Assembly (NCBI GenBank): GCA_965222155.1
Contig: CBDCTH010000012.1
Span: 2,016,001 to 2,080,000 of the forward strand
Direction of reading: 5' to 3'
Origin: Gammaproteobacteria bacterium
GTDB taxonomy: Bacteria; Pseudomonadota; Gammaproteobacteria; Eutrophobiales; Eutrophobiaceae
DNA: 64,000 nt
Shown piece after piece: positions 1 to 64,000 of the stretch (position 1 is the stretch's first letter; every line of letters starts with the position of its first letter). The position numbers and the translations under genes were made by a program. The notes under the pieces are model-generated. The model searched no databases and was not told the DNA's origin. It worked only from the letters and a program-made list of their open reading frames with translations.

Positions 1-167
1 GAAACGATGATAAAACGGAACCCGCGGCGGCGTAATTGCGCCATCTGTCCCACCCAACCGGCAATGGCCTCCATACGCAAACCGCAACCGTCATTGGTCA
101 ACAAGGCACTGCCTATCTTGACCACCCAGCACTGTTTACCGTTGCCTTTAGATTCCGATTTGGACAT
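1..167 (-). CDS. proB: glutamate 5-kinase, N-terminal part (runs off window)
   Basis: Manual translation from ATG at 167: MSKSESKGNGKQCWVVKIGSALLTNDG...FIIVS; VVKIGS motif; follows obgE as usual. Confidence 0.9.
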   Translation of the reverse strand, partial: MSKSESKGNGKQCWVVKIGSALLTNDGCGLRMEAIAGWVGQMAQLRRRGFRFIIV

Positions 168-170
168 GGA

Positions 171-1193
<1,023 letters not shown>

Positions 1194-1204
1194 TCAGGGC
1201 CAAA

Positions 1205-1262
1205 GCCACAGAGGGCACAGAGATCACAGAGGGGGTCGTGTGATCTCTGTGTCCTCTGTGGC
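1205..1262. mobile_element. GCCACAGAG-family MITE/palindromic repeat, short copy 1
   Basis: Terminal inverted repeats GCCACAGAGGGCACAGAGATCACA / TGTGATCTCTGTGTCCTCTGTGGC; six copies in window. Confidence 0.8.
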
Positions 1263-1522
1263 TAATCTGTCTTCTGAATACTGACAAAAGTCCTGTTTTT
1301 TGCACCTTTTTGTTCAAACACCACCATTCCATCAGCCGTAGCGAACAGGGTATGGTCTCTACCGCAACCAACATTGACACCGGGATGAAACCGGGTGCCA
1401 CGTTGCCTGACTAAAATATTACCGGCCTTTACCATTTCACTGCCGAAGCGTTTGACGCCCAGACGCTTTGATTGGGAATCCCGGCCGTTACGTGTACTGC
1501 CGCCTGCTTTTTTATGTGCCAT
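1262..1522 (-). CDS. rpmA: 50S ribosomal protein L27
   Basis: [16 protein letters not shown]. Confidence 0.99.
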
Positions 1523-1539
1523 TCTCCAACTCCCGATAA

Positions 1540-1854
1540 TTATTGCGTATTAATACCGGTAATTTCCAATTCGGTATAAGCCTGGCGATGCCCCATCTGC
1601 TTGCGATGGTGTTTTCGCCGTTTGAACTTGATCACCTTGATTTTAGGTCCCCTGCCGTGAGACTTTACCGTTGCCGCAACTGTCGCACCGGCGACCATGG
1701 GGGTCCCCACCGAAATATCATCGCCATCAGCTACCATGAGAATGTCATCCAGACTGATTTCGCCACCCTCTTCCACATCGATTTTCTCTACCCGGAGGGT
1801 ATCACCTTCCCGCACTTTGTACTGCTTCCCACCGGACTTTATAACTGCATACAT
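1540..1854 (-). CDS. rplU: 50S ribosomal protein L21
   Basis: [14 protein letters not shown]...GHRQ. Confidence 0.99.
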
Positions 1855-2166
1855 AAATCACTCCAGACACATCATAGTATTGTCAACCTGACGCAAACAA
1901 CCGCGCACTTCAAACATGGGATTTTATAACACTATTTCAGTTCATACAAGCACCATCAGCAGCCCAAGCGCATACTTTGACCGCCATCGACCTCCTCATG
2001 CACCGCCAACTGCGCCGCATCATCACGCTTCACCTTATAACAAATCGTCAGGACAGACGATTTACAAAGTACATCCTGTACTTTGCCCCGTTGGGGCCAG
2101 TCTCGCGTGGCTCGACTGTTCAACAGCTCCAGGCAAATTTGTGCATGGCGCCAGCCGCCCATCGGG

Positions 2167-2243
2167 TAGCGTCCAGAGCCTGCCCCCTGCTTACAACCGC
2201 AGGGGCAAGCTCTGTATGGAGTTGAGCAGGGGGATGGACGCTA
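2167..2243. repeat. nested palindromic repeat: TAGCGTCCA..TGGACGCTA host carrying two GAGCYTGCCCCTG..AGCAGG insertions
   Basis: Same mini-element as at 11495, 29888 and 29938; inner copy inverted. Confidence 0.65.
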
Positions 2244-2525
2244 TGAAAATACGCCTTTATTTCCCGTTGTAAGGTCTTATGATTGGCCTTCAGACACAAC
2301 GTCTAATCCCCACCCCCTTCTCGTGTATCTTCCGGGCCGGCTTCTTCTGCGTGCTCGTTGCGCCCACACATGATTGATGGCCGTCTGCTACTTTCTCCCT
2401 GGCAATAAGGCTGTTCCCTCACGGATTTTGACATGATTTCCTGATGGGCGGCATCAAGGTTTGTGGCCCGTTTTCAGGCGAGGGGGGCGGCTCACACGAA
2501 AAGACTTGACTACTTCCCGCGCCAC

Positions 2526-2563
2526 GACCCCGGGGCTTCATCAGGTGATGAAGCCCCGGGGTC
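2526..2563. terminator. 17-bp perfect hairpin downstream of the adhesin gene
   Basis: GACCCCGGGGCTTCATC-aggt-GATGAAGCCCCGGGGTC; no clear U-tract, so terminator role uncertain. Confidence 0.5.
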
Positions 2564-3261
2564 TCTTCAGGCCGTCCAGGTCAGCAGGGAGAGGGGTGTG
2601 TGAGAATGGTCAGAAGTTGAAACCGACACCCACGCCGCCACCGGTCTCACCACTGGAATGGGAGATACCCAATTTTGCCTGACCTCTATCACCGACCCGG
2701 AAGCTGGCGCCGATAGCGATTGCTTCCTTGCCGTCAAAAAAGCCACCGCCTACGCCCACACTGCCACGACTGCCTCCCGTCGCGGCGGGGATATGCGCCA
2801 GCGCAATGGCCATGGCGATACCCGCCTTGTTATTGAGTATGTCACGGGCATTCACATTGATATTGGAGCTATTGGTCACGATATTATCGGTATTGGTTGC
2901 GATGTTGCCGGCATTGGTGGAAATATGGGCACTGTTGGTCGTGATATTACCCGCATTGGTCGTGATATTACCGGTATTGGCATCAATATCCGTACGGTTG
3001 CCGGTAACGTTTTTGTCAATGCCCATTAAATCCATGCCCCCGACTTCCACTTTTGTCGGTTCCGTTACCGATGACAATTTCTTTTTCCCCGGCTTCAACG
3101 TCAGCGCCTATAGCGATGCTGTTGGCCTTGGCGCTGGCACCTGCGCCAATAGCGACCGCGTTATCGCCGGTAACTTTCACATCTGCACCGACAGCAACAG
3201 CTCGGTTTACTGGCATCTTGGTAGGTTCTCCCCCATTCCGCGGCCTCGGGTTGGAGGTCTT

Positions 3262-3722
3262 TTTCTCCAGGACGTAATTCGTATAGTCCTCAAGCTTGAG
3301 TGGGTCCTTGTCGCGCAACGCCACCCACCACCTTGTAGAACTCGATACCACCGTTCGTTGGTTTTGCCTCTAACTCGATAGTACGCCAGTGTCGACCACT
3401 CTTATCATCCTTATACTCTAGGGTATGAGTAATGACAGGCGGCTCCGGCGGCTCCGGCGGCTGCGTTTCTATTCTTACAACTGATGCGTTGGGTCCGATA
3501 GCGATACTATCCTCGCCCATAACCCGAGACTCAGAACCGATAGCGATACCGTTATTACCCATCTTCGAGGGAACAGGGTCTATCTTTTTAACTTTTGTTA
3601 GTTTCTCCAGGACGTAATTCGTATAGTCCTCAAGCTTGAGTGGGTCCTCTCATCGGGCACGCCACCCACCACCTTGTAGAACTCGATACCACCGTTCGTT
3701 GGTTTTGCCTCTAACTCGATAG
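3262..3722. repeat. ~120-bp internal direct repeat (about 3262-3381 and 3602-3722) within the adhesin gene
   Basis: Two near-identical copies encoding IELEAKPTNGGIEFYKVVGG..DPLKLEDYTNYVLEK. Confidence 0.85.
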
Positions 3723-4042
3723 TTGTGCGACCACTCTTAAGGGTATGAGTAATACTGATTTCTCTATGCCAGGTTTTAGTGTCTTGTACAACTCCACCCT
3801 TGCAGTGTCGCCAATCGCGACGCTGCCATCCGTTCCAGCATGCGCTCCACAGCCAGCAGCAAACGAAGAAGGATCATCGTTGGCGGGGTCGGTGACTCCA
3901 GTCTCTGCTACTGGTGTAGCACCAGGACATGTGTCGGGATTAGTAACACCCTGGCCGTAAGTTGCTGGAAACGCCAAGCCGAGGACGACAGCGATGCACC
4001 CGAGGAAGACCCCTGGCGCCCGCCCTGGCTTACCTACAAGAT

Positions 4043-4062
4043 GGGGGGGGGGGGGGGGGGGG
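4043..4062 (-). repeat. C20 homopolymer (G20 on + strand) in the adhesin 5' coding region
   Basis: Counted directly; starts in codon 17. Confidence 0.9.
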
Positions 4063-4202
4063 TAATAGAAAACACAGACATCGCTGTCATTTTCTGTATC
4101 AGTTTTTTCATTTCAATTACTCCTGATAGTTAAAAGAAAACCTTCAACAACTTCGGCCACCGCTACCACACAGCTACCTGATTAGATTACCACTAGATAC
4201 GC

Positions 4203-4230
4203 ATTATGTCACCAGATTCCAGCATGTCAA
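4203..4230 (-). promoter_or_regulatory. sigma70-like promoter of the adhesin gene
   Basis: TTGACA-16 bp-CATAAT on the minus strand with upstream A-tracts. Confidence 0.6.
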
Positions 4231-4441
4231 GTTTTTTTGGTGTTTTTTTTGGTATGAGTATTTTCCAACAGCCGTTCCCGCTAACTTTATCAGCCGGTTA
4301 TATTGTCGGGTCAGGTCCGTTTTTTTCACCGTGACCCGACCCTCAGGGAATACGCGGCCCGCCGGCTATCCCCGGTTATGTTGATGTGGCTTGGTTTCCC
4401 CTGACGTCCCCCACCTTGAACTGCTCGACCCCGGCCCGTCC

Positions 4442-4759
4442 TCAAGCGGTATCATACGGCGCCACCACGGTCGGGGCGGCGCCATAGGCCAGTACCCGAT
4501 ACAACGTCTCCCAGTCCGGCACCAGCCAGGTGAAGAAGACGCTGCGCAGTGTCTCCCGGACGTCACGCTTGCAGCCCTGCTTCGCCACCCCCTGTTGAAA
4601 CAGCCCGCAGCAGTGCTGCTGCACCGGGTCAATCAGACACGCCAGCCGCATCAGGTACGCCAGCACCGTGGACAGGTGCTGATAGCCGTGTTGGAGGGTA
4701 TGCTCAACGTGGTCGCCTGGGTGCTTCAGAGTATTAAATGTCTCGTTCTCAATCTTCAC
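4442..4759 (-). pseudogene. DDE transposase C-terminal remnant
   Basis: KIENETFNTLK..EH..HG..LSTVLAYLM..A.LID resembles the (R)WKIENExFNTLK signature of IS4/ISNCY-like transposases; N-terminus missing. Confidence 0.7.
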
Positions 4760-4793
4760 AACGCGCCCGTGCCCGCGACTCGCGCGAGTCGCC

Positions 4794-4818
4794 GGGGACG
4801 GATTTCAAATCCGTCCCC
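4794..4818. repeat. REP-like palindrome, GGGGACRGATTT family
   Basis: GGGGACGGATTT-C-AAATCCGTCCCC; relatives at 6312, 25881, 48516, 56459. Confidence 0.75.
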
Positions 4819-4882
4819 ACCAACACTCTTCCCACGCGCCTGCGCCGCGCAGCAGTCGCATCAGGTTGTCGCTATGCAGAGG

Positions 4883-4969
4883 AATTTTGGGGACACAATA
4901 CTTAATTACTTTAAATCACGGAATAGTGGCACATTGACTCTAATAATTAAGTATTGTGTCCCCAAAATT
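4883..4969. repeat. REPIN/MITE-like inverted repeat (26-bp arms)
   Basis: AATTTTGGGGACACAATACTTAATTA and its exact reverse complement. Confidence 0.75.
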
Positions 4970-5054
4970 ATTCCGTGCTTCGTAATCCAGTAAGTTCACC
5001 TGAAAGTCAACGTGTGACTCGTTCAAGGGCGCCCCGTTCAGATACAGATATTTA

Positions 5055-5145
5055 GGGACATTTGGGGTCAGAGTAAAAATACTCAATAACGAGCCACTAC
5101 CACTTGCCAAACTGGCTATATTTTTACTCTGACCCCAAATGTCCC
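5055..5145. repeat. REPIN/MITE-like element, GGGGTCAGAGT family, copy 1
   Basis: 27-bp inverted arms; homologous copy at 32970-33056. Confidence 0.8.
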
Positions 5146-5312
5146 AGGAGTTCTCCGCTTGTTTATAACTTTTTAGAATAAAAAACCTCTTTCTTATGAC
5201 AAAAAGTATGATATTGCCCTATCGACGAACCCATAGTAAACGGGAAATCGAACGATGCAATAGCGGCAACATGTTATTATCGTTTCATGCCATCGCAGAA
5301 TATCAAAAAATC

Positions 5313-6305
5313 ATGAGTGCAGTACCAGTACGGGAACCCGGTTTAGAGTCGATTCAAGCGCTGGTCAGGGACGACATGCAGAAGGTAGACAGGTTGATAC
5401 AGGAAAAACTGCATTCCGAGACCGGGCTTATCGATCAATTAGGTCATTATATCGTCAACAGTGGAGGTAAAAGACTGCGACCGGCCCTGGTATTGCTCAG
5501 CGCCAACTGTTTTGCTTATCGCGCGAGCCTGCACATTAAACTTGCCTCCGTTATTGAATTTATCCATACCGCCACCCTGCTGCACGACGACGTGGTCGAT
5601 GCCTCCATGCTGCGCCGGGGCAAGGCCACTGCCAACCAGCGCTGGGGTAATGAGGCAAGTGTCCTGGTCGGTGATTTTCTCTATTCCCGCGCCTTCCAGA
5701 TGATGGTGGAAGTGGGTTCCATGCACGTCATGGAAATCATGGCTGAGGCCACCAATACCATTGCTGAAGGAGAGGTACAGCAACTCATAAACCGGCATGA
5801 TCCGGAAACGACGGAACAGCGTTACCTGCAAGTCATACATAACAAAACGGCAAAATTGTTTGAGGCGTCGGCCCGGGTCGGCGCCGTCATCGCCGGGCAA
5901 GACCGGCAAACGGAGCAGGCCATGTCCAACTACGGCAGGCACCTGGGCATAGCCTACCAGCTCATCGATGATGCACTGGATTACAGCGCCCCCAGTGAGA
6001 ACCTGGGCAAAAATATCGGTGACGACCTCGCCGAAGGCAAACCCACCTTACCCCTGTTATACGCCCTCTGGCATAGTTCGGATGAGCAGGCAGCCCTGAT
6101 CAGGAGCGCCATAAAACAGGGGAGCCTTGAGTGCATGGATCAAATCTGTGCGGCTATTGCTGCAACCGGGGCAATCCAGCATATCCGTGAGTGCGCTCGC
6201 CGGGAGGCTGAAACCGCCATGCAGCACCTCGAGGGTCTGCCTCAATCCGAATACCTGGATGCACTGTTCATGCTGACGCGCTTCGCTACCGAACGGAATT
6301 ACTGA
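5313..6305 (+). CDS. ispB: octaprenyl diphosphate synthase
   Basis: GGKRLRP, LLHDDVVD, QLIDDALD; start moved to ATG 5313 (ORF track starts at 5196). Confidence 0.95.
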   Translation: MSAVPVREPGLESIQALVRDDMQKVDRLIQEKLHSETGLIDQLGHYIVNSGGKRLRPALVLLSANCFAYRASLHIKLASVIEFIHTATLLHDDVVDASMLRRGKATANQRWGNEASVLVGDFLYSRAFQMMVEVGSMHVMEIMAEATNTIAEGEVQQLINRHDPETTEQRYLQVIHNKTAKLFEASARVGAVIAGQDRQTEQAMSNYGRHLGIAYQLIDDALDYSAPSENLGKNIGDDLAEGKPTLPLLYALWHSSDEQAALIRSAIKQGSLECMDQICAAIAATGAIQHIRECARREAETAMQHLEGLPQSEYLDALFMLTRFATERNY

Positions 6306-6311
6306 GCAGAT

Positions 6312-6335
6312 GGGGACGAATTTAAATCCGTCCCC
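6312..6335. repeat. REP-like palindrome, GGGGACRGATTT family
   Basis: GGGGACGAATTTAAATCCGTCCCC just after ispB. Confidence 0.7.
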
Positions 6336-6425
6336 TTCCAGTTATAGACGCAAAGCGCATTGTAAGGTAGAGTTCGCATTGGCATTCGGCAGGCGGGTTT
6401 AAACAGTCTGCCGGTTGTTCCATAT

Positions 6426-6502
6426 CGGGGTGTAGCTCAGCCTGGTAGAGCACTGCCTTCGGGAGGCAGGGGCCGGAGGTTCAAATCCTCTCACCCCGAC
6501 CA
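6426..6502 (+). tRNA. tRNA-Pro(CGG)
   Basis: CGGGGTG/CACCCCG acceptor stem, CTGCC-TTCGGGA-GGCAG anticodon arm, GGTTCAAATCC T-arm, CCA end. Confidence 0.96.
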
Positions 6503-6691
6503 GTAAACTCATTATAATTAAATTAATCAATTTTCCTTAGAATATTTAATTAATAATGATATTTCCGCATTAATAATTATTTTTCCGTTTTTTATTTTTT
6601 CACCTAAAATAACTATTTTTCCTAAAAATATGTTGTTTTTATATATTTTTTCTGTAAAATAACTGTTTTTCCGCAATCTTTTCTGCTTCTA

Positions 6692-8188
6692 ATGACAATC
6701 AGGACATCAACACGGAAGCCAGCCGGCTACAATTGGCTGAAACAGCATTACCCTGTGCCGGATATCCCCCACGACCATGTCTCCTGGCTGGATGCTGTAG
6801 CAGACCGGACACAGGTTGGTATTGATGAAGTCTTTCCTTCCCGGAAGTTTACCCCGGCCGATACCTGGACCGGGCACCTGGAGTTTGCTCTGAAGTACGA
6901 CGGAATAAATCTGCGACTCCTGTTGCAACTTTTTCACCATATCCCTGCCGCCGAACTGGAAGTCTGGATTCAGGCACAGCCAACAGGGATATATACGCGC
7001 AGGAGCTGGTTCCTGTATGAATTTCTGCTGCAAACCACGCTGGATATAGAATATCTGGAACGAGGAAACTACATAGACTTGCTTGACCCGGCACAGCACA
7101 TGGTTACGACATTTCCAGATCAGGCAACACGCCGCGCCTACATGTCGAAGCGCCATCGCGTAGTCAACAATCTACTCGGTAATACACAGTTTTGTCCGAT
7201 GGTACGCCCGCGCAACCTGAACTGGCAGGCCCTACACGATAAAACCAGGCAGTTACTCGAGAAGTATGACCATGCCACTATCATCGGTTCCATTAATTAT
7301 CTTTATACCAAGGAAACTCGCTCGTCTTTTGCTATTGAAAACGAAACTCCGAGCAAGGATAAAGTTGAGCGCTTTGGAAAAGTCTTACGTCATGCCGGCA
7401 AATGGCCGTCACTGGATAAAGGCGCTTATATTGAACTACAGAAGATCATGCTAACCAATCCGGGAGAAGATTATCGTACAACCCAGAATTATGTCGGTGA
7501 AACCATTGGCATGAATGAGTACGTGCATCTGGTGCCTCCCAAACCGGACGATGTACCTGTGCTCATGGAGGGTTTACAAGCTTTCATCGAAGAATCAACT
7601 AACTTGAATCCAATAATAGTAGCGGCAGTGGCCGCCTTTGGTTTCGTGTTTATTCATCCCTTTGAAGATGGAAATGGCAGAACGCACCGCTTTATGCTTC
7701 ACTACTTCCTGTCCACACGCGGCGTGACTCCGGAGAACTTTATTTTTCCTGTCTCGGCAACAATACTCGAAGATATGTCGGCTTATGATGCGTGCCTGGA
7801 GACCTTTTCTATTCCAGTCAAAAACCTGGTTGAGTATGACTTTGATGATGATTTCAGCATGACTGTCACAAGTGATTCGGCTTATCTGTATCGCTATCTG
7901 GACGCCACACCACTGGTTGACTATCTCTATGATTGCATCAACCAGACGATAGAAGTCGTCTTGAAGAAGGAACTGGACCTTCTACACAAATTCAGAAACG
8001 TAAAACAATCTATTGATCGTGAAATGGACATTCCCAATACCGCGTTGGACCGCTTCGTGAATTTTTGCCGTCAAAATAACGGTCACCTGTCACAGAAAAA
8101 ACGTGCTCGTTTCTTTAAAGACTATACGGATACACAGGTCGCCAGAATGGAGGAAATTTATCAATCCTTCTTTACTGACCAGTATTAA
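6692..8188 (+). CDS. Fic family protein with long N-terminal extension
   Basis: HPFEDGNGRTHR Fic motif; SFAIEN autoinhibitory-type motif. Confidence 0.9.
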   Translation: MTIRTSTRKPAGYNWLKQHYPVPDIPHDHVSWLDAVADRTQVGIDEVFPSRKFTPADTWTGHLEFALKYDGINLRLLLQLFHHIPAAELEVWIQAQPTGIYTRRSWFLYEFLLQTTLDIEYLERGNYIDLLDPAQHMVTTFPDQATRRAYMSKRHRVVNNLLGNTQFCPMVRPRNLNWQALHDKTRQLLEKYDHATIIGSINYLYTKETRSSFAIENETPSKDKVERFGKVLRHAGKWPSLDKGAYIELQKIMLTNPGEDYRTTQNYVGETIGMNEYVHLVPPKPDDVPVLMEGLQAFIEESTNLNPIIVAAVAAFGFVFIHPFEDGNGRTHRFMLHYFLSTRGVTPENFIFPVSATILEDMSAYDACLETFSIPVKNLVEYDFDDDFSMTVTSDSAYLYRYLDATPLVDYLYDCINQTIEVVLKKELDLLHKFRNVKQSIDREMDIPNTALDRFVNFCRQNNGHLSQKKRARFFKDYTDTQVARMEEIYQSFFTDQY

Positions 8189-8239
8189 ATCAAAACTGTA
8201 TATCCTCTTTCTCTCTCGACAAAGACAAGAATAACAAGC

Positions 8240-9022
8240 GTGAGCCGCAAACCTGTCATTGCCATTACCGCTGACCACATCATGGTCAGGGATCTTCTGC
8301 CGGCTGCGGCCGTCTATAATGTTTACAGTGATGCTGTCATCCACGCGGCCGACGCCCTGCCCTGGATAGTTCCGCCTGCCGCTGAATTCCTGGATATGGA
8401 TGCCCTGCTTCACAGGGTCGACGGCATCATCTTTACCGGCGCGCGTTCCAATATTCAACCACACCGTTACCAGGGTGAAGCTACGGCTGAAAATACCGTA
8501 CAGGACCCGCACCGGGATGCGACAACCCTCCCTCTGATTCCAAAAGTAATCGACGTCGGCATCCCCATGTTGTGTATCTGTCGCGGTATCCAGGAACTCA
8601 ACGTGGCCCTGGGGGGCAGCCTGTACCAGGACGTGCCCAACCTGCCGGGGAAATTAAACCACTTCGCACCTGAAGAGTGGAGCATGGAACGGCGTTTCGC
8701 CCCATCTCATGATGTCCTGTTTGAAAAAGACAGTGAATTGGGAAAATTGAGCACATCGAAAACGGTCACGGTAAACAGTGTCCATGAACAGGGTATTGGC
8801 CGTCTCGCTGATGACCTTGTCATAGAGGCGCGCGCCCCGGACGGGATCATAGAAGCAGTCCGGGTCCGCAACAGCAAGGCATTTGCAGCCGGCGTGCAAT
8901 GGCATCCTGAGTGGGACTGGCGTTCGCATCCCCTGAACGCAAAAATATGGGAAGTCTTCGGCGCAGCCTGCCGCGGCGGAGGACACGAAATAATGGGGTC
9001 AGGTCGCACATTGCACATATGA
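8240..9022 (+). CDS. gamma-glutamyl-GABA hydrolase-like peptidase C26 (PuuD family)
   Basis: CICRGIQELNVALGG, VNSVHEQG, GVQWHPE. Confidence 0.9.
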   Translation: MSRKPVIAITADHIMVRDLLPAAAVYNVYSDAVIHAADALPWIVPPAAEFLDMDALLHRVDGIIFTGARSNIQPHRYQGEATAENTVQDPHRDATTLPLIPKVIDVGIPMLCICRGIQELNVALGGSLYQDVPNLPGKLNHFAPEEWSMERRFAPSHDVLFEKDSELGKLSTSKTVTVNSVHEQGIGRLADDLVIEARAPDGIIEAVRVRNSKAFAAGVQWHPEWDWRSHPLNAKIWEVFGAACRGGGHEIMGSGRTLHI

Positions 9023-9084
9023 AGAAATGAGTGTGAAGTTGTGAGGCCATCCCAATGTGCAATGTGCGACCTGACCCCATTATT
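8989..9084. repeat. REPIN/MITE-like inverted repeat (30-bp arms) overlapping the puuD-like stop
   Basis: AATAATGGGGTCAGGTCGCACATTGCACAT and its reverse complement. Confidence 0.75.
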
Positions 9085-9116
9085 CGAAAACGGGAGCAGG
9101 GGAGAGAGGATAAATC

Positions 9117-10541
9117 GTGCCAATCCGTTTCGGGATAATTTTATTTCTTTATATTACTGGATGGTATGCCTGTGCCGGCGCCGCAGAGTTACCCCGGCCC
9201 ATCGGGATCGTTATCAATGGTCATAAAATCCCGTCCGGCGCCTACAGTCTTTACGCCAGGGAAGTCGGCAAACAAGAGCCGGTGCTGGCGGTCAACGCGG
9301 AACTACCGTTCAACCCCGCGTCCGTCATTAAAATCATTCCCACGCTCGCTGCCCTGGATTTGCTGGGCCCGGGCTATCGCTGGAAAACCGAGGTTTACAC
9401 CCTGGGCAGTATCAGGGACGGGGTGTTACAGGGCGATATCCTGTTCAAAGGGTACGGCGACCCCCATCTCGTCACGGAAGAATTCCGCAAGATACTGGAA
9501 GAACTCAGACGGCGCGGACTCAGGGAAATTACAGGCGACCTTTTGATCGATCACTCCTACTTTAATGTTCCATACGAAAACCCCGGTGCGTTTGACAATA
9601 ATCCGTACCGTACCTATAACGTCCTGCCGAACGCGTTTCTGATTAATTTCAAGGCGGTTAATTTTCATTTCTACCCTGCGGCAAACGGCAGAAACGTCAT
9701 GGTTCATCCCGAACCGGCACTGGTGGGACTGAAGATTGATAACCGGTTGCGCTTGCGAAAACGCTATTGTGGCGGCTTCCAGAGGGGTGTAGCCGTGACT
9801 GTCCCTGACCGGGAAACGGCTGACCGCATCATTTTTTCGGGAAGATTCCCGACAGGTTGCAGCCATTACATCCTGTCCCGTACCGTGCTGACCCATGAAA
9901 CCTATGCATTCGGATTATTCAAGTCAATATGGCAACAACTGGGTGGAAGCATCGCCGGGCAGGTCAGGACAGCCATGGCGCCGACAACAGGCGAGCCTTT
10001 CCTGGTCAGGCATTCTAAGTCCTTGTCCGACGTCATCAAACTCATCAACAAATTCAGCAATAACGTCATGAGCCGGCAACTGATGCTGACCCTGGGGGCT
10101 GAACTACAGGAACAACCCGGCACAACTGAAAAGGGCGCCAGGGTTATTGACGGGTATCTCACGGACCTGGGCCTGGATACGCAAACCCTGAAAATTGTAA
10201 ACGGCGCCGGACTGTCAAGAGAGGCGCGCGCCTCGGCAAAATTGCTGGCGGATATCCTGGATCATGCCTGGACCATACCCAACCGGCCGGAGTTCATATC
10301 CTCGTTATCCATAACCGGTGTGGACGGCACGGCAAAAAACCGTCTGAAATACAAACCGGCTTCGGGCTATGCGCATATCAAGACCGGTACGATAGATGAC
10401 GTCTCCGCCATAGCGGGATATGTCCAAGCCAGGTCCGGACGGAAGTATATTGTGTCGGGCATATTGAACCGGAAGCTGGCACACAAGGGGCCCGGCAAGG
10501 AACTGATGAACGCCCTGGTTACCTGGGTCTATAATCTTTAG
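9117..10541 (+). CDS. dacB: D-alanyl-D-alanine carboxypeptidase/endopeptidase (PBP4)
   Basis: PASVIK, SNN, KTG motifs. Confidence 0.93.
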   Translation: MPIRFGIILFLYITGWYACAGAAELPRPIGIVINGHKIPSGAYSLYAREVGKQEPVLAVNAELPFNPASVIKIIPTLAALDLLGPGYRWKTEVYTLGSIRDGVLQGDILFKGYGDPHLVTEEFRKILEELRRRGLREITGDLLIDHSYFNVPYENPGAFDNNPYRTYNVLPNAFLINFKAVNFHFYPAANGRNVMVHPEPALVGLKIDNRLRLRKRYCGGFQRGVAVTVPDRETADRIIFSGRFPTGCSHYILSRTVLTHETYAFGLFKSIWQQLGGSIAGQVRTAMAPTTGEPFLVRHSKSLSDVIKLINKFSNNVMSRQLMLTLGAELQEQPGTTEKGARVIDGYLTDLGLDTQTLKIVNGAGLSREARASAKLLADILDHAWTIPNRPEFISSLSITGVDGTAKNRLKYKPASGYAHIKTGTIDDVSAIAGYVQARSGRKYIVSGILNRKLAHKGPGKELMNALVTWVYNL

Positions 10542-10663
10542 CCACAGAGGACACAGGGATAAAACAGTACGAATAATGTAACAGGCAACTTGCTGAATAT
10601 GCAGGCTACCCGGGTATTAACCGGTGACTCGACCCACTCTGTGATCTCTGTGCCCTCTGTGGC
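10541..10663. mobile_element. GCCACAGAG-family MITE, copy 2
   Basis: TIRs plus internal sequence shared with copies 4-6; flanked by TTA/TAA. Confidence 0.85.
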
Positions 10664-11403
10664 TAAAAATGCGCTCGCCATAGTCTGAATTGGCAGGCAG
10701 GCCGGTCCAGGGCCAGGGCCGCGACGTGATTTCCAGGTACGGGAATGTTTTTTATAAGCCACCGGGCCGCGTCTTCTTCCCTCCGGCGTATGGTCAACGC
10801 CGCATAGGCTTCATCCGGGTCAATACTGACGTCAAACTCTTTCAGGCCGTAGGCAATCCCGGCGCCCAGCGCCTTGACGAAGGCCTCCTTGCGGGTCCAA
10901 CAGGTAAAAAAAGCCTTCATGCAACTGTCCCGGGGATACCTGTCCAAGGCCCGGCCTTCAGCGCCGGAAAAATATTTCTGCGCCAGGGAACGCCATTCAA
11001 CTTCCGGCCTGATTTTTTCCAGGTCCACACCCAGTCTGCCCCCCAGGGTGAGCGCCACCAGGGCCAGACCGTGGGAATGGGATACGTTAAATGCGATGGC
11101 TTCCCCGGGCATACCAGTACCCAGACAAGGCTTGCCGTGCTCGCCATAATCGAAGTCAATCCCGACCATGTCCAATCCGGATACTCTGGACAGCGCCTGC
11201 CTGAGCAGCCCGCGGGTGACGATATATTCCCTGTACTTGGAAACCGGCTTGAACTTTTGCGCGCGCGCCAGTTCCGCCTGTGTCAGGCATTGCCTGTATG
11301 CCTGAACCTGTTCCTCCCCTAACTCCGTTGATATCAACCAGATATCAACGGAGTTAGGGGAAATCTCAAGATCATCCGGTGCTGTTTGCCATGTATCATT
11401 CAT
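10663..11403 (-). CDS. Sfp-type 4'-phosphopantetheinyl transferase
   Basis: GKP, FNVSHS, GVDLE, WTRKEAFVKALG. Confidence 0.92.
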   Translation of the reverse strand: MNDTWQTAPDDLEISPNSVDIWLISTELGEEQVQAYRQCLTQAELARAQKFKPVSKYREYIVTRGLLRQALSRVSGLDMVGIDFDYGEHGKPCLGTGMPGEAIAFNVSHSHGLALVALTLGGRLGVDLEKIRPEVEWRSLAQKYFSGAEGRALDRYPRDSCMKAFFTCWTRKEAFVKALGAGIAYGLKEFDVSIDPDEAYAALTIRRREEDAARWLIKNIPVPGNHVAALALDRPACQFRLWRAHF

Positions 11404-11459
11404 ATCATCAGATTCTATCGCTTTTTTGGATCATACGGAGCAAATGTCACAGGAAGTAA

Positions 11460-11605
11460 GGGTTTTGAGGGCTGTTGTGGCGTGACTAGCGCCAGAGCCT
11501 GCCCCTGCATGTCGTAAGCAGGGGGATGGCCCACACGGAACGGAGTAGTGGCACATGGGTGTGCCGTAAACGGACCAAAGGACGGACCAACAGCCCTCAA
11601 AACCC
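11460..11605. mobile_element. GGGTTTTG-family MITE-like element with nested 28-bp insert
   Basis: 18-bp perfect TIR GGGTTTTGAGGGCTGTTG; homologs at 29853 and 32838. Confidence 0.75.
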
Positions 11606-11624
11606 GGTTAGCGGAAACTGCTGG

Positions 11625-11682
11625 TGAAATAACTGTACTGTGAAATAACTGTACTGAAATAACTGTACTGAAATAACTGTAC
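11625..11682 (+). repeat. tandem repeat 4 x TGAAATAACTGTAC
   Basis: Units start at 11625, 11641, 11655 and 11669. Confidence 0.9.
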
Positions 11683-11756
11683 TGGTGACTGGAGCAACGG
11701 TTTTGCGTATCATTGATGTACCGGACCTACGATATTAATAATTTGGGAGGCTATAA

Positions 11757-12386
11757 ATGATTCAACTGTTCAACTATCCCAACACGCGCGGCCTCAGGGT
11801 GACCTGGATGCTGGAAGAACTGGAGGCAGACTACGAATTCAACCTGGTTCCAGCGGGCAGCAACGGGTTTGGCTCAGAGGAATATTTAAAAATCAACCCG
11901 GCCGGAAAAGTCCCGGCACTCCGGGACGGGGACCTGTTGCTGACCGAATCCGCAGCCATCGTGACCTACCTGGGCGATAAATTCCCGGAGAAAAAACTGG
12001 TTCCCCGCGCGGGGTCTGCCGCGCGCGCCAAATACAACCAGTGGTGTTACTTTGTGTTGTCGGAACTCGAACAGCCCCTGTGGACCAAGGGAAAACATAA
12101 ATTCATACTGCCCCCGGACAAACGCGTGCCGGCAGTATTCGAAACCGCCGAATGGGAATTTCAAAAAGCATTGAAGATACTCAGCCAGGGGCTGAATGGA
12201 AATAAATTTATCCTTGGAGACACTTTCAGCGCTGCGGATATCCTGATCGGCCACACCTTGTCCTGGGCCCGTACCGCAAAACAACCCGTTGAGATGCAAA
12301 ACGTAACAGACTATGCAGTTTCGGTACTGGGCAGAGAGGCGCTGCAACGAGCCAGGGCCAGGGAAGCGGCATCGAAGGAAGCCTGA
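11757..12386 (+). CDS. glutathione S-transferase family protein
   Basis: RVTWMLEEL, INPAGKVP, ESAAI, FSAADI. Confidence 0.93.
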   Translation: MIQLFNYPNTRGLRVTWMLEELEADYEFNLVPAGSNGFGSEEYLKINPAGKVPALRDGDLLLTESAAIVTYLGDKFPEKKLVPRAGSAARAKYNQWCYFVLSELEQPLWTKGKHKFILPPDKRVPAVFETAEWEFQKALKILSQGLNGNKFILGDTFSAADILIGHTLSWARTAKQPVEMQNVTDYAVSVLGREALQRARAREAASKEA

Positions 12387-12502
12387 GACACCACATTTAT
12401 AAGGGCAACTTTACCTTGCCCACTGCCTTGCCAGTTCGACACTGTGCCTGAATGGTTTCATGCACAGGTAAAAGGACGGAAATCCGGCAAGGAAACCCGC
12501 CT

Positions 12503-12641
12503 CGTCATTCCGGCGTGTGCCGGAATCCAGTGGACAACCTGTCATTTCTTTATAAGGAATTATTTTTTTGACTGGATTTGCATCCTACGCTCCGTTGACG
12601 GCACATCCATGTGCCACTACTCGGCATTCGCCGGAATGACG
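12503..12641. repeat. GTCATTCCGGC..GGAATCCAG palindromic element with internal insert
   Basis: Ends CGTCATTCCGGCG / CGCCGGAATGACG; second family member at 55476-55574. Confidence 0.7.
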
Positions 12642-13048
12642 ACACTGAGCATGGCAATGACCGGGGCGACTTCAACCTCCCTCATTCCGAGCAGGTCCAG
12701 CAACATGCCGCCGTCACGCAGGAAAGAACCGGAAATGCTGTGGCCACCGCTCTTTGCGATCAGCTTTAAACCCTGAGCCCGGGCATGGTTGACCGCGGCT
12801 ACGACGTCATCGACGGAATTTGCCTGGACGATTAAATCGGGTCGGCGCGCCGGTTTGGCTACCTGCCATACCAGGCTCTTTCTCCTCGTCTCATAGTCGG
12901 GATGATCGCGACTGATCATGTTCCCTGCGAGCGAGCGTGCATAGGCCCCGCCGGATCGGAAAAAAGTGAACAGCGCTCCCCCGGCCCCGACCAGGCCACG
13001 CAGAAATTGCCTTCGGCAAAAACTATCCAGCGCGGCTTTGAAAATCAT
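12617..13048 (-). pseudogene. truncated Tat-exported FAD-linked oxidase (BBE/GlcD-like N-terminus)
   Basis: RRQFL Tat motif, RPDLIV..VAAVNHAR..KSGGHS; ends in repeat-derived VVIPANAE. Confidence 0.75.
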
Positions 13049-13128
13049 GCCGGCAACCCCGTTTCCCGCTACGCCTTACGCTGTATTGACAGGGATGCCG
13101 GCTTCGATCGGAATAACAGTTGTACCGA

Positions 13129-15540
13129 TTAATTAAAATTCCGGCGAAGGCTGACAGACCAGGTTGCCGGCAAGCCGTACACGCCCTCGGTACCATTATT
13201 ATTGGAAAATCCTGTGATGAGATACGCCTCATCGGTCACGTTGCGTCCTGCCGCGGTAATGGACCATACATCGTTGACATCCCGCCAGGTCAGTGAGAGA
13301 TTTAACAGGGTATAGGCGTCTTGTACCAGCAATGGAGTATTTCTGTCGTCATTCGCGACTTTGCTGGTATGGGCCAGGTCAAGCCGCGGTGTCAACGAGC
13401 CCATATCGCCCAGGTCGATAGAATATTGCGCAGCGGCGTTGATGTTCCATTCCGGTGCGTTGATCAGTTGATCATCAATGTCGAAAGCGACACCCTCATC
13501 CAGCTTAGCGTATTCCGCGTCCAGGTAGCCTACGCCGACCTGCAGTAACATTTCGGCTGTAGGCAGCGCGGTCATTTCCACCTCAAATCCCAGGATTTCC
13601 GCCTCTGCCGCATTGACTGTGGACAGGCCGATGGTGCCAGCGCTATCGCTCTCGTCAGAGGTGACCTGCATATCCGTGTAATCGGTGAAAAATACGGACG
13701 CATTCAAGCGCATGCGATTATCGAGCAAGGTGGACTTAAAGCCGCCTTCGTAGACCTTCACGAACTCAGGCCCCGCAACCGGGACTTCACGCTTCGCCGG
13801 AAAGACCCGCTGAGTGAAGGCGCCTGCTTTGAAGCCTTCCGAGTAAGACACGTAAGTCATGAAATCCTCGGCCCACCGGTAAGACAGGTTGACATAGGGT
13901 TGCAACTCACTTGCATTGGAATGGGCAGGCTCCGGTGGCAACACACAGGAACCTTCGGTGTTAGCCGCCGTAAGTGGCGTACCTCGACAGTCGAACGGGG
14001 AGGCAGGTGATATTGACAGTGGAAAAGGGACGCCCCTGTCGATACCAACGTAGGATGCCGGGACAAACTCTTTTTCCTCATCCGTATAACGCACACCTGC
14101 CGTCAGCGATAACTGGCTCGTTATATCAAAGGTGCCCTGGGCAAACACGGCCTTGCTCTCGTTATCTATCGTGCCGCCACTGTCGAATACGGTATTAAAC
14201 GGCAGTTCCACCACATCCAGGTGCTTACCCGTTTCTTTCAGGTAATACAAGCCCACCAGCCATTCCAGGCGATCATCAAAGGCATTGCCCAGCAACTGAA
14301 ATTCCTGGGTGGTCTGTTTTTGCTCATAATCGTTGGCGGTGCGAACAATCACGTGGACCGGCAGCTTCGAATGGCTGGTGTCCCGGGACCAGAAGCCGTC
14401 TTCCACCCGGCGGTGCGCGGTGATGGACTTGAAAGTGAAGTTATCATTGATATCCCACTCAATGGTCCCGCCGACGCCCCAGACATTCAGTTCGGAGTCA
14501 GGGCGCACGGCTACGCCGAAGCGTTCATCCGTCTGTAGTTCCGGTGTTGCGCTGACGTGAGAACTCCAGGTCTTGTAAGGCCCTACGACCCATTGATCAT
14601 TATAACAGTTGTCATTTCCGATCCGGCCCGGGTCCGTGCTGACCGCGAAACCGCCACAGACCGGATCGCCCGATACAAATTGATTATTAATTTGGGGGAA
14701 AAACCCATTTTCCGCCACATCGATCAGGACATTGGGAGCGGGGTTTTCATCGGTGGTGGAATAATCGGCCGTCAAATCCACAGTAATGGCAGCGGAGGGT
14801 GTCCAGCGGAACGCCAGCCGGCCGGAGAGATCTTCGTTATCACCCAGGTCCGGTCCATCTCCCAGGTTTTTCACGTAACCGTCCCGGTTTCTGCTGGAGA
14901 CGGAGATGCTTCCCGCCAGGTTCTCACCCATGGGAACGTTGACATAAGCGTTTACGTCGATACGGTCATAACTGCCGGTCGTCACTTCCGCCCTGCCGTG
15001 GAAGCTGTCGGTCGTCGGCTTTTTGGTGACCACGGAGATAGCGCCGCCGATGGTGTTGCGTCCGAACAGGGTGCCCTGGGGACCGCGTAATACCTCAATA
15101 CGCTCCACGTCCACCGTATCCATGACCTGACCGATGGTACGGGAGATATACACGCCATCCAGGTAAATTCCGACTCCCGGGTCTACCGGCAAAGCCCAGT
15201 CGGCGCTGCCCACACCGCGGATCATGATGATGGCAGCTGAATTACCGGCGGCGATGGGTGCGGTAAAATCGAACACGACGTTCGGCGTAAATTCCCCGAG
15301 GTCGGCAAAATCCACCATGCCCCGTTGTTCTATATCATCAGCCGTAAAAGCGGCGACCGAGATAGGCGTGTCCTGCAGACTCTCTTCGCGCTTGCGGGCG
15401 GTCACTACAATTTCTTCCAGAGCGCCGGCCTGGGCAAGCAGTTCAGTGGTTGCAGTTCCGAGCAGACAGGCAAATAATAAAAGCTGAACAGTGCTGACTG
15501 TCGCTGTTCTTTTTTTGGTTATATTATTGTAATTATACAT
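13129..15540 (-). CDS. TonB-dependent receptor
   Basis: EEIVVTARKREESLQD, RIEVLRGPQGTLFGRN, C-terminal beta strand. Confidence 0.95.
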   Translation of the reverse strand: MYNYNNITKKRTATVSTVQLLLFACLLGTATTELLAQAGALEEIVVTARKREESLQDTPISVAAFTADDIEQRGMVDFADLGEFTPNVVFDFTAPIAAGNSAAIIMIRGVGSADWALPVDPGVGIYLDGVYISRTIGQVMDTVDVERIEVLRGPQGTLFGRNTIGGAISVVTKKPTTDSFHGRAEVTTGSYDRIDVNAYVNVPMGENLAGSISVSSRNRDGYVKNLGDGPDLGDNEDLSGRLAFRWTPSAAITVDLTADYSTTDENPAPNVLIDVAENGFFPQINNQFVSGDPVCGGFAVSTDPGRIGNDNCYNDQWVVGPYKTWSSHVSATPELQTDERFGVAVRPDSELNVWGVGGTIEWDINDNFTFKSITAHRRVEDGFWSRDTSHSKLPVHVIVRTANDYEQKQTTQEFQLLGNAFDDRLEWLVGLYYLKETGKHLDVVELPFNTVFDSGGTIDNESKAVFAQGTFDITSQLSLTAGVRYTDEEKEFVPASYVGIDRGVPFPLSISPASPFDCRGTPLTAANTEGSCVLPPEPAHSNASELQPYVNLSYRWAEDFMTYVSYSEGFKAGAFTQRVFPAKREVPVAGPEFVKVYEGGFKSTLLDNRMRLNASVFFTDYTDMQVTSDESDSAGTIGLSTVNAAEAEILGFEVEMTALPTAEMLLQVGVGYLDAEYAKLDEGVAFDIDDQLINAPEWNINAAAQYSIDLGDMGSLTPRLDLAHTSKVANDDRNTPLLVQDAYTLLNLSLTWRDVNDVWSITAAGRNVTDEAYLITGFSNNNGTEGVYGLPATWSVSLRRNFN

Positions 15541-15639
15541 CTCGTTCCTCGAATTATGTGTTTAGAAAAGAATCTTTACCGTCATCATGGTGATTCGGCC
15601 AGTATACCTTGTATTATATTTATAACAACCTGTATTTAA

Positions 15640-15820
15640 TCAGAAATGTGAATATCCCGCGCCCTCAGGGATATGTTCGGAAGCGTCGTTTCTTATACAG
15701 CTAAGCCCCTGCCCTGCCGTAATTGTGCCGATGCGGTATGCCGGGTGGCCGATGCGTTCCAATGCCTGCTGTTTTGCCGGCGGTACGGAAAAACACAACT
15801 CGTAATCATCGCCGCCGCTG
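15640..15820 (-). pseudogene. displaced duplicate of the thiL 3' end (left island boundary)
   Basis: 181 bp colinear with 22762-22942; SGGDDYELCF...EGAGYSHF-stop. Confidence 0.9.
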
Positions 15821-15868
15821 GTGTTTTCGACTAACCCCTTATACAACCATCAGAGAGGTCTCGGTGTT

Positions 15869-15877
15869 TGTTATAAT
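15869..15877 (+). promoter_or_regulatory. extended -10 element upstream of the island operon
   Basis: TGTTATAAT (TGn-TATAAT) about 115 bp before the first ORF. Confidence 0.35.
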
Positions 15878-15993
15878 GAATTTTTTACCAGAGAGTTAGG
15901 ATTTAACATACTCAATAGCAGTAACGAAGCAAGTTTTACTGAAAAACAGGATATTATGGAATACTGTTGTATTTTTAATGTGTAGTTACAACT

Positions 15994-16728
15994 ATGTCAT
16001 ACTTTGAGGAAATAAAGGAAGCGTATAAATTGGTCTGTGGTGGTGAGACTTCACAAGCAGCTGTGGGGCAAGCATTACAATACGAAAACTGGCAACATCT
16101 CCACGATAAAATTACCAGGAAGGTTCTTAACCACCCGGATTACCCTCTCCTGGCTGCCGACAGGGAACAACCTATACCAACCTGTTCAGAGTTGGCTCAA
16201 GATTGCCAAATACCGAGAAGTAGCAAAAAAATCAGTCTAGCCTACTCCCTGTATAGATATAGAGTAGAAGTTTCCTCTCCACAGCTTAAAATGATATATG
16301 CCGATGACCTCACAAAACTTTGGAGAAAACTTGAACGAGAACGCATCAAGAAAGTCTGGATTACCACAAATCATTTAGCCCTGCGGTCGGAACGTGATTT
16401 ACATGATTTAGTGTGTCGTTTAGGCTTGTATCATTGGCGAAGGCCTCTGTTGGATACACCTGTCTTTTGCCTGGAATGGCGTAATATAGACTGTGTCAAA
16501 CCTAACGCACTGGATGCTGGGTTAGCATTCTACTTTCATCAAACGCCGGAACAAGCTCCTGGCAGCACGCGAAACCTGGAAACAGGTGAACCGGATATGG
16601 AAGAATGGTTATGTTTAGAGGTCGATAATAATTCGATAAAATGTGTGGCTGGCTGTTTCACCCGCCAAGAAGTAGAATTAAATATGAGCAATTATTTCGA
16701 AAAGAACGCACAAAGGATGAGGGGGTAA
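15994..16728 (+). CDS. hypothetical protein (island gene 1)
   Basis: 244-aa ORF at the head of the operon; C-terminal RLGL..P..LDAG..F..GSTRNL..G..EEW pattern. Confidence 0.75.
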   Translation: MSYFEEIKEAYKLVCGGETSQAAVGQALQYENWQHLHDKITRKVLNHPDYPLLAADREQPIPTCSELAQDCQIPRSSKKISLAYSLYRYRVEVSSPQLKMIYADDLTKLWRKLERERIKKVWITTNHLALRSERDLHDLVCRLGLYHWRRPLLDTPVFCLEWRNIDCVKPNALDAGLAFYFHQTPEQAPGSTRNLETGEPDMEEWLCLEVDNNSIKCVAGCFTRQEVELNMSNYFEKNAQRMRG

Positions 16729-16734
16729 TGTTGT

Positions 16735-17739
16735 ATGGATGAGCAACAAATTATCCGACATTTCTTCAAGGATGAGGATTCCGCGATTTCATATATCCAA
16801 AATCGCTTGCTGGGTAACTTCGACGATGCCCCACCGCCAACCGGTGACCGTTTCATCGAAGAATACGCGACGGATATTCTGCAACACCTGGTTTATGACC
16901 TTGAAGATAAATCTATTTTCTGGAATGCCTGTTTCCGGTTATTCAAAGAATGGCGAGACCCTGAGAAAGCTGATCAAGAACATGCGACAGGTCTGAGTGA
17001 ATTAGCCTATTTGATCCGTCAAATTAATCAGAATAATGAAAAAGTATTCAGTGAAGAAAGATATCGCTGGCAAAAAGAACTAGACCCCCAGAATCTCAGA
17101 GTGATCCCATATGTTACTCAAGAAGCAAATTTGGTATACACCCAGAATTTGAGTCTGGTGCATATTTGGAGCCTTTGGCCTAATGATCGATGGTTAAGAC
17201 TATACGAAAATATCCTGAAGGCAAGCGAAGTGAACAACGAAGCTCAATTTGAGCTTATGCTGATTACTATCCAACACATGAAATGGGACGTAATGAAGAC
17301 CAGACAGTTATTCCGGTGGGCCTTGGATCGGGATAACCTGCCGAAAACTTTTTATAACCAGTATATTTTTCACCGTTTATGCGAATGTGGTAATAGCATG
17401 ACCGACACCAGTACTAAGGAACAGAAGATATGCCAGAGCAAGTTAGTTGGCGATATTCTAATAACTCATGACCAGTTGTTCTATAGCTTACCCAAAGAGC
17501 AAAAAGAGGCACTCGGTAAGGCCTTGCTTGAAGCCAGTGAGTTGTTAGATTTGAAAAGTTTTAAATGCCTGGATAAGGGAAAGAGAGCCCTACTGAAGCG
17601 AGAGCTTGATAAACTCGTCCAACCACCTTCTGAAGGGGAAACCTGCATGATTAAATCCAATACTGAAGCCTCGTCCGAGCATAGATTCATGAAAGCAGAT
17701 TATGCCGGGGACGCTGAGGATGGACGATTAGCTGCCTGA
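16735..17739 (+). CDS. hypothetical protein, probably alpha-helical (island gene 2)
   Basis: 334-aa ORF, 6 nt after gene 1; no recognisable catalytic motif. Confidence 0.75.
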   Translation: MDEQQIIRHFFKDEDSAISYIQNRLLGNFDDAPPPTGDRFIEEYATDILQHLVYDLEDKSIFWNACFRLFKEWRDPEKADQEHATGLSELAYLIRQINQNNEKVFSEERYRWQKELDPQNLRVIPYVTQEANLVYTQNLSLVHIWSLWPNDRWLRLYENILKASEVNNEAQFELMLITIQHMKWDVMKTRQLFRWALDRDNLPKTFYNQYIFHRLCECGNSMTDTSTKEQKICQSKLVGDILITHDQLFYSLPKEQKEALGKALLEASELLDLKSFKCLDKGKRALLKRELDKLVQPPSEGETCMIKSNTEASSEHRFMKADYAGDAEDGRLAA

Positions 17740-17743
17740 ACAG

Positions 17744-20551
17744 ATGTCTGCTCAATCAACTCAATTCATCTCTTTCTACTCTTACAAAGGTGGAGTGGGA
17801 CGCAGCACAGTGCTTGCCAACCTTGCTTGCAGGCAAGCAATGCAGGGCAGAAAGGTTCTGATTATCGACCTTGATCTCGAGGCACCAGGGCAACACAGTA
17901 GCGGATTGTTTGAAGGGAATCTGGTAGCTGATTCGGCAATAAAAGGGGGGTTTATTGACCTCTGCGAATCCTGGAAAAAACACCGTGAGGAAACGCCTGA
18001 CGAAGTATATGAATGGGATTTGCGAGAATACATGCTGCGAAGCGTTCTTCCGGATACTTTGCCTGGCACCAACAAGGGCGAAATTTTTTTGATGCCTGCC
18101 GGTAAAAAACTGGGTACAGGCTATGTCGAAAAACTGAACAGACTTGATTGGCATGGCTTCTTCTCATTATCTGGAAACAAAGGTTACCAGTTGCTTGCCA
18201 CTTTGAAGTTATACTGTGAGATCGAAGAATTTGATAAAGTATTCATTGATTCAAGGACGGGACTCAGTGACCCCTATTACATGGCAACCTCCTGGTTAAG
18301 CGATACTGTTGTTTGTTTCAGTTTGTTGAACAAGCAGAGTGTTGAAGGGTGCCGTTATACCATGGGGCTTATCCTGACCGAAGACTTCAAGAGTAAATAT
18401 GGTGAAAAACGTGTATTGCCAGTAGCCACCCTGATTCCTCCAACCAGAAATTTTGAGTCTAACAATAGAATAAAAGACATTCTTGCTGCCGAATGGCCCG
18501 AAATTGAGAGCGGTTTCGTCACTGAATTCAGGTATGACGACGCGCTGGCCTTGGAAGAACAAATACTGGTAATTAAAGATGGATTTGAAGAATCGGATTT
18601 CGGTAAGTCATTGAAGGCACTGAATACTGCCCTGGAAACTTCAGCCTCTTATTTGCTGAGCAAAGATCAGGCACGTAAAAACTTCAGAGAAACAGCTTTA
18701 AAAAATCCTTTTCCTAACCTTCGCATCGAGTACTGGAGTCCGATGGAGATTGCCAGTCACTATTCAACCATTTATCCAAGGATTGAAGAACAATTGACAA
18801 GCTTTCAACCTGTTATTGTTTATGGATCTCGAGGGACAGGCAAAACCACCATGGCTCGTTATTTCGATTATGAAACCCAATTAATCATATTTGAGCAAAA
18901 TAATCAACGCATGCCAAAGCCCGAAGAACTTTCTTACCTTGGCTTGTGGATTCGTCAGGACAGCGATTTTCTCAAGGCATTTAATGTGCCTGATGAGGAT
19001 AAACAGAAGAATTACAGTGCCCTTTTTGGCTTGTTCTTCGACATGGTTGTATTGCGCAAAGCACTACACGCTATGCAGGCTTCCGAAGGACTGTCTGGCT
19101 GGGTTAAATCAACCGCAGAGTTATTCCGGGTTTTGTGTCGTGAAATCGGTGTACCAGTTGTTGAGCAATGTGATATGGAAGTTTTTTTGAAGCATTTAGA
19201 AACTCGTTTATACGAAATTCGCGCTTATATCAACAATCCCCATCGCACTGAAATACCGTACCTGTTCCAGGGTAACACCTTAATGAAGCTGTTGGCAGAA
19301 CAACTAAAGAAAAGAGGAAACTTCCATTTTGTGGTATTTGTTGATGAGGTTGAAAATTATGCAAGCCATCAGCAACAAATGCTTAATACACGAGTTAAAC
19401 ATGTTAAAGAGAGTGATGCAGTCACCTATAAGTTGCTTGCACTTAATGATGGAATCAAAACCACATCCACGGACTCAGATAAACAGGAACTGGAGGTAAC
19501 CCACGACTACCGTGCTTATTTTCTGGATGAAGAAATCGAGTTTGATGAATTCAAGAAATGTGCGGAAATTTTGGTGGACCGATATATCTCCAGTTCACCC
19601 CAGTTTCAACATATCGGCCAAGTACAGAAATATCTGGAATATCTTACACCTGAAGAAGAAGCGCGAAAAATCTGCGGAACCCGAAGCAATAAATTACTGA
19701 TTGGCTACCTAGGCAAGCAGCATCACCTAAAGGCGAACCATGCCCTGATACAATGGATGCGGAAAGAACCCAACATACTACGCCAAGTGGTTGCTACTGT
19801 GATGGCTAATCAGGGCAAGAACGCCGATGATGTTGCAAAGAATATGCACTATAACACTTCTACAGCACAAGACTGGTATCACAACTATTCAAGAGGAGCA
19901 TTGTATTGGTTGTGTACCTTACATAGAAAAACAAAAACTTACTCAGGGTTTAACGATATTGCCGGTATTGCCGGTGAAAATATTCGTGTGGTGGTAGATC
20001 TATTTTACGCAATTTTTGAAGAATGGATTAAACAAGAAGAAAGGGGGTTGCCATTCAGCTATGAACTGCAAAGCAGGTGCATCGTGGACATGTCAAGAAC
20101 CTATTTCAAGAAGCTCGACCGGTTTCGGCCCACGGAAAATCAACTGAACCGGTTAGTAGAGCGTCTCGGTAATCTTTTTGCCGCAATACATAAGAGTCCG
20201 CGGCAGGGAGAGCCGGAAATCAATCATTTCTCGGCAAATGGGGACATGGATGACGAGACGGTGAAACACCTGAAGATTTGTCGGCAGGAGAATTTACTGC
20301 GGTGGTTACCAAGCAACAAACAAAAGTCATCAAGCGACTACTTGCCCGATGCTTTCCAGATTAATCCCTGTTTTACCCCGAACTTCGGTATTTCCTGGCG
20401 AAGAAAAAAGAAGCTTACGCTAACGCCCGATGATGTCCATAAACTCTGTTTGGGTACGGATGATGAGTGGAAAAAGATTCACTCTCGCATCGAGCGGCAA
20501 TATCATCGTGGAAGAAACGGTGACAAGTCTCAAGAAAGCCTACTACTTTAA
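17744..20551 (+). CDS. double NTPase: ParA/MinD-like KGGVGR domain fused to ORC/CDC6-like P-loop ATPase (island gene 3)
   Basis: SYKGGVGRST, DLDLEAPG, FIDSRTG; then NPF, YGSRGTGKTT (Walker A), VVFVDEVEN (Walker B), YSGFNDIAGIAGENIR. Confidence 0.85.
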   Translation: MSAQSTQFISFYSYKGGVGRSTVLANLACRQAMQGRKVLIIDLDLEAPGQHSSGLFEGNLVADSAIKGGFIDLCESWKKHREETPDEVYEWDLREYMLRSVLPDTLPGTNKGEIFLMPAGKKLGTGYVEKLNRLDWHGFFSLSGNKGYQLLATLKLYCEIEEFDKVFIDSRTGLSDPYYMATSWLSDTVVCFSLLNKQSVEGCRYTMGLILTEDFKSKYGEKRVLPVATLIPPTRNFESNNRIKDILAAEWPEIESGFVTEFRYDDALALEEQILVIKDGFEESDFGKSLKALNTALETSASYLLSKDQARKNFRETALKNPFPNLRIEYWSPMEIASHYSTIYPRIEEQLTSFQPVIVYGSRGTGKTTMARYFDYETQLIIFEQNNQRMPKPEELSYLGLWIRQDSDFLKAFNVPDEDKQKNYSALFGLFFDMVVLRKALHAMQASEGLSGWVKSTAELFRVLCREIGVPVVEQCDMEVFLKHLETRLYEIRAYINNPHRTEIPYLFQGNTLMKLLAEQLKKRGNFHFVVFVDEVENYASHQQQMLNTRVKHVKESDAVTYKLLALNDGIKTTSTDSDKQELEVTHDYRAYFLDEEIEFDEFKKCAEILVDRYISSSPQFQHIGQVQKYLEYLTPEEEARKICGTRSNKLLIGYLGKQHHLKANHALIQWMRKEPNILRQVVATVMANQGKNADDVAKNMHYNTSTAQDWYHNYSRGALYWLCTLHRKTKTYSGFNDIAGIAGENIRVVVDLFYAIFEEWIKQEERGLPFSYELQSRCIVDMSRTYFKKLDRFRPTENQLNRLVERLGNLFAAIHKSPRQGEPEINHFSANGDMDDETVKHLKICRQENLLRWLPSNKQKSSSDYLPDAFQINPCFTPNFGISWRRKKKLTLTPDDVHKLCLGTDDEWKKIHSRIERQYHRGRNGDKSQESLLL

Positions 20552-21495
20552 TGCTCGAACAATATGCTCCTGTTGACCAATCCTACCGGGAAATAGCTGG
20601 TTTACGTCCGTGGAACCTGTTGTTGACCGGAAGCCAAGAAACACTGGAGGCTGAACCCAGGTGCGTGGAACCCATTAAAAAGATTTCCCCTCATTTATCT
20701 GAAAAATATCAGCATATAAAAATTACCCGCCAACCGGATAAAGGGGGCGACGGCAGATTCATTCTTGATAAAGACGGAAAAACAAAGGAAACATCTGCCC
20801 AGGATTTCCACAAAAGCTTTAAAGAAATCATGGAGCGGCCTTGTGAGCAATCCGTTAGTGTGTTGATGGACATAACCAGCCTTGAATTGGATGCAATCCT
20901 TCATCTCCAGCATTATTTTAACCAACCGGATAATGTTCAAAACTTGTTTGCACTGTACACTTCTCCGCAAGATTATCATGGCCGTGACGAGTACAAATTG
21001 CGACTCAACGAGGTTGCTCAGCCGCCCGGCTACATCTCCCTGCGTCTGGATGAAGCCTCTTCTTATCCCCATGTTTTTATTTTGGGGTTTGATACAGGCA
21101 GGGCACTAAGATTCTTTGATCTGTTTGATGAATGGAAGGACAAAGAAAAATACGCCATCATCAGTGAACCATCTTATGTTCCCGACGGTGCCAGGAAAGC
21201 CAGGGATGCCAATCCATGGATTAACGATTTAATGCCTGAACAAATTTTTTCAATCCAAGGATTTGATCCGCTCGAGGTCTACGAAAAGTTACAGCAACTG
21301 TATCAACTCAAAGAACGGCTGGACATCATACCATTGGGACCAAAGCTGATGCTCCTGGGCGCTACCCGATTCTACTTTTCTTTGGCTGAAAAAGAACGCA
21401 ACAATGTTCGTATTTTGTACGATTTTCCACAATCTACTGCTGGGATTACTTCTGGCATAGGTTGGCACTACCTGTTTGACTGCAAAGCATCATGA
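20551..21495 (+). CDS. hypothetical alpha/beta protein, possibly tandem CARF-like (island gene 4)
   Basis: TAATG overlap with gene 3; MDITSL..LYTSPQDY..PPGY..ILGFD..R..DIIPLGPK. Confidence 0.7.
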   Translation: MLEQYAPVDQSYREIAGLRPWNLLLTGSQETLEAEPRCVEPIKKISPHLSEKYQHIKITRQPDKGGDGRFILDKDGKTKETSAQDFHKSFKEIMERPCEQSVSVLMDITSLELDAILHLQHYFNQPDNVQNLFALYTSPQDYHGRDEYKLRLNEVAQPPGYISLRLDEASSYPHVFILGFDTGRALRFFDLFDEWKDKEKYAIISEPSYVPDGARKARDANPWINDLMPEQIFSIQGFDPLEVYEKLQQLYQLKERLDIIPLGPKLMLLGATRFYFSLAEKERNNVRILYDFPQSTAGITSGIGWHYLFDCKAS

Positions 21496-22679
21496 ATCTG
21501 GCACAGCATTTCACGCCGCATCCTCACGCAAGTTTGCTGGTTCAGGAAATGTATCCATTTACCGGCAGCAACAAGGATATAAGTGGGGTTGATCTCGGTG
21601 CGGGGAGTGGCGCACTCCTGTATTCAGCGACCCAAACATGGAAAAAAGCCAGTTTTTTTGGTGTGGATGTTTCCCGGTCTTTATTGAAAACCATAAAACA
21701 ACATTTTCCTTCGGTACAATTCCGTTGCCTGGATTTGCTCAGTACAAGGTCGCTTAAATCAAGAATACTGACAGATTTGGCCGAGTCCCGTGATATTGCC
21801 GTTTGCAATCCGCCATTCCTGAACTACCGTAATGACAAATTTTTTCGTGATCTTTGTCGAACGGTTAATTTACAGGATTGCTGCAAGATGTCAGTCGTTA
21901 CCTCCGACGTCATTTTTCTGCTCCATAATTTACGCTTGCTGAAAAAAGGCGGCACTCTCGGAATCATATTACCCGATGGTTTAATCACGGGGAAGAAGTT
22001 CCAGATATTACGCCAAAGCCTGCTATACAACCATCGGATTGAAGCAGTCATTCAATTACCTGACAATTCGTTCCCTGGAATTGAGGTCAGGACGCACATT
22101 TTAATCTTGCGTAAAGACATGACGCCTGCCGTAAGCGTAAAGGTAATGCAGGCAGGTACCGGTAGCATAAACGGGGAGTTGGAGGTTGAAGCTTCGGCGC
22201 TGGAACAACGAATGGACTACTCATACTGGCACTGGAAGTCGATCACAACAAATGCAAGGACTTTGACGTTGGCAGAGATTGGCGCAGACATTCATCGCGG
22301 TACAAGACCTCGGACATTTTTTGAGAATTCAGGGATCGACTGTGTCCATACCACTGGGTTACCTACAGCCGCCAAGCGTATCAATTTGCGGAGATCAACG
22401 TCCTTGGGATTCAGGATGGCGGAAACACAAGATATATTAACTGCCAGGGTCGGAAAACGTTGTATCGGTAGAGTAATGCTTGTGAATAAAGGGAACCTGC
22501 CAATAACTGACTGCATTTATCGTGTCCGCGTACCAAAACGTTGGATCAACGAAGTATGGCGCTCACTTATTTCTGACAGGGCGCGGGATTGGTTTTCAGC
22601 ACATTCTCACGGCGTTTGTGCGCAGGTAATAAGCAAATCAGATCTATTAAATTTTCCTATTGATTGTTGTGAGAACTGA
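21492..22679 (+). CDS. amino (N6-adenine/N4-cytosine) DNA methyltransferase with C-terminal TRD-like region (island gene 5)
   Basis: QHFTP, VDLGAGSG (motif I), CNPPF (motif IV), IILPDG; tail RMD..TLAEI..DILTARVG..LLNFPI; ATGA overlap with gene 4. Confidence 0.85.
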   Translation: MNLAQHFTPHPHASLLVQEMYPFTGSNKDISGVDLGAGSGALLYSATQTWKKASFFGVDVSRSLLKTIKQHFPSVQFRCLDLLSTRSLKSRILTDLAESRDIAVCNPPFLNYRNDKFFRDLCRTVNLQDCCKMSVVTSDVIFLLHNLRLLKKGGTLGIILPDGLITGKKFQILRQSLLYNHRIEAVIQLPDNSFPGIEVRTHILILRKDMTPAVSVKVMQAGTGSINGELEVEASALEQRMDYSYWHWKSITTNARTLTLAEIGADIHRGTRPRTFFENSGIDCVHTTGLPTAAKRINLRRSTSLGFRMAETQDILTARVGKRCIGRVMLVNKGNLPITDCIYRVRVPKRWINEVWRSLISDRARDWFSAHSHGVCAQVISKSDLLNFPIDCCEN

Positions 22680-22761
22680 TAGCCGTAGTCCGAACGTCTC
22701 GCGAGCAGTGATAATAGAGACGAAAATAGAGGTTGTAGATTACTTTTTCTAGTTTGCTGAT

Positions 22762-23709
22762 TCAGAAATGGGAATATCCCGCGCCCTCAGGGGTATATTC
22801 GGAGCCGTCGTTTCTCATATAGCGCAGTCTCTTCTCTGCCGTAATTGTGCCGATGCGGTATGCCGGGTGGCCGATGCGTTCCAATTCCTGCTGTTTTGCC
22901 GGCGGTACGGTAAAACACAACTCGTAATCATCGCCGCCGCTGAGTACGTAGCGCCACTTTTCCGCAGGCGGACACTCGTTCTCAAGGTATGGGTCGACCG
23001 GAATTGAATCAATATTGAGCACGGCGCCGACGCGGCCGGCATCAAGCAGGTGACCCAGGTCAGCAAGCAGTCCGTCCGAGATGTCGATCATAGCGCTTGC
23101 GATTCCTCGCAGGGAAACCCCTAATCCCACCCGTGGTGTGGGCCTGAGCAAGCGCTTGTGACAATCAGCTTGAGGAGTCCGGCCGGACTTGAGCAGCGCC
23201 AATGCAAAAGCCGCACTGCCTGATGGACCGCTGACATAAATCAAATCATCCGCTTTTACGCCATCCCGCCGCACTTCCCGGCCTTTCGGACACTCCCCGA
23301 TGACCTGGATTGTCACTGAAAGGGGCCCTTTACAGAGATCCCCGCCGACCAGTGAAACCTCGTATTGCCCGGCCAGTTCCGCCAGGCCGCAGGCGAACCC
23401 GTCCAACCAGGCATGGGTCATCTGGTCCTCCGACAGGGTCAGTGCCAGGGTAATCCAGCGCGGCATGGCAGCCATAGCGGCCATATCGCTGAGGTTTACG
23501 GCCAGCGCCTTGTAGCCGATATCGGCAGGGTCCGCATCGGGAAAAAAATGGACGCCGGAAACCAGGCTGTCGGTTGTGGCGACAAGGTGAGAGGCCGCAT
23601 CAACGGCTAAAACCGCCGCATCATCACCCACACCGAGCACGACCCCGCTCCCCCCGGGGGTCAATCCGGCAAAATACTTTTCGATGGCGCCAAATTCAGT
23701 TAATGACAT
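22762..23709 (-). CDS. thiL: thiamine-monophosphate kinase
   Basis: GVGDDAA, VNLSDMAAM, DISDGL, GGDDYELCF. Confidence 0.96.
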   Translation of the reverse strand: MSLTEFGAIEKYFAGLTPGGSGVVLGVGDDAAVLAVDAASHLVATTDSLVSGVHFFPDADPADIGYKALAVNLSDMAAMAAMPRWITLALTLSEDQMTHAWLDGFACGLAELAGQYEVSLVGGDLCKGPLSVTIQVIGECPKGREVRRDGVKADDLIYVSGPSGSAAFALALLKSGRTPQADCHKRLLRPTPRVGLGVSLRGIASAMIDISDGLLADLGHLLDAGRVGAVLNIDSIPVDPYLENECPPAEKWRYVLSGGDDYELCFTVPPAKQQELERIGHPAYRIGTITAEKRLRYMRNDGSEYTPEGAGYSHF

Positions 23710-23787
23710 TACGCCGCAGCGGATTATCCCACTGCTCCATGACTGTTATTTCTCAATGGCCGGCGATAAGACATTTTCAAAACCAGT

Positions 23788-24243
23788 TCAATTACCAGCC
23801 TTCGAACGAAGCTGTTGCGCGGCATGATCCAATACCCCGTTGATATATTTGTAGGAATCCTCCGCACCGAATACTTTTGCCAATTCAACAGACTCATTCA
23901 ATACCACGCGCCAAGGTAATGCAGGCTGATATTTGAGTTCATACATGCCCAGGTGCAGTACGGCCCTGGTGACCGGGTCCAGTTTATCCAGGGTCCGATC
24001 CAGAAAAGGTGTCAGGGCATCACTGATCGCGGCTGAATTACTGGCGCTTCCAGTCAGGATAGCGCGGAAATATTCCCCATCGGCCTTCTTCAACTCTTTT
24101 CTTTCATGCTCAAATTCAGTGATGATTTCACTCATCGGACGTCCGGTTAAAAACCACTGGTACAGTGCCTGCACGGCAGAGCGCCTGGCCCGCACTCGTG
24201 CGCGCATGGAGCGGCCGTTATTATCTGCGTTTATCTGCGTCAT
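23788..24243 (-). CDS. nusB: transcription antitermination factor NusB
   Basis: RARRSAVQALYQ, ELAKVFGAEDSYKYINGVLD. Confidence 0.96.
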   Translation of the reverse strand: MTQINADNNGRSMRARVRARRSAVQALYQWFLTGRPMSEIITEFEHERKELKKADGEYFRAILTGSASNSAAISDALTPFLDRTLDKLDPVTRAVLHLGMYELKYQPALPWRVVLNESVELAKVFGAEDSYKYINGVLDHAAQQLRSKAGN

Positions 24244-24258
24244 GTGCGGATTGATCTT

Positions 24259-25350
24259 TCAATAACTCGGCTTGAATACAAAACGCCAGTCCTCATCAAA
24301 CCGACGAAAGTCCACCAGATCCATTTTATAGCGGTCGTTCATATCGGTGATGACGGGAGTATCCATCATATCAACGGCAGCCGCGCCCAGTATGATCGGA
24401 GCCTGGTATACTACAAGTTCATCAATCAGGCCTTGGGCCAGCATAACACCGGACAACTTCGCTCCCGCTTCCACCAGCAACTCGTTCACCTCATAAGTCA
24501 GCGCCAACTCCCGCAAGACGGCATCCAGAAAATCGTCCTCATCCTCATCAACAGGCTGAACGCGCGCGCCGGCGCGTTCAAGGATTTGCCGGATTTGCTC
24601 ATCCCTGTTCCTGGTGAACAGGATAGTTGTCCCGTCCACGGCAAGCATTTTTGCGCCGGCAGGGAATCTCAGGTCCCTGTCGAGCACTATCCTGAGAGGT
24701 TGCCTGCCCCTGGTATCCACATCCCTGACATTCAAGCGCGGGTCATCAGCCAATACGGTATTGATACCGGTCATGACGGCAGAGCTTGCCGCTCTCAACT
24801 CCTGCACGTCCAGCCTGGAAGCTGTGCCGGTTATCCACCGGCTTACCCCCCCGGCTAATGCCGTTTTCCCGTCAAGACTGACGGCTGATTTACAGCGGAC
24901 ATAAGGCCGCCCCCGTGTCATCCTGGAAATGAACCCCTTGTTCAGTTCGTTTGCTTGTTCCGCCATTAAGCCGGTTTCCACACCGATGCCGGCATTTTTT
25001 AACGCCTTTATTCCCGCAACTTGCGGATTCGGGTCCGGCGCGGCTATCACGACCCGGCTTATTCCTGCCCTGATAAGCGCTTCCGTACAAGGCGGTGTTC
25101 GTCCGTGATGGGAACAGGGCTCGAGTGAGACGTAGGCAGTGGCGCCGCGCAGGTCACAGGAAGCATCATTCAACGCGTTGATCTCCGCATGAGGCTCGCC
25201 GGCTTTCAGATGCCAGCCTGTCCCCATAACTCGCTCATCCTTTGTTATGACACAACCCACTCGGGGGTTGGGGTGGGTGGTAAACCGACCCAGTTGCGCC
25301 AGCTCCAGGGCACGCGACATACAGGCGGAATCAACTGCCGTCCACCTCAC
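24259..25350 (-). CDS. ribD: riboflavin biosynthesis deaminase/reductase
   Basis: PNPRVGC, HAE, LEPCSHHGRTPPC, SLDG. Confidence 0.96.
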   Translation of the reverse strand: MRWTAVDSACMSRALELAQLGRFTTHPNPRVGCVITKDERVMGTGWHLKAGEPHAEINALNDASCDLRGATAYVSLEPCSHHGRTPPCTEALIRAGISRVVIAAPDPNPQVAGIKALKNAGIGVETGLMAEQANELNKGFISRMTRGRPYVRCKSAVSLDGKTALAGGVSRWITGTASRLDVQELRAASSAVMTGINTVLADDPRLNVRDVDTRGRQPLRIVLDRDLRFPAGAKMLAVDGTTILFTRNRDEQIRQILERAGARVQPVDEDEDDFLDAVLRELALTYEVNELLVEAGAKLSGVMLAQGLIDELVVYQAPIILGAAAVDMMDTPVITDMNDRYKMDLVDFRRFDEDWRFVFKPSY

Positions 25351-25351
25351 T

Positions 25352-25858
25352 TCAATTGTTTCTCTCGTTCAGCAGGTCCAGTTGCGCATCTTTCAGCTCA
25401 GGAGGCACTTCGTCCTCAAGCTTCTCTATCTCTTCCAAAAATGCCCTGACGTCGGCAAAACTATGATACACGGAAGCAAATCGGAGATAGGCCACCTGGT
25501 CCACAGTCCGTAATTCTTCCATGACCAGGTCCCCTAATTTTCTTGACTTTACTTCCCTCACACCCAGAGAGCGCAGCTTATGTTTGAGGCGGGCAATGGC
25601 ATTTTCCACCTTTTCCATTGCAACCGGCCTTTTTTCAAGGGCGCGCAAAATGCCGGAACGCAGTTTATCCTCAATGAATCGTTCACGCCGGTCATCGGAT
25701 TTGATAATCCTGGGGTAACTGAACTCGGCTGCCTCATAAGTGGTATAACGTTCTTTGCATTCCAGGCATTCACGTCGACGCCTGACCTGATCCCCCTCGT
25801 CGGTCAACCTGGAATCGACGACCCTCGTATCCTCAAATGAGCAGAATGGGCAACGCAT
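25352..25858 (-). CDS. nrdR: transcriptional repressor NrdR
   Basis: [22 protein letters not shown]. Confidence 0.98.
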
Positions 25859-25880
25859 AATTGCAATTATACGTTAAATA

Positions 25881-25948
25881 AGGGGACAGATTTAAATCTG
25901 TCCCCTGCATGGGCAGATATGTCAGGGAAAGATATAAATCTGTTCCTG
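25881..25948. repeat. REP-like palindrome plus degenerate second copy
   Basis: AGGGGACAGATTTAAATCTGTCCCCT and CAGGGAAAGATATAAATCTGTTCCTG. Confidence 0.75.
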
Positions 25949-25966
25949 CATCGGCACGGTCACTTA

Positions 25967-27232
25967 TTATCCGTTACTTGCTTCATACATCGGAAAACGT
26001 CCGCATAAAGCCTTCACTTCGCCTTTAATCTTCTCGACCAATGCATCATTACCCATATTATCTATCACTTCACAAATCCAGGAGGCAACCTGGGAGGCCT
26101 CTGCTTGCTTGAAGCCGCGGGTAGTAATCGACGGGGTGCCGATACGTATCCCGCTGGTTACGAAAGGCGATTGCGGGTCGTTGGGCACAGCGTTTTTATT
26201 TACCGTAATGTTGGCCCGGTCCAGGGCCGCGTCCAGGTCTTTACCCGTTATGCCTTTGTTCACCAGGTTGACCAGGAACAGGTGGTTGTCAGTCCCACCG
26301 GAAACAACGTCAACGCCCCGTTGAATAAAGACCTCTGCCATGGTACGCGCATTGTTTATAACCTGGTGCTGGTAGACCTTGAATTCCGGTTCCATGGCCT
26401 CCTTGAAAGCAACCGCTTTTGCGGCAATCACATGCATCAACGGCCCGCCCTGATAGGATGGAAAAACCGTAAAATTCAGCTTTTTTTCGATTTCAGGGTT
26501 GGCTTTAGCCAGGATCAGACCGGAACGGGGACCGCGCAAGGTCTTATGAGTGGTCGTTGTCGTCACGTCCGCTATTTGGACCGGGCTGGGGTACGTTCCG
26601 GTGGCGATCAACCCGGCCACATGGGCGATGTCGGCTACCAGGTATGCGCCTGTTTTATCCGCAATATCCCTGAATCTCTGCCAGTCCAGTCTGCGCGAAT
26701 AGGCGGAGAAACCGGTCATGATGAGCCGTGGTTTATGTTCCAGGGCGAGCTGTTCCGCAGCGTCGTAATCAATTTCGCCGGTATCCGCGTTCAGCCCGTA
26801 CTGTACCGCCTTATATAATCTTCCCGAGACGCTGACCGATGCCCCATGAGTCAGGTGACCACCGTGAGCAAGACTCATTCCCATAATCGTATCGCCCGGT
26901 TGGCACAGCGCAAGATACACCGCGCCGTTTGCCTGGGAACCCGAATGGGGTTGAACATTGGCGTAATCCGCGCCGAACAACTGTTTGGCGCGATCGATGG
27001 CAAGTTGTTCAACAACGTCGACATATTCACAGCCGCCGTAGTAACGTTTACCCGGATAGCCTTCGGCATATTTATTGGTCAGCACCGAACCCTGCGCCTC
27101 CAGCACCCTGGGGCTGACGTTGTTTTCCGACGCTATCAACTCAATATGCTCTTCCTGCCGGGTCTTCTCCCCCTGCATGGCCTGGTAGAGCACATCATCG
27201 TACTCCGCAATTTTCATGTCTCTACTGAACAT
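25967..27232 (-). CDS. glyA: serine hydroxymethyltransferase
   Basis: [32 protein letters not shown]. Confidence 0.99.
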
Positions 27233-27368
27233 AACTCACCTTTCAATTTACAAAATTGGTACGGTATCATAAAGCTGACAGATATATTTACATCCGGATT
27301 TTACAAAAAAGCCGGAGGCGCTGCATATCAGCGTATAATGGTGGATTAATCAACAATATAATCGTGTA

Positions 27369-28235
27369 ATGACAAATACGGATAATTCGGGGTCTCGATT
27401 CAATTCCCTGCTGGACAGACTGAAATTTATCATACCGTCCCCGCGCCCGAAGCAGGCTGCCTCTCTGATGCGCTGGCGGCGTAAAGGTGCGTCATCATAC
27501 ATCGAGAAAATCAAATATTCCAGGGATATCAGGTTGGATGACCTGCTTTTTCTGGACCGGCAAAAAACCGTTATGCGTTCGAACACCGAACAGTTCATCA
27601 ACAATTATCCCGCAAACAACGTCCTGTTGTGGGGTCCACGGGGTACGGGTAAATCATCCCTGGTCAAAGCCATATTCAGTGAGTACCGGGACCGGGGACT
27701 GCACCTGCTGGAAGTGACGCGGGACAACCTGATCGACCTGAACGAAATCTGTGATGCATTGAGCCATTTCACAGGCAGATTCATTATTTACTGTGATGAT
27801 TTATCTTTCGACGCGAATGATCCCAGTTACAAGTCTCTCAAGGTACTGTTGGACGGTTCGGTAAGCGATATTCCGGACAACATCCTGATCTACGCCACCT
27901 CGAACCGGCGTCACCTGATACCGGAATTCAGGTCTGAGAACCTTGAGGCAAAAATGCTTGACGGCGAGATTCACCATGGAGAAGCCGTGGAAGAGAAACT
28001 CTCGCTGTCGGAACGCTTCGGCATCTGGTTGTCGTTCCACCCGTTCAACCAGGAACAATACCTGCAGATTGCATTTCACTGGCTGGACAGGGCTGGTGTA
28101 AATATCGATGATCCCGAACAGGTCAGAGAAGCTGCATTGCAATGGGCGCTGGAAAAAGGCACGCGTAGCGGCAGAAGCGCAGCCCAATTCGCGCGCAACT
28201 GGGCCGGCATGACCTTACTGGCTGATAATGGTTGA
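27369..28235 (+). CDS. DUF815-type AAA ATPase
   Basis: NNVLLWGPRGTGKSS, FIIYCDDLSF, YATSNRRHL. Confidence 0.9.
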   Translation: MTNTDNSGSRFNSLLDRLKFIIPSPRPKQAASLMRWRRKGASSYIEKIKYSRDIRLDDLLFLDRQKTVMRSNTEQFINNYPANNVLLWGPRGTGKSSLVKAIFSEYRDRGLHLLEVTRDNLIDLNEICDALSHFTGRFIIYCDDLSFDANDPSYKSLKVLLDGSVSDIPDNILIYATSNRRHLIPEFRSENLEAKMLDGEIHHGEAVEEKLSLSERFGIWLSFHPFNQEQYLQIAFHWLDRAGVNIDDPEQVREAALQWALEKGTRSGRSAAQFARNWAGMTLLADNG

Positions 28236-28962
28236 GTTTGCAGTCATCGGCGGCACCGGTCTGACCAGCATCGATGCGGTGACAATCTTGTCCGAACAGG
28301 ATGTCGAGACTCCTTTCGGCGAGCCTTCAGGCAAACTGATATTCGGCAAACTGGCAGGAAGGGAAATCGTGTTTCTTCCACGTCATGGCCGCCGCTACGC
28401 CATCCCGCCCCACAAGATCAACTACAGGGCGAATATCCGGGCGCTCAAGGATTGCGGTTGCAGGAAAATCATCGCGATAAACGCGGTGGGCGGTATCACC
28501 GGGGCTATGCAGCCAGGCTGGCTGGTCATACCCGACCAGGTCATTGATTATACTCACTCAAGAAAAAACACTTATTTCGAGGATGACCTGGACAGGGCCG
28601 TCAATATAGATTTCAGTGATCCGTATTGCACAGACCTGCGGGATAAAATCATTGCTGCCGGCGCGGCCCTGGATCTTGATCTGGTAACGTACGGGACCAT
28701 GGGCGTTACCCAGGGACCCAGGCTTGAAACCGTTGCGGAGATTAACCGCCTGGAGAGGGACGGCTGCGATATTGTCGGCATGACGGGTATGCCGGAAGCC
28801 TGTCTCGCGCGCGAACTGGAACTGGACTATGCGACCCTTGCAGTAATCGCCAACCGGGGGGCAGGCAGGGGCGACCCTGTGATCACTATGGAGTCGATAG
28901 AAAAAAATCTGGCAGCTGGAATGGCCGGGGTATTGCGCTTGCTCACCGCGATAATTCAATGA
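28228..28962 (+). CDS. mtnP: S-methyl-5'-thioadenosine/thioinosine phosphorylase
   Basis: IGGTG, TPFGEPS, RHG, INYRANI, GPRLET, VGMT. Confidence 0.88.
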   Translation: MVEFAVIGGTGLTSIDAVTILSEQDVETPFGEPSGKLIFGKLAGREIVFLPRHGRRYAIPPHKINYRANIRALKDCGCRKIIAINAVGGITGAMQPGWLVIPDQVIDYTHSRKNTYFEDDLDRAVNIDFSDPYCTDLRDKIIAAGAALDLDLVTYGTMGVTQGPRLETVAEINRLERDGCDIVGMTGMPEACLARELELDYATLAVIANRGAGRGDPVITMESIEKNLAAGMAGVLRLLTAIIQ

Positions 28963-28978
28963 TTGTCGTTCCTGGCAA

Positions 28979-29764
28979 CTACGGGTTTTGGGGGCTGCTC
29001 CCGGTTTCAATCCGGCTGACCTGGATGACCAGGCCAAACAAGGGATGGTCAAAATAATGTAATTCGTTCAGTTTGACCCTTCTGCTCTCCGTCAGCCTCA
29101 CGTAGTCCGCCCATAGCCGGTCATAGCCGGCGGTTCCCTCCGGGGGGTCCAGGTCCGGTTGTTCCAGGAACTCTGGGAAATAGGCAAAATCCACATCAAG
29201 ATGCAGGTAACGCGATCTGCGCAGCCGGATGATGCCGTCATAAACCTTCACAGGCGGCGTATACTCCGGCCTATCCCATAGCTCACCCGGTTCCGCTTCA
29301 ACCTGTTCTGCGGGTTTCTCCTCAAACTGGGTATTGTCCAGGTGGATGGCTCTGATATCCCGTTTATCAAGTGCTGGTTGTTGCCATGCCACGTGGAGCA
29401 GAGGTCGATATTCCCTGGATAACCTCAGCACCCTGTTGACGCCGGCAAGCCGGTAATTGTCTTTTGACAAGGCCAGGTACGGCATCAAATCCGCCTCATC
29501 AGCGGGATTAATCGTTTCTCCCGGCACAGGCTCTGCCACGCCTGTGATCAATTCAATGGATTGATCACGTCCGGGCAATCCCGGGTTTTCATACCACCAT
29601 TCGTTGCCGGCATCAGGCTCTAGGTATTCAAACAGGACCACCTCCACCTGGTACCAGTCGGCTGGCGCAGGGGCGCTGAATCCCGCTAACAGACAATAAA
29701 ACAAGGCCGGCAGCAACCTGGGCCTGGTACGTGGGAACTGCGGAAAATTAATACCAATCAGCAT
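28979..29764 (-). CDS. CsiV-like peptidoglycan-binding protein
   Basis: WYQVEVVLF, LLHVAWQQP, ESRRVKLNELHYFDHPLFG; usually next to mfd. Confidence 0.8.
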   Translation of the reverse strand: MLIGINFPQFPRTRPRLLPALFYCLLAGFSAPAPADWYQVEVVLFEYLEPDAGNEWWYENPGLPGRDQSIELITGVAEPVPGETINPADEADLMPYLALSKDNYRLAGVNRVLRLSREYRPLLHVAWQQPALDKRDIRAIHLDNTQFEEKPAEQVEAEPGELWDRPEYTPPVKVYDGIIRLRRSRYLHLDVDFAYFPEFLEQPDLDPPEGTAGYDRLWADYVRLTESRRVKLNELHYFDHPLFGLVIQVSRIETGSSPQNP

Positions 29765-29852
29765 GTACCTTCAGGATATCTCAATCATCCTCTCAAATAT
29801 TTATTTATCGTAGCACAACCCGAAACAGCGGCTCCCGCTAATTTCACCTGGA

Positions 29853-29998
29853 GGGTTTTGGCAGCTATGTGTCCGTGACTAGCGCCAGAGCCTGCCCCTG
29901 CATGCCGTAAGCAGGGGGACGAGCGCGGGACGGGCCAGAGCCTGCATGTCGTAAGCAGGGGGATGGCCCTCGGAACGGACACATAGCTCCCAAAACCC
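29853..29998. mobile_element. GGGTTTTG-family MITE-like element with two nested inserts
   Basis: Aligns to the empty copy at 32838-32937 (reverse) except for 28- and 23-bp inserts. Confidence 0.8.
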
Positions 29999-30101
29999 GG
30001 TTGCCGAACCTGAAACTATACGTTGCCCTGCAAGCAATAATGCCCCTTATAATGTTAACCTTGTGAGATGACCCCATTAACGGCATAAAACTCCGTAACA
30101 T

Positions 30102-31523
30102 TTGATGAAAACTGACAAACTGGTCGCAGATATTCTCTTCAAGGGTGGCGCTATCGTCACGCTGGATAAACATAATCCCTACATCAGCAATGGCGCCATA
30201 GCCGTTGCCGGTAAGGAAATTGTCGCAATCGGATCCGCATCCGAGGTGATGGCCGAAATCGCCGCAGCGCGGCGTACTGTGGATTTTTCCGGCCTGACTA
30301 TGATGCCCGGTTTAATCGATGGGCATAATCATTTGTTTCAGCACCTCGGCAAGACGCTGGGGGACGGCCTGTCCCTGCTACCCTGGCTGGCGAAGTTCAT
30401 GATGCCGCTGGCGGCGGAGATCAACCGGGAGGACGCCATTCATGCGGTGCGCCTGGGTGCTTTAAACAGCGTACTGTGCGGAACCACTACCATAGTCGAC
30501 AACCATTACGCGCCGGTAGATGAAACAACCATTATCAGCGCAGCACAGGCGCTGGAACAAATCGGGGTGCGCGGCGTGGTTGCGCGCGGTATTTACGGCC
30601 GGATGGTGGAAGGCGGCAGGCGCATGAACAGCGACCCGCGCCTGTTCCGATACAGCAGTGCTGAAGAACTTGAAATCACTCGTAACTGCATCCGGGAAAA
30701 ACCTGCCGGTTCCCTGGTGGAGGTTTGGCCTGCGCCTGAAAACGTGGTCTACGTCGATCCGGATCTCATGCTTGCATGCCACGATCTGGCAACGGAATTT
30801 GACGTTTCCTGGCATTCACACTGTAGCGAATCCAGGTTTGAAGTGGATATTTTTACATCCATCTACAATATGAGGCCCGCCAGGTGGTTACATGAACAGG
30901 GAATTCTCGATGATCGTATCACGCTGGCACACGCTATCTGGCTCGATGAAGAAGAGATCGCCTTGCTGGGTGACGCAAACGCCAGTATCGTACATAACCC
31001 CGTGAGCAACCAGTACCTGGCTTCAGGTATCATCAAGCTCGGACCGCTGATGAACGCCGGCGCCAACGTCGCGTTAGGTTCGGACGGCGTCGCCGTTGCC
31101 GGAGAGAATATGTTCGAGGCCATGAAATCCGCTCAAATGTTGCAGCGTATGCGCGAACTGGACCCGGCGGCAACCAGTTCGGAACTGTTGCTGTGTCTGG
31201 CAACCCGGAATGGCGGCCGCATGCTCAGGAAAAATCTGGGCGTGTTAACGCAAGGCGCACTGGCGGACTTTATACTGGTTGATTTGAACGGCGTACATCA
31301 CCAACCCGGCAACAGGCCGGTATGCAATCTCACTTTTTCCACCCGCGGTTCGGATGTCAGGCATGTCGTGATTAACGGTGAAATCGTCGTCGAAAACGGC
31401 CGCTGTACCAGGGTGGACCAGGACAAGATCATTGCCGATGCGGTTCAGGCCTCGGGCAACCTGATCGAGCGTGCGGGATTACACAACCTGTGTGCAGATT
31501 GGATAGAACCCGATATTCATTGA
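30102..31523 (+). CDS. metal-dependent amidohydrolase (SsnA/AtzA/MTA-SAH deaminase-like)
   Basis: PGLIDGHNH, HSHCSE, LAHAIW, LGSDG. Confidence 0.9.
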   Translation: MMKTDKLVADILFKGGAIVTLDKHNPYISNGAIAVAGKEIVAIGSASEVMAEIAAARRTVDFSGLTMMPGLIDGHNHLFQHLGKTLGDGLSLLPWLAKFMMPLAAEINREDAIHAVRLGALNSVLCGTTTIVDNHYAPVDETTIISAAQALEQIGVRGVVARGIYGRMVEGGRRMNSDPRLFRYSSAEELEITRNCIREKPAGSLVEVWPAPENVVYVDPDLMLACHDLATEFDVSWHSHCSESRFEVDIFTSIYNMRPARWLHEQGILDDRITLAHAIWLDEEEIALLGDANASIVHNPVSNQYLASGIIKLGPLMNAGANVALGSDGVAVAGENMFEAMKSAQMLQRMRELDPAATSSELLLCLATRNGGRMLRKNLGVLTQGALADFILVDLNGVHHQPGNRPVCNLTFSTRGSDVRHVVINGEIVVENGRCTRVDQDKIIADAVQASGNLIERAGLHNLCADWIEPDIH

Positions 31524-31541
31524 TATGAGGCAGCGTTTTCC

Positions 31542-32831
31542 ATGAATAATGATAAAGATAATGCCATCCACGGGAAAATGCCGCTTGTTCAGGGGCTGCC
31601 GCTGGGATTGCAACACACCCTGGCGATATTTGCCGGCACTATCGCCGCACCGCTCATTGTTGCGGAAGCGCTGGATTTAAGCCCGGCAGACAAGACCCTG
31701 ATAATTCAGGCGACTTTATTCATGTCGGGCCTGGGGACTCTGCTGCAGTCGGCCGGCATCGGCCCGGTCGGGGCCAGGTTGCCGTTAGTCCTCGGCACCA
31801 GTTTCGCCTATATCGGTATTGCCATTACCATAGGCGGTCAATTCGGACTGAGCGCAGTTTTCGGCGGCGCATTGGCTGCCGGCCTGTTCCAGGTCTTTGC
31901 CGGACATGTCATCAAATACCTGCGGTTTTTATTTCCCCCGCTCATCACCGGCCTGTGTATATTATTAATCGGCCTCAATCTGTTACCGGTGGCCTTCAGC
32001 CTGGCCTTCGGCGGCGCCGATGCCGTCGATTTCGGCGCGCCAGGTCATTATCTTCTTTCCGGAACCGTTCTCGTCATTGCTGTTTTCATTCATCAATTCG
32101 GCAAGGGGTTCCTGTCCCTGGCCTCGATCATCATCGCCATGGTCTGCGGTTGCCTTATTGCCTGGTTTATGGGGTTTATTGACCTGGACGCGCTGAACCG
32201 GGCCAGCTGGGTATCCACCCCCGTACCGGTCCCGTTCGGTTTGAGTTTCGAGATTTCAGCGATTTTCAGCTTCGTGCTGATTTCAACGGTGGCGATTACC
32301 GAAACCATCGGTGACATCTCCGGTACGACTATCGCGGGGGTGAACCGGGAACCTACGGACAAGGAAATTTCCGGCGGGGTGATGGCTGACGGCTGCGGTT
32401 CGCTGCTGGCGGCTGTGTTCGGCTGCCTGCCGCTAGTCACTTATAGCCAGAACGTCGGGCTGGTTGCCTTGACTGGCATTGTAAACCGTCATGTGGTATC
32501 CCTGGCCGGCATCTTCATGATTATAATCGGCCTGTTTCCGAAACTGTCCGCGCTTATCGGTGCCATGCCGACGGCTGTCCTGGGGGGTGTTTCGATTCTG
32601 ATGTTCGGCTCGGTGGTGGCTGCGGGCCTGAAAATGCTTGAACTGGCCAATTACAACCAGCGCAATATGTTGATTGCCGGTCTGGCCCTGGCCGTCGGGA
32701 TCGGTCTGCCGGAACAGCACGGATTTCTTGAACGTCTCCCGGAGCAACTGCGCATCATCATGGAGACGGGACTGGTCCCTGCAATCCTGTTAGCTATTGT
32801 AATGAACCTGATTTTGCCTGGGCGGGAGTAG
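31542..32831 (+). CDS. NCS2 xanthine/uracil permease
   Basis: LGLQH, ETIGD, YSQNVG signature. Confidence 0.92.
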   Translation: MNNDKDNAIHGKMPLVQGLPLGLQHTLAIFAGTIAAPLIVAEALDLSPADKTLIIQATLFMSGLGTLLQSAGIGPVGARLPLVLGTSFAYIGIAITIGGQFGLSAVFGGALAAGLFQVFAGHVIKYLRFLFPPLITGLCILLIGLNLLPVAFSLAFGGADAVDFGAPGHYLLSGTVLVIAVFIHQFGKGFLSLASIIIAMVCGCLIAWFMGFIDLDALNRASWVSTPVPVPFGLSFEISAIFSFVLISTVAITETIGDISGTTIAGVNREPTDKEISGGVMADGCGSLLAAVFGCLPLVTYSQNVGLVALTGIVNRHVVSLAGIFMIIIGLFPKLSALIGAMPTAVLGGVSILMFGSVVAAGLKMLELANYNQRNMLIAGLALAVGIGLPEQHGFLERLPEQLRIIMETGLVPAILLAIVMNLILPGRE

Positions 32832-32837
32832 TTGGCC

Positions 32838-32937
32838 GCAGGTTTTGGGGGCTGTTGTTCCGTTCCGAGGGCCATCCATGGCCCGTCCCGCGCTCGTCCC
32901 TGGCGCTAGTCACTCCACAACAGCCCCCAAAACCTGC
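32838..32937. mobile_element. GGGTTTTG-family MITE-like element, empty form, inverted relative to 29853
   Basis: TIR GCAGGTTTTGGGGGCTGTTG / CAACAGCCCCCAAAACCTGC. Confidence 0.8.
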
Positions 32938-32969
32938 TACTTACCAATCCCGACTTTCGTTTGAAAATA

Positions 32970-33056
32970 GATATTTGGGGTCAGAGTAAAAATACTTAAT
33001 GACAAAGTACCACCACCTACCAACTCAACTGTATTTTTACTCTGACCCCAAATATC
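32970..33056. repeat. REPIN/MITE-like element, GGGGTCAGAGT family, copy 2
   Basis: 26-bp inverted arms, internal similarity to 5055-5145. Confidence 0.8.
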
Positions 33057-33071
33057 AAATATCCGGTGATA

Positions 33072-36000
33072 CTATGAAGCCAGGTTGTCGAGGAGATCGT
33101 CGAGGCATTGGAAGCGGGCTTGTGCATTGGGGAATTCGTTGTTTATCCTGAGTTTTTCTCCCCCTTCAAGTTTATATAAGTGGGGGTTTGTCTGGAGCAG
33201 GCTTATCAGTTTTGTCATGTCGATATCTGCGTTTTCGTGGAAGTATATTCTTCCGCCCTTCTCGCCCAGGTCTATTTTTCGGATTCCAAGTGGCCGTGTG
33301 CGCTGCTTGATCCCGGCCAGACGAAACAGGTTCTTTGCTGCGTCCGGCAATAAGCCGAAGCGGTCTATACACTCTTCCTGCAGGTCCCATAATGCGGCTT
33401 CCTGCTCTGTTCCGGCTATTCGCTTGTACATTATCAACCTGGCGTGGACGTCGGGCAGGTAGTCTGCCGGTATCAATGCGGGTATGTGCATGTCTATTTC
33501 AGTGCCATGATCCAGGGGCCGGTCCAGGTCCGGCTGGCGCCCGTCTTTCAATGAGGATACCGCCCGCTCCAGCAAACTCATGTATAAACCATACCCGATC
33601 TCCTGGATTTGTCCGCTTTGTTCATCGCCTAAAATTTCTCCCACTCCACGTATTTCCATATCATGGGTAGCCAGGGTAAAACCCATGCCCAGTTCCTCCA
33701 GGGCCTCAATCGCTTCAAACCGTTTTGCCGCACTGGCGCTGATGGCTCTCCGGTCCGGCGTAACCAGGTAGGCATAGGCCCGGTGATGGGATCGCCCGAC
33801 CCGGCCGCGCAGTTGATACAGTTGGGCAAGACCGAATTTGTCTGCCCGGTTAATGATGATGGTGTTGGCGCTGGGCACGTCGATGCCGGTCTCTATGATC
33901 GTCGTACACACCAGCACATTGAACCTGAGGCGGTAAAAGTCCAGCATTACCTGCTCTAGCTGTTTTTCCGGCATCTGTCCGTGCGCTATCCGGAGCTTGG
34001 CCTCCGGCGCCAGCCGGGCGACTTCAGCTGCTGTTTTTTCTATGGTGCTTATCTCATTATGTACAAAATATACCTGTCCTCCCCGCTTGATTTCCCGCAG
34101 CATCGCTTCGCTAAGCCAGGCTTTATCCCATTCCCGGATAAAGATTTTTATCGGCAGCCGTTTTGACGGCGGGGTTGCAATGATGGACAGGGAACGCAAA
34201 TCCGATAATGCCAGGTTGAGCGTGCGCGGTATCGGGGTAGCGGTGAGCGTCAAGACGTCCACATGGGCCCGCATTGACTTCAGTTTTTCCTTCTGCCGCA
34301 CACCGAAGCGGTGCTCCTCATCAATGATGACGAGACCGAGATTGTCGTAGACAATACTGTCCTGCAGCAGTTTATGCGTGCCGATGACGATGTCGACTTT
34401 GCCGGCGAGCAGGTCGTCCACGATCGCAGTCTGGTCTTTTCTGGAGACAAACCTGGACAGCACCTCTATGCGCACGGGCCAATCCGCAAACCGGTCCCTG
34501 AAATTCTGGTAATGCTGTTGGGCCAGCAAGGTGGTAGGCGCCAGCATGACGACCTGTTTATGATTTTCCACCGCGACGAATGCAGCCCGCATAGCCACTT
34601 CCGTCTTGCCGAAACCGGAATCACCGCAAACGAGCCGGTCCATGGGGACGGCTGCGCGCATGTCATCAAGCACCCCGGCGATCGCCTCTGTCTGGCCCGG
34701 GGTCTCCTCAAAAGGGAAATCCTGGGCAAATGCCTGGTAGGTATTATTGTCGATGCTGAACACATGACCATTGAGCGCCGCCCTGCGGGCGTGCAGCTCC
34801 AGCAATTCCGCTGCCACGTCATAAACTCTCGTCAGGGCCTTGCGTTTCGCCTTCTGCCATTGGCCGCTGCCCAGGCGCTGCAACGGTGCGTGTTCCGCAT
34901 CCACACCGACGAACCGGCTGACCTGGTCCAGCGCAGCCACCGGCACGTATAACTTGTCTCCCTGGTCATATTCCAGACAGATAAACTCGGCTTCAATTTC
35001 GTTTACCGTCAGGGTCAGCAAGCCGCGGTAACGGCCCACCCCATGTTCTTCATGGACGACCGGCGCTCCCAGCGACAATTCGGTTAAATTACTGACAATC
35101 GAATCGGTAAGTTGGCGGCGTCTTTTGCGCAGGCGGCGCTGCTGCGCCCGCTCGCCGAACAACTGGGATTCGCTCAATACGACGAGACTGGGTTGTTCCA
35201 GCACGGCCCCCCGTTCCAGCGGCGCTACGGTCAAACCGAAGCGCACCTCCTGCATCATGAACTCATCCCAATCCCTGCACAGGACCGGCCTGGTTTTTTC
35301 ATTACGGAATAATTCCATGATAGTTTCCCGGCGGCCGACCGATTCCGCCACAATCAGCATGCGTCCTGCAAACCCGTCCATGAACCGGTGGAAAACAGCC
35401 AGGGGATCCTGCGCGCGTATATTAACGGGGAGTTTTTTCGGATACCCCGTATTAAAGGTAATCGTTTTGCCCCCCCTGGCATCAATACCGGTGTTGTCGA
35501 TATGAATCTGCGGGTATGCCGCCAGTAAGCCGAACACCTCATCGGTCGGGTAAAATACTTCATCCGGCGACAACAGGGGCCGTTCACCATCGTGCTTTCC
35601 CTGTTCATAACGGGTTTCCGCCATATCCCGGAAATCCAGCGCCGCGTTATACACACCCTCATCCAGCATGACTGTCGGGTTTTCCGGAAAATAATCGACC
35701 AGGCTACCGGTATGCGAATAAAACAATGGCAGGTAGTACTCAATTCCTGCCGGGGCAATTGCGTTGCTGACGTCGGTATAAATCGGGCAACGGCTGGGAT
35801 TTCCGGCAAACCGCAAGCGCCAGTTACTCCGGAACAGCTCTATGGCCGATGCGGTTAAAGGCACTTCCCTGGCAGGCAATATCCTGATTTCCTGCGTTTT
35901 TTCCAGGGACCTCTGGGTTTCGATATCGAAAATCCGGATACTGTCGATTTCATTATCGAACAGATCCAGCCGGAACGGCGCCTCGGAACCCATAGGATAA

Positions 36001-36557
36001 ATATCGAGGATTGAACCTCTTATGGCCACGTCCCCGTGCTCCATAACCTGGGATACGTTACGATAACCATTATTATCCAGTTCCTGCCTGAAGACGTCCG
36101 TCTCCAAAGTCTGTCCGGTACGTAAAAACATGCTGTGCGCCAGAAGATAATCTGCCGGCAGCAGTCGATGCATCAAGGTGGAAACGGGAACGACCAGAAT
36201 GGCCGTGCGAATTTTGCGCAATTCCACCAGTGTCGCCAGTCGGTCGGAAACGATATCCTGGTAAGGGGAAAACTTGTCATATGGCAGGGTCTCCCAGTCC
36301 GGGAACGACAACAACCTGTGCCCGCTGCGGGGGGGATTGAAAAAAGCCAGTTCTTCCATGAGGCGGTGGGCGCCGGACTGGTCCGCAGTGATAACGATAA
36401 ATAGCGCCGCGTTTTTCTTTGCAGCAGACGTGATTGCCAGTGCTTTGCTGCAGCCGGGCAGCCGCTCCCAATTTACCCGCTGTCCTTCAAGCACGGGAAT
36501 TTCAGGATGTAGTGGGCTGGACACAATATTTTCAGCCACAGAGGGCACAGAGATCAC
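33072..36557 (-). CDS. mfd: transcription-repair coupling factor
   Basis: PDWETLPYD, VHEEHGVGRY, CGDSGFGKT, DEEHRFG, QLRGRVGR; true start may be GTG 36524. Confidence 0.97.
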   Translation of the reverse strand: MISVPSVAENIVSSPLHPEIPVLEGQRVNWERLPGCSKALAITSAAKKNAALFIVITADQSGAHRLMEELAFFNPPRSGHRLLSFPDWETLPYDKFSPYQDIVSDRLATLVELRKIRTAILVVPVSTLMHRLLPADYLLAHSMFLRTGQTLETDVFRQELDNNGYRNVSQVMEHGDVAIRGSILDIYPMGSEAPFRLDLFDNEIDSIRIFDIETQRSLEKTQEIRILPAREVPLTASAIELFRSNWRLRFAGNPSRCPIYTDVSNAIAPAGIEYYLPLFYSHTGSLVDYFPENPTVMLDEGVYNAALDFRDMAETRYEQGKHDGERPLLSPDEVFYPTDEVFGLLAAYPQIHIDNTGIDARGGKTITFNTGYPKKLPVNIRAQDPLAVFHRFMDGFAGRMLIVAESVGRRETIMELFRNEKTRPVLCRDWDEFMMQEVRFGLTVAPLERGAVLEQPSLVVLSESQLFGERAQQRRLRKRRRQLTDSIVSNLTELSLGAPVVHEEHGVGRYRGLLTLTVNEIEAEFICLEYDQGDKLYVPVAALDQVSRFVGVDAEHAPLQRLGSGQWQKAKRKALTRVYDVAAELLELHARRAALNGHVFSIDNNTYQAFAQDFPFEETPGQTEAIAGVLDDMRAAVPMDRLVCGDSGFGKTEVAMRAAFVAVENHKQVVMLAPTTLLAQQHYQNFRDRFADWPVRIEVLSRFVSRKDQTAIVDDLLAGKVDIVIGTHKLLQDSIVYDNLGLVIIDEEHRFGVRQKEKLKSMRAHVDVLTLTATPIPRTLNLALSDLRSLSIIATPPSKRLPIKIFIREWDKAWLSEAMLREIKRGGQVYFVHNEISTIEKTAAEVARLAPEAKLRIAHGQMPEKQLEQVMLDFYRLRFNVLVCTTIIETGIDVPSANTIIINRADKFGLAQLYQLRGRVGRSHHRAYAYLVTPDRRAISASAAKRFEAIEALEELGMGFTLATHDMEIRGVGEILGDEQSGQIQEIGYGLYMSLLERAVSSLKDGRQPDLDRPLDHGTEIDMHIPALIPADYLPDVHARLIMYKRIAGTEQEAALWDLQEECIDRFGLLPDAAKNLFRLAGIKQRTRPLGIRKIDLGEKGGRIYFHENADIDMTKLISLLQTNPHLYKLEGGEKLRINNEFPNAQARFQCLDDLLDNLAS

Positions 36558-36612
36558 AGAGTGGGTCGGGAATCATGATTACACAAAGGTATTAAATCCT
36601 TACCTCTGTGGC
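36535..36612. mobile_element. GCCACAGAG-family MITE, copy 3 (partial right end)
   Basis: GCCACAGAGGGCACAGAGATCACAGAG...CCTCTGTGGC. Confidence 0.75.
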
Positions 36613-36627
36613 AAAAAAATCTGTTGC

Positions 36628-36918
36628 TTAATCTTTATCTGTGGAAAGCTGGGTATCGGGTGTAGCGTCTGTCTGATGGGCTTTGAGCTGCCTGTTGAGT
36701 TTTGCTTTGTCACGTTTGAGTTTTAACCATGCCGGCAAACCTGACAATACACCCAGTATTGCACCGCCAAGCAGGGCAACGGCAAGCGCCATCGATAACG
36801 GTATTTCACTGCTTCCGAGATAGTAATCAACTGTCACCTGTTGCCCATTACGAACATGGAACGCCAATCCAATTAAAACAACAAGCAGGATCAGGGCGTA
36901 TTTAATGATGGACATCAA
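36628..36918 (-). CDS. lapA: lipopolysaccharide assembly protein A family
   Basis: Two TM helices, N.Q.V.VDY..G...PL, basic tail; follows ihfB. Confidence 0.8.
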
Positions 36919-37223
36919 TCTGTGCGATCATCAATTACGGTCGAATTCTGATCCACCCGCTCCCGCATTTGCTTTCCGGGTTTGAAATAAGGGACATACT
37001 TGGCCGCCAAAGAAACAGCTTCGCCGGACTTGGGGTTTCGACCGACCCGAGGTGGCCGATAGTGTAGTGAAAAGCTGCCGAATCCCCGAATTTCAATCCT
37101 CTCCCCACTTGCCAGGCTCTGGGCCATAGACTCAAGGATAGTTTTTACTGCCGATTCTATGTCTTTAGATGTAAACTGAGGCTGTCGCCTGCTTAAAGCT
37201 TCAATCAGTTCAGATTTGGTCAT
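36915..37223 (-). CDS. ihfB: integration host factor beta
   Basis: [25 protein letters not shown]; start set at ATG 37223. Confidence 0.96.
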
Positions 37224-37254
37224 TGCTCCAATCTCGCATTGTTTGTGCGAAGAA

Positions 37255-38937
37255 TCAACCACTATCCCCGCTGTCCAAGTGCTTCTTCAGCAAGTCGCCC
37301 AATTTTGCTCCAGACGAAGAGTCGGGAGTGTACTCCTTGATTGCCGCGGACTCTTCATCCGATTCTTTTGCCTTCACGGAGACGGAAATTGTACGTTTTT
37401 TCCTGTCCACAGCAGTGATTTTGACTTCGACCTCATCATCTTCCTTCAACCCACTGCTTTTAGCATCCCTGGCTTTCTTATCTCCTGACAACTCAGATAT
37501 TTTTAACTGCCCATCAACTCCCTGGGCTAATTCAACTATAATATTCCTGGTTTCGATGGCGCTGATCTTACCGCTAACCACCGCACCCTTGGGATTCTCT
37601 GCCACATAAGCCGTGAACGGATCCCTTTCCAGTTGTTTAATCCCCAGTGAGATGCGTTCTCTCTCGGTATCCACCGCGAGCACGACCGTTTCAATCTGGG
37701 TTCCTTTTTTATAATTTCGAAGTGCGTCCTCACCCTCGTCCACCCAGGATACATCCGATAAATGCACCAACCCATCTATACCGCCGGGCAGCCCGATAAA
37801 GATGCCGAAGTCAGTGATAGACTTGATTTGACCACTAACCCGGTCTCCCTTGTTATGCAGGGCGGCAAACTCTTCCCAGGGATTCGGTTGACATTGTTTC
37901 ATCCCAAGTGAAATCCGCCGGCGTTCCTGGTCGATATCCAATACAATGACGTCAACCTGATCACCCGTCTGCACGAGCTTTGAAGGATGGATATTCTTAT
38001 TCGTCCAATCCATTTCCGACACATGCACCAACCCCTCGACACCTTCTTCCAGCTCGACGAAACAACCGTAATCGGCCAGATTGGTGACTGCGCCGTGCAA
38101 GCGTGAACCTTCCGGAAAGCGTTTGGTTAAATCTCCCCAGGGATCATCCCCCATCTGTTTCAGTCCCAGGGATACCCGGTTGCGTTCACGGTCAAACTTC
38201 AACACCTTGACTTCGATTTCATCACCGATATTGACGATATCGGCAGGGTCTTTTACCCGTTTCCAGGCCATGTCAGTGATATGCAACAGTCCGTCAATAC
38301 CGCCAAGGTCCAGAAACGCGCCATAGTCCGTCAGGTTCTTCACCACACCTGTCACGGTGACTCCTTCCTTGAGTTTATCAATCAGGCTTTGCCGCTCTGC
38401 AATATTTTCACTCTCCACCACAGCCCTGCGGGACACCACCACATTACTTCGTTTCTGGTCGATTTTAATTACCTTGAAATCAAGCGCCTTACCTTCAAGG
38501 TAAACCGTATCCTTGACAGGCCGAACGTCAACAAGCGACCCCGGCAAAAATGCCCTGATACCTTCAACGTCAACGGTAAAACCACCCTTCACCCGCTCCG
38601 TGATCACACCGGTGACGGTCTTATCGGAGTCATGGGCTTGTTCCAGGTTGCTCCATGCCAGCAGCCGTTTAGCTTTCTCCCTCGATAGACGAGTCTCGCC
38701 GTAACCGTCTTCTATCGCGTCCAGAGCCACCTCGACCTGGTCGCCTACTGAAACTTCAAGTTCTCCTTTTTCGTCGAAAAACTGATCGATGGGTATCCAT
38801 GATTCCGATTTCAAACCGGCGCTGACTATAACGTTGTCCTGGTAAACATCAACGACGGTACCGTTTAAAATGGAACCAAGACGCATTTTCGACTCTACTT
38901 GGCTTTGTTCGAATAATTCCGCGAAACTCTCAGTCAT
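37255..38937 (-). CDS. rpsA: 30S ribosomal protein S1
   Basis: [10 protein letters not shown], repeated S1 domains. Confidence 0.99.
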
Positions 38938-38971
38938 CTAGTAAGTTATCTCTTATATTTAATGTATTATG

Positions 38972-39670
38972 TTATGTCTGCATTGTTGACATATCAAAAC
39001 GTTCTCCAATTATCGCCGCCACTTGTGCAAATACATCATCTCTCCCGCTGTCAGAGGTATCAATTACAACAGCGCTATCTGCCGGCTTCAAAGGAGAGAG
39101 AATGCGTTGCTTATCACGCTTGTCCCGTTCAGCGATAGACCCCACGAGTTGCGGGAATCTAACATTAATCCCTTTTGCATTCAACTGTTTATATCGTCTT
39201 TTTGCTCGTTCTTGCGGATTCGCCGTCAAAAATAGCTTTAATTCGGCATCCGGAAATACCACAGTGCCCATATCGCGTCCATCCGCCACCAGACCGGGGG
39301 GGCGCTGAAAATCCCTTTGCCATCCCAATATTGCCTCACGCACTATGCCGTGCGCAGCCAGACTTGATGCCGCGTTACCACAGTCTTCCCGGCGGATCTG
39401 GGGGCCGACGTCATTTCCATTCAGTATGACTTTTACCGGTTCGTCTGCATCGACGGGTATAAATTGAACATCCAGGTCCCGCGCCAGCGCGGCCACCCCT
39501 GCAGCATCGGAAACAGGAATGTTTCCCCGTTGCGCCAACAGAGCCAGGATACGATACAGCGCGCCACTGTCCAGCAGATTCCAGTTCAACCAGCGGCTGA
39601 TACGGCTGCAAAGCGTCCCCTTGCCGGTGCCACTGGGACCATCCACGGTTATGACGGGAGAATCAGCCAT
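38972..39670 (-). CDS. cmk: cytidylate kinase
   Basis: DGPSGTGKGT, DSGALYR, DGRDMGTVVFP. Confidence 0.97.
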   Translation of the reverse strand: MADSPVITVDGPSGTGKGTLCSRISRWLNWNLLDSGALYRILALLAQRGNIPVSDAAGVAALARDLDVQFIPVDADEPVKVILNGNDVGPQIRREDCGNAASSLAAHGIVREAILGWQRDFQRPPGLVADGRDMGTVVFPDAELKLFLTANPQERAKRRYKQLNAKGINVRFPQLVGSIAERDKRDKQRILSPLKPADSAVVIDTSDSGRDDVFAQVAAIIGERFDMSTMQT

Positions 39671-39679
39671 TATTTTTTT

Positions 39680-39809
39680 GCCACAGAGGACACAGAGATC
39701 ACAGGGGGAACCGGGTACTCTTTCAATTCAGGGGTAACCTGCATATTAATCAATTCTTCCGCCCTTATACATACTGTTTTTTCTCCGTGTACTCTGTGCC
39801 CTCTGTGGC
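39680..39809. mobile_element. GCCACAGAG-family MITE, copy 4
   Basis: TIRs and shared internal segment. Confidence 0.8.
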
Positions 39810-39820
39810 TTAAATCAGAA

Positions 39821-41155
39821 TTATCCTGTTTCTTGTACATCCCAGCCTACCTGCCGGGCGCAATCGATAAATCCGGGAAACGAAGTCGCTACATTGTTAC
39901 AGTCCCTGATGGTGATCGGTCCCTGCGCGGCCAGGCCGGCCACGGAGAAGGCCATGGCGATACGGTGGTCACCATAACTGTCCACTACGCCTCCACGGGG
40001 CCGCCCGCCGGTCACACTTAACCCGTCAGGACGGGACTCAACGGTGATGCCTGTTCTATCAAGCCCGTCCGCCAGGGCCTGGATACGGTCGCTCTCTTTC
40101 ACGCGCAATTCGGCTGCGCCCCTGAGTACGGTTTCACCTTTTGCATAACAGGCCGCTACCATGATGGCCGGAAATTCATCAATGGCTATCGGCACCAGGG
40201 CTTCGGGAATTGATATCCCATGCAGGGGCCGGTATTTTACCCGCAGGTCCGCCAATGGCTCAGCCACTCCGTCAACCACGTTGGTGACGCTGATGTCTGC
40301 TCCCATCATATTGAGAATTTCCACTACCGCCTGCCGGGTGGGATTGATCCCGACGCCTTCGATGACCAGGTCCGAACCGGGGACGATACAGCCCGCGACC
40401 AGAAAAAAAGCGGCGGATGAAATATCACCGGGAATACGCAGCCGGTTTGCCTGCAATACCCCGCTTTCAATCGTTAACCGATTACCCGAGCGCGTGACCG
40501 GGCAGCCGAAATGCCTCAGCAGTCTTTCCGTATGATCACGGGTCGGCGCCGGTTCGATAATTACGGTTTTACCCTCGGCGTACAACCCTGCCAGCAACAA
40601 TGCAGATTTCAACTGGGCGCTGGCAACGGGCAGTTCATACTCAATGCCGCACAAGCGCCTGTTGCCCGGTACGCGCACGGGCAGGGTTCCCTCGGGACTG
40701 GTGCGCACATCGGCGTTCATCATGTTGAGCGGGTCAGCCACGCGCCGCATCGGCCGGCGCAGCAGTGACTCATCACCTGATAACGTGGAAGCAAACCATT
40801 GGCCGGCCAGGACACCCAGCAACAAACGCGCCGACGTGCCGGAATTACCCAGGTCCAGAATACCGGGCGGCGCCGACAAACCGTGCAGCCCTGCCCCGTT
40901 GATGGACAGGAACTCATCTTTCTGCGTGATGCGCACCCCCATCTGCCGCAAGGCGGCCATGGTTGCGCGAGTATCTGCACTGTCCAGGAAACCGCTGCAA
41001 TCACTGACTCCTTCAGCCAGCGACGCCAGTATCACCGCCCTGTGTGAGATGGATTTATCCCCGGGGACGCGTATCCTGCCCTGTAGCGCCCCACTCACGG
41101 GTTCAACAAGGTAATCGATCCCCGGTTGCACCCCAACACTGCTTTTTCTCATCAT
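39821..41155 (-). CDS. aroA: EPSP synthase
   Basis: PGDKSISHRA, GNSGT, SAQLKS, RVKESDR, DHRIAM. Confidence 0.97.
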   Translation of the reverse strand: MMRKSSVGVQPGIDYLVEPVSGALQGRIRVPGDKSISHRAVILASLAEGVSDCSGFLDSADTRATMAALRQMGVRITQKDEFLSINGAGLHGLSAPPGILDLGNSGTSARLLLGVLAGQWFASTLSGDESLLRRPMRRVADPLNMMNADVRTSPEGTLPVRVPGNRRLCGIEYELPVASAQLKSALLLAGLYAEGKTVIIEPAPTRDHTERLLRHFGCPVTRSGNRLTIESGVLQANRLRIPGDISSAAFFLVAGCIVPGSDLVIEGVGINPTRQAVVEILNMMGADISVTNVVDGVAEPLADLRVKYRPLHGISIPEALVPIAIDEFPAIMVAACYAKGETVLRGAAELRVKESDRIQALADGLDRTGITVESRPDGLSVTGGRPRGGVVDSYGDHRIAMAFSVAGLAAQGPITIRDCNNVATSFPGFIDCARQVGWDVQETG

Positions 41156-41198
41156 GGAAACCTGGCTATCGACAAGCGGACGGGTGCAATAATTTGGG

Positions 41199-42071
41199 CT
41201 AACGTCCTTTAGCTTCAGTAAACTTATCCCTGGCCTGCCTGGCCCGGGAAAATATTTCCATCAAGCGCTCGCCATCACCCCCGGCAATCGCCTGTCTCAC
41301 TCCGTGCAGGTGCTGCTCAAACCTGTCTAAAACGGCCAGTAACGCCGTCTCGTTAGCCAGGCAGATGTCGCGCCACATCTCCGGGCTGCTGGAGGCTACC
41401 CGGGTAAAGTCGGCGAAACCACCGGCTGCGTAGGCAAAAATCTCCTCCTTGTCCTGCATACGCGCCAGACAATCAATCAGAGTATAAACCAGTACATGGG
41501 GCAGGTGACTGGTTGCCGCCAATACCTCATCATGGTGCCCGACCTCCAGGTCGACAACGGTGGCGCCCACCCCTCGCCACATTGCGGCAATCGTCTCCCT
41601 GGCGCCGGCGTCCGTCTCCGCAAGTGGCGTAAGGATCACAATATGTTTTTCAAACAACTCGGCAAAAGATGCCTCAACACCGCTTTTCTCCGTACCGGCA
41701 ATGGGATGCGCCGGAACAAAATACGGGAGCCGGTCAGCAAGGACTTTTCTCGCCGTCTCCACCACTATACCCTTGGCGCTGCCGACGTCGGTAATAATGC
41801 ATTCCTGCTTCAATCCATCCGACATTTCGCGCAATAAGGTCTCGGTAGTGGCAAGTGGCGTAGCCAGGACAACTACGTCAGCCCCGCTGACTGCCTCCCG
41901 GGCGTCGAGGCTGTAATGGTCGATGACTCCGAGTTCAACGGCTTGTTGCAGGGCTGCCTCGCGCCGGCCATAACCGGTAATCGTCTTGCACAGGGAAGTA
42001 CGCTTCAGGGCGCGCGCCAGCGAACCCCCAATCAGGCCGAGTCCGATGATGGTGATCTTGTCAAACAGCAT
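41199..42071 (-). CDS. tyrA: prephenate/arogenate dehydrogenase
   Basis: GLGLIGGS, DVGSAK, HPIAGTE, SHLPH; start set at ATG 42071 because the upstream extension is MITE-derived. Confidence 0.93.
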   Translation of the reverse strand: MLFDKITIIGLGLIGGSLARALKRTSLCKTITGYGRREAALQQAVELGVIDHYSLDAREAVSGADVVVLATPLATTETLLREMSDGLKQECIITDVGSAKGIVVETARKVLADRLPYFVPAHPIAGTEKSGVEASFAELFEKHIVILTPLAETDAGARETIAAMWRGVGATVVDLEVGHHDEVLAATSHLPHVLVYTLIDCLARMQDKEEIFAYAAGGFADFTRVASSSPEMWRDICLANETALLAVLDRFEQHLHGVRQAIAGGDGERLMEIFSRARQARDKFTEAKGR

Positions 42072-42078
42072 GTTTTTA

Positions 42079-42213
42079 GCCACAGAGGACACAGCGATCA
42101 CAGAGAAAGAAAAAACAGTATGAATAACGTAACAGGTGAATCGCTGAACATGCAGGCTACCCAGGTATAAAAAGTGACTCGAATCACTCTGTAATCTCTG
42201 TGTCCTCTGTGGC
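42079..42213. mobile_element. GCCACAGAG-family MITE, copy 5, overlapping hisC 3' end
   Basis: TIRs; supplies ATEDTEITE-stop of HisC. Confidence 0.85.
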
Positions 42214-43314
42214 CAAAGCCTTGCCCAGCGCCTTGAGAAATTTGGCGTTTTCCTGTTCCAGGCCGATGGTCACCCGCAGGTGGTTGGGTAACCCGTATTC
42301 AAGCACGGGTCTGACGATGACGCCGTCTTTCAGCATGGCCTGGTAAACAGGGTCGGCCGGCCGTTCCAGATCAAAAGTGATGAAATTGGCTATGGACTCT
42401 ATCCACTGAATCCCCAGGTCGGCGAAGCCCGAAATCAGTGTCTGCATGCCCTGATCGTTGATTGCCACACTGTGGCGCAGGTGTTCCTGGTCCTTCAATG
42501 CAACTTCCGCGGCGTGTAGCGCCAGGGTATTCACATTGAAAGGCTGCCTTACCCGGTTCATTAAATCCGCCATGTCGGGGTGGCTTACGGCATAGCCGAC
42601 CCGGAGCCCGGCCAGCCCGTAGGCTTTGGAAAAAGTACGAGTAATTACCAGGTTGGGAAAATCCGCCAGGAAGTCTACCGAATTCGGGTAATCATCACAC
42701 AAGGAAACGGCAAATTCATAATAGGCCTCATCGATCACCACTATCACGTCTTCAGGCACGGAAGCCAAAAACGACCGCAACTCGCTCTTGTCGATCCAAC
42801 TGCCGGTCGGATTGTTCGGGTTATCAATAAAGATCAGCCGGGTGCGGCTGCTGACTGCATCCAGCATCGCTGCCAGGTCATGCCGGTAATCCCGGGTGGG
42901 CGTGACGACGGGAGTAGCGCCGATCGCATGGGTTGCCAGGTGATAAACAATAAATGCATTTTCAGAATAGATCACCTCATGGGCGCCGCTGACGATACTG
43001 CGGGCAGCCAGTTCGAGCACGTCGTTGGAACCGTTGCCCAGGGTAATCTGCTCCGGACTGACGCCGTGAAAGTCCGCCAGTGCGCGCTTCAGGGAAGAAC
43101 CTGAACCGTCCGGATAACGGCTCAAGTCAAACCCGTCCGCCGCCAGCGCCTGCAGCACTTTTTTACTGGGACCCAGCGAACTTTCATTGGAAGCCAGTTT
43201 GATCACGTTGGTCAAACCAAGCTCCTGGCGCACTTCGTCCGCGGATTTGCCGGGCCGGTAGGTTGGTAAAGCGGCAATCCCCGGCGTCGCTAATCTGGTA
43301 ATATCGATAGTCAT
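42184..43314 (-). CDS. hisC: histidinol-phosphate/aromatic aminotransferase
   Basis: KLASNE, NPNNPTG, DEAY, RTFSKAYGLAGLRVGY. Confidence 0.95.
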   Translation of the reverse strand: MTIDITRLATPGIAALPTYRPGKSADEVRQELGLTNVIKLASNESSLGPSKKVLQALAADGFDLSRYPDGSGSSLKRALADFHGVSPEQITLGNGSNDVLELAARSIVSGAHEVIYSENAFIVYHLATHAIGATPVVTPTRDYRHDLAAMLDAVSSRTRLIFIDNPNNPTGSWIDKSELRSFLASVPEDVIVVIDEAYYEFAVSLCDDYPNSVDFLADFPNLVITRTFSKAYGLAGLRVGYAVSHPDMADLMNRVRQPFNVNTLALHAAEVALKDQEHLRHSVAINDQGMQTLISGFADLGIQWIESIANFITFDLERPADPVYQAMLKDGVIVRPVLEYGLPNHLRVTIGLEQENAKFLKALGKALATEDTEITE

Positions 43315-43341
43315 GAGATGTGATTGATTATTTTCTAGTCA

Positions 43342-43468
43342 GCCACAGAGTACATGGAAATCACAGAGTGAAACGGGGCAGCAGTTAAGATTTGGGTAGC
43401 TTGCATGTTCTGCGATTCACCTGTTACGTTATTCATACTGTTTTTTCTTTCTCTGTGCCCTCTGTGGC
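43342..43468. mobile_element. GCCACAGAG-family MITE, copy 6
   Basis: Internal region is the reverse complement of copy 5. Confidence 0.8.
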
Positions 43469-43490
43469 AAATAAACCGGCGGAATCCAGG

Positions 43491-44570
43491 TCAGCACGCC
43501 GCGGGATAGGACCCCAGCAACTTCATCATGGCGGCCTTGTCACGCAACTCGGCCAGGGCCTGCGCTATATCTTCATCGTCTGCATGACCGGCGATATCCA
43601 CGAAAAATACGTATTCCCACATGCCCTGGCGCGCCGGCCTCGATTCTATCCTCGTCATATTCACGTCGTGCTGCGAGAAACAGGCAAGCATGTTCATCAA
43701 TGCGCCGGGCTTGCTGGGCATGGCAAATAATACCGAAGTCTTGTCATTACCGCTGGGCGGCAGCGTTTCCTTGCCAAGCACCAGGAACCGCGTTGTATTA
43801 TCAGGATCATCCTCTATGTTTTTCCTGAGAATGGGTAAATTGTAAGTCATTGCCGCCCGCTCTCCTGCAACGGCCGCGCTGTTCTCATTCTTGCCGGCAT
43901 TTAACGCCGCGTCCGCGTTACTCGGCATGGCAATACGCCGGGCCTGTTCCAGGTTCGCATCGAGCCAGCGGCGACACTGCGCCAATGACTGCTCATGGGA
44001 ATACACGATTTCAATATCTTCCATATTTTCCGAGTGGCTGAGCAAATGCTGATGGATACGCAATTCCACTTCACCACAGAGTTTCAGGTCGGAAACCAGC
44101 AGCATGTCCAGCGTATGGTTGATCGCGCCTTCAATCGAATTCTCTACGGGAACCACTCCGTATTGACATACGCCTGCTTCGACTTCCCGGAATACCTGGT
44201 CAATACTGCCCAGCAGGGACAGTTTAACCGACTGCCCGAACTGTTTCAGCGCCGCGGATTGGGTGAACGTTCCTTCCGGCCCCAGGCAAGCGATACCAAG
44301 TGGCGCCTCCAGGGCCAGGCAGGCAGACATGACCTCCCGCACCAGCCTGCTGATCTCATCATCCGGCAAGGGCCCGGTGTTAAGGTTCTTCACCCTTTCC
44401 AATACCCGGGCTTCACGCTCAGGCCGATATAACGGAAGCTCATCGTTCAGCTGTTTTTTTACCTCAGCGACTTCCAGCGCCAGGCGCGCGCGCCGGTTGA
44501 GCAACTCGACCAGTTGCTCATCCAGGGCATCAATTTTACTCCTTAATTGTTCCAGCCTTGAATTTTTCAC
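43491..44570 (-). CDS. pheA: chorismate mutase/prephenate dehydratase
   Basis: LRSKIDALD, LGPEGTF, PVENSIEG, NTTRF, IESRP. Confidence 0.97.
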   Translation of the reverse strand: MKNSRLEQLRSKIDALDEQLVELLNRRARLALEVAEVKKQLNDELPLYRPEREARVLERVKNLNTGPLPDDEISRLVREVMSACLALEAPLGIACLGPEGTFTQSAALKQFGQSVKLSLLGSIDQVFREVEAGVCQYGVVPVENSIEGAINHTLDMLLVSDLKLCGEVELRIHQHLLSHSENMEDIEIVYSHEQSLAQCRRWLDANLEQARRIAMPSNADAALNAGKNENSAAVAGERAAMTYNLPILRKNIEDDPDNTTRFLVLGKETLPPSGNDKTSVLFAMPSKPGALMNMLACFSQHDVNMTRIESRPARQGMWEYVFFVDIAGHADDEDIAQALAELRDKAAMMKLLGSYPAAC

Positions 44571-44602
44571 GAATTATTGTTTTGTACCAGCCTTCCCCCG
44601 GC

Positions 44603-45703
44603 TCACCCATTACGTGCGGCAAAATCTGCCATGAATTCAATTAACGTATCCACTCCGGCTTCAGGCATCCCATTGTACATGCTTGCCCGCATCCCGCCCA
44701 CGCTGCGATGGCCTTTCAATTCAATCAACCCGCTGTCCCCGGCGCCGGCAAGAAATGTGCCGTCAAGATTCGGGTGCGCCAGGATGAACGGTACGTTCAT
44801 CCTCGAACGATAAGGTCCGGCAACGGGATTACTGTAAAAATCATGGCCGTCGATGAAATCATACAACCTGCCTGAACGGCGCAATGCGTTCTCGTGCATT
44901 TGTTCTACCCCCCCCTGCTCCCTGATCCAGGCAAACGTCAAACCCGCCATGTACCAGTTAAAGACAGACGGCGTATTGAACATGGAATCATGCTCGGCCA
45001 GAATTTTAAAATCGTATAATACCGGTATATCCGGACGCGCCCGGCCAAGCAGGTCTTCCCGAACCAGGGCGATAGTCAAACCGGCCGGGGCAATATTCTT
45101 TTGTGCGCCCGCAAATATCAGCCCATACCGATCTACCGGCACGGGACGGGATAAAAAATTAGATGTCATATCACAGACCAGTACAGCATTCCCATAAGCG
45201 TCCGGCAACACCGGCGTAGCCTGGAATTCCACCCCTGTAATCGTTTCATTATCACAATAATACAGGTAGGCGGGGCGCTCACTGAGGCGCCAATCATCCT
45301 GGTCAGGGATAGTGGTGAAATTCGCAGCTGCTGACGTGGCGGCAATATTCACGTTCGTCAGGCGGCCGGCCTCTTTGGCGGCCTTTTCCGACCAGGCGCC
45401 CGTAACCACGTAATCTGCGCCGGACGATTTGTTACACAGGTTCAACGGTGCCATACTCATCACGTGTGTAGCGCCGCCTTGCAGGAACAGTATCCTGTAA
45501 TTTTCCGGGATATGGAGCAACCCGGTTAAATCCATGACGGACTGCTCGGCTATGCCCTTGAATGCCCGGCTCCTGTGGCTCATTTCAGCAATGGAGATGC
45601 CGAGACCGTGCCAATCGAGAAATTCTTCCTGAACCTTTGCCATCACCTCCCGGGGCAGCAGCGCGGGACCGGCGCTGAAATTATAGACGGGGTTTGTGGA
45701 CAT
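44603..45703 (-). CDS. serC: phosphoserine aminotransferase
   Basis: NFSAGP, EMSHRS, GAQKN, GHRSVGGMRAS. Confidence 0.98.
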   Translation of the reverse strand: MSTNPVYNFSAGPALLPREVMAKVQEEFLDWHGLGISIAEMSHRSRAFKGIAEQSVMDLTGLLHIPENYRILFLQGGATHVMSMAPLNLCNKSSGADYVVTGAWSEKAAKEAGRLTNVNIAATSAAANFTTIPDQDDWRLSERPAYLYYCDNETITGVEFQATPVLPDAYGNAVLVCDMTSNFLSRPVPVDRYGLIFAGAQKNIAPAGLTIALVREDLLGRARPDIPVLYDFKILAEHDSMFNTPSVFNWYMAGLTFAWIREQGGVEQMHENALRRSGRLYDFIDGHDFYSNPVAGPYRSRMNVPFILAHPNLDGTFLAGAGDSGLIELKGHRSVGGMRASMYNGMPEAGVDTLIEFMADFAARNG

Positions 45704-45725
45704 ATTTTATCCTGACGGCGGGAAA

Positions 45726-48299
45726 TTACGCCGCGGGCGGCGCATCGTCACTACTATTATCTTCTCCGTATTCAATAATCCGTTCAAGTCCGGCAAGGCT
45801 CTCGGATTCATTCAGGTTGACCAGTGTCACCCCCATGGTATTCCGGCCGATTACCGATACCTCGCTGACCGGCATCCGGATCAAGGTACCCTGGTCGCTT
45901 ATCAGCATGATCTCATCGTCTTCATCGACCATCTGAGCTCCGACTACTTTGCCGTTGCGCGCATCGGTATGGATGGATATCACGCCCTGGCCGCCGCGAC
46001 CGCGTACCGGGTAGTCCTCGATCGGGGTGCGTTTGCCATAGCCATGCTCGGTGACGGTCAATACGGCTTTGCCCTCTTTGACGATGATCAGGGAAATGAC
46101 GTTATCATCGGGACCCAGCCTGATCCCCCTTACACCACGCGCGGTTCTGCCCATGGAGCGCACATCGGATTCCTTGAAACGGATTACCTTGCCGGCATCA
46201 CTGAACAGCATCACGTCATCATTACCGTCCGTCAGTTCGACACCCACCAGTTGATTGCCCTCGACCAGCTCAATCGCCCTGATGCCGCTTGGCCTGGCTC
46301 TGGAAAAGCTCTTAAGCGCCGTCTTCTTGGTGGTGCCATCCCTGGTTGCCATGAAAACGAACAGATCTTCGCTGAACTCCCGTATCGGTAAAACTGCATT
46401 GATGCGCTCACCCTCATCCAGGGGCAACAGGTTGACGATGGGTTTACCCTTGGCGGAGCGGCTGGCCTGGGGCAACTGATACACCTTCAGCCAGTACAGC
46501 CTGCCCAGGCTGGAAAAGCACAGCATGGTATCGTGGGTGCTGGCAATGAACAGTTTGTCGACAAAATCCTCATTTTTCACAACGGTAGCCGACTTACCCC
46601 TGCCGCCGCGGCGTTGTATCCGGTAACCATCCAGGGGTTGCGTTTTTGCGTAACCCGCATGGGACAGGGTTACCACCACATCCTGTTCGGTGATCAGGTC
46701 TTCCAGGGTCAGGTCCAGCTGGTCTTCGATAATCACAGTGCGCCGCGCATCGCCATACTGCTCACGGATCTCCTCCAGTTCCGTTCTGATTACATCCAGC
46801 AGCCGTTGCGGGCGCGCCAGAACGTCAAGCAGGTCAGCAATCCTGTCCAGCAACTCCCGGTATTCACTGGTTATCTTTTCCTGCTCCAGTCCGGTCAGTT
46901 TCTGCAGGCGCATATCCAGTATGGCCTGGGCCTGTACGTTCGACAGGCGATATCCGTCCGCCGTCAATCCCAACTCTTTCGGCAGGTCATCGGGCCTGGA
47001 AATATCCGCGCTTACCCCTTCCAGCAGTGCGACAACCGCTCCCGGTTGCCACGGCGCTGCCAGCAGGCCGCGTTTTGCCTCGGCCGGCGTGGCGGATCGT
47101 TTGATAAGGTCGATCATCGGATCGATGTTGGCCAGCGCCGCCGCCAACCCTTCCAGGATGTGCGCACGAGCCCTGGCTTTACGCAAATCGAACAGGGTAC
47201 GCCGGATTACCACCTCGCGCCGGTGCCGGATAAATGCATCCAGCATGCCCTTGAGGGTCATCAGGCGGGGCTGTCCGTCCTCCAGCGCTACCAGGTTGAT
47301 ACCGAAAACGCTCTGTATCGCGGTGAACTGGTACAGGTTATTAAGGATGACCTCCGGCACTTCGCCGCGCCGCAGTTCGATAACCAGCCGCATGCCATCC
47401 TTATCGGACTCATCGCGCAACTCGCGAATGCCGGTCAGCTTTTTGTCTTTAACCAGCTCGGCTATCTTTTCCTGCAGCCTGGCCTTATTCACCTGGTAAG
47501 GTAATTCGGTAATGACAATGGCATTCTGCCCGGATTTTTCATCAGTTTCGATGTGTGAACGGGCGCGCATGTAAATGCGCCCGCGCCCGGTGCGGTAGGC
47601 TTCGTGAATGCCCTGGGAACCGTTAATGATACCGGCAGTAGGGAAATCCGGTCCCGGTATATACTCGATCAGTTGTTCTACGCTGAGATTTTCATCCTCT
47701 ATGAGCGCAATACAAGCATTAACCACTTCAATTAAATTATGCGGTGGGATATTAGTCGCCATACCGACGGCAATGCCGCTGGAACCGTTAATCAGGAGGT
47801 TGGGCAGGCGCGTGGGCAGCACCACGGGTTCATGTTCCGCACCGTCATAATTCGGCACATAATCGACGGTTTCCTTATCTATGTCCTCCAACAGCTCATG
47901 CGCGATTCTGGACATACGTATTTCGGTATAGCGCATGGCGGCCGGGGCATCGCCATCCACCGAGCCGAAGTTACCCTGGCCGTCCACCAGTACGTAACGC
48001 AACGAGAAATCCTGGGCCATACGCACTATCGTGTCGTAAACGGCAGAATCTCCGTGGGGGTGATATTTACCAATGACGTCACCGACGATACGCGCGGATT
48101 TCTTGTACGACTTATTGTAATCATTGCCCATTTCGTTCATGGCAAACAATACCCGTCTGTGGACAGGTTTGAGTCCGTCACGAACGTCCGGCAAAGCCCT
48201 GCCGACGATGACGCTCATAGCGTAATCCATGTAGGATTGACGCATTTCATCTTCAATGTTTACCGGTAGAACAGACCGGGCTATCTCGTTGTTAGGCAT
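45726..48299 (-). CDS. gyrA: DNA gyrase subunit A
   Basis: [17 protein letters not shown], GyrA box QRRGGRG. Confidence 0.99.
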
Positions 48300-48424
48300 G
48301 TCTCTCTAATCAGGCACACAAACAGGTTCGTTCCCTGCTGTTTCCGCTTGGATTGGAATAAGATATAAGGGCGAAAATTCTACCACAATACTCCTGGTAA
48401 CGATACTGTTATGACTGAGTCAGG

Positions 48425-48591
48425 CGCTCCCGCTAACTCCCGGGATCGAGGGCATCCTGCCCTCGTGGAGGGCGAGACGCCCTCCCTCCCAGGGAAACAG
48501 GCCCCGTGACTCCTGGGGGACAGATTTAAATCTGTCCCCTCTGTCTTCGAAGCCGGCAAGAATCACTGTATTGACCTCGATTTAGCGGGAA
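48425..48591. repeat. composite repeat module bounded by TCCCGCTAA/TTAGCGGGA, containing REP-like hairpins
   Basis: GAGGGCATCCTGCCCTC, GAGGGCGAGACGCCCTC and GGGGACAGATTTAAATCTGTCCCC (48516-48539). Confidence 0.6.
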
Positions 48592-48793
48592 CAGCTGTGA
48601 CTGAGTTGCAGCAGCTCCCACTAACCCGGATTTCTCGGGAACGGCTGCGTGATGATTGAGAGAAATTTCGGAAACAACTGAATGAACGTTAAGGAGAGAC
48701 GCACATGAAATATGAGCCTAAATCTCGCGCTCTGCCATGTGAGTAGCCGTAGCTACCTGACATGCCCGATGGTGTGACTACAAAGCCGAAACG

Positions 48794-49228
48794 TTATTCT
48801 TGGCTAATATATTCCCAGTGTCTATTTAGCCCGATAATTTGAAATTTAGCCGGGTAGATGATTCCAGCTATGGACACTGTTCCGACCCCGTTTGTATCGC
48901 CCTCCATTGTAGACTGAGACAACTGGACTAGGCCTTTTCCACTGGGATGACCACCGTCTAATAGAGCCAAGTTATAGTCTAACTGCGAGAAACATCGCCA
49001 TTTTTCCGTTGCAATCTTCGGGCTTTCCTGCGCCTGAATATTGAAAGTTATCAGTACGAAGACAATAACTATAGGCAGAAAGTGTCCTCCCAAGAGAAAC
49101 ACACATTGTTCGACATATGACAGATGGTCATCCATTCTGTTGAAAAGTGGGACGGTGAGTCCAGCTAGGCTGATTCCAACCAGGATGATCATAATGATGA
49201 CAGCAAGAATGCCGGTGAGTACAGACAT
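48794..49228 (-). CDS. hypothetical membrane protein, possibly truncated
   Basis: AGGAGG-like RBS before ATG 49228, two hydrophobic segments. Confidence 0.5.
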   Translation of the reverse strand: MSVLTGILAVIIMIILVGISLAGLTVPLFNRMDDHLSYVEQCVFLLGGHFLPIVIVFVLITFNIQAQESPKIATEKWRCFSQLDYNLALLDGGHPSGKGLVQLSQSTMEGDTNGVGTVSIAGIIYPAKFQIIGLNRHWEYISQE

Positions 49229-49380
49229 AATTCCAGTTACTTCCCCTCCTTGTAAGCAAGACACACCAGGCCGCCGCGTCCGGTCAATAAATCGTTAGTA
49301 TTTGCGATTGTGTAAGGTATGATTGCATAAGCTTTGCCTGTTGCAACCACCGGGTGATATTAATTGATTACACAACATTA

Positions 49381-49488
49381 TTAAGGGAACCTCTAATAAT
49401 TGACAGTTTTTGATACACAGGGTCGCTAACTTATTGAAATCATTGACCGCTAATATATCAATTTGTGAATAAATAGAGGTTCCCTTAA
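49381..49488. mobile_element. 100-bp MITE with GGGAACCTCTA TIRs and TTAA flanks
   Basis: TTAA-GGGAACCTCTA...TAGAGGTTCCC-TTAA; YTAR duplications are typical of IS5-group elements. Confidence 0.7.
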
Positions 49489-49547
49489 TTATTATATAGG
49501 AAAGGCTTTTTTGATTCCCGCACTTTCTAATGCGGGATTAGGGTTTT

Positions 49548-50042
49548 TTATCCAGCTCCCAGAACAAACCTTGCTCTTTCCCGGCGCAACATTTCGTAGG
49601 GGTTGATGCAGCGAAGATCGAGACCGAGGCAGACATTTGGAATCTTGATCTTCTTTATGGTTTCGGCGGGCACTTCGTGGCTGACGATAGCGCAGCGGTG
49701 CGCCAGGGCGTGGGCGACAAGCCAGTAGTCCGCGACCTGCAAAAAGGTGGCGACGGCAGAGGCATCGTAATCCTGGTTGCTTACCCAAGCGCTGACCCTC
49801 CCAAGAGCAGGGATAACCTTCTCATCAGGCCTCAGAAAGAAGTCATCGCCGCGCGCCTCGGCCCATTTCGCCAGGTCATCATTGCCAGCATGCAACTCGC
49901 CGGCGACCTTCTCGATACTCGCTACATTTCCCGCTTTGTTCTGCCCAACCAGCCAATCCCAGAAGGCGGGACAAAAGTCGAAGCCGTAGTGCAGATTCTT
50001 CGCCTGGATGAAGACGTTCGCATCAAGGAGATACCTGGTCAT
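49548..50042 (-). CDS. DUF4411-type PIN-domain protein
   Basis: YLLDANVFIQA, FCPAFWDWL, ADYWLVAHA, KIKIPNVC. Confidence 0.88.
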   Translation of the reverse strand: MTRYLLDANVFIQAKNLHYGFDFCPAFWDWLVGQNKAGNVASIEKVAGELHAGNDDLAKWAEARGDDFFLRPDEKVIPALGRVSAWVSNQDYDASAVATFLQVADYWLVAHALAHRCAIVSHEVPAETIKKIKIPNVCLGLDLRCINPYEMLRRERARFVLGAG

Positions 50043-51193
50043 CCCGTGACCCCGACTTCGCGCCCAAGATTATTAAATGTCTCGTTCCTGGACACGCCAA
50101 GCATCCGGAAGGCGTCTCGATAGAGTGTCCGGCCTTCAAGCGTGCTGACCACGAGCGATCGAGCGAACCTCCGGCCCACACGCGCTAGGGTCGTGCGGTA
50201 GAAATCGCCGCCTCCAGCACCGCGTTGTGCGAGGGGACGCAGACGTGTGATTTCCTGCGCCCAGACGATATCGAAACTGTCGCGGTCGAGCCAGCCTGTA
50301 TCGAGCAAACGCCGCAGAATGACCAAGGTGCTGACCTTGAAGGACCTTGCCAGCCGTGACAGTGCCATCGGGAGTGTCTCATTTTTGTGCAGTTCGGCTT
50401 GCAATGCGGCAAACGGCACCAGCAACTCCGCCGCCACGGCGTTGCACCAGACCTCCTCAGGCCGAAACCCCGGCGTAGGGGCAGCATTGGCGTTCGACAG
50501 GGCGGACGCACCCAGCCACAGGTGCGCAAGCTCGTGGGCGAGCGTGAACATCTGCGCCGCCTTGGTGTCCGCGCCGTTGATAAAGATCAGCGGTGCAAGA
50601 GGATCGCACAGGGCGAAACCACGAAATTCGGCAGGGTCCAAGCGACGATGGTTGTTACTCATCACAACCCCGCTCACCATGACGAGCACACCAGCTTCAT
50701 CGGCTTGGCGGATAAACAGCCGCAAGGCCTCGGACCATGTCGGACACTCTCGACGGGCAGTCAGATTGAAACCGAGCGTTTCACTCATCCGGACCGCGAC
50801 TGTCTTCGGCGCTGTCTCAACCGTGGCGCTGCCGACGAAGCCGAGCTCTGGCTGCCGCTCGATTCGGACGAAATCTCGATACCAGATCTGCCGTTCCTGA
50901 CAGGCATAGATCGTATCCAGAAGGTTCGGGCTCGGACGCGCCACGGCTTGCCCGGAAAAGGTGCGGAAGTCCGGGATGGGAACAGTCTCATCGGGGGGCT
51001 CCGTCAGGAAAAGATAGCCGACCGGTACATGAACGGCGCGGGCAAATGCCTCCACCTGCTTCAGGGTGGGCTGGGTCTTACCGTCCTCCCACTCCTGCAG
51101 TTTCCTGAACCTGGTCGCAAGATCCTCCTGCGCCAGCCCGCACCGTTCACGCGCCCAGCGGAGGAGTTCAGGAGAGACGGCGACGCGTATCAT
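50039..51193 (-). CDS. XRE-HTH plus ImmA/IrrE Zn metallopeptidase
   Basis: N-terminal HTH (LRWARER..WEDG..PT), FTLAHELAH. Confidence 0.92.
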   Translation of the reverse strand: MIRVAVSPELLRWARERCGLAQEDLATRFRKLQEWEDGKTQPTLKQVEAFARAVHVPVGYLFLTEPPDETVPIPDFRTFSGQAVARPSPNLLDTIYACQERQIWYRDFVRIERQPELGFVGSATVETAPKTVAVRMSETLGFNLTARRECPTWSEALRLFIRQADEAGVLVMVSGVVMSNNHRRLDPAEFRGFALCDPLAPLIFINGADTKAAQMFTLAHELAHLWLGASALSNANAAPTPGFRPEEVWCNAVAAELLVPFAALQAELHKNETLPMALSRLARSFKVSTLVILRRLLDTGWLDRDSFDIVWAQEITRLRPLAQRGAGGGDFYRTTLARVGRRFARSLVVSTLEGRTLYRDAFRMLGVSRNETFNNLGREVGVTG

Positions 51194-52100
51194 GTCATGG
51201 CCTCTGCCGCTCGTTCAGCCTCGTCAAGACGGATTTCACCGGATACGAGTTTCGGAAATAGTGTGTCGCGCAGAGTAGTAAAAGTGTGGGATTCATGTAA
51301 ATTAGCGAGGATTCGGCTCATTATTGGCTGAACTACAGCTTCAGATGTACTGGCTAACTTAGCGGGTGGAATTACCGCATCAACCAGTTTGAAAGTTTGT
51401 CGTGTAATCGTGTCAAAAATCGTTCCATGAGTTCGTCTTTGTAACTCATCTACAGCCATCCTGATATTTAAGTAAGTGAAGAAGTCAGGATAACCGTGAG
51501 CACCACGAATGCCGTAACACGTCTGATTCATGGCCATTGGTATCCCGAGACAAGCTAACCTTCCGACGGTGCCCCTTGCTGTGATAACGGTTGTGTATGC
51601 AGGAAGGATTTTCGCCGCGCTGTTCTCAACCCCTTCCTGTGTAATCTTTCTCTCGGTTTCCAGTACGAACACGTCACTTGGTGAGGGAGAATCCTTCGCC
51701 GTGTACCAAGGAGTGTTTCCATCCCAGTATTTTGATACGGATGTACTGGGGGTACCGCCACTGGAAATTTCTATCATATCATCCAACACTCCCACCCCCC
51801 ACCCCTCCGGTATCTCTCCGAATTGGGAGTCGACAAGTCTGCCGGGAAACAAGTCGGCGAGGTGTCGGGGCAGATCAGGGTCTCGGCCTTCCATCTTGGC
51901 ACGGACGGGGCCGAAATCGACGAACCAGTCCTTGAAGATCGCCCGCGCCATGGCCTCCAGCGTCTCGTTCATGCGCCGGTTCAACTCGATCTTGTCGTCC
52001 AGCGTACCGAGGATATGAGCGATGGCGCGTTGTTCGGGGAGTGAAGGGAGTGGGATTTCAACGCGCAGGATATCGTCCTTGCGTAGTCCGAATCTCGTTC
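51190..52100 (-). pseudogene. hsdS: type I restriction specificity subunit, C-terminal half
   Basis: In-frame upstream of ORF 51190..51984: [37 protein letters not shown]; GEIPEGW, SGGTP, LRDTLFPKLVSGE. Confidence 0.85.
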
Positions 52101-52460
52101 TGTAACTTGACCAAGAGGCACGGCCCGGAATGCGTCCACGTTCTCTCCTGTATCCCGTAAGACCATATAATCCCGCTCGATCTCTCGGTGAAACCGCTCC
52201 GGCAGACGCGCCCAGTCTCTTGCCTCAACCAGAAAGGGGATAGTCGACTCCCGCACAGCTTCCTCGAAATCGACCAGGGAATCTATCGGAATCTTGTTCA
52301 GGCCCAGCCCGCGCAGTACCAGATCGAGATCGCTGCCGTCATGGCTGCACCCGTTCACCCGGCTGCCGTAGGCCCAGACCTCAACCTCGGGCAGATGCTT
52401 CTGCAACAGCGCCTCCAGCAGCCGACGGTGCTTGGGCAGCAGACGCAGCCTGTCAGTCAT
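51981..52460 (-). CDS. MNT nucleotidyltransferase domain, originally fused to the HsdS N-terminus
   Basis: [13 protein letters not shown]; continues into VPLGQV then goes out of frame. Confidence 0.75.
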
Positions 52461-52990
52461 TGTCTGCCGCCTCGATCATGTCGACCAGCACCTTGATGTT
52501 CCCGGCGATGGCGGCGTCCAGCCGCGCGCCTTCGGCGTGCTGCTCGTGCAGTTGCGCGACGAGTCGCTTCATCTTGTCCTCGAACGGTTCGCCGTCATCC
52601 TCCTGCGGCGGCGCGCCGACATAGCGGCCGGGGGTCAGCACATGGCCGTACTTGCGCACATCATCAAGCGGCGCGCTCTGGCAGAAGCCGGGGACGTCAA
52701 CGTATTCGCCTGCATCCTTCTCGCCGCGCCAGTCGGAGACGTTGAAGGGCGGGTTGGCAAGGATGAAATCTGCTTTGAGATGGGGATGGCGGTCGTTGTT
52801 GAAGCTGTCGCCGTGGGCGGTCTGACCCTCGATGCCGCGGATAGCGAGGTTCATCTTCGCCAGCCGCCAAGTCGTGTAGTTGAACTCCTGGCCGTAAATG
52901 CTGATGTCGCGCCTGGCTCTGCCACCATTGCCGTTACCCTCTGCTTTCGTCTTCGCGCCATGCGCTATCTCTCCGGTTGAGTGAGATGCC
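52453..52990 (-). pseudogene. hsdM: type I methyltransferase remnant with internal deletion
   Basis: [28 protein letters not shown] joined directly to [14 protein letters not shown]. Confidence 0.85.
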
Positions 52991-53024
52991 ATATTTCGTG
53001 TCTGTCGGGGGTTATGCACCCGTA

Positions 53025-53077
53025 CAGCAATCCATACTCCATCTTCATCCCGGTCAATGGTCATTGATGAATTTCAT
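53025..53077 (-). pseudogene. HicB-like antitoxin 5' fragment
   Basis: MKFI/(frameshift)[12 protein letters not shown]. Confidence 0.45.
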
Positions 53078-53469
53078 GAATCCTATTATTCATCATGTTC
53101 GCGGAAAGTGTAACCGATAATGCTTCAAGATTACATCAACTGTCCGGGTTCAACAGGACCATCTTATAGTTCCCCCGGTCTGGAGGCTGTTACATGGGGG
53201 GCGGTCAGGCTGGCCCTATGGTCTGTCGATTTGTACTTTTTGGCAGCTTGTTTCAGTTTTAGCGGCTTGCTACGGGTCTGATTTGCGCGTTGGGCGTGGG
53301 TTTGAGGTCGCTGCGAGTCAGTGCGGGCCAAGCCCGTCGACGGCGTTCTGAAACATCAGAACATCCGGTTGAGCACGTAGTTTAATCAGGAACCCAACCA
53401 ACGAAACACAGTACAGGACGCCCACCCATTTTCCTACTGCGCCCCAAGTTAAAGGTGGAGCTTTCTCCA

Positions 53470-53613
53470 TACCCGGTGCCGTGGGCACGGAAGAAACGAT
53501 GGATTTTTATGATGTGCCGGTGGTCAAAGCGGGCCAGTGTCTGCGCTTCATTGGGAAATCGCTCCAACCCCCATTCGCAATCGGCTTTGTCCTATTTGGA
53601 TTTGGGGAGCGTA
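53470..53613 (-). pseudogene. Ser/Thr kinase N-lobe, second fragment
   Basis: EWGLERFPNEAQTLARFDHRHIIKIHRFFRAHGTGY, with an in-frame stop just upstream. Confidence 0.75.
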
Positions 53614-53676
53614 CTGCCTCGAATCCGGCCAAGGAGCCTTGTTGCTCCACTCTTGAATATATGAGGTCGGGATCAA
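53614..53676 (-). pseudogene. AbiEii toxin 5' remnant (about 21 codons)
   Basis: TTG overlapping the abiEi stop: MIPTSYIQEWSNKAPWPDSRQ, resembling AbiEii N-termini. Confidence 0.6.
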
Positions 53677-54497
53677 AAGTCTATCTCCACGGGTTCATTT
53701 ATCACGAGTGCCCACTTGGCGTCTTTTTCGGGTTCATACAACTCGCCAAACGCTTCAGGCATCGGTTTAACAGACGGGTCCAGGGGCTTCATGGATTTAG
53801 CCTTCTTTACGAACGATTCCAGCGCCTTAGCCTGGCTTACATGACCGGTATGTTCCAGCAGGTACCCAAGTCGGCGCACCGTTGAGTTCTCGTATGCCAG
53901 GGCGATTTTCGCAAGCTTGCGCGGGTCGGCGTCAGCGCCGAGGTGTTTTGCAATCTGGGCCACTCCATTGATGCCGGCAGCTTTGTGAAAATAGCGTACG
54001 CAATCCAGAAGAGTCAGTTCCACACCAGCTACTTTGGCGAAGCCCGCCTCGCTTTTTATTTGCGAAAGCCATTCGGACGTATTGGTTCTAACAAAGACCG
54101 ACGAGTCCTGGTAGATGAATTGAAGTCGTTGACGGCCTATATCGAACGGACGAAACTGCCTTGGTGCAATCACTTGAAAGACCATGGCGGCCTGGTGCGA
54201 AGAACCATGGAAAGAAGCTGCACGCAACAAGGATATCCGATAGTCGAGACCTGAATATTTCATCAGGGGGTCGATCCAGCGCACTGGGTCCGGCACCCCA
54301 CTCACCCTATCTTCGGGTCGCAGGATCAGGTAGAAACCACGGCGGGGAGACACCAGCCGATACTTCTTGATCAATCTGGCAGCGGCGGCGATAAATGCCT
54401 CTGCACTCAGACCGAGTGATGCCAATGCTTCTTCCCGAGAGAAGTGGGCCTGGCCACGAGAAAGCAGTTCATCAAGATAATGGTTAAGGGAGGCCAT
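53673..54497 (-). CDS. abiEi: type IV TA antitoxin AbiEi family
   Basis: L.SPRRGFYLI..PE, SLLRAASFHGSSHQAAMVFQV, ELTLLD, RRLGYLLE; start set at ATG 54497. Confidence 0.85.
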   Translation of the reverse strand: MASLNHYLDELLSRGQAHFSREEALASLGLSAEAFIAAAARLIKKYRLVSPRRGFYLILRPEDRVSGVPDPVRWIDPLMKYSGLDYRISLLRAASFHGSSHQAAMVFQVIAPRQFRPFDIGRQRLQFIYQDSSVFVRTNTSEWLSQIKSEAGFAKVAGVELTLLDCVRYFHKAAGINGVAQIAKHLGADADPRKLAKIALAYENSTVRRLGYLLEHTGHVSQAKALESFVKKAKSMKPLDPSVKPMPEAFGELYEPEKDAKWALVINEPVEIDF

Positions 54498-54498
54498 A

Positions 54499-54553
54499 CC
54501 CCGATTATATGCGAAATACGACGGAAATAAAAGATTTTTGCATATAATCGGGG
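54499..54553 (-). promoter_or_regulatory. abiE promoter/operator inverted repeat
   Basis: 14-bp perfect IR CCCCGATTATATGC / GCATATAATCGGGG containing TATAAT just before the ATG. Confidence 0.65.
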
Positions 54554-54555
54554 GT

Positions 54556-54717
54556 GTCGTTGGGCAGGTACTCCTTGATGGCCACGGCCTTATCAAGGTG
54601 ATGGTCATAGCCCAGGTAGGTAATCCCGAAGCCGCCGCCCAGGACACGCACCAGTTCATATTCCTGGATGCGACAACCCGGGGGCAGGGCATGGAGATGG
54701 TCGGTTATGAATGACAA
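54556..54717 (-). pseudogene. Ser/Thr kinase N-lobe, first fragment
   Basis: ALPPG.RIQEYELVRVLGGGFGITYLG..VAIKEYLPND. Confidence 0.8.
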
Positions 54718-54789
54718 TTAATTCTTATCATGAAGGCGCTAATGATATAGGGAACCATCTATTAATGGTTCCTCGTAGTAGTGAAAACT

Positions 54790-55086
54790 TCAGGCTGAGG
54801 CGGTACGATCAATTCGCTCAACTTCGATCTTGCCGACCCGCTTCAGCGCCTGGGCAAGGTTGTAGGCCGCCTGCATTCGGCACCACGTGGCCGCGCCACC
54901 GCCAAATGCTTTGTCGAGACGTATCGCCATCTCAGGTGAAATCCCCGAACGACCATTCACGACGTCCGATAGCTGCTTACGACTAACCCCAAGTTTGTTT
55001 GCTGCATCTGTCACGTTGAGCCCGAGAGGCTCCAGGCAATCGTAGCGGACAGACAGACCCGGATGAGGTGGATTCTTTATCGACAC
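54790..55086 (-). CDS. higA: HigA antitoxin
   Basis: [24 protein letters not shown]. Confidence 0.92.
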
Positions 55087-55098
55087 TTTAATATCCTC

Positions 55099-55377
55099 CT
55101 AATGGTAATCGGTCAGTTCTACATCATAGACGTTGACCCCTTCAAAACGGAATACGACACGCCAGTTACCGGATACATCAACCGCCCAGTATCCCGCATA
55201 ACTACCCTTCAAGGGATGTAGCCGAAAACCTGGCAGGTCCATGTCTGCCGGTCTGGCCGCTTCGTCCAAACGTGCGAGAATTCGCTCAACTTTGTCGACG
55301 TATTCAGGCTTTATCCGTCGCCGGTCTCCCTTGTCATAGAGGAGCTTGAGACCCTTGTGGCGAAAACTGATAATCAT
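55099..55377 (-). CDS. higB: HigB (RelE-like) toxin
   Basis: MIISFRHKGLK, LHPLKG, VSGNWRVVF, DYH. Confidence 0.92.
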   Translation of the reverse strand: MIISFRHKGLKLLYDKGDRRRIKPEYVDKVERILARLDEAARPADMDLPGFRLHPLKGSYAGYWAVDVSGNWRVVFRFEGVNVYDVELTDYH

Positions 55378-55475
55378 ATCCCAGTATGCCTTGTCACATC
55401 TCAGATTACAATCCGATATAAGGGGACCCCCCAGGGCAAACGCATACTTTTGAATTCAGATGTTTTTGCCCGATT

Positions 55476-55574
55476 CCGTCATTCTGGCGCAGGCCAGAAT
55501 CCAGTGAATAACCCTTCATTACCCTGAGCATGCGCTGTTGTTTGACTGGATGCTGGCATTCGCCAGCATGACGG
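55476..55574. repeat. GTCATTCTGGC..GAATCCAG palindromic element
   Basis: Same architecture as 12503-12641. Confidence 0.7.
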
Positions 55575-55801
55575 GCGGCGTTGTCCGGTTGGTTTCCTGT
55601 CATCTGCAACAGAATCCAAAAGTATGCGGCTTGACTGTTGAAAAGAAGACGGAACAAAACAGCCCCCAAACTCTCTTTCAATCCGGTTAGCGGGAGCTGC
55701 TGCCGGGAGGGCAAGGAACTGTCACTAAAAATCGAATTTGTTGTATATTGGCTGTCCTGTTATACTTGAACACTAGCTGAACTGAAAAGGAGGAAGTCGC
55801 C

Positions 55802-56450
55802 ATGGAAAATAAACTGCATCGAGAACCCGCCACATTCGAAAAAATCCGGGCTACCCTGGACCGGGTATCAGAGAAACAGGAGAAATTCGCCGCGGGGATA
55901 GAGGAGCTCAGGAGGCTCTCCAAGGAGGACAAAGAGCGGATGAAAAAGCTGGAAGAGTTGTTTACGGGTCAATGGGGCAAACTGATGGAAAGCCTGGTGG
56001 AGGGCGACCTGGTGGCCTTGCTACAGGCACGAGAGATCACTGTGGAGTGCACATATCCACGCGTGCGCGGCCAGCGCAATGGCGTCGAATACCTGGATGA
56101 AATCGCGGCGGGTGGGCCGGTGCACATATCCACGCGTGCGCGGCCAGCGCAATGGCGAGCATTACGAATTTGACATCCTGGCCGGGAATGGCGCCGAGCT
56201 GGTGGTGGTGGAAGTAAAGACCACGATGAAGGTCGGGGACGTGAGGTATTTTCTGGCGAAGCTGGATAGATTCACGCAATACCAGCCGCTCTACAAAGAC
56301 AAGCAGATCTATGGCGCGGTGGCGTATTTGAAGGCGGAGGATGCCTCAGACGTGTATGCGCAACGGCGGGGTTTGTACGTCATCCGGGCCACCGGCAGCA
56401 GCGCCAGCATCATCAACAAAGCAGACTTCCGGCCCCGGCTATTCAATTGA
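55802..56450 (+). pseudogene. coiled-coil plus PD-(D/E)xK-like protein disrupted by a 73-bp insertion
   Basis: WGKLMESLVE..EFDILA..VVVEVKTT..YGAVAY; removing 73 bp gives a single 576-nt ORF. Confidence 0.8.
56047..56157. repeat. 38-bp direct repeat / 35-bp unique spacer / 38-bp direct repeat
   Basis: GTGCACATATCCACGCGTGCGCGGCCAGCGCAATGGCG at 56047-56084 and 56120-56157. Confidence 0.9.
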
Positions 56451-56604
56451 TTGAAAATGGGGACAGATTTATTTTTAGCAGGATGTTCAACCCCACATTC
56501 AACACCTGAAAGCAAATGGCAGGCGTCAGGCGTTGACGGATGCGGGCCGGCGAGCCTTCGGTGTCAAAAAGATGGCGTCATTCCGGTATGCGCCGGACAG
56601 ACTG

Positions 56605-57222
56605 CTAATGCAAACGCCAGAGATTGACGATATTGCAGAATAGTTCGGCCGTACGTTCGGCGTCGTACAGGGCCGAATGCGCTTCTTCCTCTTCCCACTC
56701 CAGCCCCGCTGCCCTGACTGCCCGGGACAGTACGGTCTGGCCGTAGGCCAGGCCTCCCAATGTAGCCGTATCAAATGTGCTGAAGGGGTGAAAAGGATTG
56801 CGCTTCAGACCCGACCGGTTGGCTGCGGCATTGATGAAATTCAGGTCAAAGGAGGGATTGTGCCCCACCAGGATTGCACGGGTGCAGCCGTTTTCCTTCA
56901 TCATCCTTTTAACAGCCTGAAAGATTTCGCGTAATGCCTCTTTCTCGGATACGGCAATCTCTTTGCGGAACGGGTGATCAGGGTCGATACCGGTAAATTC
57001 CAGCGCCGCCTTATCCAGATTGGCTCCGGGGAAAGGTTGAATATGCTTTGAGATGGTCTCCCGATGGCGCCATACACCATCAGGTTCGACTTGCAGGAAA
57101 ACTACTGCGACCTCAAGCAAGGCATCCTCGACGGGATTGAACCCGGCCGTTTCCACATCCACAACCACGGGATAATAGCCCCTGAAACGGCCGGCGATCA
57201 CACCGTTCTTATCACTGCTCAC
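56605..57222 (-). CDS. rnt: ribonuclease T
   Basis: RFRGYYPVVVDVETAGF, NPFHPFSTFDT, AHSALYD; start set at GTG 57222. Confidence 0.96.
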   Translation of the reverse strand: MSSDKNGVIAGRFRGYYPVVVDVETAGFNPVEDALLEVAVVFLQVEPDGVWRHRETISKHIQPFPGANLDKAALEFTGIDPDHPFRKEIAVSEKEALREIFQAVKRMMKENGCTRAILVGHNPSFDLNFINAAANRSGLKRNPFHPFSTFDTATLGGLAYGQTVLSRAVRAAGLEWEEEEAHSALYDAERTAELFCNIVNLWRLH

Positions 57223-58267
57223 GAAGCAATTTCCACTGGCAGACTTTACCCGCCATGAACGGGACAAGCATAGTGTCCGCAAAGGTGATTATGTTGGGTA
57301 TACGCCAATCTTCCCGGCGCAAGGTAATCTTTTCCGTATTCAATGGTAATCCATAAAAAAGTGGCCCATTCCTGCTTGCGAATTTTTCCAGGGTGTCGAG
57401 GCTGTTTACCGCATCGAATATGGAAGCATACAACTCAATGGCTGCGTAAGCATTATAGATACCTGCGCAGCATGGCGGTTTTTCTTTTACCCGTATGCCA
57501 TGGGGGGCGCTGTCACTGCCAAGGAAAAATTTCGGGTTGCCGCCGACCGCTGCAGTCATCAGCGCCTGCCTGTGCTCCTCCCTTTTCAGCAGGGGCAGGC
57601 AGTAATGGTGCGGGTCAATCCCTCCGGAGAGCATGGCATTCCGGTTCAAAATCAGGTGATGGGGAGTAATCGTAGCGGCAATCTTTGCCGACGCGGCAGT
57701 TACGAACCGTACCGCGTCGCTGGTGGTAATATGCTCAAATACAACCCGTAGTGAACTGATATTCTCTACCAGGGGAGACAATACCCGTTCGATAAACACC
57801 TTTTCCCGGTCAAATACGTCAACATCGGCAGCCGTCACCTCGCCATGCACCAGCAGGGGAACGTCTCTTTGGGCCATGTACTCCAGTAACGGCATCACTT
57901 TGTCAATATCGGTTACACCGGAACTGGAATTTGTCGTGGCGCCCGCCGGATAGTACTTGAAGGCGCACACTTCGTCACAGTCGGCAACACGGTCCACCTC
58001 ACCTCTACCGGTATCATCGGTCAGGTACAAGGTCATCAATGGATTAAAACCGGCGTTTTCAGGCAGACAGGCAAGAATTCTTTGCCGATAATCCAGGGCC
58101 TGTTGAACGGACACGACCGGTGGAGCCAGGTTCGGCATGATCACAGCCCTGGCGAAGCGCTGGGCACTATCGCCCACTATACTGGCCAACTCTTCCCCGT
58201 CGCGCAGGTGCAGGTGAAAATCATCCGGCTTCAGCAGCGTAATCGTATCTATTGGTAGGGCTCCCAT
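57212..58267 (-). CDS. pyrC: dihydroorotase
   Basis: PDDFHLHLRDG, YPAGATTNS, FLGSDSAPH. Confidence 0.97.
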   Translation of the reverse strand: MGALPIDTITLLKPDDFHLHLRDGEELASIVGDSAQRFARAVIMPNLAPPVVSVQQALDYRQRILACLPENAGFNPLMTLYLTDDTGRGEVDRVADCDEVCAFKYYPAGATTNSSSGVTDIDKVMPLLEYMAQRDVPLLVHGEVTAADVDVFDREKVFIERVLSPLVENISSLRVVFEHITTSDAVRFVTAASAKIAATITPHHLILNRNAMLSGGIDPHHYCLPLLKREEHRQALMTAAVGGNPKFFLGSDSAPHGIRVKEKPPCCAGIYNAYAAIELYASIFDAVNSLDTLEKFASRNGPLFYGLPLNTEKITLRREDWRIPNIITFADTMLVPFMAGKVCQWKLLREQ

Positions 58268-58357
58268 GGTCAGTATTTACTATCAGGTAGGGGTAGTATC
58301 AACCAAAAATAAAAAACAGGAAACTAAAAAGTGAAATCTGATATATGATTCCGTTAC

Positions 58358-59401
58358 ATGCAATACAGGAAACTGGGACATACCGATATTGATGTCAGCG
58401 TAATCTGCCTGGGCAGCATGACCTGGGGAGAACAGAATACGCTGGCGGAAGCCCATCAACAGCTTGATTTCGCCGTGCAAAAAGGCGTTAACTTCATCGA
58501 TACCGCGGAACTTTATCCCAGCCCGATACGGGCAGATACCCAGGGAAAAACAGAAGACTACCTGGGACGTTGGCTGAGCCAACGACCGGACCGTGACAAG
58601 CTGGTCATCGCCACCAAGATGTGCCCGTCCGCATCACATATCAACTACATGCGTGGCGGAAATAACCGGCTGGATAAGCAAAACATACAGCTGGCCGTTG
58701 ACGCCAGCCTGAAACGCCTGCAAACCGACTATATCGACCTGTACCAGATACACTGGCCGGAGCGGGACACGAATTATTTCGGTCAACTGGATTACTTCCA
58801 TGCCCCTGATAAGGACGGCGTACCCATAGAGGAGACCCTCAGCGCTCTGGGTGATCTTGTACGGATTGGGAAAATCCGCTACGTCGGCGTTTCCAACGAG
58901 ACGCCCTGGGGCGTCAGTGAGTACCTCAGGTTAGCCCGGGAACTGGACCTGCCCCGGATAGTTTCCATCCAAAATCCATACAGCCTGCTGAACAGGAGCT
59001 TTGATATCGGTCTGGCGGAGTTTGCCCACCGGGAAAAAGTCGGGTTGCTGGCTTACTCGCCGCTGGGATTTGGCGTATTATCGGGGAAATATTTAAACGG
59101 AAACCGGCCCGATAGGGCGCGCCTGACCTTATTCGGCGCGCAATACAAACGATACAACAACAAAATAGCTGATGAATGCACCCGGCAATACACGGCCGTT
59201 GCCAGAGAATACGGCATTGACCCGGCGCAGATGGCGCTGGCATTCGTCAACCGGCGCCCTTTCGTTACCAGCACGATTATCGGCGCAACCTCGCCGGCAC
59301 AGCTTGAAGTGAATATCGCCAGCGTTGACCTGGAACTGGACAAGAGCATGCTGAAACAGATCGAGGAAATCCACCTGTCACAACCCAACCCCAGTCCATG
59401 A
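58358..59401 (+). CDS. tas: NADP(H)-dependent aldo-keto reductase (Tas-like)
   Basis: LGSMTWGEQN, DTAELY, YQIHWPER, SIQNPYSLLNR. Confidence 0.88.
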   Translation: MQYRKLGHTDIDVSVICLGSMTWGEQNTLAEAHQQLDFAVQKGVNFIDTAELYPSPIRADTQGKTEDYLGRWLSQRPDRDKLVIATKMCPSASHINYMRGGNNRLDKQNIQLAVDASLKRLQTDYIDLYQIHWPERDTNYFGQLDYFHAPDKDGVPIEETLSALGDLVRIGKIRYVGVSNETPWGVSEYLRLARELDLPRIVSIQNPYSLLNRSFDIGLAEFAHREKVGLLAYSPLGFGVLSGKYLNGNRPDRARLTLFGAQYKRYNNKIADECTRQYTAVAREYGIDPAQMALAFVNRRPFVTSTIIGATSPAQLEVNIASVDLELDKSMLKQIEEIHLSQPNPSP

Positions 59402-59417
59402 ACCCGGATCCCGTCGG

Positions 59418-60818
59418 ATGGAGCTAAACCACCTTACTGCAATATCTCCCATAGACGGCCGTTACGGGCCCAGGACGGCGCCTTTACGCGCCATCTTCAG
59501 TGAATATGGCCTGTTTCACAGGAGGGCGCTGGTGGAAATCCGCTGGTTGCAGGCCCTGGCAAAGCATCCGGACATTACCGGATTGTCCGAATTAAGCCCT
59601 GAGGCCGACCGTGAACTCGAAGCTATCATCCGGGATTTCTCAGCGGCTGATGCCGCCAGGATCAAGGAGATCGAAAAAACGACCAACCATGACGTAAAGG
59701 CGGTGGAATATTTCATCCGGGAAAAAATCGGGGACAACGACGAGTTGCGCTCCGCTTCCGGGTTTATTCATTTTGCCTGCACCTCGGAAGATATTAATAA
59801 CCTCAGCCAGGGTTTGATGTTGGCGGAGGCTCGGGAGCATCATTTATGCACTGACCTGGACAAGCTGATTAACGGGTTGCGCCAGCTGGCGGAACGCTGG
59901 GCAACACAATCCATGCTGGCAAGAACCCATGGCCAAGCGGCCTCCCCCACCACCCTGGGGAAAGAACTGGCCATATTTGTACACCGGCTGCTCCGCCAGC
60001 TTGATCGCTTCAACAGGATTGACATATCGGGCAAGATGAACGGCGCCGTAGGTAATTTCAATGCGCACCTGGTTGCTTATCCCGACGTTGACTGGATGGA
60101 GTGTTCACGCATGTTTGTGGCGGATCTGGGGCTGAGCCATAATCCCCATACCACTCAGATTGAATCCCACGACTACATGGCCGAATACTTTCATGCCCTC
60201 GGCCGCATCAATACGATCCTGGTTGATTTATGCCGGGATATCTGGGCTTATATTGCCCTGGATTATTTTAAGCTGAAACCGGTCGCGGGCGAGACGGGCT
60301 CGTCAACCATGCCCCACAAGGTAAATCCCATCGACTTCGAGAACGCGGAAGGCAACCTTGGAGTAGCCAACGCCCTGCTCACCTTCCTGGCGGAAAAGCT
60401 GCCCGTATCCCGCTGGCAGCGGGATCTCACTGATTCAACCACTATCAGGAACATGGGCGCGGCAATAGCGCATTGCCTCATCGCTTACCAGTCCTGCCTG
60501 AAAGGGCTGAACAAACTGGAGGCGAATACGAAACGGATCAACGCCGACCTGGAAAACAACCCTGAGGTGCTGGCAGAGGCCATACAAACGGTAATGCGTC
60601 GGCACGGCATCGAAGAACCCTACGAAAAGCTCAAGGAACTGACCCGCGGCCAACGCGTTACCCTGGCGATATTACAGGAATTCATTGCCGGACTTGACAT
60701 CCCCGCACAGGATAAAGCCGCGCTGGCCAAACTCTCTCCCAAGGACTACATCGGCAACGCCATACAACAGACGGCGCAAATTATATCCGAGGGAAAGGGG
60801 CCGAAGCCTGGTAGATAA
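59418..60818 (+). CDS. purB: adenylosuccinate lyase
   Basis: SPIDGRY, TNHDVKAVEY, GSSTMPHKVNP. Confidence 0.98.
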   Translation: MELNHLTAISPIDGRYGPRTAPLRAIFSEYGLFHRRALVEIRWLQALAKHPDITGLSELSPEADRELEAIIRDFSAADAARIKEIEKTTNHDVKAVEYFIREKIGDNDELRSASGFIHFACTSEDINNLSQGLMLAEAREHHLCTDLDKLINGLRQLAERWATQSMLARTHGQAASPTTLGKELAIFVHRLLRQLDRFNRIDISGKMNGAVGNFNAHLVAYPDVDWMECSRMFVADLGLSHNPHTTQIESHDYMAEYFHALGRINTILVDLCRDIWAYIALDYFKLKPVAGETGSSTMPHKVNPIDFENAEGNLGVANALLTFLAEKLPVSRWQRDLTDSTTIRNMGAAIAHCLIAYQSCLKGLNKLEANTKRINADLENNPEVLAEAIQTVMRRHGIEEPYEKLKELTRGQRVTLAILQEFIAGLDIPAQDKAALAKLSPKDYIGNAIQQTAQIISEGKGPKPGR

Positions 60819-61001
60819 CCATGAGTTCGACGTCTCGTCATTCTCCTGGATTATTCTACGCTGCGGCGTTCTGGATTTCTGCCCCTGCTCAACAGCATAC
60901 AGGGGTAAACTTTCGCAAATGGTAAATGGGGGATGGGAGAAACCGGAGGAATGCGCCGCGCTGACGCTTGATTTTCTGGAGAGTCTTGAAATAAACCCGT
61001 G

Positions 61002-64000
61002 ATGCGAATCATGCGCGGCTCCACCGCCTTCTCACAATTCCGGATCGAGAAAAAGCTGGCCGAACTGTCACGGATTCTGCCCGGTATCCGTAAGGCGCGG
61101 GCCGAATTTATCCATTTCCTGGATATTGATGATCCTTTGACCTCCCGGCAAGAGGAGCAGCTGGCCGAATTGCTCACTTATGGGCAACCGGCAAATGTCG
61201 CTGTTGCCATGCCGCCCGCCTGTATTGTTATTCCCAGGCCGGGGATGATTTCCCCCTGGTCCAGCAAGGCAACAGATATCCTGCATCATTGTGGCCTAGC
61301 GGCATTGAAAAGAATTGAACGCGGAACCTGCTGGTATCTCGAAAACAGCGATGGTCAACGGGTGAGCAGCACGCAACTGGATAAGATTAAACACCATCTG
61401 TACGATCAGATGACTCAAGTCGTTATTGGGGATGTCAATGAGGCAACGTCTCTTTTTGCCGCCCGGGAAGCCGGCAAGCTGACACATATCCGTCTTGGCG
61501 CTGACGGCAAGGCAGCGTTGCAGGATGCCAACGCGACATTGGGACTGGCTTTATCCGAACAGGAAATTGATTACCTGTACGACGCATACAGCAGGCTGGA
61601 ACGGGACCCAACGGACGTGGAACTGATGACCTTCGCGCAGGTGAACTCGGAGCATTGCCGTCATAAGATTTTTAATGCGGAGTGGATCATAGACGACGAA
61701 ACCAGGACAAAAAGCCTGTTTGACCTGATCAGGGACACCCATGCAGCACATCCGGGCCGGGTGCTGGCCGCCTATTCAGATAATGCTGCGGTGATGCGCG
61801 GACACCATGCCGCGCGCTTCTTTGCCTCGCCGCTGGATCATAAATACCGTTATGAACAGGAAGATGTACATATTGTGATGAAGGTGGAGACCCATAATCA
61901 CCCTACCGCGATCTCGCCGTTTCCGGGTGCTGCCACCGGTTCCGGCGGCGAGATTCGCGATGAGGCCGCAACCGGTTGCGGGGCCAGGCCGAAAGCCGGG
62001 TTCACGGGGTTTACCGTTTCCAACCTGAATATACCGGCATTGCCGCAAGCCTGGGAGCGGGCACCGGACAAGCCTGACCACCTTGCTTCTCCACTGGACA
62101 TCATGCTGGAAGGACCTATCGGCGCAGCGTCATACAACAATGAGTTCGGCCGCCCTGCCCTTGCCGGCTATTTCCGCACGTTTGAGCAGGCCGACGAACG
62201 CTCAGGCAACATCCGCGGTTACCATAAACCCATCATGCTGGCCGGCGGCTATGGCGCCATCCGGCCGCGCCACGTCAACAAAAACACTCTTCCATCGGGC
62301 AGTAAAATCGTCGTTCTGGGCGGCCCGGCAATGCTGATCGGCCTCGGTGGCGGCGCGGCCTCCTCCGTGGACTCCGGCGCAGGCAAGCAGGAACTGGATT
62401 TCGCTTCCGTGCAACGGGATAACGCGGAAATGCAGCGCCGTTGCCAGGAAGTCATCGATCAATGCTGGGCGCTGGGCGCGGCGAACCCGATATTGTCGAT
62501 CCACGACGTGGGCGCAGGCGGTCTGTCCAATGCACTGCCCGAACTGGTCCACCAGGGTGATACTGGCGCCGTGTTTGATTTACGGGCAGTCCATAGCGCC
62601 GACCTGGGCATGTCACCGATGGAATTATGGTGTAATGAGTCCCAGGAGAGATACGTCCTGGCTATTGCCGCCAAGGATGCGGGGTTGTTCGGCTCCCTGT
62701 GCGAGCGGGAGCGGGCGCCGTACGCAATCATCGGCGAGACGAATAACAGCGGACGCCTGCTGGTCACTGATAACCAATCCGGCACTGTTCCCATCGACGT
62801 GCCCCTTGAGATGATACTCGGCAAAACTCCCGGGCTGTCGTTCCGGGTAAAGGCATACCCGGGCGCCCGGGAAACGCGCAGACCGGATGCTATTTCCCTG
62901 GACGAGGCCATAGCCCGGGTGCTGCAAGTACCGGCCGTGTCTGATAAACGTTTCCTGATCACTATCGGTGACCGCAGTGTATCCGGCCTGGTGGTCCGTG
63001 ACCAGATGGTAGGGCCGTGGCAAACCCCGGTTGCGGACTGTGCGGTTACCGCGTCCTCATTCGGCGCCTTTACCGGCGAGGCCATGGCCCTGGGAGAACG
63101 CCCACCGGTCGCCGTCAGCAACGCACCGGCGTCCGGACGGCTGGCCGTCGCGGAGGCCCTGACAAACATCTGCTCCACCCGCATCCTGCGTCTGGAGGAC
63201 GTGGCCCTGTCCGCAAACTGGATGGCAGCCAGCGGCGATGCGGAAGAAAAAGCAGCCTTGTACGCCACCGTCGAGGCCGTATCGATGCTGGCACAGCAGT
63301 TAGGCATAGCTATCCCGGTGGGCAAGGATTCAATGTCGATGAGCGTGGCATGGACGCAAACAGGCCGGGAGAAACGGGTAACGTCGCCGCTATCGCTGAA
63401 CGTCACCGCTTTTGCCGCCGTCGCAGACATTCGCAAGACTTTGACGCCACAGTTACAGAGGTTGGATGACTCCGCGCTGTTGCTGATTGACCTGGGCATG
63501 GGAAAAAACCGCCTGGGCGGCTCTGCCCTGGCGCAGGTGACGCAGCAGACCGGCCTGGCCACCCCCGACCTGGACGAGCCGGCCCTGTTAACGGCCTGTT
63601 TCAACGGGGTCCAGTTGCTGAATGAAACCGGCTATATCCTGGCCTACCATGATCGTTCGGACGGAGGCGTCTTCACTACCCTGTGCGAAATGGCATTTGC
63701 CGGCCGTTGCGGCCTGGACGTCCATACCGGCAATACCGGCCTGCAGGCGTTCCTGTTCAACGAAGAACCCGGGATCGTGCTGCAGATCCCCACGGAACAC
63801 CTGCAGACGGTACAGGAAACCCTGCTTCAATCCGGCCTTCCCGAGGCCTGCCTGTCGGTAGTTGCCAGTCCGAACGGGGATAACGAAGTGCGCATCAGAC
63901 ATCAGGACAAGGTGGTCTACACAGCCGCGATAAATCAACTGCACCGGCTCTGGTCGCTGACTTCGTACCATATACAGGCATTACGGGATAATCCTGCCTG
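61002..64000 (+). CDS. purL: phosphoribosylformylglycinamidine synthase (runs off window)
   Basis: Manual translation: MRIMRGSTAFSQFR, FAQVNSEHCRHKIFN, KVETHNHPTAISPFPGAATG, YHDRSDGG; start and two spot-checked motifs share one frame. Confidence 0.96.
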   Translation, partial: MRIMRGSTAFSQFRIEKKLAELSRILPGIRKARAEFIHFLDIDDPLTSRQEEQLAELLTYGQPANVAVAMPPACIVIPRPGMISPWSSKATDILHHCGLAALKRIERGTCWYLENSDGQRVSSTQLDKIKHHLYDQMTQVVIGDVNEATSLFAAREAGKLTHIRLGADGKAALQDANATLGLALSEQEIDYLYDAYSRLERDPTDVELMTFAQVNSEHCRHKIFNAEWIIDDETRTKSLFDLIRDTHAAHPGRVLAAYSDNAAVMRGHHAARFFASPLDHKYRYEQEDVHIVMKVETHNHPTAISPFPGAATGSGGEIRDEAATGCGARPKAGFTGFTVSNLNIPALPQAWERAPDKPDHLASPLDIMLEGPIGAASYNNEFGRPALAGYFRTFEQADERSGNIRGYHKPIMLAGGYGAIRPRHVNKNTLPSGSKIVVLGGPAMLIGLGGGAASSVDSGAGKQELDFASVQRDNAEMQRRCQEVIDQCWALGAANPILSIHDVGAGGLSNALPELVHQGDTGAVFDLRAVHSADLGMSPMELWCNESQERYVLAIAAKDAGLFGSLCERERAPYAIIGETNNSGRLLVTDNQSGTVPIDVPLEMILGKTPGLSFRVKAYPGARETRRPDAISLDEAIARVLQVPAVSDKRFLITIGDRSVSGLVVRDQMVGPWQTPVADCAVTASSFGAFTGEAMALGERPPVAVSNAPASGRLAVAEALTNICSTRILRLEDVALSANWMAASGDAEEKAALYATVEAVSMLAQQLGIAIPVGKDSMSMSVAWTQTGREKRVTSPLSLNVTAFAAVADIRKTLTPQLQRLDDSALLLIDLGMGKNRLGGSALAQVTQQTGLATPDLDEPALLTACFNGVQLLNETGYILAYHDRSDGGVFTTLCEMAFAGRCGLDVHTGNTGLQAFLFNEEPGIVLQIPTEHLQTVQETLLQSGLPEACLSVVASPNGDNEVRIRHQDKVVYTAAINQLHRLWSLTSYHIQALRDNPA

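Follow-up and report, generated by a model that had tools for sequence, protein, structure and literature searches.

A Probable Natural Off-Target CRISPR Spacer Integration Scar in a Nuclease-Family Gene of a Gammaproteobacterial Genome

Introduction

To our knowledge, integration of spacers outside CRISPR arrays has been shown mainly with over-expressed Escherichia coli Cas1-Cas2 and in vitro, and natural fixed examples are few. The target duplications left by off-target integration in E. coli are reportedly 28 bp long. Direct duplication of the target also accompanies other insertions, covering 2-14 bp in the case of insertion sequences (IS) and approximately 14-15 bp in the case of casposons.

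In the citing literature (PMC7054753, PMC6698737, PMC11788318, and bioRxiv 10.1101/148544), off-target Cas1-Cas2 integration in the E. coli genome is credited to Nivala et al. (2018), together with the idea that off-target integration can seed new arrays, and one of the citing papers refers to circumstantial evidence of off-target integration in two other species. Type III-A Cas1-Cas2 acting alone, without HU, is reported to be promiscuous in vitro (PMC13769266), and Cas1-Cas2 of P. furiosus carries out off-target integration in vitro at sites that share features of the repeat (PMC6698737). Both cases show that DNA other than CRISPR arrays is open to these integrases, whose fidelity depends on host factors or on motifs of the repeat.

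Here, a 64-kb stretch of a gammaproteobacterial genome (C12:2016001-2080000, referred to as the window) was analyzed, which contains a repeat-insert-repeat structure within a gene at positions 56047-56157. Similar to the neo-CRISPR units of E. coli, as described in the citing papers, the structure consists of a spacer-length insert outside the arrays and a duplication of roughly repeat length in a genome with cas1 and cas2, and one related scar of this genome (C12:910036) carries a self-derived fragment. On the other hand, in comparison with the same descriptions, the present units are natural and formed without over-expression, and the systems concerned are of types III-A, I-G, and I-C rather than I-E. 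Moreover, the duplication measures 38 bp against repeats of 37 nt, the geometry varies slightly among the scars, and two of the scars inactivate genes. The in vitro III-A and P. furiosus cases are plasmid assays, whereas a fixed chromosomal scar is found here.

With canonical adaptation, the structure shares the repeat-spacer-repeat form of the product, the spacer length, and the junction bases GGA/GT (the slash marking the junction), which are found in two of the arrays. However, the "repeat" here belongs to the coding part of a host gene, is present in two copies only, and has neither a leader nor adjacent cas genes. As in transposon or casposon insertions, the inserted DNA is bounded by a direct target duplication, but this duplication is 38 bp long, and the 35-bp insert is single-copy, without coding capacity and without terminal inverted repeats. 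An IS, MITE, or transposon insertion was rejected on the basis of the single copy of the insert, the 38-bp duplication, and the fact that no inverted repeat was reported.

Structure of the Duplication and Insert

The coordinates of the main features are given in Table 1. The duplicated sequence, GTGCACATATCCACGCGTGCGCGGCCAGCGCAATGGCG, is identical in both copies, and the insert between them reads TCGAATACCTGGATGAAATCGCGGCGGGTGGGCCG. The bases adjoining the two copies differ both before (A and G) and after (T and A) the repeat, which fixes the length of the duplication at 38 bp and that of the insert at 35 bp. By arithmetic, the chance expectation of an exact 38-mer recurring within approximately 80 offsets in 64 kb is near 1e-16. 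A simple tandem duplication by slippage was rejected, since identity along the two units is not uniform, being 38/38 and then 15/35. The insert is present in a single copy in the 4.55-Mb genome, with no second copy at up to five mismatches; its longest exact word elsewhere in the genome is 17 nt (C12:1437767), and none of 18 nt or more was found. This 17-nt match, which reads MIYLDEIALP in a gene, was judged to be due to chance and rejected as the source of the insert.

As the gene stands, it is divided into two ORFs of 123 aa each, and excision of 73 bp (one repeat plus the insert) yields a 576-nt ORF of 191 aa. The duplicated target contains the hairpin TGCGC-GGCCA-GCGCA at 56064-56078, whose stem of 5 bp is unremarkable. 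The initial annotation had described an exact 38-bp duplication around 35 bp of unrelated DNA, a 73-bp gain that frameshifts the gene, a hairpin in the target, and a window without cas genes. The first three statements are borne out by the identical copies, the uniqueness of the insert in the genome, the effect of excision, and the literal presence of the hairpin; the last holds for cas1 and cas2, and the nearest locus, which is of type I-C, lies approximately 170 kb away.

Two other features were observed in this part of the window. Just upstream of the broken gene lies a MITE-like element of approximately 198 bp (55432-55629) with imperfect terminal inverted repeats of 22 nt, which is found at 98-99% identity at eight or more further genomic sites. 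On the minus strand at 54790-55377, two adjacent ORFs of 92 and 98 aa have the look of a HigB/HigA-type toxin-antitoxin pair by eye.

Table 1. Features of the broken gene, the related scars, and the CRISPR-Cas systems of the genome (positions without a contig prefix are those of the window).
Feature	Position	Strand	Description
Broken gene, 5' part	55802-56046	+	Coiled-coil N-terminus of an Hjc-like PD-(D/E)XK paralog; ORF 55802-56173
GGA/GT at upstream edge of duplication	56044-56048	+	Possible pseudo leader-repeat junction; 5-nt match to III-A/I-C arrays, weakly supporting
Duplicated target, copy 1	56047-56084	+	Coding sequence ..CTYPRVRGQRNG; exact repeat
Insert	56085-56119	+	Spacer-length, 35 bp, foreign to the assembled genome; single copy
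Duplicated target, copy 2	56120-56157	+	Identical to copy 1
Broken gene, 3' part	56158-56450	+	PD-(D/E)XK core EHYEFDILAG..VVVEVK to stop; ORF 56079-56450; Pfam Hjc, E 1.8e-4
Sister scar	C12:910036-910143 (L028:1036-1143)		Exact 37-bp duplication + 34-bp insert; inside a REP/MITE-like element
Sister scar	C4:228549-228647 (L027:2549-2647)		Exact 34-bp duplication + 31-bp unique insert with internal hairpin; splits an MmeI-family type IIL restriction-modification gene
Possible scar	C12:965582-965683 (L029:1082-1183)		Period 72; 30 exact + 42, or 36 with two mismatches + 36; last codons and stop of asnS
Type III-A locus			Cas10/Csm1 through Csm5, Cas1, Cas1-like fragment, Cas2 (NCBIfam)
Type I-G locus			Cas7g, Csb2, Cas3g in two ORFs, 578-aa Cas4g/Cas1g fusion, Cas2 (NCBIfam)
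Type I-C locus			Cas3, Cas5c, Cas8c, Cas7c (NCBIfam)
Type II (II-C) locus			Cas9-Cas1-Cas2 (NCBIfam)
III-A array			53 repeats of 37 nt; 52 spacers, mostly 35 nt (15), 36 nt (14), and 37 nt (8)
I-C array			28 repeats of 33 nt; 27 spacers of 34 nt (17), 35 nt (9), and 37 nt (1)
I-G array			3 repeats of 37-39 nt; periods 72 and 73; spacers of 35/36 nt

Support from Public Sequencing Runs

The stretch is present in four public runs (X1-X4) from two studies, which were examined in the form of Logan contigs. An assembly or sequencing artefact might be suspected in a highly repetitive gene family and in an assembly of 12 contigs with an estimated contamination of 7.3%, but several features of these runs speak against it. 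The unitig 56055-56114, which leads from copy 1 into the insert, has a depth of 116 in X2 and 230 in X3, where the flanks have depths of 110-115 and 201-207, respectively. The other junction is covered by unitigs leading from the insert to copy 2 (56095-56149) in X2 and X3, so that both junctions and the insert are found in the second study at flank depth, and a single X4 contig bridges positions 55945-56128. In X1, the 38-nt repeat unitig has a depth of 19.1, which is about twofold that of its flanks (9.9-16.5). Moreover, copy 1 has a C>T variant at 56052, which makes up approximately 45% of the depth in both X2 and X3 and is also carried by the X4 contig, in which it is absent from the matching base of copy 2; its confinement to copy 1 indicates copies that evolve separately. 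An artefact is hence hardly credible.

The two 38-bp copies have started to diverge in part of the population. The scar is real and, judging by depth, fixed, and it predates some of the strain divergence. Run depths gave no sign of an intact allele in the k-mer contigs, in which an intact allele and the scar are not separable because the repeat is longer than k.

The Broken Gene and Its Paralogs

A tblastn search of the genome with the read-through protein revealed approximately 22 full-length paralogs of the broken gene, with identities of 48-68%, in addition to fragments. Many of the paralogs are organized in tandem arrays (C12:934-941 kb and 1750-1752 kb; C1:30-42 kb). One intact paralog (L031:166-792) combines an N-terminal coiled coil, which matches coiled-coil families in the profile search, with a C-terminal domain that matches Hjc (PF01870, E 6.8e-5); with 23.2 bits against a cut-off of 21.1, the Hjc match just passes, and related PD-(D/E)XK families match more weakly.

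All 22 paralogs that span the target have an insert-free site, reading RNGEHYE(F/Y)DILA. Homologs were also detected in 22 of 22 genomes of the same genus, and DNA identity in 40 relatives reaches no more than 78%, which limits this comparison to the paralog level. In three of these relatives (G016, G015, and G004), the alignment of the homolog is in two segments whose overlap lies on a single target copy. The empty target is therefore found both at the paralog level (22/22) and at the homolog level (these three genomes), which implies that the scar is derived and that the broken copy is a pseudogene. No orthologous intact allele was found among the genomes of the relatives or the contigs of the public runs.

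With so many family copies, a considerable part of them arrayed in tandem, the paralogs themselves could be thought to have produced the structure, by gene conversion, by unequal recombination, or by a 73-bp tandem duplication whose second half diverged later; derivation of the insert from a paralog had also been named for checking in the initial annotation. Such an origin could draw on the imperfect 59/65-bp tandem duplication in the paralog at C10:80250-80520 and on the loose resemblance of the in-frame insert VEYLDEIAAGGP to the native next 12 codons EHYEFDILAGNG, the two agreeing at 15 of 35 bases. Of 200,000 random 35-mers from the genome, 2.0% are at least this similar (p ~0.02), and the likeness between the insert and the native next 35 bp was treated as chance. 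Several observations argue against a paralog-driven origin. The insert is carried by none of the 22 paralogs, and the absence of any of its words of at least 18 nt extends to the whole genome. A tandem duplication cannot leave one stretch of 38 bp unchanged and let the neighbouring 35 bp drop to 43% identity, and the frame of the insert lacks the E-x-K of the nuclease motif. In addition, the outside DNA that appears to match the insert starts at its first base and continues unlike the gene (see below). We regard a paralog-driven origin as very improbable.

Source of the Insert

The run contigs also contain traces of another molecule that shares the insert. The unitig 56055-56114 ends exactly 30 nt (k-1) past 56084, and a second path thus enters the graph at 56085. 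Contigs of X1, X2, and X3 depart from the stretch after 56118 with an identical series of 30 unrelated letters. In X1, the two depth bins that cover the insert (4.27 and 7.15) are accounted for exactly, by arithmetic, with one record of depth 6.3 on 56085-56118 plus its neighbours. From these contig ends and the depth arithmetic, we infer that other DNA in the samples matches the insert from its first base over 34 of 35 bases and then differs, which makes it a candidate protospacer. The last insert base (56119) is G, compared with A in the candidate source, whose 3' flank reads ATCTTCC. By a count made by hand, the letters that follow in the candidate source agree with the native continuation of the gene at 7 of 30 positions.

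Both parts of this candidate were sought in other sequence collections. The 30-letter continuation is absent from the genome itself at up to three mismatches, had no match in the viral contig collection, and had none as a degenerate pattern in the genome contig collection. For the insert, the exact 35-mer gave 0 matches in the viral and genome contig collections, and among 401 genomes of the class, its 34-mer, at up to three mismatches, occurred in one only, namely that of the window. In the BLAST comparison with host, phage, and plasmid sequences that the initial annotation had suggested, the insert was single-copy in the host, and blastn gave no match in phages and only a 21-nt match (E 0.08) in a plasmid. 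A codon-degenerate pattern of the insert gave 0 matches in viral contigs and one in metagenome contigs (L021). The latter is a glutathione S-transferase gene reading IIEYLDDIAAGGPKLIP, which matches the pattern-fixed bases only and then diverges, and it was rejected as the source.

CRISPR-Cas Systems of the Genome

The genome contains five matches to Cas1 (PF01867) and five to Cas2 (PF09827), all above the Pfam cut-offs and all located outside the window. Four systems were typed with NCBIfam, namely III-A, I-C, I-G, and II-C (Table 1), and no array was found beside the II-C locus. The dimensions of the scar (38 + 35 = 73) agree with the III-A and I-G arrays, which have periods of 72-73, to within 1 nt. 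The duplication is 1 nt longer than the 37-nt repeats of these two systems; a 38-nt reading of the I-G repeat requires the counting of one base that differs in the third copy of that array.

The upstream edge of the target (..TGTGGA/GTGCA) can be compared with the leader-repeat junctions of the III-A (..TGAGGA/GTTTG) and I-C (..ATGGGA/GTCGC) arrays. In overall sequence, the target has no match to the III-A, I-C, or I-G repeats at up to six mismatches, and an alignment by eye with the I-G repeat gave approximately 13 of 38 bases alike. Compared with a bona fide CRISPR array, the structure has two copies only, its repeat is conserved coding sequence, and this repeat matches none of the three repeats of the genome. 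A search for self-targets of the real spacers in the genome revealed nothing beyond an 18-nt match.

Related Scars in the Genome

The genome was scanned for direct repeats that stand alone as two copies around unrelated DNA. Altogether, 24 unique, isolated direct repeats measuring 14 nt or more were found at periods of 40-130, and those of at least 30 nt have periods of 65, 72, 73, and 125 only. The genome holds at least two more scars besides that at 56047-56157, amounting to three to four in all; these sister scars are known from the assembly.

The first of them (C12:910036) interrupts an element whose related copies are uninterrupted. Its insert is a copy from an SDR oxidoreductase gene (C12:2768862-2768896; L030:862-896) located 1.86 Mb away. 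Insert and source share 32 contiguous bases, and the whole match can be read either as 33/34 ungapped or as a copy of a 35-nt source with one C missing from a C5 run. The match begins at the first base of the insert, the flanks are unrelated, and junction microhomology is at most 1 nt; a protospacer copied with a sharp boundary is thereby found for this scar. The source is flanked by ATA upstream, or by ACC in the other orientation, which we take not to be PAMs of types I-C or I-G. Type III-A systems are not known to require a PAM.

At the second sister scar (C4:228549), excision of 65 bp results in a reading frame of 923 aa or more; its two halves contain, in order, the MmeI N-terminal, helicase-spacer, methyltransferase, TRD, and C-terminal domains. 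The possible scar at C12:965582 leaves asnS intact. The inserts of these two units (C4:228583 and C12:965612) had no exact match in viral contigs.

Other candidates of the scan were set aside. C10:80337 lies in another paralog of the same family as the broken gene (C10:80250-80520), where the gene is disrupted by an imperfect tandem duplication of the ordinary kind, with a period of 59/65. C4:55142 (35 + 8) sits in a local complex repeat, and C12:1709107 (33 + 92) was not counted as a scar. Many further candidates are internal repeats of REP/MITE-like elements. Fourteen units with short duplications look like ordinary repeats and were likewise not counted; most of the short duplications are ordinary in-gene repeats, as their excision shortens the ORF. 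At C11:12995-13084, a 17-bp duplication surrounds a 56-bp insert holding a REP-type hairpin that is common at many genomic sites, with a total of 73 nt, and this unit may belong to a different insertion process.

The sizes of these units raise the question of a Cas-independent process, such as template switching or another integrase, which would add a copied fragment together with a compensating target duplication to a total of approximately 72 nt. Three units total 73, 71, and 72; the last is split 30 + 42 if only exact matches are taken, the C11:12995 unit reaches the same 73 with a much shorter duplication, and one insert was copied from the genome's own DNA, all of which would suit such a process. 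However, 72-73 nt is also the period of the genome's own CRISPR arrays, so the total does not discriminate between the two origins, and one clean scar totals 65. The 30 + 42 unit can equally be read as 36 + 36 with two mismatches. Moreover, the short duplications among the 24 repeats (periods 40-130) are not clustered at 72-73, where one only is found, and the junctions lack microhomology of the template-switching type. A Cas-independent process is thus considered unlikely. It is also rather doubtful that an undescribed process of this lineage, other than Cas1-Cas2, pastes a short copy of any DNA and duplicates the target with an addition of approximately 72 nt. If such a process did exist, its likeness in length to a CRISPR unit could hint at how repeat-spacer units first arose.

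Proposed Origin and Significance

Natural off-target (non-canonical) spacer integration by Cas1-Cas2 is the probable origin of the 56047-56157 scar, Cas1-Cas2 catalysis and the responsible module both being presumptive. We know of no other enzyme that pastes a spacer-length fragment and produces a staggered, repeat-length target duplication without junction microhomology, and this combination thus points to a Cas1-Cas2 footprint. The initial annotation had arrived at a neo-CRISPR scar and had proposed that the CRISPR-Cas type, the repeat and spacer lengths, the presence of cas1/cas2, and the read support be checked. Each of these has turned out in favour of its reading: five Cas1 and five Cas2 matches and four typed systems are present, the lengths fit (III-A with 37-nt repeats and modal 35/36-nt spacers, I-G with a period of 72/73), and the insert is found at flank depth in Logan contigs from two studies. 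The insert-free paralogs and the sister scars provide additional support.

In the proposed mechanism, Cas1-Cas2 of this genome would have been loaded with a prespacer of approximately 35 nt from another DNA molecule, and the loaded integrase would have attacked a non-CRISPR site within one paralog of the Hjc-like nuclease family. Two strand transfers, staggered by about one repeat length, may then have been followed by gap repair, which would have doubled the 38-bp target and left one copy on each side of the insert. The resulting gain of 73 bp would have shifted the reading frame and turned the paralog into a pseudogene. The new repeat-spacer-repeat unit is probably inert, since its repeats are coding sequence unlike any CRISPR repeat of the genome.

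With regard to the enzyme, the adaptation module of the III-A or the I-G system is most likely, both having 37-nt repeats and 35-36-nt spacers. The 5-nt GGA/GT match, together with the 37-nt repeat and the modal 35-nt spacers, points tentatively to the III-A module; the I-G module fits the scar lengths equally well. When the scars of 37 + 34 and 34 + 31 are considered besides that of 38 + 35, no single module explains all of them. The 34 + 31 scar fits no array exactly, and its agreement with the I-C array (33 + 34/35) is only loose.

As a product of off-target integration, the scar is a natural member of this kind with unusually good internal controls, including the empty sites of the paralogs, four typed systems, the sister scars, and one identified self protospacer. 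The presence of three to four scars beside four systems, two of them gene-inactivating, would provide direct evidence that CRISPR adaptation costs mutations in the wild, apart from autoimmunity. More speculatively, ectopic integration may be recurrent enough in the lineage to represent a mutational force that disables defence-type genes, such as the MmeI-type restriction enzyme and the nuclease paralog. The scars may also serve as material for studying the sequence features that mislead the integrase and the birth of new repeat-spacer units. Moreover, targets whose intact paralogs offer ready empty sites would be convenient substrates for integration assays.

Several features of the CRISPR-Cas systems themselves were also observed. 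In the regions C12:3348000-3367999 (L024) and C12:3044000-3063999 (L026), which hold the I-G and type II loci, the I-G cas3 gene is read as two overlapping ORFs of 512 and 543 aa, and the 960-aa Cas9 of the type II system matches its model from position 148 onward only. The I-G system, with its split cas3 and three-repeat array, and the type II system, with a partial Cas9 and no array, may be decaying. In addition, spacer 9 of the III-A array (C12:583135) and spacer 8 of the I-C array (C12:2252106) share 24 of 26 bases in opposite orientation, which suggests, as far as the sequences indicate, that the two systems may both have sampled one invader.
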